Assembly: GCA_913043225.1 (NCBI GenBank)
Contig: CAJWLU010000004.1
Span: forward strand, 1-64,000
Direction of reading: 5' to 3'
DNA length: 64,000 bases
Source of the DNA: an uncultured Acidobacteriota bacterium
GTDB taxonomy: Bacteria > Acidobacteriota > Vicinamibacteria > Vicinamibacterales > UBA8438
The translations under genes and the position numbers were made by a program. The notes under the pieces are model-generated. The model worked only from the letters and a program-made list of their open reading frames with translations. It made no database searches and was not told where the DNA came from. Below, piece after piece: positions 1 to 64,000 of the stretch. How positions within the stretch are numbered: the stretch's first letter is position 1; every line of letters begins with the position of its first letter.

Positions 1-195
1 CCCGCCACGATCGATCAGTTCCACCGGTCGTGGGACGCGACCGCCCGCCGCGATGACAGCCAAGACCCGCGTCTCGTCGAGCACGCGAGACACTTGGGCC
101 TCCGCGGCCGAAGCCAGCGACACACTGACGAGACACAGGCTCGCCAGCGCGGTGGCACTCTTAGCGAGACTCGTTAATTGGCGTGGTGGTGACAC
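1..195 (-). CDS. Secreted protein, N-terminal part only (runs off the window)
   Basis: Manual translation from GTG at 195 (AGGA upstream): MSPPRQLTSLAKSATALASLCLVSVSLASAAEAQVSRVLDE..., open to position 1, with a signal peptide ending A-E-A. Confidence 0.6.
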   Translation of the reverse strand, partial: MSPPRQLTSLAKSATALASLCLVSVSLASAAEAQVSRVLDETRVLAVIAAGGRVPRPVELIDRGG

Positions 196-452
196 GGATA
201 TCCTCAGACCCCGATCGTTGACCCGCCTCGATACCCAGCCGGCCCCGGCCGACGCGCAGAGGACGAGAGGCAGGCTCGTTCCGCCGAGGCTATCGGATCT
301 CCTTCGATTGTAGCACTTCGCGGTCCCACAGCCACGCCGCGCCATGGACGCCGCTCGCATCTCCGCGGCCCGGCGAATGCAACCGGGTACCCACCACGTC
401 GGAGACAGTCCGCTATAATCGCCGGCGCACTTGAGGCGGTGGAGAACCGACC

Positions 453-974
453 ATGGATCATCTGAAATCCAAAATTCGACACGTCCCTGACTTCCCGAAA
501 CCGGGGATCCTCTTCTACGACATCACGACGCTTCTTCGTGACCCGGTCGGGCTCAATGAGCTTCTCAAAGGGTTATCCGAGCCGTTCCGCGACCAGGAGA
601 TCGACCTCATCGTGGGTATCGAAAGTCGAGGCTTCATTCTCGGTGCCGCCATGGCCGACCGCCTGGGGAGCGGGTTCGTCCCGATGCGCAAGCCAGGCAA
701 GCTGCCGGGCTCAACACTTCGCCAGTCCTACGAGCTCGAGTACGGGACCGATACCCTCGAGGTCCACGACGACGCTATCGGACCGGGACAACGAGTACTC
801 ATAGTGGACGACCTGCTAGCCACCGGCGGCACGGCCCGCGCGGCGCTCGACCTCATCAAGCAGACGGGAGGCGAGGTCATTGGGGCGGCGTTCCTTGTCG
901 AGCTCACGTTCCTCGGTGGTCGCGCGCGTCTAGATGACACGCCGATCTTCGTGGGACTTACCTACGACGACTGA
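453..974 (+). CDS. apt: Adenine phosphoribosyltransferase
   Basis: PDFPKPGILFYDIT, GIESRGF, PRPP-binding VLIVDDLLATGGT; TATAAT at 414-419 and GGAG RBS upstream. Confidence 0.97.
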   Translation: MDHLKSKIRHVPDFPKPGILFYDITTLLRDPVGLNELLKGLSEPFRDQEIDLIVGIESRGFILGAAMADRLGSGFVPMRKPGKLPGSTLRQSYELEYGTDTLEVHDDAIGPGQRVLIVDDLLATGGTARAALDLIKQTGGEVIGAAFLVELTFLGGRARLDDTPIFVGLTYDD

Positions 975-980
975 CCCAAT

Positions 981-1517
981 ATGATTGCGGCCGCCCTCGG
1001 CCTCTTCGTGCTTCTCTGTGGCCTGTTGGGCGGACTGATCATCCGGCATCTCAGCGGGATGAGACGCGACCGGCAGATCCAGGCGCTGGTGGCGACCTTT
1101 GGCTCGCTCGCCGCCCAAGCGCGGGAACACCCCCGACGATTGCTCGCCTGGCACCCTATTGCCGAACAAGCGCGTCAGCTCTTCCCCGACGCATTCCGAG
1201 CACTTGAGTCGATCAACGGAAAGCGTTTCCCTTTCAGTCAGGAGCTGATCGAATCGGTAGAGGCTAAATGGACCGCCGAGTGGCTGGAGTGGGAGCGCAG
1301 AAACGATACAGAGTACCGTACTCAGAGCGCGGCCATCGAGGCAACGCTAGAGACGGCTGAGGCGAGCGCTGCGCAAGCGGCGCGAGCCCGGCTGGACACG
1401 CTGGAACGCGATCGCCTCGAGCAATATCAGCGACGCTACCAGGATTACGTCGAAGTCTCGCAGGGGCTAGCCGCCCTAGCGGAGACCAGCGCTGACGCCG
1501 GAACGACTGAGCCCTAG
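981..1517 (+). CDS. Hypothetical membrane-anchored helical/coiled-coil protein
   Basis: N-terminal hydrophobic helix then charged helical region; starts 6 nt after apt. Confidence 0.7.
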   Translation: MIAAALGLFVLLCGLLGGLIIRHLSGMRRDRQIQALVATFGSLAAQAREHPRRLLAWHPIAEQARQLFPDAFRALESINGKRFPFSQELIESVEAKWTAEWLEWERRNDTEYRTQSAAIEATLETAEASAAQAARARLDTLERDRLEQYQRRYQDYVEVSQGLAALAETSADAGTTEP

Positions 1518-1667
1518 CCTGCGTCCGCTAGACCGTCGTTAACTCCGACCTAACTGGCCAGGGCGAACACCTCGACACCGTCGTCGTGCGGACGGTCGAA
1601 CCAATCCTCATTCAGCCGACCGTGATCCTCATCGCCTCCTAGCGTAGCACGGCCCAGTGAGCGGTGA

Positions 1668-3083
<1,416 letters not shown>

Positions 3084-3280
3084 CCGCAGTCATTGTCGGA
3101 TTAGGTCTACTGCCGGGCATTGAGCGCTCCAACTTAACCTCGAGAGCATCGATTCTCGACGCCTGATGTGCCGCCTCCCCCTGGCGTCCCACTCCCACCG
3201 CACCCCTGGTCCCGCCAGCCCCGACTGTGCCCCGATCGACCCGGTCTGGTGCTCAGTAAGGACTGCTACACTTGACGCAA

Positions 3281-3357
3281 GCGCGTGTAGCTCAGTTGGA
3301 TAGAGCAACCGCCTCCTAAGCGGTAGGCCCCAGGTTCGAATCCTGGCACGCGCGCCA
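3281..3357 (+). tRNA. tRNA-Arg (anticodon CCT)
   Basis: Acceptor stem GCGCGTG/CACGCGC, D arm AGCTCAGTTGGATAGAGC, anticodon arm ACCGC-CTCCTAA-GCGGT, T loop GGTTCGAATCC, encoded CCA. Confidence 0.97.
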
Positions 3358-3453
3358 TTTTTCCTCCGCTCGACGGCCACCTGTCAACACGTACTCTGGT
3401 ACACTGTTTCGCCGAGGTTCGAGAAAAATCGACGGACGGGTGAAGAGAGATTC

Positions 3454-4224
3454 ATGAAGCGGAGCGAGCGACATCATCTTAAGGAGAACGCCTTCGCCGT
3501 CGCGATGGCAAGTCTCGGGGGACAGCTCTCAGACTGGGGCCGTAGCCTTGCTGTCGGCATCGCGATCGGCACGGCTCTGCTCGTGCTCTACGGCGGTTAT
3601 AGCTTCTGGACAGACCGAAACTCCGGCCGTGCCGGCTTCCTACTAGCCGAAGCTCTAGTCGTCGCCGACGCGCCCGTCGTGCCACCACCGCCGCCAGAAG
3701 CCGCGGAAGGAGAAGGGGCGGAGACCGCCCCGGTGCCACCGTTCGTTCAGCCGCCTGGCACCTACCCATCCCTCGAGGCCAAGATGAACGAGGCGCTACC
3801 GCGCCTACTTAACGCGGCCAATGCCTATCCGTCGTCACAACCGGGTATCACGGCACGCTATCGGGCCGCAGCTGCACTGGCCAACCTGGGCCGGCACGAC
3901 GAGGCAGCGGCAGAGTATCGCGAGGTCATCGACCAGGACGCCGGCCTGTACGCGCGCATGGCTGCTCTGGGGCTTGCCGACGTGGAGCTGGCCCGCGGCA
4001 GCGCCGCTGCGGCAATTGAGCTACTCGAATCAGCGAGCGGCGCCGAAGCTGCTGCCCAGTTACCGCTTGACGGGGTCTTGATGCGCCTTGCGACCGCATA
4101 CGACCGTGCCGGCCGCACCGGCGATGCGCGAGCGACCTACCAGCGCGTGCTCGACGAGTTTCCAGCCTCGCCCTATCTTGGCTCCGCCGAGCGCGAGCTC
4201 GAGGCACTCTCCAACGACGGGTAG
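3454..4224 (+). CDS. Membrane-anchored tetratricopeptide repeat protein (YfgM-like)
   Basis: MKRSERHHLKEN start, one TM helix, Pro-rich linker, TPR-like helices ending YQRVLDEFPASPY. Confidence 0.8.
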   Translation: MKRSERHHLKENAFAVAMASLGGQLSDWGRSLAVGIAIGTALLVLYGGYSFWTDRNSGRAGFLLAEALVVADAPVVPPPPPEAAEGEGAETAPVPPFVQPPGTYPSLEAKMNEALPRLLNAANAYPSSQPGITARYRAAAALANLGRHDEAAAEYREVIDQDAGLYARMAALGLADVELARGSAAAAIELLESASGAEAAAQLPLDGVLMRLATAYDRAGRTGDARATYQRVLDEFPASPYLGSAERELEALSNDG

Positions 4225-4231
4225 CTGCTCT

Positions 4232-5149
4232 GTGCCGAACAGCGGCTTCACCGTGGGCCTCGTGCAGATGGCCTGCGGTAATGACCCGGCAGGAAACGTG
4301 GCGGCGGCCGTCGAGGGGGTCCGGCAGGGTGCCCAAGCCGGAGCACAGATCCTCTGCCTACCGGAACTTTTCCGCTCCATGTACTTCTGTCAATCTGAAG
4401 ACGTCGCCTACTTCGAACTGGCCGAGGCGGTCCCTGGCCCAACAACCAGACATCTGTCCGCACTGGCGGCTGAGCTGGCCGTCGTGCTAGTGGCCCCTGT
4501 CTTTGAGCGACGTGCCGCCGGCGTTTATCACAACACGGTGGTGGTCATCGACGCGGACGGCCGGCTACTCGGCCGGTATCGCAAAACGCACATTCCTGAC
4601 GATCCGCTGTACTACGAGAAGTTCTACTTCACACCCGGCGACCTAGGCTATCCGGTCTTCGATACCCGCTATGCCAGGGTCGGACCGCTAATCTGCTGGG
4701 ATCAGTGGTTCCCCGAAGCGGCACGCCTGTCGGCCCTGGCCGGCGCCGAGTTGCTCGTCTATCCCAGCGCGATCGGGTGGCACCCGGCCGAACGTGCCAC
4801 GGAGCGCGCGACCCAGCGCGAGAGTTGGCGCACCATGCAGCGCGCGCACGCCATCGCCAACGGCGTGTTTGTGGCCGCGATCAATCGAGTCGGGCACGAG
4901 GGCCCAACCGACAACGGATTAACCTTTTGGGGCAGCTCCTTCGCGTGCGGTCCGGACGGCCAGATTCTGGCCGACAGCGCAGTGCAGGCACCGGAGGTAG
5001 TTCTTGCAACCTGCGATAGAGACGCCATCGAACGACAGCGCCAGGGGTGGCCGTTCCTTCGAGACCGCCGTATCGACACCTACCGGGACCTCACGCGGCG
5101 ACTGTTGGACAAGCGCACCGCGAGCGAGCCGCCCGGCGACGAAACCTGA
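4232..5149 (+). CDS. aguB: Carbon-nitrogen hydrolase, N-carbamoylputrescine amidase type
   Basis: Nitrilase triad E (LCLPELF), K (YRKTHIPDDP), C (ICWDQWFPE); YYEKFYFTPGD; start placed at GTG 4232. Confidence 0.85.
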   Translation: MPNSGFTVGLVQMACGNDPAGNVAAAVEGVRQGAQAGAQILCLPELFRSMYFCQSEDVAYFELAEAVPGPTTRHLSALAAELAVVLVAPVFERRAAGVYHNTVVVIDADGRLLGRYRKTHIPDDPLYYEKFYFTPGDLGYPVFDTRYARVGPLICWDQWFPEAARLSALAGAELLVYPSAIGWHPAERATERATQRESWRTMQRAHAIANGVFVAAINRVGHEGPTDNGLTFWGSSFACGPDGQILADSAVQAPEVVLATCDRDAIERQRQGWPFLRDRRIDTYRDLTRRLLDKRTASEPPGDET

Positions 5150-6225
5150 TGCTCCGCTATCGCCTCCCGGCCGAATGGGAATCGCACCGCGCGACCTGGC
5201 TGGCCTGGCCACACGAGGCGTCGGATTGGCCCGGAAAACTGGATTCGGTCCGCTGGTGCTACGCCGACCTAGTCCGGCATCTCGCCGACGCCGAAACGGT
5301 CGAGCTCATCGTCGCTGACCGCGGCCAGGAGCGGACGGCGCGGAGCCGGCTGGCGCGGGCCGGCGCGCGCGCCGACCGGCTACGCTGGCATCGCTGGGCC
5401 ACCGACCGGTCTTGGCTTCGAGATACCGGTGGTTGCTTCACCGTTGACGTCCACACCTCATCGCTTACTCTCGTCGACTGGCGCTTCACCGGCTGGGCAA
5501 AGTACCCGAACTGGCAGCGCGACAATCGGCTACCATCTCGCATCGCGCATGTTCGCGATATACCGCGACTGGTCGCTACCCGGCCAGACACCGGTCAGCC
5601 GATAGTGCTCGAAGGGGGAGCGCTCGACGCTAACGGAGCCGGGGCCGCGCTAGTCACCGAGGAGTGCCTACTAGATGCCCACATCCAACCTCGGAATCCG
5701 GGACTCGGTCGAGACGGGGTGGAGACGGCACTGGCGACATACTTCGGGATCACCGACCTGATCTGGTTGGGCCGGGGCATCGTCGGCGACGACACTCATG
5801 GCCACGTGGACGACATCGCCCGCTTCATCTCGCACGATACCGTGGTCGCGGCCACCGAACCGAACACGGCCGATGAGAACCACGGTGCGCTCGCTGAGAA
5901 CCTCAGACGCCTACGGCACGCTCGGCCTGGTGGACGACGGCTCAGGATCGTCACCCTTCCAATGCCCCGGCCGCTCCGGTTCGCCGGCCGACGCCTACCC
6001 GCCAGTTACCTCAACTTCTTCATCTGCAACGGGCTGGTCCTGGTGCCCACCTTTAATGATCCGGCGGATCGGACCGCCCTCGAAACTCTGGCGGATCTCT
6101 TCCCGGGGCGCGAGGTGCGAGGTGTCCACGCGGTTGATCTGGTGTGGGGGCTTGGCGCCCTGCACTGTCTCACCCTGCAGGAACCTGCCAGGCCGGCGTC
6201 CCCACGCTCAAGCCTCGGAGCCTAA
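5149..6225 (+). CDS. aguA: Agmatine deiminase family protein
   Basis: RLPAEWE, WLRDTG, LEGG, DDTHGHVDD, ASYLNF, catalytic GALHCLTLQEP; ATG overlaps the aguB TGA. Confidence 0.9.
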   Translation: MLRYRLPAEWESHRATWLAWPHEASDWPGKLDSVRWCYADLVRHLADAETVELIVADRGQERTARSRLARAGARADRLRWHRWATDRSWLRDTGGCFTVDVHTSSLTLVDWRFTGWAKYPNWQRDNRLPSRIAHVRDIPRLVATRPDTGQPIVLEGGALDANGAGAALVTEECLLDAHIQPRNPGLGRDGVETALATYFGITDLIWLGRGIVGDDTHGHVDDIARFISHDTVVAATEPNTADENHGALAENLRRLRHARPGGRRLRIVTLPMPRPLRFAGRRLPASYLNFFICNGLVLVPTFNDPADRTALETLADLFPGREVRGVHAVDLVWGLGALHCLTLQEPARPASPRSSLGA

Positions 6226-7679
6226 CGATTCACTCCGACCGCCTGATCGAGAAAAAACCCGGACGCCGGATCGTCTGGCACCGGCGTGTTGGGACGACTA
6301 AAGATCGACAGCGGTTGGGGAGCGGCCTCGCCGAGCCGCTGGCCGATCCGGGTGACAGCCCAGAGCACCGCGTCGAGCGCGCCGCAGATCGTGCTGTCGT
6401 ATAAATAGTCGCCCACCAAGATCAACTGCGGCCATCTAGGATCGGGGCAGTGGCGAGTCTCGAGCGGCTGCAGCGGCACGCCGCCCGGCAGCGCCGACAC
6501 TCCGCTTCGTCCCTGCCAGCGGTCTACGGCGCCGCTCAAAAAATGGGTCTCAGCGCCGGACAGCACTCCCGGCATGGCAGCCCGCACCCCCTGCACGATC
6601 TCCTCATCCGTCCGGCGCGCCCAACGCGCGGCTGCGTCTCCCCCGAGCAGCCAGCTCTGAATACCGAGGCTACCGGCATCAGGCGTCGGAGACTTGTCGT
6701 ATACCGTGACGCCATCGAACGCATCGCTGACGAAGTAGTCTTCGGGAAAGCGGTCGGCCCAGAAACGACGCCCAAAGAACAAAGTCACCCGTAGATAGAC
6801 CGTCGTATGGTCGTGGTGGCGCAGATGCGCGCCAACGGCAGCAGCCAGCTGAGAATCGCTCCACCGCAGGCTGGCCAACGCGGGTGGCGTCAGCGTCACC
6901 ACGAGTGCATCAAAATCGAGGGCACCCACTCCCTCCTCCGCGCTGTCGATCCGTACCCGCAAGCCTCGATCCTCGGTCGCCTCGATGGCCTCGACAACCG
7001 CCCCAGAGCGCAGGGGAGAAGCCACTCGGTCGGCCAACGCTCGCACGAGCCCTTCATTGCCACCGGCCAGGGTATACATCGAACAATAGCCGGGGTGATC
7101 GATGAGCAGATTATCGAATCCGAAGAGTCCGCTCGTCTGATGCGGCTCGGCAGCGAGGTCGCTGTGGCACTGCATGGCCGTGAACCAGCGCGCGACCGGA
7201 TCGTCGAGCTCGCTGAGCACGTCCTCGAACGTTCGTCCGCTCCATGGGTGATCGTTGTCCTGCGGCTGTCCTGCCTGCGCATACCTCTGCGGCGGTCGCA
7301 GCCGTGTGCCCTTGTCCCAGAACCGCCGGAGCTGGTCCATCCCTCGTGCCCCAACCAGTGCTTGGAGGCCGGCGTCGTCATAAACGACCTGATCGCATGC
7401 CACGAAGTACGGGGTGCCGGTCAACGGGCGCGTCTCGAGCCCTAGATGGCTGACGAGGTTTCGCAGGTGCGGGTTGCCAGCAATGTCGTAGAACTCGGCG
7501 ACGCCCGCCTCGTATACGCTGCCAACTTCTGGCACGACCGTGGTTCGCACCCGCCCGCCAAGGCGCCTGGCGCCTTCAAGCACCTGCACCTCGACCCGAT
7601 CGCCGTAGAGTTGTTCCAATAGGTAGGCACACAGCAGCCCGCTGAAGCCACCGCCGATTACACCGACTCGCTCTGCCAC
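6222..7679 (-). CDS. FAD-dependent oxidoreductase, flavin amine oxidase family
   Basis: VIGGGFSGL dinucleotide motif, LEGARRLGGRVRT, C-terminal LVGDY...ICGAL. Confidence 0.85.
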   Translation of the reverse strand: MAERVGVIGGGFSGLLCAYLLEQLYGDRVEVQVLEGARRLGGRVRTTVVPEVGSVYEAGVAEFYDIAGNPHLRNLVSHLGLETRPLTGTPYFVACDQVVYDDAGLQALVGARGMDQLRRFWDKGTRLRPPQRYAQAGQPQDNDHPWSGRTFEDVLSELDDPVARWFTAMQCHSDLAAEPHQTSGLFGFDNLLIDHPGYCSMYTLAGGNEGLVRALADRVASPLRSGAVVEAIEATEDRGLRVRIDSAEEGVGALDFDALVVTLTPPALASLRWSDSQLAAAVGAHLRHHDHTTVYLRVTLFFGRRFWADRFPEDYFVSDAFDGVTVYDKSPTPDAGSLGIQSWLLGGDAAARWARRTDEEIVQGVRAAMPGVLSGAETHFLSGAVDRWQGRSGVSALPGGVPLQPLETRHCPDPRWPQLILVGDYLYDSTICGALDAVLWAVTRIGQRLGEAAPQPLSIFSRPNTPVPDDPASGFFLDQAVGVNR

Positions 7680-7739
7680 TACTGAACCGCCGGCCTAAGC
7701 AGAGCACAGCGATTGCCCGCACCGAGACTCCAGCGCACG

Positions 7740-10385
7740 CTAGTCGACCTCGGCCTTCAGCTCAGCCAGTAGGGTCAGCGCCTCCAGCGGGGTCAGCTGG
7801 TCGATATCCAGTTCCCGCAATCGACGGACGAGCGCGGGTGACGGCGCAGCCTCTCCGGCAAAGAGGCCGAGCTGTGGCGGGGGCTCCGGGCCATCGCCAG
7901 CCAACGTCGGGCGCCCGCTCCGTGACAACTCATCCCGTTCGAGCCCCGAGAGGATCTGCTTTGCCCTCGCAACCGCGGTGGCTGGCAGGCCAGCCAGTCG
8001 TGCCACCTGAATGCCGTAGCTTCGATCCGATCGACCAGCCTCGACCTTCCGCAGAAAGTGGATCTCGTCCTCCCACTCCCGAGCCACGACGTGGTAATTG
8101 GCCACCCCCTCGAGGGCGTCGGCCACGTCGGTGAGCTCGTGATAGTGGGTTGCGAACAAAGTCTTCGGTCGCGCCCGGCGATCCGTGGCCAGGTGCTCTG
8201 CCACCGCCCATGCGATGCTCAATCCGTCGTAGGTCGCCGTGCCGCGACCGATCTCATCAAGCAGGACCAGGCTACGTGAGGTCGCGGTATGTAGGATGTT
8301 AGCCGTCTCCTCCATCTCCACCATAAAGGTAGACTGTCCGCGCGCGATGTTGTCCGATGCCCCAACTCTGGCAAAGATTCGGTCGGTCATCGGCACCTTC
8401 GCCTGATTCGCCGGCACGAACGAACCGATCTGGGCCAACAACACTATGATGGCAGTCTGACGGAGATACGTCGATTTTCCGCCCATGTTCGGTCCGGTCA
8501 GGATGATGACCTGGTGGGTGGTGCCGTTGAGGGTCACGTCATTCGGGACGAAAGTATGTCCCACGTGACGTTCCACCACCGGATGCCGCCCTTCCGTAAT
8601 CCGTAGCTCGTCCCCGTCGTGGACCTGAGGCTTGGTGTAGTCATGTATGGCGGCCACTTCGGCCAACCCAGCAAGCACGTCGAGCGTAGCCAACGCGCGC
8701 GCCGACTCCTGGATGCGAGCAGCTTCGGCGGCCACCTGGTCACGCAGCCCGTCGAAGATCTCGATCTCACGCTCCAAAATGCGTTCGTCGGCACCGATCA
8801 CCTTGCGCTCGTACTCCTTGAGCGGCGGGGTAATGAAGCGTTCACCGCTGGCGATGGTCTGCTTGCGGTGATAGTCCGCCGGGACCGCGTGTAGGTTCGC
8901 CTTCGACACCTCGATGTAGTAGCCGAAGACCCGGTTGAACCGGATCTTGAGAGAGGCAATGCCAGTGCGGGACCGTTCCGCCGTCTCCATCGCCGCAATC
9001 TGCGCTTTGCCGCCCCGGCTGACGTCCCGCAGCTCATCCAGATCGGCATCGACGCCGTCTCGGATCGCACCACCATCGCGTGCCAGCACCGGGGGTTCTG
9101 GGGCAACAGCGGCCTCCACAGTGTCGCGAACGTCCGGCACCTCGTCGAGCGACGCCAGCAAGCTTGTAGTGAGCGGCGCCTCGAGCCCGGACGCCACGGC
9201 CTTGAGTCTGGGAATCGCCGCGAGTGAACGCTGCAACGCCAGGAGGTCGCGGGGCCCGGCCGACCCCATCGCGGCCCGGGCAACCAGACGCTCCAGGTCG
9301 TGTACTCCGTCGAGAACCTCGCGCAGCTTCCCGCGCTCCACGGTACGGAACGCCAACTCCTCGACTGCATCCAGCCTGTCCTGTACCCGTTCACGATTGA
9401 CCAGCGGTGCCGTCAGCCACCCGCGCAGCAGACGCCCGCCCATGGCGGTCACCGTCTGGTCTATCTCGTCAAGTAAGGAGCCGGTCCTAGTCCCCTCGCT
9501 AGAGACCACGACCTCCAGATGCTTCATTGTCGAGGGATCCACCACCATAGCCCCATCGGCCGAACGGAATTCGATGCTCCGGACATGGCCCAGTTGCGCC
9601 TTCTGGGTCTCCCGTAGAAACGCGACCAGCGCACCTGCTGCGGCGACGGCAGCCGGGCGGTCGTCGAGCCCGAAGCCACCCAGCCCGACGGTGCCGAGCT
9701 GCTCGGTCAGCGCCTCACGCGCCCGGTCGAGGTCGAACGCCCAGGCGTCCATCTCGGTCACGAGAGGCGGTGCCGTCGGCGGAAACAGGCCGTCGAGGCT
9801 GCTCCCTGACGCGGCCAGCACCTCCCGTGGTCGCAGCACAGCGATGTCATCAGCCAGCGCTTGCCGACCCGCCTCACCCTCGTACTCAGCTGCGGCGAAC
9901 TGACCCGTGGAAAGATCAACCAGAGCCATGCCGAGCCGCCCGGTGCCCCCCATTTCGGCAGCAATACCCATCAAATAGGTCGGTTCGCGCTCCTCGAGAT
10001 AGGCGGTGTCGGTGAAGGTGCCTGGCGACACCACACGCACCACTTCGCGTCGAACGATCCCTTTCGCCTTTTTGGGATCCTCAACCTGCTCGCAAATCGC
10101 GACCCGAAACCCCCTCTTAACCAGCCGGGTTAGGTAGCCGTCGGCTGCGTGGTGCGGGATCCCGCACATCGGGATGCCGCCGCCGGCGTCCTTCGATCGA
10201 GAGGTCAGGGTGAGATCGAGGACCCGAGCCGCTGTTAGGGCGTCCTCGTAAAACATCTCGTAAAAATCGCCCATCCGAAAGAAGACAATCGCGTTGGGGT
10301 GCGTCCGCTTAGCGTCCAGATACTGCCGCATGGCGGGCGTCGGCCCCTGCGCGGACGCAGACTTGCTCGACGTTGATGGGGTCAC
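7740..10385 (-). CDS. mutS: DNA mismatch repair protein MutS
   Basis: TPAMRQY, FFRMGDFYEMF, TGPNMGGKSTY, STFMVEM, LLDEIGRGT, FATHYHEL, SYGIQVARLAG; start uncertain (GTG 10385 chosen). Confidence 0.96.
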   Translation of the reverse strand: MTPSTSSKSASAQGPTPAMRQYLDAKRTHPNAIVFFRMGDFYEMFYEDALTAARVLDLTLTSRSKDAGGGIPMCGIPHHAADGYLTRLVKRGFRVAICEQVEDPKKAKGIVRREVVRVVSPGTFTDTAYLEEREPTYLMGIAAEMGGTGRLGMALVDLSTGQFAAAEYEGEAGRQALADDIAVLRPREVLAASGSSLDGLFPPTAPPLVTEMDAWAFDLDRAREALTEQLGTVGLGGFGLDDRPAAVAAAGALVAFLRETQKAQLGHVRSIEFRSADGAMVVDPSTMKHLEVVVSSEGTRTGSLLDEIDQTVTAMGGRLLRGWLTAPLVNRERVQDRLDAVEELAFRTVERGKLREVLDGVHDLERLVARAAMGSAGPRDLLALQRSLAAIPRLKAVASGLEAPLTTSLLASLDEVPDVRDTVEAAVAPEPPVLARDGGAIRDGVDADLDELRDVSRGGKAQIAAMETAERSRTGIASLKIRFNRVFGYYIEVSKANLHAVPADYHRKQTIASGERFITPPLKEYERKVIGADERILEREIEIFDGLRDQVAAEAARIQESARALATLDVLAGLAEVAAIHDYTKPQVHDGDELRITEGRHPVVERHVGHTFVPNDVTLNGTTHQVIILTGPNMGGKSTYLRQTAIIVLLAQIGSFVPANQAKVPMTDRIFARVGASDNIARGQSTFMVEMEETANILHTATSRSLVLLDEIGRGTATYDGLSIAWAVAEHLATDRRARPKTLFATHYHELTDVADALEGVANYHVVAREWEDEIHFLRKVEAGRSDRSYGIQVARLAGLPATAVARAKQILSGLERDELSRSGRPTLAGDGPEPPPQLGLFAGEAAPSPALVRRLRELDIDQLTPLEALTLLAELKAEVD

Positions 10386-10479
10386 GGTACCTGGGAGAGG
10401 CTGCGCCACACTCGAACGGACGGCGCCTGCTGTTACGACCGGCGAATGTGTGTGAGTATACCCTCTCTCCAAAGCCACC

Positions 10480-11214
10480 ATGCTTATCCTGGCACTCGAC
10501 ACGACCACCACCGAAGGCAGCCTCGCACTAGCCCGCGACGGCCGGCTCATCGAGGCCCGCAGTGGTCTGGGCGAACGGACTCACGGCGAACGGCTCCCGT
10601 CCGAGATCACGACCCTGCTCGGATTGCACGATGCCGCCCTTAGAGACATCGACCGCTTCGTGGTTGCCGCCGGCCCCGGGTCGTTCACCGGGCTCCGGGT
10701 GGGCATCGCCACTGTGCAGGGCCTAGCGCTCGCCCTTGGTCGAAAGGCCATCGCCATCTCCGTCCTCGACGCCCTGCTCGAGATCGGGATCGCACCAGAC
10801 TCCCGGCGACCTTCTCCTCCCGAGGCAATCCTGGCCTGGATGGACGGCAAGCGCGGCGAGGTCTTCGCGGCCCTGTACCTGAACTCGACAGAGCCCGAGG
10901 CCTGGCGCCTGCATCTGGGGCCGGTCGCCGAACGGCCGGACGCTCTCCTGGAGCGCTGGGCCGGGGACCTCAACCGCCCCCGGCTGTCGGTTGTAGGGGA
11001 CGCGGTCACAGCCTGCCGAAACCTGCTCGAAACGCGTCTTCCAAGCGCCACTCATCTTGTGGGCGATCTCCCCCCCATCGCCGGTGCGCTAGCGGTGATG
11101 GCCACCCGCCCCCCCTGGTCTGAGAACGCTCACGCGCCCCACGCAATCCAACCGGTCTACGTGCGGCGACCCGACGCCGAACGGGCCCGCGACCGGCGGC
11201 GCCAGATCAAGTGA
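10480..11214 (+). CDS. tsaB: tRNA threonylcarbamoyladenosine biosynthesis protein TsaB
   Basis: MLILALDTT, GPGSFTGLRVG, DGKRGEVF, PVYVR. Confidence 0.93.
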   Translation: MLILALDTTTTEGSLALARDGRLIEARSGLGERTHGERLPSEITTLLGLHDAALRDIDRFVVAAGPGSFTGLRVGIATVQGLALALGRKAIAISVLDALLEIGIAPDSRRPSPPEAILAWMDGKRGEVFAALYLNSTEPEAWRLHLGPVAERPDALLERWAGDLNRPRLSVVGDAVTACRNLLETRLPSATHLVGDLPPIAGALAVMATRPPWSENAHAPHAIQPVYVRRPDAERARDRRRQIK

Positions 11215-11675
11215 CGCCGGTGGCCACGGTCTTCGCGGTGCGCCAGATTACCGATCTTCCCGCCCTGCTCCGTATCGAACTCGCCTCCTTCTCCCGTCCC
11301 TGGACGCCTGCCATGTTTCAACAAGCCTTCGCGGATCCGCACACGATCGTGCTGGCCGTCCGCGATACCGATGGAACGATCGCAGGATTCGTGGTCGGGC
11401 GGGTCGTGGCGGACGAACTCGAGATCCTGATCGTGGCGGTGGACCCAGATCGACGACGCCAGGGCATGGGCCAGCGGCTCGTGCTAGCGATGCTCGACCT
11501 CGGCCGCGAACAGGGCGCGCGTGCCGCGAGCCTCGAGGTGAGGCGGTCCAATCGTGCCGCCAGGCGTCTTTACGAACGCCTCGGCTTCCAACGCGAGGCG
11601 GTCCGCCAGGCCTACTACCAGGACCCACTCGAGGATGGGCTCATCTACTGGCATCGGGCACTGAGCCCGTCTTGA
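11211..11675 (+). CDS. rimI: Ribosomal protein S18 alanine N-acetyltransferase
   Basis: GNAT motifs AVDPDRRRQGMG, LEVRRSN, LYERLGF...YYQDPLEDG; coupled to tsaB. Confidence 0.9.
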   Translation: MTPVATVFAVRQITDLPALLRIELASFSRPWTPAMFQQAFADPHTIVLAVRDTDGTIAGFVVGRVVADELEILIVAVDPDRRRQGMGQRLVLAMLDLGREQGARAASLEVRRSNRAARRLYERLGFQREAVRQAYYQDPLEDGLIYWHRALSPS

Positions 11676-11755
11676 AGCCCATCTGGCCTTGTGGTACGTT
11701 TCGGCACCAATCGTCGTGGACGAGTTTCGATGAACCGAGCCGCCAGGGAGGTGGC

Positions 11756-11989
11756 ATGACGACGGACTCGCAGTTACTGAAAGACCAACTTCTGCGGACC
11801 GACCACGGGTTCCGCCAGCTCGCTGAACAGCACCACGTGCTGGACACCCGCCTCGACCAGCTCTCAAGCCAGCACATCCTCTCGGAACCGGAACAGCTGG
11901 AGCGGATCACCTTGAAGAAACGAAAGCTGCGGCTCAAACACCGGATGCAGCACATCCTGCGCCGCCACGTCGACCCGCCGACAGCGTAG
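11756..11989 (+). CDS. Small DUF465/YdcH-family coiled-coil protein
   Basis: GGAGG RBS before ATG 11756; FRQLAEQHHVLD...LKKRKLRLKHRM pattern. Confidence 0.75.
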   Translation: MTTDSQLLKDQLLRTDHGFRQLAEQHHVLDTRLDQLSSQHILSEPEQLERITLKKRKLRLKHRMQHILRRHVDPPTA

Positions 11990-12028
11990 CAACCCGCGAG
12001 TCACGGCAGAACCGCGCCTCTCGTTTAC

Positions 12029-12655
12029 ATGACCATTGATCGCGCCGGGTGGCCGTTCATCGGTGCCGCATGGCTGCCGGCCGCAGCATGCCTGTTCACT
12101 GGCCTCCCTCTTCCCGCCATCGGGCTAGCGATTCTCGGTGTGGCGCTCGGCCTCTTCTTCCGGGACCCGGTGCGACATCCCCCCACAGAACCCGGCATCG
12201 TGGTTTCGCCGGCCGACGGCAAGGTTCTCTCAACGGGTCAGGCCGATCCCACGCTCGCCCCGGAGGGGGCCTGGGAACAAATCAGCATCTTCCTGTCGCC
12301 GCTCGACGTGCACGTCAACCGGGTTCCGCACGAGGGCCGCGTCACGCGCGTCGACCACGTACCAGGCAAATTCCTACCGGCATACCGCGACCGAGCGGAG
12401 GCCGAGAACGAGCGAAACGAAGTATGGGTTGAATATGAAGACCACACGATCGTATTCCGGCAAGTGGTTGGCACGCTGGCCAGGCGCGTCGTCTGCCGGG
12501 TAAAGGTTGGAGACTCGGTGCGGACGGGCGAACGGTTCGGTATCATGAAGTTCGGCTCCCGGATGGACGTCTTTCTTCCAGCCGGAACCGATCTGCTAGT
12601 CACAGCAGGCGACACAGTACGTGGCGGCGAAACCATCGTCGCGCGATTGATCTAG
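12029..12655 (+). CDS. psd: Phosphatidylserine decarboxylase proenzyme (short type)
   Basis: FFRDP, VSPADGKV, IFLSPLDVHVNRVP, NERN, self-cleavage motif KFGSRMD. Confidence 0.93.
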   Translation: MTIDRAGWPFIGAAWLPAAACLFTGLPLPAIGLAILGVALGLFFRDPVRHPPTEPGIVVSPADGKVLSTGQADPTLAPEGAWEQISIFLSPLDVHVNRVPHEGRVTRVDHVPGKFLPAYRDRAEAENERNEVWVEYEDHTIVFRQVVGTLARRVVCRVKVGDSVRTGERFGIMKFGSRMDVFLPAGTDLLVTAGDTVRGGETIVARLI

Positions 12656-12660
12656 CAACT

Positions 12661-13482
12661 ATGGCTCGAGTACTAGCGGTCCTCCGGGGCAAGAAGCAGA
12701 ACCGACGATTCCGGCGCGGCGTCTATCTTCTGCCAAGCATGTTCACCGTCGGGAACCTGTTCTGCGGGTATGCGTGCATCGTGCACGCGATGCGGGGCGC
12801 CTACGCGACAGCGGCGGTGTTCATCGGCGTCGCCATCGTGCTGGACGGGCTCGACGGGCGCATCGCCAGGCTGGCTGACGCCGCAAGCGAGTTCGGCGGC
12901 GAGTTCGACTCGCTTGCGGACGTGATCTCGTTCGGTGTCGCCCCTGCGATCCTGATGTTCAGCTGGGGGCTTGAAGGCCTAGGCCGCCTTGGCTGGGCGA
13001 TCGGCTTTCTGTATGTCACCGCCACCGCCTTGCGCCTTGCGCGATTCAACGTGCAGCCGGGCAGCAGTGACAAACGCTACTTCATCGGCATGCCCAGTCC
13101 GGCGTCGGCCGGTGTGCTCGCGTCCACCGTCTTCGCGTGGCCGGCCGGTTTCGGGATCGAGCAAGGCCCCACCCTGGCCTTGGCGATTGTCACCGTCCCG
13201 GCCGGACTCATGGTGAGCCGTCTCCGGTTCCGCAGCCTCGGAGCCCTGGCACTGCGGCCGCGCAGCTCGTCTCTGGTCTTACTGCAGTTCGCCGGCCTGA
13301 TCGCGGCCATCGCCGTCGAACCCCGACCGGTTCTCTTCGCGATGTCCTACGCCTACCTACTGTCTGGCCCGAGCGGATTCCTGTGGACCAAGCTCAGGCC
13401 CGCGAGTAAACGTGGGGGCAAGGCCGCGACAGCCAACTCCACACAGCGCACGCAAGCTACCGGCTCAGGCCTCGGTGGCTGA
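12661..13482 (+). CDS. pssA: CDP-diacylglycerol--serine O-phosphatidyltransferase
   Basis: LPSMFTVGNLFCG, DGLDGRIAR...FGGEFDSLADVISFGVAP, RLARFN, FIGMPSP. Confidence 0.94.
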   Translation: MARVLAVLRGKKQNRRFRRGVYLLPSMFTVGNLFCGYACIVHAMRGAYATAAVFIGVAIVLDGLDGRIARLADAASEFGGEFDSLADVISFGVAPAILMFSWGLEGLGRLGWAIGFLYVTATALRLARFNVQPGSSDKRYFIGMPSPASAGVLASTVFAWPAGFGIEQGPTLALAIVTVPAGLMVSRLRFRSLGALALRPRSSSLVLLQFAGLIAAIAVEPRPVLFAMSYAYLLSGPSGFLWTKLRPASKRGGKAATANSTQRTQATGSGLGG

Positions 13483-16400
13483 CGGCGTGGCCGAGGCAGC
13501 CTCCACCAGGGGTCTCGCCGGTAGCGTGACCGCGACCCGCGTTCCTTGCCCCGCCTCGCTTGTCACGGCGATCTTGCCGCCGTTGAGCTCGACGTTCCGT
13601 TTGGCGATCGCCATCCCCAGCCCTGTCCCTGTCACCTTTGTCGAGAAGTAGGGCTCGAAGATTCGCGCCAGCGCTTCCGGCTCCAGCCCAACTCCGGTGT
13701 CTGAGACGGAGAGCTCGATTTGCGCCGCAGCCGTTTCGACCTCGATACTCAGCCGTCCCTCGCTCGGCATCGCGTGGAGGGCATTCTCGATAATATTGAT
13801 CAGTGCCCTCTGTATCAGTAGGCGATCGAGAATAAGCGGTGGCAGTGATCGAGGCACGCGCACCACGACCTCGATCCGGCCTTCAAGCCCCTGGCGGTAG
13901 GGAGAGACGATCTCCTCCAAGAGGGTCTCTAGCTCTGTCTCCTCCGGCTCAGCCTTAGGCGACGAGGCGTAACTCGAGAACTCCGACGCGATCTGGCGCA
14001 GGATCCGCACCTGCTTGAGAATCGCCGTCACGCAGCCTTCGAGCACAGGCGACAGAGGAGCCCCCTGGTCGGCATGGACACGACGCAGATGCTCCGCGTT
14101 CAGCTGCACCGGCGTCAGCGGGTTCTTGATTTCGTGCGCGACCTGCCTGGCCATCTCGCTCCACGCTTCGAGACGATGGGTCCGCTCGAGTTGTCTCCGT
14201 TGCGTTTCGAGCTCCTGGGCCATCTTCGTGAAGTCCGCCTCGAGAATGTCGAGTTCGTCGGCTGACTGTTCGGCCACCCGCCTCTTTAGCAGGTTGACCC
14301 GGTGCAGTGACGCCAGGGTCGTGAACTCGCCTTGAGCGACTCGGCCCGTAGCCCGAGTGAGCCGGCGCACCGGGTCGGCGATGCTTCTCGCGATTCCCCA
14401 TCCAACCACGCCGACCAAACCAACGAAGAAGAGCGTCGAGGCCCAGATACGACGGTTTACCTCCTCGATCTGGCTCTCGATTTCCTGCTGTCGTGAGGCT
14501 AGAGGTACGGTCAGGATCGCATCCTGTCCGACCATCGGCACTGGAGCGGCGGCCAGTTGATAGCGCAGGTCTCCAATTGAGTCTTCTCCGACAAAACTCG
14601 TCAGCTGGTCCAGATACACCGCTCGGTACACCTGCTCGGGAGTCCGCGTGGGGAGGAGACCTGAGGCGTACAGGTCACGTTCGCTCGTGGCGAGAAGCTC
14701 GGCGCCCTGAAAAATATTCACGTCCTCGCCGACGACCTGGCTGATCCAAACCAGCACCTCATCGCTGAACGGGGCGACCACCCGTCCCTCCACCGGCTGC
14801 AGGACGGCAGACTCTTCGATCACGCTTCTGGCCAGCGTCGCCGTGCGAGCCGCTCCAGCCTCCACATCGGCCCGGAGCTGGTCAGCGAGATAGCCCTGAA
14901 TGAAGAACGCGATCACAACTACCGGCACAGCAGCCACGCCCAAGAACCAGAGTTGAAGCTTGAGCGCGAACCGGGCCCGGACTTCGCGCCATGGCAGAAG
15001 CCGACGTAGCCCAGGCGAGAGGAGCCCCCCGACGATGACCGCCGCGAGGAGCACGCCGAACGTGACGATGACGAGGCTGGCAAGCTCGGACAGATGCAAT
15101 AGGTGGTCGAAACCCGTGTGAACCGGATAGCCCAGCGCATAAATGCCGGCCCGGTCGTTGATCACATGCACCTCGTAGTCCAAGCCGTCCTTGTGAAGTC
15201 GAGTCCAGAACGGTGTCCGCGACTTGTAGCTTCTCTGAAAGAGCGCCTCGTCGAGCGGCCAGGCCGAACGCCCTGAAACGAAAGTAGGCTGGAGTCCCCA
15301 CCCGTAGATAACGAGCTCGACGCCATGTCCCGGCGCCGAGGGAAGGGCGTCCGTCATTCCGGCTCTGAGCAGTTCTACGTACGGGCTTCGAGGAGAGATA
15401 AACGACAGCGACTCGTAGTCGACCTGCGCGACATGCACGACAACCCCACCCAGTGTCGCCGCACCCCCGTCCGGAGTCAGCGCGCAGATAGCCCGTTCCG
15501 CGTGGAGCGTACGGCGCTCCTCTGAGCCGAACGGCGCAACTTCACCGAACACAAGCCAGTCACATCCCTGGCCGCTCCACTGGGTGGTATTCAGGGCGTA
15601 CTCCGGGACGTTAAGCGCTTCAGGGATGTTGAACGCGAACCGACTTGTCAACTCGCCAGCCGCGTCATACAGCTCGACTGAAGAGGTGAGCCGGGACGAG
15701 GCAAGTGCCGTCTGCTGCCAGATGCCGAACGCCCGATCGGTATCCAACCGACGAGTTAGGTCCGCATCCGCGCCAGGCGCCGCCAAGCCGGCCAAGTCTG
15801 GTATGGCATCGATCTGTCCCTGCGTTTGTGCCAGCCGGTTCTGTAAGTCATAAGGGTGGTCGGCGGTCAGCCCAGCGTAATCGTCTTCTATGACGCGTCG
15901 ACGCTCTCGATCGGTGGCATCGACCAGTCCTACATACAGCGGCGGGACGGCAAGCAGTACCGCCGCCGGCACCACGAGCGATCTGGCCAGGGGGTCTGCG
16001 TGCCGGAACCAGGTCATCAAGGGCCGCCACCGCCAGGCCAGTCCCAGGGCGGCACCCATGATGAGCAGTGACGGGACCGCTGGCATCGGCGCAGCTAAAC
16101 TTGCGACAGCTGCGGGTGCAAGCGCCAACGCCCCAAGCCACCACCATCGCCACTGAAGCCACGCGACCGGCCAAGCAGCCGCCACGGCCCCAAGTAACAG
16201 GCTGACGGCCCAGATGATGGCCGCGGTGACCAGCACCAGCGCCAGTTGGATGGCAGCGCGCGCCGTGTCGATCGGCACGATCGCCGTGTGCATCAGGTCC
16301 ACTCGCACCCCGGCCACGGTGTCCCGCACCAGCAGGTCCTGCACGCCGAGCAACAGCGCGGCGCCAGACGCACAACCGAGCGACCAGAGGACAACCCGCG

Positions 16401-17475
16401 CCACCTCAGACCCTTCGCCGCCGCGTCCCGGCCGCCCATGCCATCGCCACCGATTCACCAGATCAGCCACCAAGACGACGAGACCTGCGAGCGCCGCACC
16501 AGCCATCAGGAGGTCGACGGCCGTCCTGAGTAGCATCGGCGCTCGCGCCGATGTATAGATCCCGGGCGAGACCATGGCGAGTGGGAACCGCCCGGGCGTC
16601 GCGGCAAACCAGAGTGCCCCCCAAGCGCCCATGATTGACGCGGCCGCGACCCAGAACGTCCGGAGGTATCGGGCCGATACTCGGGTCACTAATACCAAGC
16701 CGGTCGCAGCGAGTAGGGCACAGCTCACCAGAAGCCACAGCAGAGACCAGACCGCTTCCCGCCAGCGCGCCCGTGTTTCGGCGACGTCACCGAGGCTCAT
16801 GGTCGCGTCGAACAGCACCCGGCCGTCGGCCCCGTCCACCGTAAACCGGTCCATCGCGGCACCGGTCATCCCTTGACCGGTCGGGCCCACCCGCACCCGT
16901 CCTACCGACGTCTCCAGCACGAAGGGGCCCCGGTCGGCGCCTTCGGTCCGCACCGCCGACAGTACCTGTTCGACAACCACCACGCCCAGCCGACGCACGG
17001 TGGTCTCTGGCGCGGCGTCCACCACCGGCTCCACCCGAACCAACCTCAGCCCAGCCTGCCCGACGTCGACAAACCCGGCGGGGCGGGAACCGACCCGACC
17101 GCGAGACAATGAGGCCCCGCGCCCACTCCAGGCGCGCGGCGTGCCGCGCGCGTCGTACACCGTAATCGCCAGGTCAGGGCTCCCCTCGGCTATGGAGACA
17201 TCTTCCAAGACCTCGAAGAGCCGGCGGACTGCCGGTCGGTCGCCACCCATCCCACCGCGCACTTCGGACCGGCCAGCCAGGCCGCGGGCCACCGCGCCCA
17301 GAGCCGTGTCGACCGCGACAACCTCAGCCCGCAGCTCGTCAATACCGTGCTCGCGGGCGGCGGCATTCGTTCGCCCAATGAGGAGGAGTTCAGCCGCCGC
17401 CGCGACGGCGAGCAGCAGCAGAGCCGCACAGCCAGTGGTCACCAGAAGGCGACGCCAGACGAGGACAGGTGTCAT
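13465..17475 (-). CDS. Very large multi-TM sensor histidine kinase (HAMP-HisKA-HATPase, NtrY-like C-terminus)
   Basis: AWSEMARQVAHEIKNPLTP H-box, NIIENALHAM N-box, DTGVG, FEPYFSTK, GTGLGM; many hydrophobic segments; start uncertain (17475 or 17577). Confidence 0.9.
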   Translation of the reverse strand: MTPVLVWRRLLVTTGCAALLLLAVAAAAELLLIGRTNAAAREHGIDELRAEVVAVDTALGAVARGLAGRSEVRGGMGGDRPAVRRLFEVLEDVSIAEGSPDLAITVYDARGTPRAWSGRGASLSRGRVGSRPAGFVDVGQAGLRLVRVEPVVDAAPETTVRRLGVVVVEQVLSAVRTEGADRGPFVLETSVGRVRVGPTGQGMTGAAMDRFTVDGADGRVLFDATMSLGDVAETRARWREAVWSLLWLLVSCALLAATGLVLVTRVSARYLRTFWVAAASIMGAWGALWFAATPGRFPLAMVSPGIYTSARAPMLLRTAVDLLMAGAALAGLVVLVADLVNRWRWHGRPGRGGEGSEVARVVLWSLGCASGAALLLGVQDLLVRDTVAGVRVDLMHTAIVPIDTARAAIQLALVLVTAAIIWAVSLLLGAVAAAWPVAWLQWRWWWLGALALAPAAVASLAAPMPAVPSLLIMGAALGLAWRWRPLMTWFRHADPLARSLVVPAAVLLAVPPLYVGLVDATDRERRRVIEDDYAGLTADHPYDLQNRLAQTQGQIDAIPDLAGLAAPGADADLTRRLDTDRAFGIWQQTALASSRLTSSVELYDAAGELTSRFAFNIPEALNVPEYALNTTQWSGQGCDWLVFGEVAPFGSEERRTLHAERAICALTPDGGAATLGGVVVHVAQVDYESLSFISPRSPYVELLRAGMTDALPSAPGHGVELVIYGWGLQPTFVSGRSAWPLDEALFQRSYKSRTPFWTRLHKDGLDYEVHVINDRAGIYALGYPVHTGFDHLLHLSELASLVIVTFGVLLAAVIVGGLLSPGLRRLLPWREVRARFALKLQLWFLGVAAVPVVVIAFFIQGYLADQLRADVEAGAARTATLARSVIEESAVLQPVEGRVVAPFSDEVLVWISQVVGEDVNIFQGAELLATSERDLYASGLLPTRTPEQVYRAVYLDQLTSFVGEDSIGDLRYQLAAAPVPMVGQDAILTVPLASRQQEIESQIEEVNRRIWASTLFFVGLVGVVGWGIARSIADPVRRLTRATGRVAQGEFTTLASLHRVNLLKRRVAEQSADELDILEADFTKMAQELETQRRQLERTHRLEAWSEMARQVAHEIKNPLTPVQLNAEHLRRVHADQGAPLSPVLEGCVTAILKQVRILRQIASEFSSYASSPKAEPEETELETLLEEIVSPYRQGLEGRIEVVVRVPRSLPPLILDRLLIQRALINIIENALHAMPSEGRLSIEVETAAAQIELSVSDTGVGLEPEALARIFEPYFSTKVTGTGLGMAIAKRNVELNGGKIAVTSEAGQGTRVAVTLPARPLVEAASATPSATEA

Positions 17476-17644
17476 CTCGAGCGTGTGGTCCTCAGCGGGT
17501 CCGACGACAGTGACAGTTCGCCCAGATATCCGCAGACCGCCAGCATACTGGGCCCGTGCCTGCCTGAACACAGGCACTAGTCACGCGCCCTAACGCCACC
17601 ATGCGTGCGGAATCGACAGGCCCCGCCCTAGATCTCTGCAAAGG

Positions 17645-17668
17645 TACTGCCGCTCGGAGGCGGCAGTA
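17645..17668. terminator. Stem-loop just downstream of the beta-propeller/SPOR gene
   Basis: Perfect 9-bp inverted repeat TACTGCCGC-TCGGAG-GCGGCAGTA; only a short U-tract follows on the minus strand. Confidence 0.5.
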
Positions 17669-17673
17669 TGGGG

Positions 17674-19356
17674 TTATGGCAGAGCAACGACGTACCACTC
17701 AGTGGCGAGCGTCACCTCTACGCGTCTACCCACCGCTTCGGCAGCGGCGCGATCAGGGTAATCGCCAATCCGCACCCGAAAGAGCCGCGGACGGTCTTCC
17801 GCCGCCGGCTCGAACACGTAGGCCGGAAGGTCGTTGGCCGCCAGCCTGGCGACCATAGCGTCGGCGGAGTCCCTACTGGTCAACGCCGCGACCTGCACGG
17901 CAAAGCTCGTCCCCCTGCGGGCCATTTGCGGCGGCTCACTCGGGACGGTTGCGGCCGATGACGGCATTGTTGTCTCAGTCCGCGGGGACTCCGCCACAGT
18001 AGCTTGTACGGGCGCTGGCACGTCAGTGAACAGCGAATTGTCCGGTGCTACGCTCGACGCGGGTCCGGCCACGACAGTCGGCAACGCACTGGGGTCGGCG
18101 GCCGTCAGGCCGGCCGGCGCCGGGGAACCATCGAGCGTGGGCGGCGGAAGCAGCGTCGATATCAGGGCCGGCCCAGCCTCGGCTCCGTCCTCATCGCCGT
18201 CGTCGTTGCCGCTAGCAACCGCCGTTGGCTTCTTGAAGAACAGCGGCGCCACGGAGGCTTCGACAAGAAATGGGGTTGCACCGCGCACCAGCGCTCGCAG
18301 CCGGCCATCTCCGGTGACGTACAACACGACCGCGCCCAGCGTCGGCTCGGTCAGAACCAGCGGGGGAAAGGCCACTTCGGTCGGCGCACGTAGCCGGCCG
18401 TAAAGCATCCCGTCTTCAGGATCGTGGAAGCTTAGGGTCTGACCGAGGCCGGCGAGCACCAGCAGGTCGTCGGCATGCGCGGGTCCGTCGGTCGGGCGGG
18501 CCGCGAGAGTCTGCCGCCACCGTTGATTCCCGCTGGCCCGATCGAGGGCCCACACCACGTTGTCGAGCGAGGAGAAATAGACCCGTTCCTCGTCCACGGC
18601 GGCTCGGCCGATGATATCGCCCCCGGTGCGCCATCGCCACTTGACCGATCCGTCAACGCTCGATAACCGATAGAAGTGATTGTCGGTCGCCCCGACGAAC
18701 AGATCGTCCAGCGGAAGCACTTCGGTGGGGGGGCCATCAAATTGCTGCTCCCACAAGAGCTGACCACTCCGCAGCGAGAGTGCCAGCAGCCCACCGTTGT
18801 CGAGAGAGACATACATGCGGTCTGCAGCCAGGGCCGGTCTCACGTGAGCAACTCCGCCCAGAGCGCGGTTCCAGATGGTCTCACCGGTCTCGGCAGCCAA
18901 CGCCAGAAGCGCCTGGGACTCAAGCGCCACAACTAGCCACCCATTATTCCAGACGAGTGGCGCTGAGAGCCGCGACGGTAGGGACACCTGCCAAACGAGG
19001 GCACCGGTCTCCAGACTCAGCGCACGGAGCGAGTTCGAGGTCGCCGCATAGAACAGGCCTCCACCGATGGCTGGCACCCCCTCCACGGTCTGCACCGCTT
19101 CCCATTCGACCTCACCATCGAGCAGGGCGACCGCCACTATCTGTCCGTCTCGAAGCGGGACATAGATTCGGCTGTCGGCGTGTAAGGGCGGAGCTGCCGG
19201 GGAGGCCGGCAGGTTAGTGGTCCAGAGCTCTTCGAGAGGCAGAAGGGTTGACGGGTCGCGGCGATCGCGATCCGAACTCTGAGCTGCCGCGAGCGGTTGT
19301 GCGAGCAACACGGCCGCCAACACCACGCATGACACGCACATGGTAGGGCTTATCAT
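17674..19356 (-). CDS. Secreted PQQ-type (BamB-like) beta-propeller protein with C-terminal SPOR domain
   Basis: Signal peptide; repeated A(L/V)xxxxGxxxW blades; Pro/Ala-rich linker; SPOR signature FAVQVAAL...[16 protein letters not shown]. Confidence 0.82.
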
Positions 19357-19469
19357 GGATGGACTACAAGATGTTGTGGTACGCAACCGTCTACCTCGAT
19401 ATAGTAAGCTTAACAGCTGCAGCTAAAGAATCACTCGATCTCACCTTCTTCCTGTCGTATCGGTCGCGT

Positions 19470-21008
19470 GTGGCACATCAAACGCTTCTCGTGCTTGATT
19501 TCGGGTCTCAATACACCCAGCTGATTGCGCGTCGGCTGCGCGAGCTAAAGGTCTACACCGAGATTCTTCCTTTTCAGACACCTGTTAGCGAGCTCCGGAC
19601 ACGACAACCTGCAGGCATCATCCTTTCAGGCGGGCCAATGAGCGTCTCCGACGACGGCGCTCCACGCTGCGCACCCGACGTGTTCCACCTCGGGGTGCCG
19701 GTCCTGGGCATCTGCTACGGGATGCAGCTGATGACCGACATGCTCGGGGGGACGGTGGAGCCAGCTCCAGAACGCGAGTTCGGACACGCTACTGTGACCG
19801 TGGACACCGAGAGCTCGCTCTTCGACACGGTACCGTCTGAGCTCAGGGTCTGGGCCAGTCACGGTGACCGGATCTCCAACCTGCCCTCCGGGTTCCGTGC
19901 GATCGGGACCAGCGCCAACGCTCCGATTGCCGCGATGGAGGACGCGACTCGGCGGTTCTATGCGCTACTGTTTCATCCTGAGGTGGTCCATACCGAACGT
20001 GGTGTCGACATCCTCGGAGAGTTTGCCGGTCCTATCTGTGGCTGCACGGGCGACTGGACGATGGCGTCTTTTCTCGACGAAGCGACGGCGCAGATTCAAG
20101 CGCAGGTGGGGGATGGTCGTGTCGTCTGCGGATTGAGTGGCGGGGTCGATTCCACAGTCGCCGCCCTGCTGATTCAACGGGCCATCGGCAACCGATTGAC
20201 CTGCATCTTCGTCGACAACGGATTGCTACGGAAGGATGAAGCCAAGCAGATCCGGGAGCGTTTCTCGACGCAGATACCGCTCAACGTGGTCTACGAGGAC
20301 GCGAGCACGCAGTTCCTCGACACCTTGTCCGGCGTTGTCGACCCCGAGCGTAAGCGAAAGATTATCGGCGGGACCTTCATCGACGTATTCGAAACGGTGG
20401 CTGCCCGACTTGGATCATTCGACTTCCTGGCTCAAGGGACACTGTATCCAGACGTCATCGAAAGCGTGTCCGTCGTGGGACCGGCCGCGCCGATCAAGAG
20501 CCACCATAACGTAGGCGGTCTTCCTGAACGCCTCCGATTCGCGTTGGTCGAACCGCTTCGTGCGCTGTTCAAGGACGAGGTTCGCAGCCTAGGTGAAGAG
20601 CTCGGTCTTGACGAACTGTTCGTGTGGCGCCAGCCGTTTCCTGGTCCGGGGCTAGCCGTGCGGATCCTGGGCGAAGTAACCGAGGCCCGACTGGAGATTC
20701 TCCGGGCGGCCGATACAGTTGTGGCCGAGGAGGTCCGCCGGTTCGGGTGGTATCGCCGCCTGTGGCAGTCGTTCGCGGTGCTGCTACCCATCCAGACCGT
20801 GGGCGTCATGGGCGACGAACGCACTTACGAGCACGTCGTGGCGCTGCGGGCCGTCGAAAGCCGTGACGGGATGACGGCAGACTGGGCCCGACTTCCCAGT
20901 GATCTACTGGCCGTAATCTCATCACGTATCGTGAACGAGGTCCGTGGCGTAAACCGCGTGGTCTACGACATCAGTAGTAAACCGCCCTCGACCATCGAGT
21001 GGGAGTGA
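19470..21008 (+). CDS. guaA: GMP synthase (glutamine-hydrolysing)
   Basis: [54 protein letters not shown]. Confidence 0.98.
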
Positions 21009-21014
21009 GGCGCG

Positions 21015-24000
21015 GTGTCCTCCGAGTTCGTTCACCTTCACCTGCATACCGAATTCTCACTACTTGATGGCGCCTGTCGGATCGGCGAACTACTGGATAG
21101 CGCCAAAGCCTCCGGCGCGCCGGCGCTAGCGGTTACGGAGCACGGCAACCTTTTCTCGAGCGTCATCTTTCATGACGAGGCAAGGAAACGTGACATCAAG
21201 CCGATCCTCGGGTGCGAGGTCTACGTCGCTAACGGCAGCCGCCACACCCGAAGCGGCACACCAGGGGAGACCAACAACCACCTGGTGCTACTGGCAGAAA
21301 CTCTGACCGGTTATCACAACCTCATCAAGCTCGTTTCGGCCGGCTACACCGAGGGTTTCTACTACAAGCCCCGGATTGATAAGGAGCTGCTAGCCGAGCA
21401 CGCCTCCGGCCTCGTCGGTCTCAGTGCATGTTTGAAGGGCGAGGTTGCCACCGGGCTCCGGAACGAACAACCGCGGAAAGCCCGCGAGGCCGCCGCCACA
21501 TTCCGAGACATCCTCGGGGCGGGCAACTTCTTTCTCGAGATGCAGTACCAGGGTATCGAGGAACAGCGCACGGTGAACACCGGACTACAGCCAATCGCGC
21601 GCGACCTGGGTATGCCACTGGTGTGCACAAACGACGTGCACTACCTCAAACAGGGCGACCACCGCCCACACGATGTGCTGCTGTGCATCGGCACGGGTAA
21701 GAACGTCGGCGACGAGCAGCGCCTGCGCTACCACGGCGACCAGTTCTTCCTGAAGTCGCCGGAGGAGATGGCCACCGTCTTCGGAGACTTCCCGCGGGCG
21801 ATGGCCAATTCCGTCGCCATTGCCGAGCGCTGCAACGTCGATCTCTCAGATCCTGGAAGCCACCTACCTAACTTCGAGGTTCCCGAGGACTTCAACGTCG
21901 ACACCTATTTCGAACACGTCACCCGCGAAGGCTTCGATCGACGAGTTGCGCATTGGAAGGAGCTTGAGGCACGCGGAGAGCTCAGACACTCGATCGACGC
22001 GTACGAACGACGGTTACGTCACGAGATCGACATCATCGTAAAGATGCGCTACCCAGGTTACTTCCTGATCGTCTGGGACTTTATTCGGTACGCGCGGGAA
22101 CGGGGCATCCCGGTGGGACCCGGGCGCGGTTCTGCGGCCGGGAGTCTGGTGGCGTACTGTCTGCAGATCACCGACATCGACCCGATGCAGTTCGACCTGA
22201 TCTTTGAGCGTTTCCTTAATCCAGAACGGGTCTCGCTGCCAGACATCGACATCGACTTCTGTGAGCGGCGGCGAGGCGAAGTGATCGACTACGTAACCCA
22301 AAAATACGGCCGGGATAACGTTGCCCAGATCATCACCTTCGGCACGATGAAGGCTCGCGCAGTCGTACGTGACGTCGGCCGCACCATGGGCATGTCCTAC
22401 GCCGATGTCGATCGCGTGGCCAAGGCGATCCCACCCGCGCTCGACATGACGCTGGATAAGGCGCTGGAGGAGAACCCAGCGCTCAAGACGATGGAGCGTC
22501 AGGATCCTCAGGTGAACGAGCTAATCGAGGTGGCCAAACGCCTGGAGGGCATCACGCGGCATGCATCAGTGCACGCTGCCGGCGTGGTCATCGCACCGGC
22601 TGCGATTACCGAGTTCGCCCCGGTCTATAAAAGCCAGAAGGACGAAATCACCACTCAGTGGGCCATGAAGGAGGTCGAACGAATGGGCCTCCTCAAGATG
22701 GACTTCCTAGGTCTCAGCACCCTGACGCTGCTCGATGATGCAGTAGCACATATCAAGGAGACTACCGGGGAGCATGTCGACCTCGACACGCTCCCGATGG
22801 ACGACGAGAAGACCTTCCAAGTGTTCTCGGACGGACAGACCCTTGGCGTCTTCCAGTTCGAGAGCTCCGGAATGCGTGACACCCTGCGCAAGGCGAAGCC
22901 GGATCGATTCGAGGACCTGATCTCGCTCAACGCGCTCTATCGTCCCGGCCCCCTCCGTGGCGGCGTTGTGGACGACTTCATCGCCCGACGTCACGGGAAG
23001 GTGGAGATCGAGTACGAGCTGCCCTCACTCGAGCCGATCCTCCAGGACAGCTATGGTGTCATCGCGTTCCAAGAGCAGGTGATGCGCATCGCCAGCGATC
23101 TGGCCGGGTTCACCATGGGCGACGCCGACGTGCTCCGGAAGGCAATGGGAAAGAAGAGCGCCGAGGTCATGCAAGCGCAGCGCGTGAAGTTCGTGGACGG
23201 TGCTGTAAAACGCGGCGTCGCGAGGCCACAGGCCACAAAGATCTTCGACCTCATGGAGTTCTTCGCAGGCTATGGCTTCAACAAGTCGCACTCCACGGCG
23301 TACGCGCTGCTGGCGTATCAGACCGCCTACCTCAAGGCGAACTACCCGCGGCATTTCATGGCCTCGCTTCTCACGATCGAGGCGCAGAACACCGACAAGC
23401 TCTCGCTCTATCTCAGCGAATGCCGCGACATGGGCGTCAAGATACTGCCGCCGGACATCAACGACAGCGATCTAGCTTTCAAGGTTACCCCCGACGGGGT
23501 GCGCTTCGGTCTCCGTGCAGTGAAGAATGTCGGGGAAGCGGCGATCGCCTCCATTCTTGAATGCCGCGCTCACGCCGGACAGCTCTCGTCGCTGTATCCG
23601 TTGTGCGAAGAGGTCGATCTGCGCCTCGTGAACAAGCGAGTCTTCGAGAGCCTGATCAAGGCCGGGGCGTTCGATTCAACGTTGCCACCGAGCTCGCGGC
23701 GTGCCGCCTCCGGCCGCGCCCAGCTCGCAGCTCTGGTCGACCGGGCCCTCGAGCATGGCAACCGATTCCAGCGCGACAGGGAACGCGGACAGACCCAGCT
23801 CTTCGAGACCCCGACTGCTGACACTGACCCGTCGGTAGCGTTGCCAGACGTTCCGGCGTGGACCGAAGCCGAACAGCTCGGCTACGAGAAGGAGTCACTA
23901 GGTCTGTATCTGAGCGGGCACCCGATCGAACGCTACCGCGATCAGCTCGAAGCAGCAGGCGCCAGCGCCATCAGCTCACTGACAGGAGGGAAGGGCGCGG

Positions 24001-24497
24001 TCATGGTCGGCGGCATCGTCGCCGGATACCGCCCCTTGAAGACCAAGCGTGGTGCGCCGATGGCTGTATTCACCCTAGAGGATCATGAAGGCACGCTGGA
24101 GGTCGTCGTCTTCCCCAAGGCCTACGAGAAGTGCGCTGCCGAGCTAGTCGTCGACCAACTGGTGCTCGTCACGGGCAAGCTCGATACCGACGAAGAAACG
24201 GCTCGTGTCCTCGCCGATGACATCCGACCGATCGAGACCCTGGCGAGTCAGGTCGGTCGCACGCTCTCGGTCCGACTAACCGGCGACCGTCATAGCCGGA
24301 CAACATTCGAAGCACTCTCCGAACTGTTACAGATACATCGCGGCCCGAGCCTAGTCCGCTTGCAGCTAGAACTCACCAAACGGACCCCGCCTGTGCGAGT
24401 ATCGGCTCGGCTGACAAGTGTGCGTGTCCGACCATCGGAACCCCTGGCTAAAGCGATTGAAGAGCTCTGTGGGAAGGGTTCCGTCTCCTGGCAGTAG
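21015..24497 (+). CDS. dnaE: DNA polymerase III alpha subunit
   Basis: PHP motif HLHLHTEFSLLDG, GPGRGSAAGS, PDIDIDF, KMDFLGL, YGFNKSHS; no intein seen. Confidence 0.98.
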   Translation: MSSEFVHLHLHTEFSLLDGACRIGELLDSAKASGAPALAVTEHGNLFSSVIFHDEARKRDIKPILGCEVYVANGSRHTRSGTPGETNNHLVLLAETLTGYHNLIKLVSAGYTEGFYYKPRIDKELLAEHASGLVGLSACLKGEVATGLRNEQPRKAREAAATFRDILGAGNFFLEMQYQGIEEQRTVNTGLQPIARDLGMPLVCTNDVHYLKQGDHRPHDVLLCIGTGKNVGDEQRLRYHGDQFFLKSPEEMATVFGDFPRAMANSVAIAERCNVDLSDPGSHLPNFEVPEDFNVDTYFEHVTREGFDRRVAHWKELEARGELRHSIDAYERRLRHEIDIIVKMRYPGYFLIVWDFIRYARERGIPVGPGRGSAAGSLVAYCLQITDIDPMQFDLIFERFLNPERVSLPDIDIDFCERRRGEVIDYVTQKYGRDNVAQIITFGTMKARAVVRDVGRTMGMSYADVDRVAKAIPPALDMTLDKALEENPALKTMERQDPQVNELIEVAKRLEGITRHASVHAAGVVIAPAAITEFAPVYKSQKDEITTQWAMKEVERMGLLKMDFLGLSTLTLLDDAVAHIKETTGEHVDLDTLPMDDEKTFQVFSDGQTLGVFQFESSGMRDTLRKAKPDRFEDLISLNALYRPGPLRGGVVDDFIARRHGKVEIEYELPSLEPILQDSYGVIAFQEQVMRIASDLAGFTMGDADVLRKAMGKKSAEVMQAQRVKFVDGAVKRGVARPQATKIFDLMEFFAGYGFNKSHSTAYALLAYQTAYLKANYPRHFMASLLTIEAQNTDKLSLYLSECRDMGVKILPPDINDSDLAFKVTPDGVRFGLRAVKNVGEAAIASILECRAHAGQLSSLYPLCEEVDLRLVNKRVFESLIKAGAFDSTLPPSSRRAASGRAQLAALVDRALEHGNRFQRDRERGQTQLFETPTADTDPSVALPDVPAWTEAEQLGYEKESLGLYLSGHPIERYRDQLEAAGASAISSLTGGKGAVMVGGIVAGYRPLKTKRGAPMAVFTLEDHEGTLEVVVFPKAYEKCAAELVVDQLVLVTGKLDTDEETARVLADDIRPIETLASQVGRTLSVRLTGDRHSRTTFEALSELLQIHRGPSLVRLQLELTKRTPPVRVSARLTSVRVRPSEPLAKAIEELCGKGSVSWQ

Positions 24498-25496
24498 ATG
24501 CCCAAGCCCACGGGTCGCCTCGACTTCGAAGAACCGATCGACGCCCTTCAAGCCGAGATCGACGCGCTCACGATGCTGCCTCGGACATCGGCGCGTCATC
24601 AGGAGCTGCAGCGGCTCCGCGCACGTGTCACGACGGTGCGTCAGGAGATCTTCGCGTCCTTGACGCCAGGCCAGCGCGTACAGATCGCCGGCCACCCCGA
24701 CCGCCCGCGGATGCGCTACTACCTCGACCGATTGGCGTCCGACTTCACCGAGATCCATGGTGATCGACACGCCGGCGACGATCCGGCGCTCCTCGCGGGC
24801 TTCGGACGTGTTGGCCGCCACGCCGTGCTCCTCCTCGGCCAAAACAAGGGGCAGGGCGCGGCAGCGGCACGGCACCGGCTAGGCGCGATGCGCCCGGAGG
24901 GCTACCGCAAGGCGGAACGGGCCCTACGCCTGGCAGAGAAGTTCGGGCGACCGGTGGTGTCGTTCGTCGATACGCCATCACCTCACCCCAGCGTCGAGGC
25001 GGAGACGCACGGAATCGGCGCCGCCATCGCCGCAACCAGTCGGACCCTCGCCATGCTGCGCGTACCGACGGTCTCGGTGCTGATCGGCGAGGGTGGCGGC
25101 GCCGGGGCCCTAGCGCTTGGCATTTCCGACAACATCCTGATGCAAGAGTACGCCACGTACAGCGTAGTGCCCCCAGAAACGGCCGCCGCAGTACTCTGGC
25201 AGGACCGTGCACGCGGAGACGACGCGACCGCCGCGCTGCGGATCACGGCATCCGATCTAGTGGCCCTGGGCGTCGTCGACCAGGCGATCGCCGAGCCTAT
25301 CGGAGGCGCACACGCTGATCCGGATCACGCGGCGCGACTGCTCCGCGCCGCCCTCGAGGACGCCCTCGAGGACGTGGAGAAGGGCTCTTGTGCGACCCGG
25401 GTCGAGCAGCGCCATAGCCGCTTCCGTCTCATGGGTCTCGCCGGACCACCGACCGCCGGCGATGCGCCGTTCGACCCTCTGCCAGGAGAGCGATGA
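24498..25496 (+). CDS. accA: Acetyl-CoA carboxylase carboxyltransferase alpha subunit, strongly divergent
   Basis: LDFEEPI, HPDRP, EIHGDR, PEGYRKA, AEKFGRPV; canonical position after dnaE, but several conserved motifs are altered. Confidence 0.8.
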   Translation: MPKPTGRLDFEEPIDALQAEIDALTMLPRTSARHQELQRLRARVTTVRQEIFASLTPGQRVQIAGHPDRPRMRYYLDRLASDFTEIHGDRHAGDDPALLAGFGRVGRHAVLLLGQNKGQGAAAARHRLGAMRPEGYRKAERALRLAEKFGRPVVSFVDTPSPHPSVEAETHGIGAAIAATSRTLAMLRVPTVSVLIGEGGGAGALALGISDNILMQEYATYSVVPPETAAAVLWQDRARGDDATAALRITASDLVALGVVDQAIAEPIGGAHADPDHAARLLRAALEDALEDVEKGSCATRVEQRHSRFRLMGLAGPPTAGDAPFDPLPGER

Positions 25497-27238
25497 GCGC
25501 ACCGGACACCACGCCACCCGCCCCGCGAACACGGATCTGGGAGTTGTGCGACCCGCCTCAAGTGGACGTCGATGGCCTAGCCGCATCGCTGGAGGTGCCT
25601 CCGGTGATTGCGGGTTTACTCGCGCAGCGCGGGGTCACCGACGCCGACCAGGCTCAAGCGTTTCTACATCCCACACTCGAGCATCTAAACGATCCTTTCA
25701 CGTTGACCGATCTTCCGGAGGCCGTCGACCGCCTACAGACGGCGCTTAATCGCGGTGAACGGATCGCGGTGCACGGAGACTATGACGTAGACGGCGTCAC
25801 CTCAACGGTCATGCTCCGCCGGCTGCTCGAAATGCTTGGCGGCGACGTCATTCACTTCATCCCCGACCGGCTTAAGGACGGCTACGGCCTGGAGCCCGCG
25901 GGGATCGACCGGCTAGCCGCCGAGAAAGCAGCGGTCGTTGTCTCTGTCGACTGCGGCATCCGGAGCCACGCGGCAGCGACCAGGGCTCGCGAACTCGGCA
26001 TCGACCTCATCATCACTGACCACCACGAACCGGAGACCGACCTGCCTTCTGCGCTGGCGATCATCAATCCCAAGCGTCCCGACTGCGTTTATCCGGAGAA
26101 GATGCTCGCCGGAGTAGGCGTGGCGTTTAAGCTGGTCCAGGCGCTCTGTGAGCGGACCGCGCACAGCTCCTGGCTTCCTGGGTTCATCAAGCTGGCCGCA
26201 CTCGGTACGATCGCCGACGTCGTTCCGCTTCGGGGCGAGAACCGGGTCATCGCCAAGCTCGGGCTGGAACGGCTGTCGCAAGGCCCGCACGCAACCGGAC
26301 TCCACGCGTTACTCGAGGCGACCGGCCTTCTCGGCGAAACGCTGACGAGCTTTCACGTCGCATTCCGGCTCGCCCCTCGGATCAACGCCGCCGGTCGGAT
26401 GAGCAGTCCCGACCTAGCAGCCCAACTGCTCCTACTAACAGGGGAGCAGCGCGCGAACGAAGCTCGAGGACTGGCGGAGCAGCTCGAGGAAGAGAATCTG
26501 CGTAGACAGCAAGAGGAAGCAGATATCCTCGCCGCCGCGCGCAAAAAGATCGACGGCGACCCGGACGTGGGCGCGCACGCCATACTCGTAGTGTGGGGCG
26601 AGGACTGGCATCGCGGAGTCATCGGCATCGTGGCCTCCAAGCTGGTCGATCTCTATCACCGTCCCGCGGTTGTGCTGGCGGTGGATGGCGACGAGGCGCA
26701 CGGCTCGGGACGGAGTATTTCCGGATTCGATCTGCTCGCGTCGCTGGAGCACTGTAACGAGCTATTTACCCGGTTCGGTGGCCACCGGCATGCGGCCGGG
26801 ATGACGATCGACACGGCGCGGCTTAAGGAACTCCGCCGTCGGCTGACCGCCTACGCCAATGAACGGCTCGGCCCGGACGAGTTAACGCCACGCCTGCGTG
26901 TGGACGGCGCGCTGCCACTGTCGGCCATCACGCCCGAAGTAGTTGCGGGCCTGCGGGCGATGGAACCATTCGGTGCCGGCAACCGGCGCCCGATCTTTCA
27001 CACCGGCTCGGTCAGCTTGGCCAGCAACCCCAAAGTCATGAAGTCACGCCACCTGTCGATGTCAGTGCGTCAGGAGGGTCGCGTACTGCGAGCCGTCGCA
27101 TGGCGCATGGCCGACCGGGCCGATTTCGTCTCGACCTATGCCCGGAACCTCGACGTGGCGTTCAATCTCACCGAGAATCACTTCCGGGGTGAGACGACCA
27201 TCGAGTTATCCGTTGCCGACGTTCGGCAAGCTCGATAG
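25493..27238 (+). CDS. recJ: Single-stranded-DNA exonuclease RecJ
   Basis: HGDYDVDG, SVDCG, ITDHH, GTIADVVPL, PRINAAGR, GSGRS, FGGHRHAAG. Confidence 0.97.
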   Translation: MSAPDTTPPAPRTRIWELCDPPQVDVDGLAASLEVPPVIAGLLAQRGVTDADQAQAFLHPTLEHLNDPFTLTDLPEAVDRLQTALNRGERIAVHGDYDVDGVTSTVMLRRLLEMLGGDVIHFIPDRLKDGYGLEPAGIDRLAAEKAAVVVSVDCGIRSHAAATRARELGIDLIITDHHEPETDLPSALAIINPKRPDCVYPEKMLAGVGVAFKLVQALCERTAHSSWLPGFIKLAALGTIADVVPLRGENRVIAKLGLERLSQGPHATGLHALLEATGLLGETLTSFHVAFRLAPRINAAGRMSSPDLAAQLLLLTGEQRANEARGLAEQLEEENLRRQQEEADILAAARKKIDGDPDVGAHAILVVWGEDWHRGVIGIVASKLVDLYHRPAVVLAVDGDEAHGSGRSISGFDLLASLEHCNELFTRFGGHRHAAGMTIDTARLKELRRRLTAYANERLGPDELTPRLRVDGALPLSAITPEVVAGLRAMEPFGAGNRRPIFHTGSVSLASNPKVMKSRHLSMSVRQEGRVLRAVAWRMADRADFVSTYARNLDVAFNLTENHFRGETTIELSVADVRQAR

Positions 27239-27247
27239 AGTGAGATC

Positions 27248-29884
27248 ATGGAGTCGAGCGTCCAGCGTGGAGGCCAGTCGTCCCCGACGCGGACAGCGCC
27301 CCGGCCTCGGTGGCTGCCCCGCTGGCAAAATGTCGCCCGCCTGAGCATCGTCACAGGCCTAGTAATCTTCGCCACGGTCCTGTTCGGTGCCATCCGCGAT
27401 CGCGCCGCCCCCGTCGAGGCTCCGGGCATAGAGCGTGACCCCACTGCCATCATCGAGAGCACTGGAGCCGAGCTGGTCCAGACGACCGGGAGAGTCGAGA
27501 ACTATCGACTGAACTCGGGCCATCAGCTGACGTTCAGTGATGGCTCGATGCGATTCGACGATGGATTCCGCCTGGAAGTCGCCGAGCAGGAAGAGCGAGA
27601 CAGCTTCGTGATCACTGGTGCGAAGGCGTCGGTAAACGACGCTGAAACAGAAGTACTTGTCGAGGGCGGCGTCGAGATGGAGGTCTCCGACGGTCTTGGC
27701 GCAAACACCGAGACCGCAACCTACGCGACCAACGCAGCCGCGGTCCACATGCCCGGACCTACCCGATTGGCACGGAGCGGACTCCTGGCCACAGGCAAAG
27801 AAGTCGTCTTTCACCGAGATCGTGGGCTCGTGGAGCTTGGCGCCTTGGCTCAGGTGACGTTAACCGGCGACAGCGACCGCGCTCCGATCGATATCGCCTC
27901 GAGCCAGGCCACTCTGGACCACGACGACGGGTTCATGCGGTTCGACGGCGGCACCGATATTGACACCGAAGAGCACTTATTGACCGCCGACAACACGTCG
28001 GCGTACTTCGGCGAGGACGATACCGCGCTCGAGCGTCTAGAACTTGTCGGTGCCACCTCAATCGCCACCAAGCTGCCACAACCTGCCGGCCTCAGAGAGA
28101 TGCAGGCTGGAGCGATGGCGCTCTCCTTCCTACCCCAGACCCGCGCTCTCGACCATGCGCTCCTAACAGGCACCTCCATCGTGGATCTGATGGGTCTCGA
28201 CGGAACGACCGGCGCGCGTGTGCGTGCCTCAACCATGGACGTCACCATGAAGCACGGAGGTGGGGATGTCAGTGCGCTCGTGGCACACACGGCTGTGCGG
28301 CTGGAGCTGCCGGACGCCGGCGACGGCATTCGCCGCGAGATCCGGGCCGAAACCCTGACGACACCGATCCCGCAACCGCCACCAGCGACAACGGCAGACA
28401 CCACGGCGCCGCGTACCACCCCAGCGACCACGGCTTTGGGAACGCCCGCCCAGTCGGAAACAACCGCTGCGATAGCGAACCCACCAGCAGGCAGCACGAC
28501 GAGATCACCAGCGGCCACCGCGTCCGCCCCAACGGCAACCGAAACACCGCAGCCCGACGCGCCGGCAGCGGGGGCGTTGACCTCGCCCAGCGCAGCTCTT
28601 TCCGCACTGCATCGATCGGAGTCGAGTGCCATCACACCCGACGAACACGAACCAGCGACACTAGCAACCGTCGAGACCGACAGCGCCGAATCGCTGACAT
28701 CGATGGCGGACCCCGAGCCTGAAGCAGGGGAGTTGGCCGGGTCCAACATGGCCACTGCGGTGACCGGAAAACAGCTCACGAGCGTGAGCTTCGACCGCGA
28801 CGTGCGCTACGTCGAGCAGACGCCAGGGAACCGGATTCCGAGGGAGATCCGTGCGGACCGATTGGAGGCTGGTGTCGAACCCGGGCTGAGCGCTCTCCTT
28901 GAAGCCCGTTTCCTGGGTAACGTCCACTTCGAGGACGGAGACCGCAGCGCAGAAGCAGAACTCGTCATCTATGATGTCGTGGCAAATCAACTGAGCCTAG
29001 AAACAGGCGGCGGAACCCGGCAAGCTCCCCGCCTGGTAGATGGGGAGCACACGATCGAGGCGGGCGCCATTACCGTGGATCTCGGTGGCTCGACGATCGC
29101 CGCCACCGGAGGCGTCCAGAATGTCCTCGCGTCACGGGAACCTGGCCAACGAACGGCCGACGACGGCGAGCGTCCCGCCCTGCTGGAGAACGGCCAGCAG
29201 GTGTTCGCTTCGGCCACCACCCTGAGCTACGACCAGACGATCGGCCAGGCCACCTACGATGGTGAGGCACGGCTCTGGCAAGGCGACACGAGCTTCCAGG
29301 GCGATACCGTACTGATCGACGACACGACTGGCGGTATCGAGGTTGACGGTGACGCCAAGACCACGATCCAGCTGCTCAGACTAGATGAGGCCACCGGCCG
29401 GCAGGTGCTGTCGATCACGAGGGTCAAAGCCGACACCTTCACCTACGACAACACGCTCATGCATGCCATCTACGACCAACGGGCCGAACTTCTCTCGGAA
29501 CACGGAGACATGAAGGCGGGCAAGATCGAAGTTTACCTCGCTCCGGACGGACGCACCCTCGACCGGTTGGAAGCCACTGGCAGCGTAAAGCTCCGGCTTG
29601 AGGACCGGTGGGCGACCGGAGACCACCTCGTGTACTACGAAGCGGACGGACGCTATGAGATGGAAGGGGCACCCGTCGAGATCGTCGAAGAAGTCGAACC
29701 GGAAGCGTCACTAATCCCCCAGCCACCGCCACGCCCCGGCGCACCGCCCACCCCGCCCCCATGCCAGAGCACCACGGGCCGTTCGATGACATTCTATCGG
29801 GACACCGACACGGTCATCGTCGACGGTCGCCGCGAGCTCCGCACCGAAAGCGGCACCGGGACCTGTCGTCCACAGGTCTTCTAG
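27248..29884 (+). CDS. Large LptC/LptA(OstA)-like LPS transport protein with N-terminal TM anchor
   Basis: Immediately upstream of lptB; one TM helix followed by long beta-strand-rich repeats (e.g. LDRLEATGSVKL, ATGDHLVY), interrupted by a Pro/Thr/Ala-rich segment. Confidence 0.75.
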   Translation: MESSVQRGGQSSPTRTAPRPRWLPRWQNVARLSIVTGLVIFATVLFGAIRDRAAPVEAPGIERDPTAIIESTGAELVQTTGRVENYRLNSGHQLTFSDGSMRFDDGFRLEVAEQEERDSFVITGAKASVNDAETEVLVEGGVEMEVSDGLGANTETATYATNAAAVHMPGPTRLARSGLLATGKEVVFHRDRGLVELGALAQVTLTGDSDRAPIDIASSQATLDHDDGFMRFDGGTDIDTEEHLLTADNTSAYFGEDDTALERLELVGATSIATKLPQPAGLREMQAGAMALSFLPQTRALDHALLTGTSIVDLMGLDGTTGARVRASTMDVTMKHGGGDVSALVAHTAVRLELPDAGDGIRREIRAETLTTPIPQPPPATTADTTAPRTTPATTALGTPAQSETTAAIANPPAGSTTRSPAATASAPTATETPQPDAPAAGALTSPSAALSALHRSESSAITPDEHEPATLATVETDSAESLTSMADPEPEAGELAGSNMATAVTGKQLTSVSFDRDVRYVEQTPGNRIPREIRADRLEAGVEPGLSALLEARFLGNVHFEDGDRSAEAELVIYDVVANQLSLETGGGTRQAPRLVDGEHTIEAGAITVDLGGSTIAATGGVQNVLASREPGQRTADDGERPALLENGQQVFASATTLSYDQTIGQATYDGEARLWQGDTSFQGDTVLIDDTTGGIEVDGDAKTTIQLLRLDEATGRQVLSITRVKADTFTYDNTLMHAIYDQRAELLSEHGDMKAGKIEVYLAPDGRTLDRLEATGSVKLRLEDRWATGDHLVYYEADGRYEMEGAPVEIVEEVEPEASLIPQPPPRPGAPPTPPPCQSTTGRSMTFYRDTDTVIVDGRRELRTESGTGTCRPQVF

Positions 29885-29902
29885 TCGCCCTTGCGCCGCC
29901 GT

Positions 29903-30628
29903 ATGCCCACCCTTCGGACCCAGCAACTCACCAAGTCGTATGGCGGGCGCACCGTCGTGCGGAACGTCGACCTCGAGGTGAGCTCTGGAGAGGTTGTAGG
30001 GCTGCTCGGACCCAACGGTGCCGGAAAGACCACCACCTTCTATCTGGTCGTAGGGCTGACGGCTCCAGACCGTGGCCGCGTCACCCTAAACGGCGAAGAT
30101 GTCACTACCGACCCGATGTACATGCGGGCTCGGAAGGGCATCGGTTACCTCCCGCAAGAACCGTCGATCTTCCGCGGCCTGACCGTCGAACAGAACATCA
30201 TGGCGATCCTCGAGGCGGCCGGATTGCCACGGTCCGCGAGGCGCACGCGACTTAAGGAACTCCTCGAAGAACTGAACCTCACACCGTTGGCAAAATCCCC
30301 AGCACATACCCTCTCGGGTGGCGAGCGACGTCGGGCCGAGATCACGAGAGCCCTTGTGATGGCGCCGTCCTTCATGTTGCTGGACGAGCCGTTCGCCGGG
30401 ATCGACCCGATCGCGGTGACCGATATTCAGGAGATCATCTTTCACCTCAAGGCGCGCGGGATTGGGGTGTTAATCACCGACCACAACGTTCGTGAAACGC
30501 TGAAGATCACCGACCGCGCCTACATCGTCCACGACGGCTCCGTCTTTCGCAGCGGCACTCCAGCGGACCTTGCCAGCGACCAGGACGTCAAGCGGATCTA
30601 CCTGGGCGCCGATTTCCGCCTCGACTGA
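29903..30628 (+). CDS. lptB: LPS export ABC transporter ATP-binding protein
   Basis: [54 protein letters not shown]. Confidence 0.97.
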
Positions 30629-30836
30629 CCCTGCTAGTCCGTGATGCCGTGGCATCGGCTGGTCCTAAGCCCGGCCGGCGGGAGTCCGTACTCGAACTCC
30701 GACGGCTTGAAAAGCACCAGTGACCCAAAAAAGGAGCGCCTACCTCAACCAGACCCTCAAGTTGCAAGGCTGTTGAGGCCGACACTAAGATGAAAACAGA
30801 AAAGCGGTCACGCACATCGTGATTACATCGCACGGC

Positions 30837-32276
30837 ATGGTACTTCAACAACGACTACAGAATCGGCTGTCCCAGAAGCTTATTCTGACGCCCTCGTTGC
30901 AGCAGGCCATCAAACTGCTGCCCATGTCGACCCTCGAGCTCGTCGACATGCTGAACCAGGAAGTCGTCGAGAATCCGATGCTAGAAGAGGTCCCTGCCGA
31001 GGACCTGCAGCCGACAGAAAGCAACACTCAGAGCGACAAGCAGGAAGCACCGACGCCGGACAAGGAGAAGCAGGATTCCTGGGACGACGCCGACTATGAG
31101 TATTTTTTCGGCGACTACCTCGACGGCGGCTTCCGGCCTCGAGCTCAGCGCGAGGTCAAAGAGCTGCCACCGATCGAGAACACCCTCTCGACCCAGACCT
31201 CGCTCGCCGATCACCTCATGTGGCAACTGTCGCTCGGCAAGGCCGACGACACGGATCCGCTCATTCGCGAGATCGGATCGGCCATCATTGGCAATCTCGA
31301 TGACAACGGCTATCTCGTCGCGTCGGTCGAAGAAATCGCCGCAATGGGGAACTGGCCGGTCAACGACGTCCAGCGCATCCTCACGCTGATACAAGGATTC
31401 GATCCGATCGGGGTAGCGGCCCGCGACCTCCAGGAATGCCTCCTGCTGCAGATCGCCCATCTCGGTCTCGAGGGGACCGCCAGCAAGACGATCATCCAAG
31501 ATCATCTACGCCTTCTGCAGAACCACCAAGGGAAGGACATCGCGCGGCGTCTGGACATGTCGCTCGACGAACTGAAGCATCACATCGAAGTAATCCGTCA
31601 GCTCGACCCGAAGCCCGGCAGCCGACACAATCCGGCCTCGTCTCAGCACGTGATTCCTGACGTGTATGTGGCCAAAGTTGAGGACCGCTACGCGGTGATG
31701 CTAAATGAAGACGGCATGCCACAGCTACGGATCAGCCCAGTGTACCGCCGCCTGCTCGACAAGAAGTCCGAAAACACCGAAGAAACCCGGGCGTACGTCA
31801 AGGAGAAGTTCCGATCGGCGCTCTGGCTGCTCAAGTCGGTCGACCAGCGCCAGAAGACCATCCACAAGGTGGCCACGAGCATCGTCACATTTCAGACGGA
31901 ATTTCTAGATCTCGGGATCGAGTATCTGCGCCCACTGGTGCTTCGGGATGTGGCCAGCGATATCGGGATGCACGAGTCAACAGTCAGCCGCGTGGTCAAC
32001 AACAAGTACATGCACACACCACAGGGCGTGTTCGAGATGAAGTACTTCTTTCACAGCGGCATCAGTAGCGCCTACGGCGAAAGCGTCTCCTCCGTGAAGA
32101 TCAAGCAACGAATACGTAAGATCATCCAGCAGGAGAATCCCCAGAAACCTCTGAGCGATTCCCGCATCCTGGGCATACTACAGGGCGAAGGCTTGGTGCT
32201 TGCCCGTCGAACTATCGCCAAGTATCGCGAGGAGCTGAGAATTCCGACGTCGGGCCAGCGCAGAGTAATGTTCTGA
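30837..32276 (+). CDS. rpoN: RNA polymerase sigma-54 factor
   Basis: Gln/Leu-rich region I (LQQAIKLL), HESTVSR, RpoN box ARRTIAKYRE. Confidence 0.98.
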   Translation: MVLQQRLQNRLSQKLILTPSLQQAIKLLPMSTLELVDMLNQEVVENPMLEEVPAEDLQPTESNTQSDKQEAPTPDKEKQDSWDDADYEYFFGDYLDGGFRPRAQREVKELPPIENTLSTQTSLADHLMWQLSLGKADDTDPLIREIGSAIIGNLDDNGYLVASVEEIAAMGNWPVNDVQRILTLIQGFDPIGVAARDLQECLLLQIAHLGLEGTASKTIIQDHLRLLQNHQGKDIARRLDMSLDELKHHIEVIRQLDPKPGSRHNPASSQHVIPDVYVAKVEDRYAVMLNEDGMPQLRISPVYRRLLDKKSENTEETRAYVKEKFRSALWLLKSVDQRQKTIHKVATSIVTFQTEFLDLGIEYLRPLVLRDVASDIGMHESTVSRVVNNKYMHTPQGVFEMKYFFHSGISSAYGESVSSVKIKQRIRKIIQQENPQKPLSDSRILGILQGEGLVLARRTIAKYREELRIPTSGQRRVMF

Positions 32277-32310
32277 GGACCCCACCGACACCCTAGGGGA
32301 AGTAGTTAAC

Positions 32311-32595
32311 ATGGAATGTACCCTCACTGGACGAGGCCTGCGGATCACGACGGAGCTACGAGAACTCATCGACCGTCGTCTGCACCCACTGGAACGCGTC
32401 TTCGGAAAAGCGCTGGCCTTTCCGGACAAGGGCCTGCACAGCCTAGCCGAGGGCGGCAACTGGCAGTCCGCCGGGGGGACTACCTGTAATAACGTCGTGT
32501 ATCAGGAGCACAACCAAAACAGCGCATGGCAGGCATGCCGTTGCGGACCGACCCCGAACGCTCCCCAGCATAACGAGCTGCGACGCTCGATTTGA
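32311..32595 (+). pseudogene. hpf: Internally deleted or decayed ribosome hibernation promoting factor (HPF/RaiA)
   Basis: Canonical slot after rpoN; N-terminus MECTLTGRGLRITTELRELIDRRLHPLER matches HPF beta1-alpha1; middle strands appear missing and the rest is degenerate. Confidence 0.65.
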
Positions 32596-32605
32596 TTCGC
32601 CGCTG

Positions 32606-33514
32606 ATGACTGGCGTCCACCCCGAACCTGCGAACCCGAACAGTCGCAGCCCGCGCTTCGTTGTCGTCACCGGCCTCTCTGGCGCCGGAAAATCGGCCGC
32701 CATACGAGCGCTGGAGGATCTGGGCTACCTGTGCGTCGACAACCTCCCGACGGTCCTTATTCCGACCCTCGCCGATCTAACCCTCGGAGACGGGGCCACC
32801 TATGACGCGGTGGCGGTGGTGGTCGATGTGCGCGATCGATCGCTTCTCGATCAGTTCTCCGGGGTGTTCCAGTCGCTTCAGGCTCGCCAGAACCTGGGCA
32901 CATGGCTCATCTTTCTCGAGGCATCCGACGGGGCGCTCCTCAGACGGTTCAGCGAAACTCGTCGACCGCATCCCCTGGCGCCAACCGCCTCGGTGATCGA
33001 GGGCATTCTGGCCGAACGTTCGCGTCTCCGGCCCATCAAGAAGATGGCCGACAAAGTGCTGGACACCTCCGATCTCACCGTGCATGAGTTACGGAGCGCC
33101 TTTAGGGAGTTGACCCAGGGAGACAGCAAGCAGACCCAACTGACCACAACCCTCCTTAGCTTCGGGTTCAAGTACGGCGTCCCAGTGGAAGCGGACCTCG
33201 TGCTGGATGTACGCTTCCTGCCAAATCCGTACTTCGTTCCCGACCTGCGACCATTGACCGGGAAAGAGCCGGCGGTTCGAGACTACGTCCTGGCCTCAGA
33301 GACGGCCGGACCTTTTCTCGACAAGACGACGGATCTGCTGCGATTCTTGATTCCCAACTACCAGGACGAAGGCAAGAGCTACTTGACGGTGGCCATCGGT
33401 TGCACCGGCGGGCGCCACCGATCAGTGGCCATCGTCAACGCGATACGCCCGCGAGTAAATGGCCTCGCCGGTATACGCTGGCGAACCAGGCACCGTGACG
33501 TGGCGATGGAGTAG
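32606..33514 (+). CDS. rapZ: RNase adapter RapZ / YvcJ P-loop protein
   Basis: VTGLSGAGKS, CVDNLP, RFSETRRPHPL, SFGFKYG, DVRFLPNPY, IGCTGGRHRSV. Confidence 0.96.
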   Translation: MTGVHPEPANPNSRSPRFVVVTGLSGAGKSAAIRALEDLGYLCVDNLPTVLIPTLADLTLGDGATYDAVAVVVDVRDRSLLDQFSGVFQSLQARQNLGTWLIFLEASDGALLRRFSETRRPHPLAPTASVIEGILAERSRLRPIKKMADKVLDTSDLTVHELRSAFRELTQGDSKQTQLTTTLLSFGFKYGVPVEADLVLDVRFLPNPYFVPDLRPLTGKEPAVRDYVLASETAGPFLDKTTDLLRFLIPNYQDEGKSYLTVAIGCTGGRHRSVAIVNAIRPRVNGLAGIRWRTRHRDVAME

Positions 33515-33521
33515 ATCAGCG

Positions 33522-33872
33522 ATGAAAGTCGATAAGCCCTGGGGATACGAATTGCGTTGGGCCCAGACCGACCGCTATGTCGGAAAAGTGATTCACGTGA
33601 ACGCGGGGCATGCCTTGAGCCTCCAGTACCACAAGGTCAAGGACGAGACCATCTTGCTCTGGAGCGGTCGCTTGCTGTTTGAGATCGGTGAAGGCAACGA
33701 GCGCGTGGAACGAGAGCTCGCCCCCGGGGAGGCGATCCACGTCACCCCGGGCACTGTCCATCGGATGACGGCCATCGAAGACTGCGATATCTTCGAGGTC
33801 TCAACGCCCGAACTGGACGACGTCGTACGGCTGGAAGACCGCTACGGCCGGAAAGGGACTAGTGCCCCCTAG
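33522..33872 (+). CDS. Cupin domain protein (resembles mannose-6-phosphate isomerase type II C-terminal domain)
   Basis: [45 protein letters not shown]. Confidence 0.88.
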
Positions 33873-34306
33873 AAGGGAATATCGTCTTCGGTGAGCTCGG
33901 GGGGGGCAGGGGCTGGTCCACTACTAGGAGATGAACTAGGGCGAGCGCCGTAATCGCCGCCACCGCCCTCACCTCGTCCGCCAAGGAGCACGATCCGATC
34001 GGCCCTGACCTCGGTCGTGTAACGGTCGTTGCCGTCCCGGTCCTGCCACTTTCGAGTCTGTAGCTTACCTTCGGCGTAGATCTGTCGCCCCTTCTTCAGG
34101 TAATCGTTCAGGGTCTCGGCCTGCTTGCCCCAGAGCACCACACGATGCCACTCGGTACGCTCCTGCCGCTCACCAGAGGTCTTGTCGTTCCAGACATCCG
34201 TAGTGGCGAGACTGATCGTGCTGACGGCCGCCCCACCCGGCGTGTAACGCACCTCAGCGTCTCGCCCTAGGTTGCCGACGATGATGACTTTATTGACAGT
34301 GCCCAT
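33869..34306 (-). CDS. ssb: Single-stranded DNA-binding protein
   Basis: [29 protein letters not shown], acidic tail DDIPF. Confidence 0.98.
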
Positions 34307-34335
34307 GCTGGTATCTGCTCTCGAGACTACGGCGG

Positions 34336-35184
34336 CTACTGCGACTGCCCGAGGCGGTCGAGCGCCTGCTGGGCAAGATTTGACATGTTGTGATCGGGAT
34401 GATTGCGGACCACCTGCTCAAACGCCTGGCGAGCCAGCTCCGATTCGCCCAGACGATCGAGGGCCAGCCCACGCTTGTAGAGCGCCTCGGCCACTGCATC
34501 CCCATCGGGGTAGTTCATCACGACCTGCTCGAAGGCGGATGCCGCCTCACGGTATCGGCCGTCGGCGTAGTGTGTCTGGCCGATGTAGAACTGCGCATCG
34601 TCAGCCAGCTCGGAGCGAGGAAAAGTGCCGATATAGGCCTCAAAACCCTGTACGGCCAGCGCCCACTGTCCGGTGGTGTAGTCGGCCCAGGCCTGGTCGT
34701 ACATCCGTTGTGGCGACACTCCCGGATTGACCGGAGCCACTGCGACCGGGGCCGGCACGGGCGACTCCACCGAAGTCGGAAGACCCGTTTCCGGATCGAT
34801 CGCCAGCTGGGTCACCTGGGGGAGCATCGGCGGAATAGCCAACCGAAGCGCCTCGAGCTCCTGCGACAAAGACGACACGCGCACGTTTGTCTCGTCCACC
34901 TTCTCACGAATCACCCGTACACCACCCGACAGGTTGTCCACCATCAGGCGCTGGTCGGCGAAAGCTCGACGAGCCGCATCATCCTGCTCGTCAAGTCTCG
35001 AAAGCAAGATCTGCAAGGTCTGGTCGAGGGTACCCAGCATCAGATGCAGGCGGTTGCCCTGTTCCTGCAGCATCCTGATGTCGGCCATCATCTGCTGATG
35101 CTCACGGTCAGCAGCCACCACCGGCAACCCCGCCACGAAGACGCAAACCACGCCGCATAGGAGGGAGGAAGACACACGTTTCAT
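34336..35184 (-). CDS. cpoB: Tol-Pal system protein YbgF/CpoB
   Basis: Signal peptide, N-terminal coiled coil, C-terminal TPRs ([10 protein letters not shown]); directly downstream of pal. Confidence 0.88.
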
Positions 35185-35258
35185 GGGACGTCCTTGGTTC
35201 CTGTACTCGGGGCGCTCGACGCCGCGCCCCTAATCCTACCCCGGCCAACCCGGGACTG

Positions 35259-35849
35259 CTACCTCGCCGTGATCACGAAATGGGCGCGGCGATTCGCCGC
35301 CCACGCGGTCTCGTTACTGTCGGGCTCGAACGGGAACTCCTTGCCATAGCTAACCGTCCGCACACGCTGAGGATCGACCCCAAGCTCGAGCAGATACTCG
35401 TGCGCCGCCAGGGCGCGGCGCTCGCCTAAGCCCAGGTTGTACTCGGGGGTTCCCCGCTCATCACAATGGCCTTCGATAGTAATCACCCAGCTGGGGTACC
35501 GCTGAAGCACCTCCACGTTCACCTCGACCGTCCGACGCGCCCGGGCGTCGAGGTCCGAGCTGTCCAACCCGAAGAACACCGGCTCAAGCGGCGAATCACG
35601 ATTGAGCTCCTCCAGAGTGCGTGACGCGAATTCCTCGTCCGGCGTCAATCCCAGCGGAAGATCAGGCGGCGGCGCCGGCGGGGGCGGTGAAGGAGCCGAC
35701 TCCGGCGCCGGCGTGCGCGTCGTTGGCGGCGGGGGCGTGGTCTCCGGCGACACTGGAGGAGGCTCGCGCACGCAGGCGACCTGGAGGCACGCGATTCCGG
35801 TGACCAAGACCACGGTCCGCATTAACGAACGACTCGCTAAACCCTGCAT
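35259..35849 (-). CDS. pal: Peptidoglycan-associated lipoprotein
   Basis: Lipobox-like QVAC; OmpA-like IEGHCDERGTPEYNLGLGERRA, VSYGKE, NRRAHF. Confidence 0.95.
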   Translation of the reverse strand: MQGLASRSLMRTVVLVTGIACLQVACVREPPPVSPETTPPPPTTRTPAPESAPSPPPPAPPPDLPLGLTPDEEFASRTLEELNRDSPLEPVFFGLDSSDLDARARRTVEVNVEVLQRYPSWVITIEGHCDERGTPEYNLGLGERRALAAHEYLLELGVDPQRVRTVSYGKEFPFEPDSNETAWAANRRAHFVITAR

Positions 35850-35890
35850 TCCCGCTCCTCCCCCTGTCTGCGCCCGGCGCCCGCCCAGGG

Positions 35891-37261
35891 CTACTTCGAC
35901 CAGGCCGGCATCTCGTTGTTGCCAACCGAAGTAAGCCGGCGAAGTCCGTTGCCATCGCGACCGATAGTGTAAATCTGCTTCATGCCGCTGCCACGGGTCG
36001 ACGTAAAGGCAACATGACGACCGTTGGGTGAATAGCTCGGGCTCTCGTTCGATCCAAGGCCGAAGGTCAGCTGCCGCACTTCGTTAGTGGCCAACTCCAG
36101 CACCTTGATGTCGTGGCCGGGCCCCGTCCGTGATGAGTAGGCGATCTCATTGTAGGGTGCCGGCGACCAAGTCGGCCGGTCGCAGTAGGACTCGTAGGTG
36201 AGCCGACGTAACCCGGTCCCGTCGGCGCCGATAACGTACACCTGTGGCGCGCCGCTGCGATCCGAGACGAACGCGATTTGCTGGCCATTCGGAGACCAGG
36301 TCGGACTAGTATCGATCGCCGGGTTGTTGGTCAGCCGACGCACGCTCGTCCCATCTACGTTCGCCACCCAGACGTCGTTGTTGTCGTCGCGGTTGGTATT
36401 AAACGCGATCTGGGATCCGTCCGGAGAGAAGGCTGGCAGCGAATTATGCACTGCGGTCGTCCCGTCGGCAGGCTTGCTCATCCGCCCCTCGAACATGTGT
36501 GAAACGATGACATCAGGAAAACCCGTAAGGTAGGAGGTATAGGCGATCGACCGACCGTCTGGCGACCAAGACGGGAACAAATTAAGTACCCGGGAGACCG
36601 TCACCCGGCGTTGATTCGCGCCGTCGTAGTCCGCGAGATAGATCTCCTTCACGGGACGATTCTCGACTAACCCCAGCACAGTATCGCTGTCACGATCACT
36701 CACAAAGGCGATCCGACTCCGCGCGACACCTTCCAGGCCCCGCTGGTGACGGTGCAGCTCGTCGGACAGCTGATGGGCATAGCGCCGCAGGTTATTCATG
36801 GTCCCGCTGTAAACGACGCCCCAGGCGGACTCAAGCGACCGCACCGAGAACAGCCGGGCCGTAATCTCGATCTGATTGGCGCCGGCAGACTCGACCGTAC
36901 AGCTGACCACGCCATCCGCCCCGAGTTCCCTCCACTGATCAAAGGGCAGATCGATCAGGGAACGGGCTGTCGGAATGGTGCGATAGACATCCCGCGCGAT
37001 CATGCGGAACTCCCGCTCGAAGTCCAGATCGTCCCACAGCACCTGCGCGATGATGCGGGCCGCCTCGGCCGTCGTCTCGTCTGGAGAAAGCGCTAGGCAG
37101 TCGGGCACGGCGAAGCTCGGCGGGCTGCCAATGCGATCGCCGATGATGAGACTAACCTCGTCCCGTTGGCGGTTCTGAGCGGCTGGAGCTGCGCCGATCA
37201 GTAGTGCCAGACTGGCAACTAGGCCAGCACCGAGCACAAAACGTGGGGTTGTGATCGTCAT
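35891..37261 (-). CDS. tolB: Tol-Pal beta-propeller protein TolB
   Basis: TolB N-domain (DDLDFEREF), ADYDGANQRR, PD40 repeats (PSWSPDG, PAFSPDG, PTWSPNG), terminal PAWS. Confidence 0.95.
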   Translation of the reverse strand: MTITTPRFVLGAGLVASLALLIGAAPAAQNRQRDEVSLIIGDRIGSPPSFAVPDCLALSPDETTAEAARIIAQVLWDDLDFEREFRMIARDVYRTIPTARSLIDLPFDQWRELGADGVVSCTVESAGANQIEITARLFSVRSLESAWGVVYSGTMNNLRRYAHQLSDELHRHQRGLEGVARSRIAFVSDRDSDTVLGLVENRPVKEIYLADYDGANQRRVTVSRVLNLFPSWSPDGRSIAYTSYLTGFPDVIVSHMFEGRMSKPADGTTAVHNSLPAFSPDGSQIAFNTNRDDNNDVWVANVDGTSVRRLTNNPAIDTSPTWSPNGQQIAFVSDRSGAPQVYVIGADGTGLRRLTYESYCDRPTWSPAPYNEIAYSSRTGPGHDIKVLELATNEVRQLTFGLGSNESPSYSPNGRHVAFTSTRGSGMKQIYTIGRDGNGLRRLTSVGNNEMPAWSK

Positions 37262-37269
37262 CGCAGAAC

Positions 37270-38058
37270 TCAACGTTCGTACTGGAAACTGAGGTGCACG
37301 GTGAGGTCGTTCTCTGGAAATCGAGACGGGAGCGGCGGCAACCGATCAATGAGCCGCAGGGCGCGCTCGGCGCTCTGGTCGAGAGCAAAATAGCCGCTGG
37401 TCGTCTCACGCTCGATACCGATGAGGCTACCATCCCTCTCGATGGTGAACTTCATCATCAACCCTCCTGTATACCCCTGCCGGTGGTTCCAGTTGCGCCG
37501 GATCAGCTCCATCATAGTGCTCAGATACTCGGGGCAGCAGAAGTCGCCCACTTCCAAGTATCCCGCACCGCCGAGGCCACCCGCCGATAAACCGAGCCCC
37601 CCGCCGGTCGACCCGGTCTCTGCCAGCGCGTTACCCTCGCGCAACTCCGGCCCCCGAGTCGGCATCCTTCCGCGCGACTCCTCGGGCGCACTCTCCGACG
37701 GCACATCCCGCTCGGGCCGTCTCGGCGCCTCAGGCTCTGGAATCGTCATTTCCGGCGGCTCTGGCGTGGGAGGCTGAATCCACTGGTCCTGGTCCGCTTC
37801 TTGGAGCGGGATCACCTCCTGCACCGGCCGCGCCGCCAGCGCCGTCTGTCCCCCCAGACTCGGACCGGCAGGCCCCCCCAGACTGATGGTCATGACCTCG
37901 TCGAGGTCGTCGGTGCCACTTGCGTCGAGGAAGCCGACGGGAAAGAACACGACGAGGGCGATCACCACTCCATGTCCGCCCAGCGAGATCCCCAGGGTGC
38001 GGACGAGATCGTCGTCGCGCTTGGCCCGTTCCCGCAGGATATCGGTGGTGGACTCCAT
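37270..38058 (-). CDS. TolA/TonB-family energy transducer
   Basis: TM helix with SxxxH (SLGGH), Pro/Glu-rich linker, TonB C-terminal fold (FTIERDG...SG...LDQSAERA); occupies the tolA slot. Confidence 0.85.
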   Translation of the reverse strand: MESTTDILRERAKRDDDLVRTLGISLGGHGVVIALVVFFPVGFLDASGTDDLDEVMTISLGGPAGPSLGGQTALAARPVQEVIPLQEADQDQWIQPPTPEPPEMTIPEPEAPRRPERDVPSESAPEESRGRMPTRGPELREGNALAETGSTGGGLGLSAGGLGGAGYLEVGDFCCPEYLSTMMELIRRNWNHRQGYTGGLMMKFTIERDGSLIGIERETTSGYFALDQSAERALRLIDRLPPLPSRFPENDLTVHLSFQYER

Positions 38059-38071
38059 AGGTAGTCGCGAG

Positions 38072-38539
38072 TTACCTGTCACTCGGAAACTCGGTGACCA
38101 GCCCCACGTTAGCAACGCCCCCGGCCTTCAATCGATCCATAACCGTCACCAGCTCCCGTACCCGGATGTCACCATCACTCCTGACGAAGACATCCCGCTC
38201 GGCGGCGTCTACCAGCTCCGAGCGCATACGCTCCTCGAGCATCTCGACCCGTACCTGTTCGTCGCCTACCTGCACGATGCGATCGATCTCGAAAGTAGCC
38301 GGAATCGTCACGAATAAACGCTCCGCCGCAATCGGGTCAGCGCGGCGAGCCTCAGGCAGCGCCACATCGAACCCCTGCTGCATCATCGGCGCCGCCACCA
38401 TGAAGATGATGAGCAGCACCAGCATGACATCAACGAGCGGGATCACGTTGATCTCGGAGAGCGACGTCGCCACCCGTCGACGGCCCCGGCGACTGCGCGA
38501 ACCGGTTGTATCAGCGCCCGCGTCCTGAATCTTCGGCAT
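38072..38539 (-). CDS. tolR: TolR/ExbD family protein
   Basis: SEINVIPLVDVMLVLLIIFMVAAP. Confidence 0.9.
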   Translation of the reverse strand: MPKIQDAGADTTGSRSRRGRRRVATSLSEINVIPLVDVMLVLLIIFMVAAPMMQQGFDVALPEARRADPIAAERLFVTIPATFEIDRIVQVGDEQVRVEMLEERMRSELVDAAERDVFVRSDGDIRVRELVTVMDRLKAGGVANVGLVTEFPSDR

Positions 38540-38546
38540 GCCCGCC

Positions 38547-39302
38547 TCAGGTGAAGTTCCGCTCTGAGATGTTAAGGAATTCCAGCGAGAAGTCCTCCAT
38601 CGTCGACAGGTAGAGCTTCACCTTGTTCGTCAGATGATTGTAGAAGTAGACGGCCGGGATCGCAGCGGCCAGACCGGCCGCAGTGGCGATCAAGGCTTCG
38701 CCGATTCCTGGCGCAACCACTGCCAAGCTGGTGGAGCCACTTTCGGCGATTCCAACAAAAGCGTCCACGATCCCCATCACCGTGCCAAACAACCCAATGA
38801 ACGGCGTGATGCTCGCAGTCGTGGCCAGCAGATGCACCCGATGCTCGAGTTTATTTGCCTCGACGGCCGAGGCCCTCAGGAGTGCCCGATCGAGCGCCTC
38901 AAAGCTCCGGAGAGTCGGACGCCCCTCCGACGGAGTCGCGCCGGCAGACTCGCCGCTCTGGCGTAGCTGCGCATTGAGTTCGGCGTAGCCAGCCTGAAAC
39001 ACGCCTACAAGCGGACTGTGAATCAGCGACCGGCAGACCGACTGCACCTCGGAAAACTTCGTGCTCCGTCGGAACACATCGAGAAAGCTCGAGGTTTGAC
39101 GCTCCAGTCGCCGATACTCCCACATCTTGCGGAGCGCGATAGCCCACGAGGCGACCGAGAAGAGCAGCAATATGAGGAGAACGGTCTTACTGAGAGGCGA
39201 CGAGCGGGCAACCCACTCGATGACGCTTCCGCCCAGACCAGCACCCGACGCGCCAACTGCCTCGCTCTGCAAGGCAATGGCGTAGTAACCAAGGGTAAGC
39301 AC
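38547..39302 (-). CDS. tolQ: TolQ/ExbB family proton channel protein
   Basis: TPFIGLFGTVMGI, VAPGIGEALIATAAGLAAAIPAV; GTG start after GGAGG. Confidence 0.92.
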   Translation of the reverse strand: MLTLGYYAIALQSEAVGASGAGLGGSVIEWVARSSPLSKTVLLILLLFSVASWAIALRKMWEYRRLERQTSSFLDVFRRSTKFSEVQSVCRSLIHSPLVGVFQAGYAELNAQLRQSGESAGATPSEGRPTLRSFEALDRALLRASAVEANKLEHRVHLLATTASITPFIGLFGTVMGIVDAFVGIAESGSTSLAVVAPGIGEALIATAAGLAAAIPAVYFYNHLTNKVKLYLSTMEDFSLEFLNISERNFT

Positions 39303-39429
39303 CAACCCCCTCCGTTGACTACAAAGCGCGCCGCTGGGAAAGCGCCGACAAGAGAAGGGTAGCACGGACAAGAAACAGCTGTCAAACGTATGATACGATG
39401 GAACTTCCTGCCTTTAGGGGTTCCTTCGC

Positions 39430-41058
39430 ATGATCCGGTTCCTGAGCATCAGAGACCTCGCTGTCATCGACCGATTGGAGCTCGATCTGAACCGAGGCTT
39501 CACCGTGCTCACGGGTGAAACCGGCACCGGAAAGTCGATCGTCGTAGGTGCACTCAGCCTCCTCCGAGGGGGACGGGCCTCTGCCGATCTCGTGCGGACC
39601 GGCGCCACCAAGGCTGTCATCGAAGCCGCCGCCGAGCTGCCGGATGGAGAGGAACGGGTGCTGCGACGGGAGGTCTCGGCCCAGGGTCGCAGCCGGGCAT
39701 TCATAGACGACCGGCTCGTGCCCACTAGCTCGCTTCGAACCCTGGGCGCCTGCCTTCTCGATCTCCACGGACAGCACGAACACCAGGCCCTTGTCACCCC
39801 CGCGACGCACCTCGATCTCCTGGACGAATACGCGGCACTCGGCGATCTCAGATCTGCGGTTCGCAAGAGCTTTACCGACTGGGGGGAGGCGCGCGAGGCG
39901 CTGGACGAGGCGCGCCGACTAGCCGCGAGCCAGGCCGAACGAGCCGAGCTCGTAGCATTCGAGCTACGAGAGATCGACAAGGTCGACCCCGCTGACGGCG
40001 AAGACACGGACCTAGCGTCCGAGCGCCACCTATTGGCGAACGCGGACCGGATCCACCGTCTGGCCACCGAGATCTGCGCCGAGCTCTATGACGGCGACAA
40101 TGCGATCCTCGGACGACTCGATACCGTATGGAAACAACTGGACGAGCTGGCCGAGTTGGTCCCGTCCTTAGCCGCCCACAGGGACAGCCGGGACGCGGTA
40201 ATCTCGCAGCTCGAAGAAGTCGTTTTCGCCCTCCGTCCCTCGGCCAGCGGCATCGAAGCCTCGCCTGAGCGCCTACAGAACATCGAGGATCGCTTGGCTC
40301 AGCTCGAGCGGCTGAAGCGAAGCTTCGGACCGACCCTGGGCGACGTAATCGCACGTCGTCGCTCTCTCCGAGAAGAGACCACCGGACTCGACGGCCAGGT
40401 TGCCGCGGAGGAGACCTTGGTCGAGTGTGTGGCCGCCGCACGCGCGTCCTATCTCGCCGCGTCCAGGACGCTGTCCGAGCGTCGCCGCGGTCAAGCAACT
40501 ACGTTGGCCTCCACCCTTGAACGGGCGCTCGCCGAGTTGGCGATGCCGCAAACGCGGTTCACCGTTACTTTCAGCGAAGCAGAGGATGAATCTGGCTGGA
40601 CCGAGCGCGGCAGGGAAGGCGTCGAGTTCTACTTTTCGGCGAACCCTGGAGAAGAGCTGCGTCCCCTCGCTCGCATCGCCTCAGGTGGAGAGCTTTCACG
40701 GGTCATGCTCGCGCTTCGGACGCTTACAGCCGACGAAAAGTCCGGGCGAACGCTGGTCTTCGACGAAGTGGACGCAGGGATCGGTGGAGAAGCGGCCGAA
40801 CGGGTGGGGGCGAAGCTACGGGAGCTGGCTCGTTACTATCAGGTGTTGTGCGTAACCCATTTACCCCAAATTGCGGCGTGCGGCACCGACCACCATCGCG
40901 TGAGAAAGGCGGTCCGGGGTGGACGAACGACCACTACGGTCGATTCATTGAGCGATGACGAACGGGCCGCGGAGATCGCGCGCATGATGACTGGCACTCA
41001 GGTGTCCGGCAACGTGCTTGCGACTGCCAGAGAATTGCTGCAATCAAAGAGCGAATAA
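39430..41058 (+). CDS. recN: DNA repair protein RecN
   Basis: LTGETGTGKS, HGQHEHQ, ASGGELSR, FDEVDAGIGG, VTHLPQIAA. Confidence 0.97.
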   Translation: MIRFLSIRDLAVIDRLELDLNRGFTVLTGETGTGKSIVVGALSLLRGGRASADLVRTGATKAVIEAAAELPDGEERVLRREVSAQGRSRAFIDDRLVPTSSLRTLGACLLDLHGQHEHQALVTPATHLDLLDEYAALGDLRSAVRKSFTDWGEAREALDEARRLAASQAERAELVAFELREIDKVDPADGEDTDLASERHLLANADRIHRLATEICAELYDGDNAILGRLDTVWKQLDELAELVPSLAAHRDSRDAVISQLEEVVFALRPSASGIEASPERLQNIEDRLAQLERLKRSFGPTLGDVIARRRSLREETTGLDGQVAAEETLVECVAAARASYLAASRTLSERRRGQATTLASTLERALAELAMPQTRFTVTFSEAEDESGWTERGREGVEFYFSANPGEELRPLARIASGGELSRVMLALRTLTADEKSGRTLVFDEVDAGIGGEAAERVGAKLRELARYYQVLCVTHLPQIAACGTDHHRVRKAVRGGRTTTTVDSLSDDERAAEIARMMTGTQVSGNVLATARELLQSKSE

Positions 41059-41067
41059 AAAACGAAG

Positions 41068-42477
41068 ATGCCTAGGCAATACTTTATCGAGACGTTCGGC
41101 TGCCAGATGAACGTCCACGACTCTGAGCGCCTAGCCGGGCTGCTCGACCAGGCCGGCTACGAGCCCGCTAAATCGGCCGGCGAGGCGGATCTCGTCGTAA
41201 TCAATACCTGTAGTGTGCGAGAGCGCCCCGAGGAACGCCTCTACACCGAGCTCGGGATGGTGCCAAAAGGCGAGGGTGGCAATAGCCCGATCATCGCGGT
41301 CACCGGATGCGTGGCTCAACAGGAAGGTGACCGATTGCTCGAGCGGAGCAGCCGCGTGGATCTTGTGGTGGGCACACAGGCACTCTCCCGTCTTCCCGCC
41401 ATGGTCGAACAGCTTGAGGACGCCCGCTCATCCGGTCATCTTGAGCAGGCCCGCGGCGGCCGCACCCGCTCGGACCAACATGTCGAGCGCGTTGACGTTA
41501 ACCCCTACGACAATGTGTCGTTCCCGCTCGGGGTAACTCGCCGCTCGGATCCAGTCAAAGCGTCGATCACGATCATCGAGGGCTGTAACGATTTCTGCAG
41601 CTTCTGTGTCGTGCCCTACACCAGAGGACACGAACGGATGCGACCAGTGCGCGAGATCGCCGAGGAGGTCCGGCAAGCTGCAGGGGAGGGACACCTCGAG
41701 ATCCACCTACTTGGCCAGATCGTCAACCACTACCAGGCGCCAGACCAACCGCACTGTGACTTCGCCGGACTGCTCGAGCTCGTGCACGAGATAAACGGAG
41801 TCGAGCGCATCCGGTTCGCGAGTCCGCACCCACGACACGTCACCAAGCGGATGATCGGCGCCATGCGCGACCTGCCGAAGGTGTGCCGCCATCTTCACCT
41901 TCCGGTGCAGTCCGGTTCGACGGCCGTGCTCAAGCGCATGCGCCGCCGCCACACGCGAGAAGCCTACCTAGACCTCGTAGCCCGACTGCGCGACGCCGTC
42001 CAGGACCTGGCACTTTCGACCGACATGATCGTCGGCTTCCCCGGGGAGACCGACACCGACTTCGAAGAGACCATGAGCCTAGTGCGCGCCGTCGGCTACG
42101 AAAGCATGTTCTCGTTTAAGTACTCCGAGCGCCCAAACACGCTCGCGTCGAAACGCCAGCCCGATGACATACCAGCAACGGAGAAAACCCGACGAATCGT
42201 TAAACTCCAGGAGACGCAGAAGCGCATCCAGCAACAGCTCCACGCACGCCGCGTAGGGGCGGTCGAAGAAGTCCTGGTCGACTCGACGAGCCGTCGGCGA
42301 AGCTCAGAGCTCGCGGGCCGCACAACACGCAACACCGTCGTCAACTTCAGCGCCCCGGACAAACTATTGGGAACCGTGGTGCCCGTCCGCATCACTAATA
42401 GCGGTCCATTCAGTCTCAAAGGTAAGCTGGCGACGGCCGCTGAGCGGCAAGGAGCAGACCTATGCAGATCGAAATGA
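41068..42477 (+). CDS. miaB: tRNA-2-methylthio-N6-dimethylallyladenosine synthase
   Basis: TFGCQMNVHDSE, NTCSVRE, radical SAM CNDFCSFC, HLPVQSGS, C-terminal TRAM domain. Confidence 0.96.
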   Translation: MPRQYFIETFGCQMNVHDSERLAGLLDQAGYEPAKSAGEADLVVINTCSVRERPEERLYTELGMVPKGEGGNSPIIAVTGCVAQQEGDRLLERSSRVDLVVGTQALSRLPAMVEQLEDARSSGHLEQARGGRTRSDQHVERVDVNPYDNVSFPLGVTRRSDPVKASITIIEGCNDFCSFCVVPYTRGHERMRPVREIAEEVRQAAGEGHLEIHLLGQIVNHYQAPDQPHCDFAGLLELVHEINGVERIRFASPHPRHVTKRMIGAMRDLPKVCRHLHLPVQSGSTAVLKRMRRRHTREAYLDLVARLRDAVQDLALSTDMIVGFPGETDTDFEETMSLVRAVGYESMFSFKYSERPNTLASKRQPDDIPATEKTRRIVKLQETQKRIQQQLHARRVGAVEEVLVDSTSRRRSSELAGRTTRNTVVNFSAPDKLLGTVVPVRITNSGPFSLKGKLATAAERQGADLCRSK

Positions 42478-42947
42478 CCCTCAAAGGGCTCATGGTCGAC
42501 CCGGTCACAAACACACCGATCGTGCTGCTCCATGACCCTGAAGGACAGCGCGTGCTGCCGATCTGGGTCGGGGCACCCGAAGCGAACGCCATCGCGCTAC
42601 AGATCGAGAACATCCCAGCTCCGAGGCCCATGACCCACGATCTACTGAGGAACGTGATCGCCGATCTAAAAGGCGAGGTACGCCGCGTAGTCGTGAACGA
42701 CCTCAAGGGCGACACCTTCTACGCCCAGCTGCATTTGCGCGTTGATGGCGCCGATGCGATCATCGACGCTCGGCCCAGTGACGCCATCGCTCTGGCGCTG
42801 CGGGCGCGAGCGCCGATCTTCGCGGAAGACCACGTAATCGTTAACGCGAAGTCACTTGACATGACGACCGACAAAGGCAACTCCGAGCGGCTCCAGCAGT
42901 GGCTCGAGAACCTCGACCCTGACGAGCTCGGCAAATATAAGATGTAG
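42462..42947 (+). CDS. Bifunctional nuclease family protein (DUF151)
   Basis: LPIWVGAPEANAI, PRPMTHDLL, IDARPSDAIALA. Confidence 0.93.
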   Translation: MQIEMTLKGLMVDPVTNTPIVLLHDPEGQRVLPIWVGAPEANAIALQIENIPAPRPMTHDLLRNVIADLKGEVRRVVVNDLKGDTFYAQLHLRVDGADAIIDARPSDAIALALRARAPIFAEDHVIVNAKSLDMTTDKGNSERLQQWLENLDPDELGKYKM

Positions 42948-43056
42948 CCGGCCGACCCAGACCGAGCGGGGCCAGGCCCGCCCTCCAATCCACGACATCA
43001 CTGCGAGCGCTAGAGGCACTCGCACCGACCGGGAAGGGGTGCCGTCCAGTCAACCC

Positions 43057-43085
43057 TTGCAGTCCCCCGCGCAGCATCCTAGAAT
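43057..43085 (+). promoter_or_regulatory. Sigma70-type promoter for parAB
   Basis: TTGCAG-17 nt-TAGAAT. Confidence 0.55.
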
Positions 43086-43140
43086 ATCGCGGTCCGTCCA
43101 CCCCAGCTTCCGGAGAGTCACCCGGCCTGTGTCTTCAAAG

Positions 43141-43899
43141 ATGATCGTCGCGATCACAAACCAAAAGGGCGGAGTAGGCAAGACCACGACCGCCCTCAAC
43201 CTCGCGGCCGCTCTGGCGATCCGAGGCAAGCAAACGTTGCTCATCGACCTAGATCCCCAGGGGAACAGCACACTGTCCTTCGTCGAGCGAGACCAGATCA
43301 CGGCCTCGGTCTATGACGCGTTTACCGACCGCTCCTGCTCGCTGGAAGACGTCATCGTGCCGGCCGCGCAGCAAGACAATCTATCGGTCGTGCCCGCCCG
43401 CATCTCACTGGCTAAACTCGAAGCCCGACTCGTCGGTGAACTTGACGCACACTTCCGGCTCAAGGATTTACTGACACCCCTGACCAGCAAATATCCGTAT
43501 GTCGTCATCGACTGCCCGCCCACACTCGGACTGCTGACAGTAAATGCCCTAGTCGCGGCGAGTCATCTGCTTATTCCAATCCAGTCATCCTATTTCGCTC
43601 TTGAGGGCACCGACGACCTCCTTGAAACCATCGAGAAGGTTCGCAGCCGCGCCAACCCTAGCCTTGACATCATCGGCGTGCTAGTCACCATGCACGACAA
43701 GCGCACGTCGCTCGGGAAAGACATACAGAATCAGATCAGCAAGGTGTTTGGCCCGAAAGTATTCAAGACCATCATCTCGAAGAACGTCCGGCTGGAGGAA
43801 AGTCCTGCGTATCGGGAATCGATCTTCTCATTTGCCCCAGACTCGAAGGGCGCGTCCGACTACTACAGCTTGTGCGAAGAGGTCATTGACCGTGCCTAA
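43141..43899 (+). CDS. parA: ParA/Soj family ATPase
   Basis: NQKGGVGKTTT, IDLDPQGN, IDCPPTLGLLT, NVRLEESP. Confidence 0.94.
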   Translation: MIVAITNQKGGVGKTTTALNLAAALAIRGKQTLLIDLDPQGNSTLSFVERDQITASVYDAFTDRSCSLEDVIVPAAQQDNLSVVPARISLAKLEARLVGELDAHFRLKDLLTPLTSKYPYVVIDCPPTLGLLTVNALVAASHLLIPIQSSYFALEGTDDLLETIEKVRSRANPSLDIIGVLVTMHDKRTSLGKDIQNQISKVFGPKVFKTIISKNVRLEESPAYRESIFSFAPDSKGASDYYSLCEEVIDRA

Positions 43900-43916
43900 T
43901 CAGGGGAGCAAACAGC

Positions 43917-44750
43917 ATGGCTAGACGCGGGCTACCTCGTGCCGTGACCATGCGGCATGACGAGCACTACGTCGAGGCGTTAGCCGCCTCATCCGGAGCG
44001 CCAATCGGGCGGATGGTGCCGATCGATCAGGTCGACCCGAATCCTGATCAGCCGCGACAGGTTCTCGGTGACCTGTCTGAGCTGATGGCGTCGATTGCCG
44101 AGAAGGGCATCATCGAACCCCTAATCGTCCGACAGCGCCGGGGCCGGTTCCAGATTGTGGCTGGCGAACGCCGCTACCAGGCAGCGACCCGGGTCGGCAT
44201 CGCCGAAGTCCCCGTTGTCATTCGCGACGTGGACGACGCCGAACTGCTCGAGATTGCCCTCGTCGAAAACATCCAGCGCAAGGACCTGAGCCCGTTTGAA
44301 GAAGCAGAAGCTCTCAACACCCTTGTCAAGGATCACGGCCTCAGACACGAAGACCTGGCGCGCAGGCTAGGAAAGTCTCGCAGCTCGGTCACTGAGTCCC
44401 TCAGTCTCCACGCGATGCCCGACGACGTCCGCGAGCTTTGTCGGCTGGCCGACATTAGCTCCAAGTCCCTTCTTCTACAGGTGGTTAGGCAAGGAAATTC
44501 CGAGAAAATGATCGCCCTGATCGAGCAGTTAACCCGCGACGGCAGAGGCGCGACACGCGAGCAGGCACGGGCAGCCTCGACCAAACCGAAAGCCGGCCGA
44601 CCCCGCGCCTACACTTTTAAGTACGCTGCCCCCACCAAACATTTCGATCTCAGCCTCAAGTTTCGGAAGTCGCGGGTCAATCGCACCGAGATTATTCGCG
44701 CCCTCACAGAGATCATCGAAGAACTGAAGCACGCTGACCGGCAGAGCTAG
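43917..44750 (+). CDS. parB: ParB/Spo0J family partition protein
   Basis: PNPDQPR, GIIEPLIVR, IVAGERRYQA, ALVENIQRKDL, HTH LARRLGKSRSSV. Confidence 0.92.
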   Translation: MARRGLPRAVTMRHDEHYVEALAASSGAPIGRMVPIDQVDPNPDQPRQVLGDLSELMASIAEKGIIEPLIVRQRRGRFQIVAGERRYQAATRVGIAEVPVVIRDVDDAELLEIALVENIQRKDLSPFEEAEALNTLVKDHGLRHEDLARRLGKSRSSVTESLSLHAMPDDVRELCRLADISSKSLLLQVVRQGNSEKMIALIEQLTRDGRGATREQARAASTKPKAGRPRAYTFKYAAPTKHFDLSLKFRKSRVNRTEIIRALTEIIEELKHADRQS

Positions 44751-44977
44751 CCTGGTCGGCAGTTGAATTGCTCTCCAAAGAACGCTCAGGCACCCAGGGC
44801 AGCTAGAGCCCTCGGTCCGCCTATTCCTCACACAAGTTAACATAACAACCCTTATTGGACTCAATAACTACAGCGCTTGGTGGTCGCCAATAACCACTCC
44901 CTCCAGGATTCCGACGGACGTCCGGGCGCGCTCGGGAATACGACTGGCTGTCGTCAATGTTAGAATCTCCGTGACCA

Positions 44978-47323
44978 ATGCTCCGCACCCTCGACCGGTA
45001 TGTTCTGAGAGAGACCCTACCTATGGTCTTTCTGGTACTACTTGTCCTTACCTTCGTTCTCCTAATTCCACCGTTGATGCAGGTCGCCCAGAACCTGCTA
45101 GCCAAAGGCGTCGACGCCTGGACCGTAGCCGAGCTGCTCATCATGCTGGTTCCGCAGGGACTCGGCGTGACGATTCCGATGGCTGTTCTGGTCGGCCTGC
45201 TAATGGGATTGGGCCGGATGTCGGGCGACCGTGAAACCGTGGCGCTCCAAGCCTGCGGAGTCAGCATCTACCGCCTCCTTCGGCCGGTAGCCGCTCTCGG
45301 GCTAGTCGCGACGCTGGCTACGGCCTGGGTCGTGCACGTGGCGTTACCCGGGGCCAATCAACGCTATCGCGAGATAGTCTACGAAAGGCTCGCGTCGCGA
45401 GCGGCCGACGAGATCAAGGCTCGCGTCTTCTATCAGGGATTCCCTGGCGTCATCCTCTATATCTGGGACATCGACCAGGCCACAAACCAGTGGACGAACG
45501 TGTTCATGGCAGACAGCCGTGACCCTGACCAACCGCTCGCCTATCTAGCCGAAGAGGGCCGAGTCATTCTGGACCAAGAGCAGCGGCTGGTTGACATCGT
45601 GCTCGATCGGGCCACCGGGCACAGCGTGTCCCAAAACGACCCGACGGTGTACGACGTCAGCTACAACGAAGAACTCGTGCTTAAGCTCGATCCAGAGACC
45701 ATTTTCCCAGCAGGCGGCCCCGACATCGGCTATCGCGAGATGACGATGGCCCAGTTGCAGGCCGAAGTGGATACGCTCGTCGAGCAAGGGGTGTCGCCAC
45801 ACAACCCCATAATGGAGATTCACCAGAAATTCTCACTGCCGGTGGCATGCCTGGTGTTCGGACTTCTCGCGCTGGGGCTCGGGGTCACCAGCCGAAAGGA
45901 CGGTAAGCTGGCGAGCTTCGCTATCGGCATCGGCGTCATCTTCGCCTATTACATTCTGATGTACGGCGCCCGGGCCATGGCGAAAGGCGCGCTGGTCTCA
46001 CCCCATTTAGCCATGTGGGTGCCAGACATCTTGCTCGGGTTTGCTGGAATCGGCTTGCTGGCGTGGCGGTCTCACTCAGCCGAGCGCCGCATCAACTTGG
46101 GCTTCGGCCTCCTCAAGCGAACGCCCTCGGAGCCTCCGCTCGGAGCCGAGGAGCCAGTGGCGATCAGCGATTCGAGCGAGACCTTTCCGCGGGCGAATGG
46201 GCAGATCGACACCGACACCGGCACGCCTGGCGGCGTGCTGAGCTTACTCGACCGATACGTCGGCCAACAGTACTTAAAGCTCGTGGCGCTCTCGTTCGTC
46301 GGACTGCTGGGCATCTTCTACATCTCGACCTTCATCGACCTGTCGGACAAGCTCTTTAAGGGCGAGACGACGCTGATGCAGCTTGTCGAGTATTTCTATT
46401 ACGCCACCCCGCAGTTCGTGTACTTCGTACTTCCGATCTCGGCGCTGGTGGCAACCCTCATCACCATAGGAGTGCTAACCAAGAGCAGCGAGCTGACAGT
46501 CATGAAGGCGTGTGGCATCAGCCTCTACCGAGCCGCCCTGCCGCTGATTCTGTTCTCACTCACTTGGAGCGGCGTCCTGTTCGCGATGGAAGAAAGCTTC
46601 CTAGCCGACGCGAATCGGCGCGCCGAATCGCTACGCCACGTCATCCGCGGCGGCTCACCGCAGACGTTTGATGTACTCAACCGTAAATGGGTAGTCAGCC
46701 CAGACGGCGACATCTACAACTACGTACACTTCGACCCTACCAGCGCCGAGCTGCGTTCCGTCACGGTCTACGACTTCGACAACGATCAGTGGCGGCTCAA
46801 AGGTCGGAGCTTTGCGGCAAGGGCCAGCTACAGCGACGGATGGGAAGCGACCGATGTCTGGACTCGGTCGTTTGAAGGCGAAGGTGACAGCGCACAGGCG
46901 GGCGCCTTCGATCATTCCGAAACAGGCTCTCTGGGAATTGAACCGCCCGCCTACTTCTCTACCGAACAACCGGATGCTCAGCGAATGAGCTACCAGGAAC
47001 TTGGTAGCTACATCGGCAGCCTCGAGGCGAGCGGCGTCGATGTGGTCAAGCTCAAGGTCGACCTAGAACGCAAACTCTCCTTCCCTTTCGTGACTCTGAT
47101 TCTTACCCTCATCGCCGTACCGTTTGCGGTCACCACCGGTCGTCACGGCGCGCTTTACGGCGTCGGCATCGGCATCACGCTCGCCATCAGCTACTGGGTC
47201 GTGATTAGCGTATTCGCCGCCATCGGCAGCGCCGGCCTGCTCAGCCCTCTGCTCGCCGCCTGGGCGCCCAACGTCCTGTTCGGAGGTTCTGCCGTATATC
47301 TCCTGCTGACTGTCCCCACATAG
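44978..47323 (+). CDS. Fused LptF-LptG LPS export permease
   Basis: Two tandem YjgP/YjgQ halves, each beginning LDRYV and containing E(T/L)xxxxACG(V/I)S and AxWxP motifs; extended -10 TGTTAGAAT upstream. Confidence 0.92.
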   Translation: MLRTLDRYVLRETLPMVFLVLLVLTFVLLIPPLMQVAQNLLAKGVDAWTVAELLIMLVPQGLGVTIPMAVLVGLLMGLGRMSGDRETVALQACGVSIYRLLRPVAALGLVATLATAWVVHVALPGANQRYREIVYERLASRAADEIKARVFYQGFPGVILYIWDIDQATNQWTNVFMADSRDPDQPLAYLAEEGRVILDQEQRLVDIVLDRATGHSVSQNDPTVYDVSYNEELVLKLDPETIFPAGGPDIGYREMTMAQLQAEVDTLVEQGVSPHNPIMEIHQKFSLPVACLVFGLLALGLGVTSRKDGKLASFAIGIGVIFAYYILMYGARAMAKGALVSPHLAMWVPDILLGFAGIGLLAWRSHSAERRINLGFGLLKRTPSEPPLGAEEPVAISDSSETFPRANGQIDTDTGTPGGVLSLLDRYVGQQYLKLVALSFVGLLGIFYISTFIDLSDKLFKGETTLMQLVEYFYYATPQFVYFVLPISALVATLITIGVLTKSSELTVMKACGISLYRAALPLILFSLTWSGVLFAMEESFLADANRRAESLRHVIRGGSPQTFDVLNRKWVVSPDGDIYNYVHFDPTSAELRSVTVYDFDNDQWRLKGRSFAARASYSDGWEATDVWTRSFEGEGDSAQAGAFDHSETGSLGIEPPAYFSTEQPDAQRMSYQELGSYIGSLEASGVDVVKLKVDLERKLSFPFVTLILTLIAVPFAVTTGRHGALYGVGIGITLAISYWVVISVFAAIGSAGLLSPLLAAWAPNVLFGGSAVYLLLTVPT

Positions 47324-47444
47324 GCGGTCCATGGCGAATCCTATTGAAGGCCTTTAACTCTACGTACGAGGTATGGCGCGAAGAGGGGGGTCCCCTGTTC
47401 CGACATATTGCTTCCTAGGTTGTTTGACCTATTCTGGGAAAGCT

Positions 47445-47483
47445 AAAAAAGAGGGCCTGGCACCCGCGTTGCGCACCAGGCCC
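47445..47483 (-). terminator. Intrinsic terminator of metK
   Basis: Minus strand GGGCCTGG...CCAGGCCC stem followed by TCTTTTTT. Confidence 0.8.
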
Positions 47484-47511
47484 GAACAACACCAATGGCG
47501 GCGACCCGCCG

Positions 47512-48663
47512 CTACAACCCTGCTGCTCCCCTTAGTGCGTCCGCCTTGTCCGTCCGTTCCCAACTGATCTCCGGCTCACTACGCCCAAAGTGGCCGAACG
47601 CGGCGGTCTGGCGATAGATGGGACGACGGAGGTCTAGCGCCTCGATGATGCCCTTCGGTGTGAGCTGGAAGTGCTCGCGCACGAGGTCGCTAATCCGGCT
47701 CTCGTCAAGCTTTGCGGTGCCAAAGGTCTCGATCAAGACCGACACCGGCTCCGCGACACCTATGGCGTACGCAAGCTGAACCTGCACCCGGTCGGCCAAC
47801 CCGGCGGCCACGCAATTCTTAGCCACGTACCGGGCCATGTAGGTAGCCGAGCGGTCTACCTTCGTGGGGTCTTTGCCAGAGAACGCACCGCCCCCATGGG
47901 GTGCATAGCCGCCGTAGGTGTCGACAATGATCTTCCGTCCGGTCAGCCCGGCGTCACCGTGAGGGCCTCCAGTAACGAAACGCCCCGTCGGGTTCACGTA
48001 GATGTGCGTCCTCTCGTCGAGAAGGTGCTCAGGGACGATGCAATTGATGACGCGGTTAAGGACGTCTTCACGGATCCGCTCGGTGCTCACGTCGTCGCTA
48101 TGCTGGCTGGAGACCACGACCGCATCGACGCGCTTCGGAGTGTCTCCGTCATACTCAACCGTCACCTGGGACTTGCCGTCAGGCCGGAGATAGTCGATGA
48201 CGCCATCTCGACGGGCGCGGGACAGTCCGCGGCACAGGTCGTGGGCCAGCGAGATCGGCAGCGGCATCAACGACTCTGTCTCACGACAGGCGTAGCCAAA
48301 CATCAGGCCCTGGTCGCCCGCACCGCCAGGGTCGACACCCATCGCGATGTCGGGTGACTGACCATGAATCGAGGACAGCACGGCACAGGTATCCGCGTCG
48401 AATCCGTACTTGGCGCGGTCGTAGCCGACCTCGCGAATGGTCTCTCGGACCACGTCGGTAAAGTCGGTCGTACCCTTGGTCGTAATCTCGCCTGCGATAA
48501 CCACCAGCCCAGTCGTTAACAGCGTCTCGCAGGCCACACGGCCGTTCGGATCCTGAGCGAGGACGGTGTCCACGATGCTGTCGGATACCTGGTCGGCGAT
48601 CTTGTCCGGATGACCTTCGGTGACCGACTCCGAAGTAAAGAGGTAGTTCCCGGTCCGGCGCAT
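47512..48663 (-). CDS. metK: S-adenosylmethionine synthetase
   Basis: [58 protein letters not shown] before ATG 48663. Confidence 0.98.
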
Positions 48664-48821
48664 TGGTAGCTCCTTGCCAAGTATCGGGTGCGTGGGGCCA
48701 GTGGATGGGACTTCACGAGCCGACGCGCCCCGGAATCTCCCTTGGTGAACAGGGATCCAGTAACCATAACAAAGCCTCATTCTCAGGGTCAACGGCGGGC
48801 GCGCCTCCGGCGCCGCCGGGA

Positions 48822-49730
48822 TCATGGCCGGGGATGGAACTCATCGTAAACTGCCTTTAGGCGGGCCTCGATGATGTGCGTGTAGATCTGCGTCGTTGAG
48901 AGGTCCGCATGGCCAAGCAACGTTTGAATCACCCGGAGGTCAGCACCCCGCTCGAGGAGATGAGTCGCAAACGAATGACGGAGCACATGGGGGCTGAGGT
49001 CTCGCGACAGACCAGCCTGGGCACCATATTTCTTGACAATCTTCCAGAAACCGACCCGCGTCAGCTCGCCTCCTCCGCGAGCGTTCGGGAACAGATGGGT
49101 TCCCTCGCGGCCCTTGAGCAACGCTTCCCTCGCTCCGGCGAGGTACCGCGTGATCCAGCCGGTAGCCGTTCGCCCGATAGGGACAACACGCTCCCTGGCC
49201 CCCTTCCCGAGACAGGTCAGATAGCCACCCTCGAGATGCACGTCGTCCACCCGTAGGCTGACGAGCTCGCTCACCCGCATACCGGTGGCATACAGTAGTT
49301 CGAGGAGCGCTTTGTCCCGGAGACCGCCCGGTGTCTCCACGTCCGGTTGTTCAAGTAGGCTGTCGACATCGTCGAGCGACAGAAATTTGGGCAGCGCCGG
49401 CCACGCCCGAGGCGCGCGCAAGTCGTCCGCCGGACTCACGGCTAGCTGACCGTCGCTCGCCAGGAAACGGAAGAAGCTCCGCACACAGGCCACCACCCGG
49501 GCCACCGAGCGTGGCGAGAGGCCAGCCGACATCAACTGGCGCACGAAAGCCTCCAATTCAAGCCGGCCCAGCATGACCGGGTCTAGCTCTACGCCCTTGG
49601 CAAACGCCATCAACCGCGCGAGATCGCGCCGGTAGGCTTCGAGCGTGTGCGGCGATAGCCGCCGCGAAACGCGGAGTTCTTCGAGAAACCCAGTCACTGC
49701 CTGATGCTCACCGACGGCGGCACCCTTCAT
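48822..49730 (-). CDS. xerD: Site-specific tyrosine recombinase XerD
   Basis: [50 protein letters not shown], terminal HPR; start uncertain. Confidence 0.92.
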
Positions 49731-49868
49731 TGCCCGCTCATTTTGGCCGTTGTATACTTTTTTCACGTGTATTCACCGATCTGGCGGGTCCTTTCTAGCA
49801 CCCGTCGCGCGAGATACGGCGGACCGTTTGCCCTGCAATTCATCGGGTACTCAGCGGTGACTTCTCAC

Positions 49869-51134
49869 ATGTCAGAACAGCTAAATCACAGATCTGGACG
49901 GGGCTTTATCACGCCTGGACTCGTGCTGGCGATCACCCTCGCCGGCTGCGCTTCGCGCACCTCGCCGGCGACCGCCCCCACCATACCAGTGGAGCCTGCC
50001 GACTTCGAGACCCAGCTCTCCGAATATGTTCAGGTGCAAGAGGCGCTAGCCGCCGACGACTTCGTCGCCGCCCGGACCGAGCTCGAAGAATTCGCTCAGC
50101 TCACCGACGCCGCCACGCAGGCTCTGGCCCTTGTCGCTCTCGACGCTGGAAACATCGAGGCCATGCGCGCCGACTTCAAACCACTATCCGAGTCGCTGGT
50201 GTCCCAGGAGCTCCCCCAGGGGTTCGCGCGCGCCTACTGTCCGATGTACGACAACGGGTCTTCCTGGATTCAACGCGACGGCCCGGTCCGCAATCCCTAT
50301 TACGGCGCGGCCATGCTGACCTGCGGCGTGGTCGACGCGGCCGCCGGCGCGCATATGGACCACGGCCCACAGCACGGTGGCACCGTGTTCATGGCGCCAG
50401 ACAGCTTCCATCACATCGAAGGCATCTACCCCGAGCCTGGTGTGTTCCGGCTGTATGCGACGAATAACTACCGGGAACCGGTCGACGTCAGCGGCTGGAC
50501 CGGCCGGGCCGTCACCCAGGAGGACTACGACGCGGACACGGACGAGTTCGTCGAGGTGGCCGCGTTCGACCTCATCCCCGGCCCGGATGGTGCCTACCTC
50601 GAGGCGCTGATCCCGGGCGGCGCGATTCCTGCCGAGGTCGCGGCCAAGGTGTTCTTCGAACCGGACTTCCCCGCCGAGCGGTTCGACTTCATCTTCGCCG
50701 AGCTCACGGTCGAAGCGTCGGTGGACGCCGCTCCGACCAGTGGCGCGGTCGCCCTGGACGCTCCTGAGACGGTGCCGCTATCGCAACGTATCCTGCCAGA
50801 CATCCCGGCCCAGGCTGGCGACATCGCGGTCGCAATTGTCACGCGGGACCGCCAGATCCAGGACATGATCGGGCGCGGCGCCTTTACCGAGATATTCATC
50901 CCGGCTCTTCAGGCCAAGGAGCTCGCGTTGGCGCTTCAGCGCAACGAACAGCCGCTACCAGATGCCGCGCGCAATCAGGTTCAGATTGCCGTACGTCACC
51001 TCGTACGAGCAGCCTATCTGCTCGACTGGTACGGCGACCTGGGCAACAAGAACGACGTCGACAGTGCGTACGGCGTATTTGGCGACGCGGTCGGTATCAT
51101 CAGTGAGGTCTACGGCCTACCAGGCGGCCAGTAA
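49869..51134 (+). CDS. Multi-domain metal-binding lipoprotein (DUF3347-like domain plus His-rich domain)
   Basis: Lipobox LAGC; YCPM...WIQ...NPYYGAAMLTCG; HMDHGPQHGG...HHIEG; helical C-terminus. Confidence 0.75.
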   Translation: MSEQLNHRSGRGFITPGLVLAITLAGCASRTSPATAPTIPVEPADFETQLSEYVQVQEALAADDFVAARTELEEFAQLTDAATQALALVALDAGNIEAMRADFKPLSESLVSQELPQGFARAYCPMYDNGSSWIQRDGPVRNPYYGAAMLTCGVVDAAAGAHMDHGPQHGGTVFMAPDSFHHIEGIYPEPGVFRLYATNNYREPVDVSGWTGRAVTQEDYDADTDEFVEVAAFDLIPGPDGAYLEALIPGGAIPAEVAAKVFFEPDFPAERFDFIFAELTVEASVDAAPTSGAVALDAPETVPLSQRILPDIPAQAGDIAVAIVTRDRQIQDMIGRGAFTEIFIPALQAKELALALQRNEQPLPDAARNQVQIAVRHLVRAAYLLDWYGDLGNKNDVDSAYGVFGDAVGIISEVYGLPGGQ

Positions 51135-51153
51135 GGCGCTACAAGGGAATGCG

Positions 51154-52368
51154 ATGCGACGCTATACCGCAGTACTCGTCGGAGCAACGTTAGTCCTGGC
51201 CCTCGGCCCCATTAGACAGCAGATTCACGGCCATACGCCGATCGCGTCCAGGTTCACCTACAACGAACACATCTATCCTATTTTTGAAGACCAGTGCGGA
51301 AGCTGCCACGTCGAAGGCGGCATCGCCCCAATGTCGCTGCTGACCTACCAGGAGGCGTATCCCTGGACTCAATCCATTCGCGAAGAAGTCCTGGGGCTAC
51401 GGATGCCACCCTGGAAGGCTGAAGACGGCTTCGGTCAGTTCAAGAATGGCCACGTACTCCCGGCTCACGAGCTCGACATGATCCTAGAGTGGGCGGCCGG
51501 TGGTTATCCGCAGGGACCTCGAGACCAGGTTCCGACGCCTCCCGCTCCGCTCACCGACTGGAAACTTGGGGCCCCGACCCTGGAGCTGACCATTCCGGAA
51601 CCATTCGCCCTGGGCGCGAATACCAGCGAGGTGGTCCGCTATTTCGCGATGGACAGCGGGCTAGAGACCGAACAACTGATCACCGGCGTTGAAGTGCTTC
51701 CCAGCAGCCGCGCCGTCGTGCGCCATGTCTCGGTCTACGTCGACACGAGCGGCACGGCGCGCGCTGCCGACAGCGCCGACCCGGCGCCCGGATTTGCGGA
51801 CGGATTCACCGGGCAACCGGTCTCGGTCTGGTGGCCAGGTCAACAGGTGGTCACCCTCGACGACGTCGGATACGCTCTGCCGGCCGGCGCCGACGTGGTC
51901 GTGCGCATCCTGTACAAGAAGACCTGGATCACCGAAGGCCAGCAGTTCTCAGACCAGACCCGGCTCGGGCTGCACCTGGCGTCGGACGTCTCTCCTATCG
52001 ACTCCGCCGTCCTCCACTCGCAGTCTGACCCGATCGATCGCCAGCTGACGTTCAGTCACCAGGTGGACGAGGACCTCACGCTGCTCGGCCTCCTACCCGA
52101 AGTGGATATCGATGCGACCGAGCTCAAGGTCGAAGGGGTCCACCCAGACGGCTCTCGTGAGCCGCTCCTGCTTATCCGTGAGCCGGACGCCGACTGGCCG
52201 ACTCGCTACTGGTTCGACACCCCCCACGTAATGCCCACCGGTAGCCATATCGAGGTGACGGCCACCCTCCGCCCAGGCGCCGAGCGGCGCGCCGTGTCCT
52301 CCCTATTCACCAGCCAGGCGCCAGTGCGTCTGCTCCTAGACTTCACTTCGGCCTCGGCCGCGAACTGA
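51154..52368 (+). CDS. Secreted c-type cytochrome with copper-monooxygenase-like beta domains
   Basis: Signal peptide; PIFEDQCGSCH heme motif, IAPMSL, MPPW, WKLGAP; beta-rich C-terminal part. Confidence 0.7.
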   Translation: MRRYTAVLVGATLVLALGPIRQQIHGHTPIASRFTYNEHIYPIFEDQCGSCHVEGGIAPMSLLTYQEAYPWTQSIREEVLGLRMPPWKAEDGFGQFKNGHVLPAHELDMILEWAAGGYPQGPRDQVPTPPAPLTDWKLGAPTLELTIPEPFALGANTSEVVRYFAMDSGLETEQLITGVEVLPSSRAVVRHVSVYVDTSGTARAADSADPAPGFADGFTGQPVSVWWPGQQVVTLDDVGYALPAGADVVVRILYKKTWITEGQQFSDQTRLGLHLASDVSPIDSAVLHSQSDPIDRQLTFSHQVDEDLTLLGLLPEVDIDATELKVEGVHPDGSREPLLLIREPDADWPTRYWFDTPHVMPTGSHIEVTATLRPGAERRAVSSLFTSQAPVRLLLDFTSASAAN

Positions 52369-52451
52369 GAAGGTCCGCCCGGGACGTTCGGGAGCCTCCC
52401 TCATCGAACGGCGCCCCTCTGGCTGCGGGCCCTCCTAGTCTCGTGTGCTCC

Positions 52452-52607
52452 CGGCGTGGACTGGACGGCCTGGATCCACAGGGATGGATTCCGGAGAAGC
52501 GTATCTCGCTGGAAAACGCAATCGACACCTATACCAGCCCCGCCTATGCGGGGTTCTTCGATGAGGTGGTCGGACAGATTACGGTGGAGCGCTCCGCCGA
52601 GAAGTAG
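52452..52607 (+). pseudogene. C-terminal remnant of an amidohydrolase_3 (YtcJ-like) gene
   Basis: Manual translation RRGLDGLDPQGWIPEKRISLENAIDTYTSPAYAGFFDEVVGQITVERSAEK*; no plausible N-terminus. Confidence 0.65.
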
Positions 52608-52608
52608 G

Positions 52609-53664
52609 TCAACTAAGCTCAATCGAACCGTCCACACGCATCAGCTCTGCATTGAGCAGCGCCGCGCCGGCCGCGCCCCTGACGGTGTTGTGACCCATCG
52701 CGACAAACTTGTGCCCCAGGACGGGACAGGCCCGGAGTCGACCGACCGACACAGCCATCCCCCGCTCCCGGTCAGCATCCAACCGTGGCTGCGGACGATC
52801 CCCCTCGGCGCGATAGATCACCGGCCGTGGTGGCGCACTCGGCAATGCCTCCTCCTGTGGACGCCCGATGAATGCACTCCACGCAGCGATCAGCGCGTCA
52901 CCCTCGACTGACTGGCCAAGTGCCACACTGACGAGCTCCATATGCCCGTTGATCACCGGCACTCGGGTCGTGGTCGCACTGACCACCACCGGATGCAGCG
53001 CGATTCCGCCATCCCCGAGCTCTCCGAGAATCTTCTGGGTCTCGGTCTCCATCTTCGGCTCTTCGCCTCGGATGAGCGGAAGAACGTTCCCGAGGATGTC
53101 GAGCGACGCCACACCCGGATACCCTCCACCCGAGACCGCCTGCTGCGTCGAGACGATGACCCGCTGCAATCCGAAGGTGCGGAGCGGCGCCAAGGCGAGT
53201 GCCAGCACGACCGTCGAGCAGTTCGGATTGGTAACGATCCGACCGTCCCAGCCACGCTCCGCCTGCTGCCGATCCAGGAGGGCCAGATGATCAGCGTTGA
53301 TCTCTGGAATTATGAGCGGGACGACCGGGTCCATCCGATGATTACTGGCGTTACTCACCACGATGTGGCCCGCCTGGGCGTATGCGATCTCCACCTCTCC
53401 CGCCACTGACGAATCGAGCCCGGAAAACAGCAGTCGCGGGGCATTACCAGGAACCACGCGTTCGACCGTCATCCTGGCCACGGCATCCGGGCGGGGAACG
53501 GGCAGCCGCCACTGGGTCGCCTCTTCATAGGCTTTGCCCGCAGACCGTTCGCTCGCGCCAATCCAGCTCACCTCGAACCACGGGTGATCCACTAGCTCAG
53601 CGATGAACTCCTGGCCCACGGTGCCGGTGGCACCCAGTATCCCGACCTCGATCTTCGCGCTCAT
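52609..53664 (-). CDS. asd: Aspartate-semialdehyde dehydrogenase (archaeal/fungal-type subfamily)
   Basis: GILGATGTVGQ, HPWF, ASERSAGK, PEINADH, catalytic NPNCS, HNTVRGAAGAALLNAE. Confidence 0.95.
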   Translation of the reverse strand: MSAKIEVGILGATGTVGQEFIAELVDHPWFEVSWIGASERSAGKAYEEATQWRLPVPRPDAVARMTVERVVPGNAPRLLFSGLDSSVAGEVEIAYAQAGHIVVSNASNHRMDPVVPLIIPEINADHLALLDRQQAERGWDGRIVTNPNCSTVVLALALAPLRTFGLQRVIVSTQQAVSGGGYPGVASLDILGNVLPLIRGEEPKMETETQKILGELGDGGIALHPVVVSATTTRVPVINGHMELVSVALGQSVEGDALIAAWSAFIGRPQEEALPSAPPRPVIYRAEGDRPQPRLDADRERGMAVSVGRLRACPVLGHKFVAMGHNTVRGAAGAALLNAELMRVDGSIELS

Positions 53665-53704
53665 GTCCGTACGGTCTCCTACGCTCGCCGCTCTCGCTAC
53701 AACG

Positions 53705-54961
53705 CTATGCCGTCGCAGCCTCTGCCCCACCCGCCGGAAAGAACTCGGCATGCACCGATCGCGTCGCCTCCTCCAACCGATCCGCCGAGATTACGCAGGC
53801 CACCTTCATCTCCGACGAGCTGATGCAGTCGATATTGATTCCCTCGCGCGCCAGCACCGCGAACATCCTGGCCGCCAAGCCTGGCGTCGACGCCAAGCGC
53901 GACCCCACGATCGATATCTTCGCCACGTCATCCTCAACAACGCAACCGCTCGTGACCTTGTCGGCCTCCCATTGCTCCACAAGCTCGCGCGCGCCATCCA
54001 GAAACTCTTTATCGAGAATGAGCGTGATTCGACCCTGATGCGCTGAGCTGGCGCTCTGGATTATCAAGCGGATATTGATCCCAGCCGCCGCCAGGTCCTG
54101 AAACACACGAGCCGCAAGCCCGGGCTCGTCTGGCACATCCAGCAGAGTCACCTTGGCAATCTTCGCGTCACTGGTCACACTGATGACTTCCGCTCGTTCC
54201 ATGATCTCCTCACCTTCCCGAATCCAGGTACCTTCGCGCAGATGGAAGCTGCTCCTCACGTGGATGGGCACGTCATACTCCATGCACACCTCGGCCGCCC
54301 GCGGATGCAGTACCTTGGCTCCGCTCGACGCCATCTCGATCGCCTCCTCATAGCTGATAGCCGGCCACAACCGCGCGCCTGGCACCCGCGACGGGTCCGC
54401 TGAGAACACCCCGTCCACATCGGTGCAGATCTCACAGGCGTCGGCACCGAGCGCCGCCGCTAGCGCCGCACCGGTGATGTCGCTCCCGCCGCGACCCAAC
54501 GTGGTGACGTCGTTGGTCTCGTTAATCCCCTGAAACCCGGTCACGATGACGACCCGCCCACTGTCGAGCTCCTCGTGGATGCGCCCCGTGTCGATACTCC
54601 GGATCCGAGCGAAGTTAAAAACGCCGTCGGTCCGGATTCCGCACTGGAGCGCTGTCAACGACACTGCCGAGATGCCACGCGCCTGTAGCGCCAGGCCGAG
54701 CAGCGACACCGTGATCTGCTCGCCGGTAGACAGCAGCAGATCCATCTCGCGCCCTTCCGGCCGCTCGGACACCTGATGCGCTAGACCGACCAACTCATCG
54801 GTCGTGCTACCCATGGCCGAGAGGACCACGACGAGACGCGGCGTCTGGGTCAGATTCGACTCGATCCGGTCGGCAATCGCCAGAATCCGCTCCGCGGTTG
54901 CCACCGATGTTCCTCCGTACTTCTGGACCACCACCGGTGGCCTTTCTCCGCGCTCGCTCAT
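53705..54961 (-). CDS. lysC: Aspartate kinase with two ACT domains
   Basis: VQKYGGTSV, VLSAMG, TTLGRGGSD, TDVDGVFSADP, GAKVLHPR, ACT motifs DEPGLAARVF and TPGLAARMF. Confidence 0.96.
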   Translation of the reverse strand: MSERGERPPVVVQKYGGTSVATAERILAIADRIESNLTQTPRLVVVLSAMGSTTDELVGLAHQVSERPEGREMDLLLSTGEQITVSLLGLALQARGISAVSLTALQCGIRTDGVFNFARIRSIDTGRIHEELDSGRVVIVTGFQGINETNDVTTLGRGGSDITGAALAAALGADACEICTDVDGVFSADPSRVPGARLWPAISYEEAIEMASSGAKVLHPRAAEVCMEYDVPIHVRSSFHLREGTWIREGEEIMERAEVISVTSDAKIAKVTLLDVPDEPGLAARVFQDLAAAGINIRLIIQSASSAHQGRITLILDKEFLDGARELVEQWEADKVTSGCVVEDDVAKISIVGSRLASTPGLAARMFAVLAREGINIDCISSSEMKVACVISADRLEEATRSVHAEFFPAGGAEAATA

Positions 54962-54968
54962 GCCCTCC

Positions 54969-56261
54969 TCATCCGCGCACAGGCCGGCTCGCACCAGGGG
55001 CGCAGGCTCCCTCTCGAGCGTGCTCGCGCCCACTGCCCGGTGCCATCTTCGATCCGAGTTGGGTCGCCAGCTGGTGAAGAAACAGTCCCACGTCGGTCAC
55101 GATGCCAGCCGTCTGCGACGACCCTCGGTCGGCAAGCTTGGTCACCACCGCCGGATTGATATCAACGCACACGACACGGACCCATGCCGGCAACATATTG
55201 CCCACTCCGATACTGTGGAGCATGGACGAGAGCATCAGCACCAACCGAGCCCCTTGGAGCTGCTCAGCGTACCGCTCCTGCGCCTCGCTCAAATCCATGA
55301 TCGTGTCCGGCAGCGGGCCGTCGTCCCGGATGCTGCCAGCTAGAACAAACGGCACCTCACGACGAATCACCTCGTACATCAAGCCGCTCTGAAGCAGGCC
55401 CTCCGCGACGGCGCGTTCGATCCCCCCCACGCGGCGAATGGCATTGATGGCTCGCATGTGGTGCTTGTGTCCGTCATCGACCGCGACCCCGCGCTCGAGG
55501 TCGACCCCTAGCGAAGTACCGTAGAACGCATGTTCAACATCGTGCACCGCCAGCGCGTTCCCCGCCAAGAGACTGTCGATCCAGCCGTAGCGTACTAGCT
55601 GGCTTAGATAGCCGCTCCCGCCGCTGTGCACGACCACCGGTCCGGCCACCACGACGACACGCCCCCCGTCCGCCTTAACCTCCTGCATCATCCGAACGAC
55701 GCGCGCCACCGTCACCTCCACCCGTCGTTCGGTGGAGACATCGTTCGTCATGAACGCGAAGCCTAGCCGATCCCGCTCCTTGAATTCGGGCACTACGCGG
55801 ATCCCGTCCACGCCGCAAACGACCGGGTCTCCCGCCCGCACGTCGCGAAGCTTTCGGCAGGCAGCGCGACCGTCGCTGACAACGACGACCGCATCCATCC
55901 GCTGCCGTTTCACGTCGAGCCACTCTCCGTCGTGACGGACCTGGGTACGTTGGTTGGTCGTCGAATAGAAGTCGTCGGGCACGAACCCGTCGCCAGCCGG
56001 CTCCAGACGCGCATCCCGCTGGGGACGGGGATAACACCCCAGCGGCACAAGCTCTTCGAGCAGCTCGCGGAGCGCCTCTTCGGATTTGGTCGTGACCTGC
56101 AGCTGTAACCGTGAGAAGTCGTCATTGGTCCGTCCGATGGCAAAGTCTAGGACGTGATACTTCGCTCCTCGCTCGATCACCTTGTCGAACACGGAGGCCA
56201 ACAGACGGGAGTCGATCAGGTGACCTTCGGCCTCGACGATCTCGCTATGTCCATCGCTCAT
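54969..56261 (-). CDS. TIGR00300 family protein (LOR/SDH N-terminal domain plus DHS-like NAD-binding domain; ornithine cyclodeaminase-like)
   Basis: EAEGHLIDS, PDDFYSTTN, QRMD, GPVVVHSGG, LAGNALAVHDVE, LAGSIRDDGPLPD, MLHSIGVGNM, VDINPAVVTKLADRGS. Confidence 0.88.
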   Translation of the reverse strand: MSDGHSEIVEAEGHLIDSRLLASVFDKVIERGAKYHVLDFAIGRTNDDFSRLQLQVTTKSEEALRELLEELVPLGCYPRPQRDARLEPAGDGFVPDDFYSTTNQRTQVRHDGEWLDVKRQRMDAVVVVSDGRAACRKLRDVRAGDPVVCGVDGIRVVPEFKERDRLGFAFMTNDVSTERRVEVTVARVVRMMQEVKADGGRVVVVAGPVVVHSGGSGYLSQLVRYGWIDSLLAGNALAVHDVEHAFYGTSLGVDLERGVAVDDGHKHHMRAINAIRRVGGIERAVAEGLLQSGLMYEVIRREVPFVLAGSIRDDGPLPDTIMDLSEAQERYAEQLQGARLVLMLSSMLHSIGVGNMLPAWVRVVCVDINPAVVTKLADRGSSQTAGIVTDVGLFLHQLATQLGSKMAPGSGREHAREGACAPGASRPVRG

Positions 56262-56269
56262 CGTTGCGG

Positions 56270-57520
56270 TCACCGCACGCTCGCTTGAGCGGACCGTGAC
56301 GCCAGAAAGGCCTCGAACTCTTTCAAGGCTCGTCCGAGCCGCGTCGGCTGCTCGAGCTGATCGGCTACCACGTGCGACGTTTTGTAGCCGTTGCCAGTGA
56401 TGCACACAACCACCGACTCGTCACGCGGGATCACGCCAGCCTTAATCAGCTTGATCGCCACCGCGAGGGTTGTGCCGCCGGCTGGTTCGGTGAAGATCCC
56501 CTCAGTTCGCGCCAGCAGACCAACCGCGTCCAGGATCTCCCGGTCGGTGGCGCGCTCGCCCGAGCCGCCGCTCCCACGCACCGTCTCAAGCACTTGATGC
56601 CCGTCGGCAGGGTTCCCGATGGCGATCGACTTGGCGATGGTGTCCGGACGAACCGGCTCCGGATGAGTGGCGCCGCTCTCGAGCGCATTGATTACCGGGG
56701 CACAGCCAGCGGCCTGGGCCGCATGAATCCGCGGCAGCATCCCCTCGGTCAGCCCGACCTCACGCAGCTCACGGAACGCGCGGCCGATCCGAGGCAGCAG
56801 CGTGCCGCCGGCCACCGGCGACACGAGGTGCGTGGGATAGCGCCAGCCCAGCTGCTCGACAATCTCGAACGCGATGGTCTTCGCCCCTTCGGCGTAATAA
56901 CTCCTCAGGTTGATGTTCGCGAATGCCCAGCCATATCGGTCACCAACCTGAGTGCACAGACGGTTCACGTCATCATAGGTGCCGTCGATGCCAACCACGT
57001 GGGGCCCCGCTACTGCCGACCCCAGAATCTTGCCCGGCTCCAAACTCTGCGGAATAAAGACGTAGCACTCCAGGCCAAGCCTCGCCGCATGCGCGGCCAC
57101 ACTATTGCCTAGGTTGCCCGTAGACGCGCACCCGAAGGTATCGAAACCCAGTTCGATAGCCCGGGTCGCAGCCACCGGCACCACCCGGTCCTTGTAGGAC
57201 AGCGTGGGGTGATTGACGGAATCGTCTTTGATGTACAGCTCGTCGACGCCAAGCTCCCGGCCAAGCCGATGCGCCCGCACGAGCGGCGTGTAGCCTGAAT
57301 CGAGCCCGGTCAACGGCTCGCCATCAATCGGCAGTAGCTCCCGATACCGCCAGAGATTGTTGGGGCGTGCCTCGATGCTTTCGCGCGTCATCTCCCGCCG
57401 CACGAGGTCGTAGTCATAGACCGCCTCGAGCGGGCCCAGGCACTGGTCACAGACATACAGCGCTTTGGGGGCGAACGCGGTCTTGCACATTGCGCACTGC
57501 AACCCGATCAACGCACTCAT
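56270..57520 (-). CDS. thrC: Threonine synthase
   Basis: N-terminal CxxC...CxxC, LWRYRELLP, PLP lysine SYKDR, ASTGNLG, EGAKT, TGNGYK. Confidence 0.92.
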   Translation of the reverse strand: MSALIGLQCAMCKTAFAPKALYVCDQCLGPLEAVYDYDLVRREMTRESIEARPNNLWRYRELLPIDGEPLTGLDSGYTPLVRAHRLGRELGVDELYIKDDSVNHPTLSYKDRVVPVAATRAIELGFDTFGCASTGNLGNSVAAHAARLGLECYVFIPQSLEPGKILGSAVAGPHVVGIDGTYDDVNRLCTQVGDRYGWAFANINLRSYYAEGAKTIAFEIVEQLGWRYPTHLVSPVAGGTLLPRIGRAFRELREVGLTEGMLPRIHAAQAAGCAPVINALESGATHPEPVRPDTIAKSIAIGNPADGHQVLETVRGSGGSGERATDREILDAVGLLARTEGIFTEPAGGTTLAVAIKLIKAGVIPRDESVVVCITGNGYKTSHVVADQLEQPTRLGRALKEFEAFLASRSAQASVR

Positions 57521-58815
57521 ACCCCATCCTCCCCGTCGCTGAGGATCGGCAGCCAGACCGGCGCTTGCACATGGAAATCAAACCGCTCGATCTCGCCGAG
57601 CGCAGCGCTCACGGCCATCGAGCCGCAAGTCTCGAGCGTCATCACGAACGGCAGTTCCGTCTTCGACCATCCTGGCTCCTGGAGCACGGCGTCCACGTTA
57701 ACCCCATGCCGCGAGAACACCTCCGCAAGAGCGGCGATGATGCCCGGACGATCCGCGATTGTGAACCGGAGGTAGTGGCCCGCTTCGAAACCTTGCACCA
57801 CCCGAGCCGCCCGTTGTTTGTCGGGAAACAGATCCGTGGGAGCCACCGCCTGGCCGCGAGCCACAGCAACCAGGTCTGACACGACTGCCACTGCTGTGGG
57901 ATCGCCACCGGCGCCATAGCCGGAGAAGGCGGTTTCTCCACCATACCGTCCTTCCACGACGACGATGTTCTGGCTGCCGTCGACCCGGGCGAGCGGCGAG
58001 GCCTCGGGCACCAGAGACGGCCGCACCGAGGCGCGGACGCTCCCATCATCAAGCACCTCGGCCTGAGCGACCTGACGGATCACACATCCCAGCCGCCTGG
58101 CGTAGGCGAAGTCGATCGCCGCGACAGACGTCATGGAGGCCAGGGGAATGTCGTCGGCCGTGACCACCTGCCTCAGCCCTACCGCAAGCAGAATTGCCAG
58201 CTTGGCCTGCGCATCGAAGCCTTCAACATCGGCGGTCGGATCCGCTTCGGCGTAGCCCAACCGCTGTGCCTCGGCCAGCGCGTCTTCGAACGAGACCCCG
58301 TCAGCCTCCATGCTCGTCAGGATGTAATTGCAGGTGCCGTTGAGAATTCCGCTTACTCGGGTCAACCGATCGCCGGATACCCCGTCCCTCATCCCGCGCA
58401 CGATCGGGATGCCTCCAGCAACCGCCGCCTCGAACAGCAGCTGCGTCCCGTGACGACGTGCCTGACTCATCAGCTCGGTCCCAGCCTGTGCGATCACCTG
58501 CTTGTTGGCCGTAACCACAGGTATCCCTGCCAACAGCGCCCGGTCGATCCAGTCCCGGGCAGGCGAGGTGCCGCCAATCAACTCGACAACGACATCGACC
58601 TCGGCGGCGAGCAGATCGTCGAACGATTCAGTCCACACGACATCCGGACCGGTCCAATCGACTCGCTTCGACGCGACATTGCGGTTAAAGACATGGGTTA
58701 GCGTGAGCTCGGCGTGCACTCCACTGGTCAGAATTTTGGCTACGGACTGGCCTACGGTGCCAAAACCGGCAATGGCGACCCGACACTGCCGGGACCGCGC
58801 GGACTCGCTCGTCAT
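57517..58815 (-). CDS. hom: Homoserine dehydrogenase with C-terminal ACT domain
   Basis: GFGTVG, VVTANK, FEAAVAGGIP, GILNGTCNYIL, GYAEADPTADVEG, GAGGDPTA, DRPGIIA. Confidence 0.96.
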   Translation of the reverse strand: MTSESARSRQCRVAIAGFGTVGQSVAKILTSGVHAELTLTHVFNRNVASKRVDWTGPDVVWTESFDDLLAAEVDVVVELIGGTSPARDWIDRALLAGIPVVTANKQVIAQAGTELMSQARRHGTQLLFEAAVAGGIPIVRGMRDGVSGDRLTRVSGILNGTCNYILTSMEADGVSFEDALAEAQRLGYAEADPTADVEGFDAQAKLAILLAVGLRQVVTADDIPLASMTSVAAIDFAYARRLGCVIRQVAQAEVLDDGSVRASVRPSLVPEASPLARVDGSQNIVVVEGRYGGETAFSGYGAGGDPTAVAVVSDLVAVARGQAVAPTDLFPDKQRAARVVQGFEAGHYLRFTIADRPGIIAALAEVFSRHGVNVDAVLQEPGWSKTELPFVMTLETCGSMAVSAALGEIERFDFHVQAPVWLPILSDGEDGV

Positions 58816-58874
58816 GACGTTCACTCGCACCGTCGTGGACTGCGCCAACCCCTACGGAGGCCACCGCGTCGGGT

Positions 58875-58912
58875 AAAAAAGAAGGCCATCACCCAGGTGC
58901 GGATGATGGCCT
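58875..58912 (-). terminator. Intrinsic (attenuator) terminator in the hom leader
   Basis: Minus strand AGGCCATCATCC-GCACCT-GGGTGATGGCCT (12-bp stem, one G-U) followed by TCTTTTTT. Confidence 0.88.
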
Positions 58913-58942
58913 CGTTTCGTCTACCTTTACCGCTCAGCTACA

Positions 58943-59023
58943 TCATCCGCTCTGCCCGAGCCTAGCCGGCGCCATGGTGGCCGTCGTCGGACCAGGCAGG
59001 CAAATCGGAAAAATCGCGCTCAT
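58943..59023 (-). CDS. Putative attenuator leader peptide (26 aa, MSAIFPICLPGPTTATMAPARLGQSG)
   Basis: Manual translation; ACG-ACG-GCC-ACC-ATG cluster; stop codon lies inside a 10-nt segment complementary to the terminator 5' arm; RBS is weak (AGG only). Confidence 0.7.
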   Translation of the reverse strand: MSAIFPICLPGPTTATMAPARLGQSG

Positions 59024-59066
59024 CAGGGACCTAAACTGAGGGCGTTTGGGACCCTCAAGCCCTTAT

Positions 59067-59096
59067 TTTATACACTGATAGCGGCATCCAAGTCAA
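59067..59096 (-). promoter_or_regulatory. Sigma70-type promoter of the leader-hom operon
   Basis: Minus strand TTGACT-18 nt-TATAAA. Confidence 0.65.
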
Positions 59097-59112
59097 TCGC
59101 GCCGGTGCCCGG

Positions 59113-59141
59113 TTGACACCCGCAGACCCGAAGAGTAGTAT
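59113..59141 (+). promoter_or_regulatory. Sigma70-type promoter of the murQ operon (divergent)
   Basis: TTGACA-17 nt-TAGTAT. Confidence 0.7.
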
Positions 59142-59168
59142 CCGCCGCATTCTCAGAGGCAGGCTCGT

Positions 59169-60125
59169 ATGTCCACCCGCTCCAAGTGGCAATCGCTCCC
59201 CACCGAGGCCATCAACCTAAACACCCTGTCGATGGACCAGGCGTCCACTGAGGAGATCATCACCCTGATGCTCCAGGAGGACCGCAAGGCCATCACCGCG
59301 GTCCAGCGGGAGAAGCAGCGAATCGCCGTCGGCGCCGAACTGATCACCGAGGCCTTTCGGCGAGGTGGCCGACTCGTGTTCGTCGGCGCGGGCACCAGCG
59401 GCCGGCTCGGCGTACTTGAAGCGGCAGAGATGCTGCCCACTTTCGGCACACCACCCCGCCTGATCCAAGCGATTATGGCTGGCGGCCGGGAAGCCTTCTT
59501 CACCCCCCGCGAGGGCGTCGAGGACAATTTCGAAGAGGGCAGCCGCGCGATCAGCCGGCTGCGCCTGACCAATCGAGACGTGCTCATCGGCGTGTCAGCC
59601 AGTGGGATGACGCAGTTCGTTCGTGGAGCGTTGACCCGGGCCCGTCGAACCGGCGTCAAGATCATATTCGTGACCTGCTGGCCGGGCACCGAGTTACAGA
59701 CCTTCGTCGACGTGATCATCGCTCCGGCCGTGGGCCCGGAGGTCATCGCGGGCTCGACTCGACTAAAAGCGGGCAGCGCCACCAAGATGGTCTTGAATAT
59801 GTTGACCACCATCTCGATGGTGCATATCGGCAAGACCTACGGCAACCTCATGGTCGATGTGCAGACCGGATCGGAACAACGACGCGACCGAGCTCGCGGC
59901 ATCATCACCATGGTGACCGGGCTGGACTATGACGCCGCGGGCGCGTTGCTCAAGCGCGCGCGGTGGAACGTCAAGGCTGCCATCGTGATGGAACGGACCG
60001 GCGACACCTACGGCAAGGCGATCGGAAGACTTAAACGGGCCGGCGACTCGGTACGTAACGCCATCGGGGAAGACGTCGAGCCCCGCCTCCGCGAACGCCT
60101 CCGCCACGGGCGGGTCTCCCCCTAG
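59169..60125 (+). CDS. murQ: N-acetylmuramic acid 6-phosphate etherase
   Basis: LPTEAIN, GAGTSGRLGVLEAAE, EGVED, SASG, GPEVIAGSTRLKAG, KTYGNLMVDV. Confidence 0.93.
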   Translation: MSTRSKWQSLPTEAINLNTLSMDQASTEEIITLMLQEDRKAITAVQREKQRIAVGAELITEAFRRGGRLVFVGAGTSGRLGVLEAAEMLPTFGTPPRLIQAIMAGGREAFFTPREGVEDNFEEGSRAISRLRLTNRDVLIGVSASGMTQFVRGALTRARRTGVKIIFVTCWPGTELQTFVDVIIAPAVGPEVIAGSTRLKAGSATKMVLNMLTTISMVHIGKTYGNLMVDVQTGSEQRRDRARGIITMVTGLDYDAAGALLKRARWNVKAAIVMERTGDTYGKAIGRLKRAGDSVRNAIGEDVEPRLRERLRHGRVSP

Positions 60126-60139
60126 CGCCAGAAAGCGAA

Positions 60140-61336
60140 ATGACGAGGGGCAGGCGACGCAAGCTACTCGGCGTGCTCCTGGGCGTGCTTCTCGGCGCAC
60201 TCCTAGCGCCGAACTCTGCCGCCGCAGAGCGTGGCCTCTGGGTACGCACTGCGACATGGCAGGACCCGCTACGTGCCGCCCGGCTCATCGCCGACGCCGC
60301 GGCCACCGGCTTCACGCTCCTGCTGCTGGACGTGCCGCTGGATGACGCTCCAGGAGCCAGCTCAACAAGACGCGACGAGGCACTCCATGCGTTCATCGCC
60401 AGCGCCAAGGTCCGGGGGCTGCAGGTTCACGCCTGGGTCCAGGCCAGCCGGATCCTGGCCGCGGGGGCGCTCCCCGCCTCGGGCGATCACCCGGTCCGGA
60501 CCTACCCCGAGTGGGTGATGGTACCTAGGGAGCTAGCCACCGAACTCGCCAGGCTCGACGCGCACAACCCCGCCTATCTGGGCGCGCTCGCCCGCTGGGC
60601 GCGCGATCGCGCCGACGAGGTAGACGGTCTGTATCTGTCGCCGCTCGTTCCCGCCGCGGCGGAATTTCTCGCCGATCGCCTCGGTGCCCTGCTCAACCGG
60701 GTTCCCTTTGACGGCGTCCAGTTCGAGTCCGCTTACCTCCCGAGCAGCGACTTCGATTTCGGCGCACTCGCCGTGCGGCTGTTCCGTGAAGAGGTTGCAT
60801 CGAGACTGCCCCCCCTCGAGCGTCGTCAGCACGACGCTCGATCCGCCATCGATCCCCGCACCTATCCCGACGCGTTCCCACAGCAGTGGAGCCGATTCCG
60901 CCGCTCGCGCGTCACGGCACTCATCGCGCGGCTCGGCGCCCGTGCTCGTCAAGCGCGTCCCGGCATTCACGTCAGCGTGCTGGTCGCCGCCGACCCGGAC
61001 GAGGCCTTGGGACGCCACCAGCAAGACTGGCGCACCTGGGTAGAGATAGGGCTTGTTGATGCAATCTGCCTAGCGCCAGGCACCGAAATGCCGGGTGAAT
61101 TCAGCCAGCACCTCGTCGACGCCTCGACCATTGCCGGCACCGCGGCACTGTGGACCGGCGTGGCCGCCCATCGGCTGTCTCCTAGCGACACCCTTGCACG
61201 GATACGTACCGCTCGCCGGATCGGCGTCGACGGCCTGCTGGTCTGGTCCTACGACACCGTGATCGACTCGACCCGACAGCCTCCGGGGCACCTTCAGCAG
61301 ATCGGCCTCGCACTCTCGACCGGTGACCAACGCTAA
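60140..61336 (+). CDS. Secreted glycoside hydrolase-like 10 (YddW/DigH-like) protein, divergent
   Basis: Signal peptide; RGLWV, GLQVHAWV, HP...PEW, YLSP, FDGVQFE, QDWRTW. Confidence 0.72.
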   Translation: MTRGRRRKLLGVLLGVLLGALLAPNSAAAERGLWVRTATWQDPLRAARLIADAAATGFTLLLLDVPLDDAPGASSTRRDEALHAFIASAKVRGLQVHAWVQASRILAAGALPASGDHPVRTYPEWVMVPRELATELARLDAHNPAYLGALARWARDRADEVDGLYLSPLVPAAAEFLADRLGALLNRVPFDGVQFESAYLPSSDFDFGALAVRLFREEVASRLPPLERRQHDARSAIDPRTYPDAFPQQWSRFRRSRVTALIARLGARARQARPGIHVSVLVAADPDEALGRHQQDWRTWVEIGLVDAICLAPGTEMPGEFSQHLVDASTIAGTAALWTGVAAHRLSPSDTLARIRTARRIGVDGLLVWSYDTVIDSTRQPPGHLQQIGLALSTGDQR

Positions 61337-61338
61337 GC

Positions 61339-62862
61339 ATGGGCGGACCGGATCTCGCCGTCCTTGCGCTCTATCTCGTCGGCACCCTCTGGCTCGGACT
61401 CCGCTTCGCCGGTCCGCAACGCAACATCGACGACTATCTCCGAAACGGGCGACGCGCGCCCTGGTGGGTACTGACAGCATCGATCGTCGCAACCGAGACC
61501 AGCACCGTCACCGTTATCAGTATTCCCGGTTTCGCGTTCGGCACCGATCTGACGTTTCTCCAGCTAGTGATCGGGTATCTCGTCGGTCGGGTCGTAGTCA
61601 CCGTCGTACTCCTCCCCCGCTACTTCGCGGGCGACTACCTGACCGCCTATCAGATACTGACCGAACGTTTCGGCAGCGGCGTCGGACGGCTCGCCGCCGG
61701 GGTGTTCCTTATCACCAGAAACCTTGCGGACGGATTCAGGCTGTTCGGGGCCGGACTGGTCCTAGGCGCGGTACTGCTGACTCTTCCCGGCGCCTCGTCC
61801 CTCGCGACCGTGATCGTGCCTGGAAGCGCGCCAGCCACCACCCTACTGGTGGTCGGCGTGGTGCTACTCGGAACGATCACCATCATCTACACCTGGCTGG
61901 GCGGCATGAGCGCCGTCCTCTGGACGGACCTGCTCCAGCTCACCGTCTATGTCGGCGGCTCGGTGATCGCGGCCCTCATCCTGCTCGACCTGATCCCCGG
62001 CGGCTGGCTGGAGATTGGTGAGGTTGCTGGCAGCGCCGGACGACTGCGCCTTATCGACCTTTCGTGGTCGCTCGATCGCAGCTACACACTCTGGTCGGGC
62101 ATCATCGGCGGGGCGTTTCTAACCCTAGCCACGCATGGCACCGACCAGCTGCTCGTCCAGCGCTATCTGTGCACACGCTCGGCCAACGACGCCGGCCGCG
62201 CGCTGCTCTGGAGCGGCGTCCTCATCTTGCTTCAGTTCACCCTCTTTCTCTTGATCGGGGTAATGATGTTCGTCTACTACACGACCTACGCCCCGGACGC
62301 TCTCTCCGTCCTCGGAGCCGCGGGCTCGGTGCCCCCAGATCGGGTCTTCCCTCACTTCATTGTCACCGAGCTTCCCGCAGGCGTTCGGGGCATCATGGTG
62401 GCCGCGATTCTCGCCGCCGCCATGTCCACGCTCTCGTCGTCGCTGAGCGCCTCAGCGTCTACCACCCTGGCCGACTTCTATCTCCCCACGCGGCGACAGG
62501 AGCACACGCCGGCGCACGACCTCCGTGTGGCCCAGTGGTCCACTCTCGTCTGGGGTGTCGTCCAGCTCACGGTGGCGCTCGCGGCCATCAGCATCTCGGA
62601 CCGGATTATCGACGAGGTGCTCGGTATCTCGTCATTCACCGGCGGCCTAATCCTGGGGCTCTTTCTCCTTGGGGTGGCGGGATATCGTCGTCGCGCAACG
62701 GCCTATGCCGGCGTAGCCGGCGGGCTCGCCGTCATGCTGGGCATCCGCCTACTGACGACCGTCTCCTGGCAGTGGTATGTGCTTCTCGGAGCTACCGCGA
62801 CTATCCTGACCGGATGGCTTATCGACCGCTTCCTTGGAGACGAGACGATTGATACCCATTGA
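61339..62862 (+). CDS. Sodium:solute symporter family transporter
   Basis: SIVATETS, HGTDQLLVQRYL, AAILAAAMSTLSSSL; about 13 TM segments. Confidence 0.93.
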   Translation: MGGPDLAVLALYLVGTLWLGLRFAGPQRNIDDYLRNGRRAPWWVLTASIVATETSTVTVISIPGFAFGTDLTFLQLVIGYLVGRVVVTVVLLPRYFAGDYLTAYQILTERFGSGVGRLAAGVFLITRNLADGFRLFGAGLVLGAVLLTLPGASSLATVIVPGSAPATTLLVVGVVLLGTITIIYTWLGGMSAVLWTDLLQLTVYVGGSVIAALILLDLIPGGWLEIGEVAGSAGRLRLIDLSWSLDRSYTLWSGIIGGAFLTLATHGTDQLLVQRYLCTRSANDAGRALLWSGVLILLQFTLFLLIGVMMFVYYTTYAPDALSVLGAAGSVPPDRVFPHFIVTELPAGVRGIMVAAILAAAMSTLSSSLSASASTTLADFYLPTRRQEHTPAHDLRVAQWSTLVWGVVQLTVALAAISISDRIIDEVLGISSFTGGLILGLFLLGVAGYRRRATAYAGVAGGLAVMLGIRLLTTVSWQWYVLLGATATILTGWLIDRFLGDETIDTH

Positions 62863-63919
62863 TCGCTTTCGCGACATCTCGGCCATGATCGACCGGGCCA
62901 CCGAGACCAGGGTCTCGCCAGCTGTGGCCATCGAGGTTGGCCGTCCGGAGGGAGCGCTCTGGCGGCACGCCGCGGGACGTCTGACCTACGACGACGACGC
63001 CCCTGCTGCCACCCTGGAGACCATCTTCGATCTTGCCTCCCTGACCAAGGTCGTCGCCACCACATCGCTCGTCATGCGGGCCGTCGAGCAGGGCCAGCTT
63101 GAGCTGTCAGCCCAGGTGTCGGCCTATCTGCCCGCCTGGCAGGGACATGACCGTGACTCGGCCACCCTCCTTGACCTGCTCGAGCACGCCAGCGGTCTCA
63201 CGGCACATCTTCCCTTCTTCCGCGACCATCGAGGACGCGCAGAGTTTGAAGCGGCCATCTGCTCGCTCCCACTCGAATACTCGCCGCGGTCTCAATCGAT
63301 CTATAGCGATCTGGGCTTCATCCTGCTCGGTTTCATCCTAAGCGATGTCGTCGCCACGCCGCTCGATCGCCAGTGGGCGGAGCTCTCCGAGCAGCTCGAG
63401 CTTGGCGATCTCCGCTACCGCCCGCCACGGACGTGGCGCCCACGCATCGCGCCGACCGAGCTCGACCCGTGGCGCGGACGGCTCCTACAGGGTGAGGTTC
63501 ACGACGAGAACGGGTGGGCCCTCGACGGCGTCGCCGGGCACACTGGGCTGTTCGGCACGGTGGCCGCCGTCAGCCGTTTCGCCCGGGTCATGCTTGCCAC
63601 CATGACCAGGTCAACGCCGCTGGGCAGTCCCGACACGGCACGTCGCTTCTTCACCAGGACTACCGTCTCCGGAAGCTCGCGCGCCCTGGGGTGGGACACC
63701 ATGCTTCCCACGTCCTCTTGCGGCGACCGTCTGTCCCCCTCTGCAATCGGACACACGGGATTCACCGGCACCTCGCTCTGGATCGACCCCGACGCCGGCT
63801 TCTACGTCGTGCTCTTGACCAATCGCGTCTACCCTACCCGCGCCAACGAGGCCATCCTGGATCTGCGCCCCGCCATCCACAACGCCGTAGCTCAACGCCT
63901 CGCATCCGAACTGGCATGA
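62849..63919 (+). CDS. Serine hydrolase, beta-lactamase/AmpC-like family
   Basis: FDLASLTK (SxxK), YSDLGF, GEVHDEN, GHTGFTGTSLWIDP, LLTNRVYP; start uncertain. Confidence 0.92.
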   Translation: MIPIDRFRDISAMIDRATETRVSPAVAIEVGRPEGALWRHAAGRLTYDDDAPAATLETIFDLASLTKVVATTSLVMRAVEQGQLELSAQVSAYLPAWQGHDRDSATLLDLLEHASGLTAHLPFFRDHRGRAEFEAAICSLPLEYSPRSQSIYSDLGFILLGFILSDVVATPLDRQWAELSEQLELGDLRYRPPRTWRPRIAPTELDPWRGRLLQGEVHDENGWALDGVAGHTGLFGTVAAVSRFARVMLATMTRSTPLGSPDTARRFFTRTTVSGSSRALGWDTMLPTSSCGDRLSPSAIGHTGFTGTSLWIDPDAGFYVVLLTNRVYPTRANEAILDLRPAIHNAVAQRLASELA

Positions 63920-63923
63920 TCCC

Positions 63924-64000
63924 ATGGCGTTGACCGCGCTCGACTGGTCGATCCTCACTGTCTTCCTGCTCTTCCCTCTCGTGATCGCCGCCCGCTCAGC
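63924..64000 (+). CDS. Partial membrane protein, probably a second sodium:solute symporter
   Basis: MALTALDWSILTVFLLFPLVIAARS..., resembling typical SSS N-termini; runs off the window. Confidence 0.55.
   Translation, partial: MALTALDWSILTVFLLFPLVIAARS

Follow-up and report, generated by a model that had tools for sequence, protein, structure and literature searches.

Predicted threonine- and methionine-responsive attenuation upstream of hom in an acidobacterial genome, on a core shared with other amino-acid operons

Which signals decide whether the hom-thrC-TIGR00300-lysC-asd operon of an uncultured Acidobacteriota bacterium is transcribed is a question raised by the short interval preceding hom in the window (i.e., the whole stretch of 64,000 nucleotides analysed here). 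A preliminary description of this interval had proposed a leader-peptide transcription attenuator of the thrL type with Thr, Met, and Ile codons. On the basis of its computed anatomy, conservation, codon bias, and folds, the hom leader very probably attenuates transcription in a ribosome-mediated manner, with charged tRNA-Thr and tRNA-Met as the signals read. Most likely, it represents a real, conserved, and classical attenuator of textbook principle, and its Thr and Met variant, set on a lineage-wide reusable core, would be new.

In literature that covered few subscription papers, neither this element nor any amino-acid leader attenuator of Acidobacteriota was found to be reported, and the supplements of PMC4833913 and PMC2965389 may list candidates. 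Leader genes in Acidobacteria are counted only for their spacing in PMC4833913, and almost no predicted attenuators of Acidobacteria in a 2010 screen had a function (PMC2965389). Against this near absence of functional predictions, the hom leader would place amino-acid-sensing leader attenuation in the phylum.

Anatomy of the hom leader and its proposed mode of action

The promoter and its spacer, the 5' hairpin, the 26-codon ORF, and the T-T-A-T-M codons all lie where the preliminary description had located them, as checked on sequence and fold (Table 1). The promoter is missed by a consensus scanner, which does not call it because the last base of the -10 hexamer is A. The leader ORF has no Shine–Dalgarno sequence, and motifs of this kind precede only 351 of the 1093 long ORFs of this genome. 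The 10-mer at 58950-58941, which carries the stop codon of the ORF, is confirmed on the sequence as the perfect complement of 58908-58899, and the antiterminator of this leader can be extended by three further pairs beyond a 2-nt bulge that also creates a second stop in the +2 frame. Regarding the terminator, its position and U tract had been correctly described, but the stem comprises 13-14 pairs counting G-U instead of the 12 bp proposed. The computed energies for this leader are -19.9 kcal/mol for the antiterminator versus -21.7 kcal/mol for the terminator; the leader fold has a z of -3.6, and none of 200 shuffles was as stable. A genome-wide script searching 3.85 Mb for a uORF stop with a complementary perfect terminator retrieved the hom site as its sole match, the strict stem rule missing the ilvD and cys copies presented below. 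Hammerhead-like words seen by eye in the leader were discarded, as they are not conserved in relatives, and Rfam gave no ribozyme.

Table 1. Features of the hom leader and the downstream operon (window coordinates; energies are computed)
Feature	Position	Strand	Basis
-35 hexamer, sigma-70-type promoter (predicted)	59091..59096	-	TTGACT; sequence read
-10 hexamer (predicted)	59067..59072	-	18-nt spacer to -35
5' hairpin ahead of uORF start	about 59027..59062	-	minimum-energy fold
26-codon leader ORF, ATG start, ending Gly-stop within the antiterminator strand	58943..59023	-	sequence
Putative regulatory codons Thr-Thr-Ala-Thr-Met	58973..58987	-	codons 13-17, i.e., -14 to -10 from the stop
Possible protector (1:2) hairpin in uORF, -36.9 kcal/mol	58937..59020	-	computed fold
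Antiterminator 5' strand: last codons, stop, and 2-nt bulge	58936..58950	-	sequence, fold
Shared switch strand: terminator 5' arm and part of loop	58899..58913	-	alternative partners: antiterminator strand, 3' arm
Intrinsic terminator: hairpin 58913-58882 (-21.7 kcal/mol) and U tract 58880-58875 (six U)	58875..58913	-	fold
hom, homoserine dehydrogenase, first regulated gene (predicted)	57517..58815	-	NCBIfam PRK06349, 411 bits, over cut-off
thrC, threonine synthase; start overlaps hom stop	56270..57520	-	TIGR00260 over cut-off
TIGR00300, NCBIfam name nickel-pincer-dependent ornithine cyclodeaminase	54969..56261	-	525 bits, over cut-off
lysC, aspartate kinase	53705..54961	-	PRK06635 models over cut-off
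asd, aspartate-semialdehyde dehydrogenase	52609..53664	-	TIGR00978 over cut-off

From these parts, we infer the following course of events. RNA polymerase would start near 59060, the predicted transcription start, with a ribosome following on the 26-codon ORF. When Thr or Met is short, the ribosome would stall at codons 13-17 and leave free the strand around the stop, which could pair with the emerging 5' arm and loop of the terminator; this antiterminator pairing would block the terminator, and hom-thrC-TIGR00300-lysC-asd would be transcribed. When both Thr and Met are plentiful, the ribosome would stand at the last five codons or the stop and cover the antiterminator strand, allowing the terminator to fold and transcription to end near 58875. 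The switch half of the device is a core common to the predicted attenuators of other Vicinamibacterales amino-acid genes, the sensor codons alone being different. Reinitiation onto hom was considered unlikely, since 128 nt separate the uORF stop from the hom ATG downstream.

The genes of the operon are closely spaced, and the order hom-thrC-TIGR00300-lysC is found in 14 of the 15 close named loci, the contig of the fifteenth ending within hom. TIGR00300 keeps its place between thrC and lysC of a threonine operon in these 14 loci. The divergent murQ (59113-60125, plus strand) has a promoter-like sequence at 59113-59141 that matches in 10 of 12 positions and stands back to back with that of hom; in 12 of the 15 loci, murQ is likewise found upstream and in the opposite orientation. 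Four marine RNA runs contained 5-19% of the sequence words, all as assembled contigs, with scattered pieces over 56200-59400; one RNA contig spans 58737-58894 and extends too few bases beyond the U tract to qualify as bridging, and no transcript start or end was readable.

Conservation upstream of hom

The hom upstream regions were compared in 36 genomes of the own family (including this one), 14 regions from other families of the order, and 52 named loci. The core, i.e., the terminator together with the stop-bearing antiterminator strand, precedes hom in 35 of the 36 own-family (Vicinamibacterales) genomes, a count to which L029 was added by hand after the pattern had missed it, as well as in 2 of the 14 other regions, one of which (L042) is misplaced, and in 15 of the 52 named loci. 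In G050, also among the 14, the core is located one gene further up, before ilvE. After removal of six duplicates, 46 distinct hom leaders were obtained. An ATG ORF ending in the antiterminator strand is present in 39 of them, in 37 cases at or next to the first stop; in L004 and L050 the Thr/Met-rich frame is shifted and ends at the second (+2 frame) stop of the same strand. The stop is kept even where its identity varies (TAA in L025, TAG in the ilvB copy L313), and 33 of the 46 leaders show a -35/-10 pattern at 130-159 nt ahead of the antiterminator, against none in the reversed control. The comparison of related hom upstream regions, which the preliminary description had proposed as a check, reveals a uORF stop, Thr/Met codons, and a terminator/antiterminator pair that are conserved in the own family. 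A +2-frame mini-ORF reading Met-Met-stop was dismissed as a candidate for the main ORF, since about ten leaders that retain the first stop have lost that of the mini-ORF. Among 50 loci lacking the core, most of them distant hom loci, the core model R1 gave no credible match.

The seven leaders without such an ATG ORF consist of five g8-type leaders, the degenerate L012, and L020, with a TTG start only. In the g8-type (L018, L023, L024, L063, and L069), the terminator is kept, the antiterminator is partly compensated, and the first stop is lost; the remaining +2-frame ATG ORF is devoid of Thr/Met, which suggests a decayed or rewired switch.

The degenerate look of the g8-type and L012 leaders, together with the few regulatory codons of the present copy (only three Thr and one internal Met), raises the possibility that the switch has decayed to a fixed, leaky terminator in this genome too. 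This is improbable, given that the start, frame, stop, 10-pair antiterminator, terminator, and promoter are all intact here and that a leader of the same genus retains all parts, with five Thr and one internal Met. In the attenuation model of PMC1183508, so few regulatory codons lower the sensitivity, which is a point against the attenuator reading for this copy.

A stable leader fold ahead of aspartate-family genes could also be that of a riboswitch or T-box (SAM, lysine, or tRNA-Thr) accompanied by an incidental ORF. The T-box, SAM, and lysine riboswitch models of Rfam, whose exclusion had likewise been proposed at the outset, gave no match at E up to 10 in 57500-60500, and no Rfam family reached its gathering score in ten related loci. 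Moreover, the conservation upstream of the core is that of the codons of one frame and not that of a structure, leaving this explanation with a very low probability. Similarly, the Rfam Thr_leader family (RF00506) gave no match at the site (E up to 10) and none over the cut-off in the genome; its control was over the cut-off in 1 of 14.

Regulatory codons and the folding of the switch

In the 39 hom leader ORFs, codons -8 to -20 (the first three codons excluded) comprise 27.8% Thr, 10.4% Met, and 3.9% Ile, compared with 6.0, 1.8, and 4.1%, respectively, in the long ORFs of this genome, taken as the proteome reference. Without any choice of ORF, the 18 codons before the antiterminator strand contain 19.7% Thr, 6.8% Met, and 1.8% Ile in the frame of the stop (46 leaders), versus 2-3% Thr and 0-0.8% Met in the other two frames. 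Relative to shuffles of the 46 leaders, enrichment reaches z = 17 for Thr and 22 for Met, values that are overstated because the genomes are kin, and z = 1.0 for Ile. Across 17 genera or families, the proteome level is exceeded in 17 for Thr, 13 for Met, and 8 for Ile. Furthermore, Thr and Met together represent 38% of codons -8 to -20 versus 8% of the last seven. Thr and Met are thereby supported as the predicted signals of the hom leader, as had been suggested, both by this frame-specific enrichment and by a paired control with ilvD leaders (see below). Ile, named with them in the preliminary description, is not supported as a general signal, its share being at background.

The question arises of whether Thr alone is read, Met codons being non-regulatory products of ACG-to-ATG drift or spare starts. 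ACG and ATG are one transition apart, Met is missing at -8 to -20 in 4 of the 17 genera or families, and picking the most upstream ATG makes later starts count as internal Met. However, the same transition from ACC gives Ile, yet the ratio of ATG to ACG is 56:66 in leaders that use all four Thr codons, compared with 9:69 for ATC to ACC, and this near parity of ATG and ACG next to the rarity of ATC argues against simple drift from Thr codons. In addition, Met still amounts to 10.4% once the first three codons are left out, its enrichment peaking at -8 to -10, and the eight thrA leaders on the same core contain Ile (14%) instead of Met (3%); they are the only copies of this core with Thr and Ile as regulatory codons (Thr 41%). 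Taken together, a leader sensing only Thr is rather unlikely.

A different sensor would be the nascent peptide itself, arresting the ribosome as in TnaC or SpeFL with a metabolite bound in the ribosome tunnel, to which a similar C-terminal decapeptide retained in a subclade and the ornithine-cyclodeaminase-family gene of the operon could point. Nevertheless, the peptides diverge between genera although their composition is maintained; near-invariance is limited to the last Gly (36 of 39 ORFs, against 30 of 39 for Thr at -11), a residue dictated by the RNA helix, and two leaders end in another frame. Peptide arrest is accordingly a most improbable reading.

A Met signal is plausible at the hom, lysC, and asd steps, shared by both amino acids, considering general pathway knowledge and the gene content of this genome: metH and thrB are present over the cut-off, a metX-like gene scores 440 of 500 bits and is below it, and a SAM-I riboswitch was not found in the genome (96% complete). 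A citramalate route as the cause of the lack of Ile codons was rejected, as no cimA over the cut-off was found in the genome and an ilvA-like gene is present. Vitreschak et al. reportedly predicted in 2004 a Thr/Ile/Met attenuator of thrA in Pasteurellales, and a broad survey is said to have been made by Lopatovskaya et al. in 2010. Met codons would act as a signal both there and in the hom leader, in each case at one aspartate-pathway entry that also feeds Met synthesis; Ile, reportedly kept in Pasteurellales, is not enriched here. To our knowledge, Met as a ribosome-read signal otherwise rests only on that Pasteurellales prediction, and its prediction for the hom leader is therefore of interest.

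Among characterized systems, the closest likeness is to E. coli thrL, which also consists of a short ORF ending in Gly-TGA, with its last codons and stop complementary to the 5' arm of the terminator, and carries Thr codons ahead of aspartate-kinase/homoserine-dehydrogenase genes. The distance from the stop to the U tract is about 46 nt in thrL versus about 62 in the hom leader, and the phyla differ. Moreover, thrL contains eight Thr, four Ile, and no internal Met codons, whereas hom leaders combine Thr and Met with Ile at background.

As for the switch, terminator covariation is strong, with 95% of cells paired, 7 of 13 pairs changed on both sides, and 0 of 500 shuffles as high. For the antiterminator it is modest within the hom set (90% paired, mostly invariant, eight double changes, 14 of 500 shuffles as high). 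When the nascent transcripts of the 39 leaders were folded with a simulated ribosome masking the RNA, the antiterminator formed (median P about 0.99) with the A site at least six codons before the stop and did not form with the A site within three. With the full hairpin present, the terminator has a P of about 1 for nearly all placements of the ribosome; since the terminator wins at equilibrium once its hairpin is complete, control must be kinetic. In nascent RNA without a ribosome, the P of the antiterminator is 0.98 in this leader, and its median is 0.56 across the 39. The protector hairpin scored 0.66 across relatives versus 0.58 in codon-shuffled controls, being above the control in 29 of 39 leaders with no fixed register. 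Since a conserved protector hairpin could not be shown, an ATG knockout has no clear predicted outcome. Folding of both states nonetheless bears out the mutually exclusive pairing of antiterminator and terminator, and the ribosome-mask results fit the logic of thrL. Hence, the conserved stop in the antiterminator strand, the frame-specific codons, the matched codons at paralogous copies, and the modelled folds together argue for thrL-type ribosome-mediated attenuation, in agreement with the original proposal.

A core shared with other amino-acid genes

The core is common to other operons, a finding of the pattern scans that goes beyond the scope of the preliminary description. The exact core pattern occurs in 69 of 166 other genomes of the order and 1 of 134 in the other orders of the class, a tally including the unpublished G269, the sequence of which was excluded from codon composition, and in 1 of 359 in other classes; the reversed pattern occurs in 0 of 301 and 0 of 401 genomes. 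Many own-family genomes harbour two copies. The loci read comprise 30 of the order-scan matches, 20 further second copies, 2 from other classes, and 80 of at least 120 metagenome stretches. NCBIfam or Pfam supplied the names of the downstream genes for 31 plus 30 proteins, and the remaining ones were grouped by shared sequence words or by eye. The codon shares upstream of the core differ between gene classes (Table 2), and it should be considered that the stop is part of the search pattern, whereas the frame of the biased codons is not.

Table 2. Codon shares at -8 to -20, in the frame of the stop, of leaders on the same core
Downstream gene	Leaders	Codon shares
hom	49	Thr 24, Met 9, Ile 2%
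thrA/lysC	8	Thr 41, Ile 14, Met 3%
ilvD	49	Val 31, Ile 10, Thr 1%
ilvB	5	Ile 23, Val 14%
ilvA	1	Ile 23%
pheA (leading into ilvD; by eye, one locus)	12	Val 23, Phe 8%
LysR (leading into leuA; by eye, one locus)	9	Leu 56%
cys genes (one cysG, one PALP enzyme resembling cysteine synthase)	2	Cys 42%

In all 17 genomes with both copies, Thr and Met are higher in the hom leader, and Val, Ile, and Leu are higher in the ilvD leader. In this genome, the two full-length R1 matches are the hom leader and a copy (L296, at G000:C1:8154-8077, minus strand) with promoter-like hexamers and a Val-rich 24-codon ORF, located before ilvD-ilvB-ilvN-ilvC. The same logic is found in E. coli ilvL, ivbL, and leuL as in the Val/Ile/Leu copies before ilvD, ilvB, ilvA, and LysR. 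When the three bases before the stop were left open in the metagenome scan, 79 of 81 matches had GGA or GGG there, the triplets needed for the antiterminator to pair. Over 168 copies, the two pairs that extend into the loop of the terminator score above every one of 2000 shuffles, the copies being kin and not independent. Diverged copies in other classes, recovered with R1 before ilvA (L325) and ilvB (L313), have changed the antiterminator strand, the 5' arm, and the 3' arm together while keeping the stop, i.e., with three-strand compensation.

The near-invariance of the core over unrelated operons could alternatively be imposed by a common trans-acting factor, an RNA-binding protein or a small RNA, that binds it and controls termination by itself or together with the ribosome. 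In this genome, a stretch of 14 straight bases is identical between the hom and ilvD copies, compared with 8 for E. coli thrL and ilvL. However, the three-way pairing and the stop codon already constrain change, and conserved complementary triples in antiterminator and terminator are known in the actinobacterial trp and leuS attenuators (PMC1262725). Distant copies alter the sequence and retain the pairing and the stop, and one common factor would leave the operon-specific codons unexplained. Such a factor is thus improbable.

The 8-base terminator word shared by thrL and ilvL is a small precedent for a shared core, other E. coli pairs sharing at most 7 bases, and the acidobacterial copies differ from it in having a near-invariant three-strand core and a fixed stop place in at least eight gene classes. 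One His leader type occurs at two genes in Bacillus, hisS*/hisZ (PMC2965389). One amino acid is kept in the latter and in the actinobacterial trp/leuS attenuators (PMC1262725), in contrast to the single core with different amino acids found here.

A broader reading, for which the chances appear evenly balanced, is that the hom leader is one copy of a portable Acidobacteriota cassette: a fixed stop/antiterminator/terminator core may have been copied before unrelated genes and retuned only by the upstream codons (Thr and Met, Thr and Ile, Val and Ile, Ile, Leu, or Cys), with Met being read by the ribosome in place of a SAM riboswitch. If true, leader codons would predict the functions of unknown downstream genes, such as a 55-residue protein behind Leu/Ile leaders and a HAD hydrolase behind leaders ending near Pro-Pro-Gly, and the copies would offer a natural series for the origin of new attenuators. 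One switch core with swapped sensor codons in several pathways bears on whether attenuators arise afresh or are captured. Having a single scaffold would make this question testable by codon swaps and might yield a modular component of amino-acid biosensors.

Some copies do not fit a cognate pattern, namely one before gltB (no ORF) and those before two MFS transporters and seven HAD hydrolases, which show no obvious cognate run. About ten weak R1 matches in other classes (e.g., L306, L308-L312, and L318-L320) were rejected, as no leader ORF before an amino-acid gene was found. The HAD-family hydrolase copies (L168, L177, L193, L213, L217, L219, and L240) have no amino-acid run, and four of these leaders carry Pro-Pro-Gly near the end, possibly a proline/EF-P or other stall signal. 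In L105, L123, L124, L169, L173, L178, L196, L197, and L210 (probably also L126, L127, and L215), the core precedes an uncharacterised protein of 52-60 residues with a conserved C-terminal hexapeptide, and the leaders are Leu/Ile-rich (Leu 38%, Ile 19%). An Atlas search with this protein gave no match above 0.83, only sub-threshold leads.

Cys leaders occur both on and off the core: in this genome, a leader with five Cys codons and a terminator lies ahead of sulfate-assimilation genes (G000:C2 near 190741, minus strand) and has a different core, and two cys loci of relatives (L132 and L162) use the shared one. Leaders that mix Leu, Thr, and Met codons are found at the ilvE copies L108 (G050) and L208; since ilvE is the gene immediately preceding hom in G050, the mixture there matches both pathways. 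In another class, L316 (G439) shows five consecutive Tyr codons and a terminator before a gene for phenylalanine 4-monooxygenase, which makes tyrosine, with a weak match to the core model. Finally, L190 contains two core copies about 440 bases apart, each with a Leu-rich ORF, on either side of a short LysR piece, which may reflect a local duplication.
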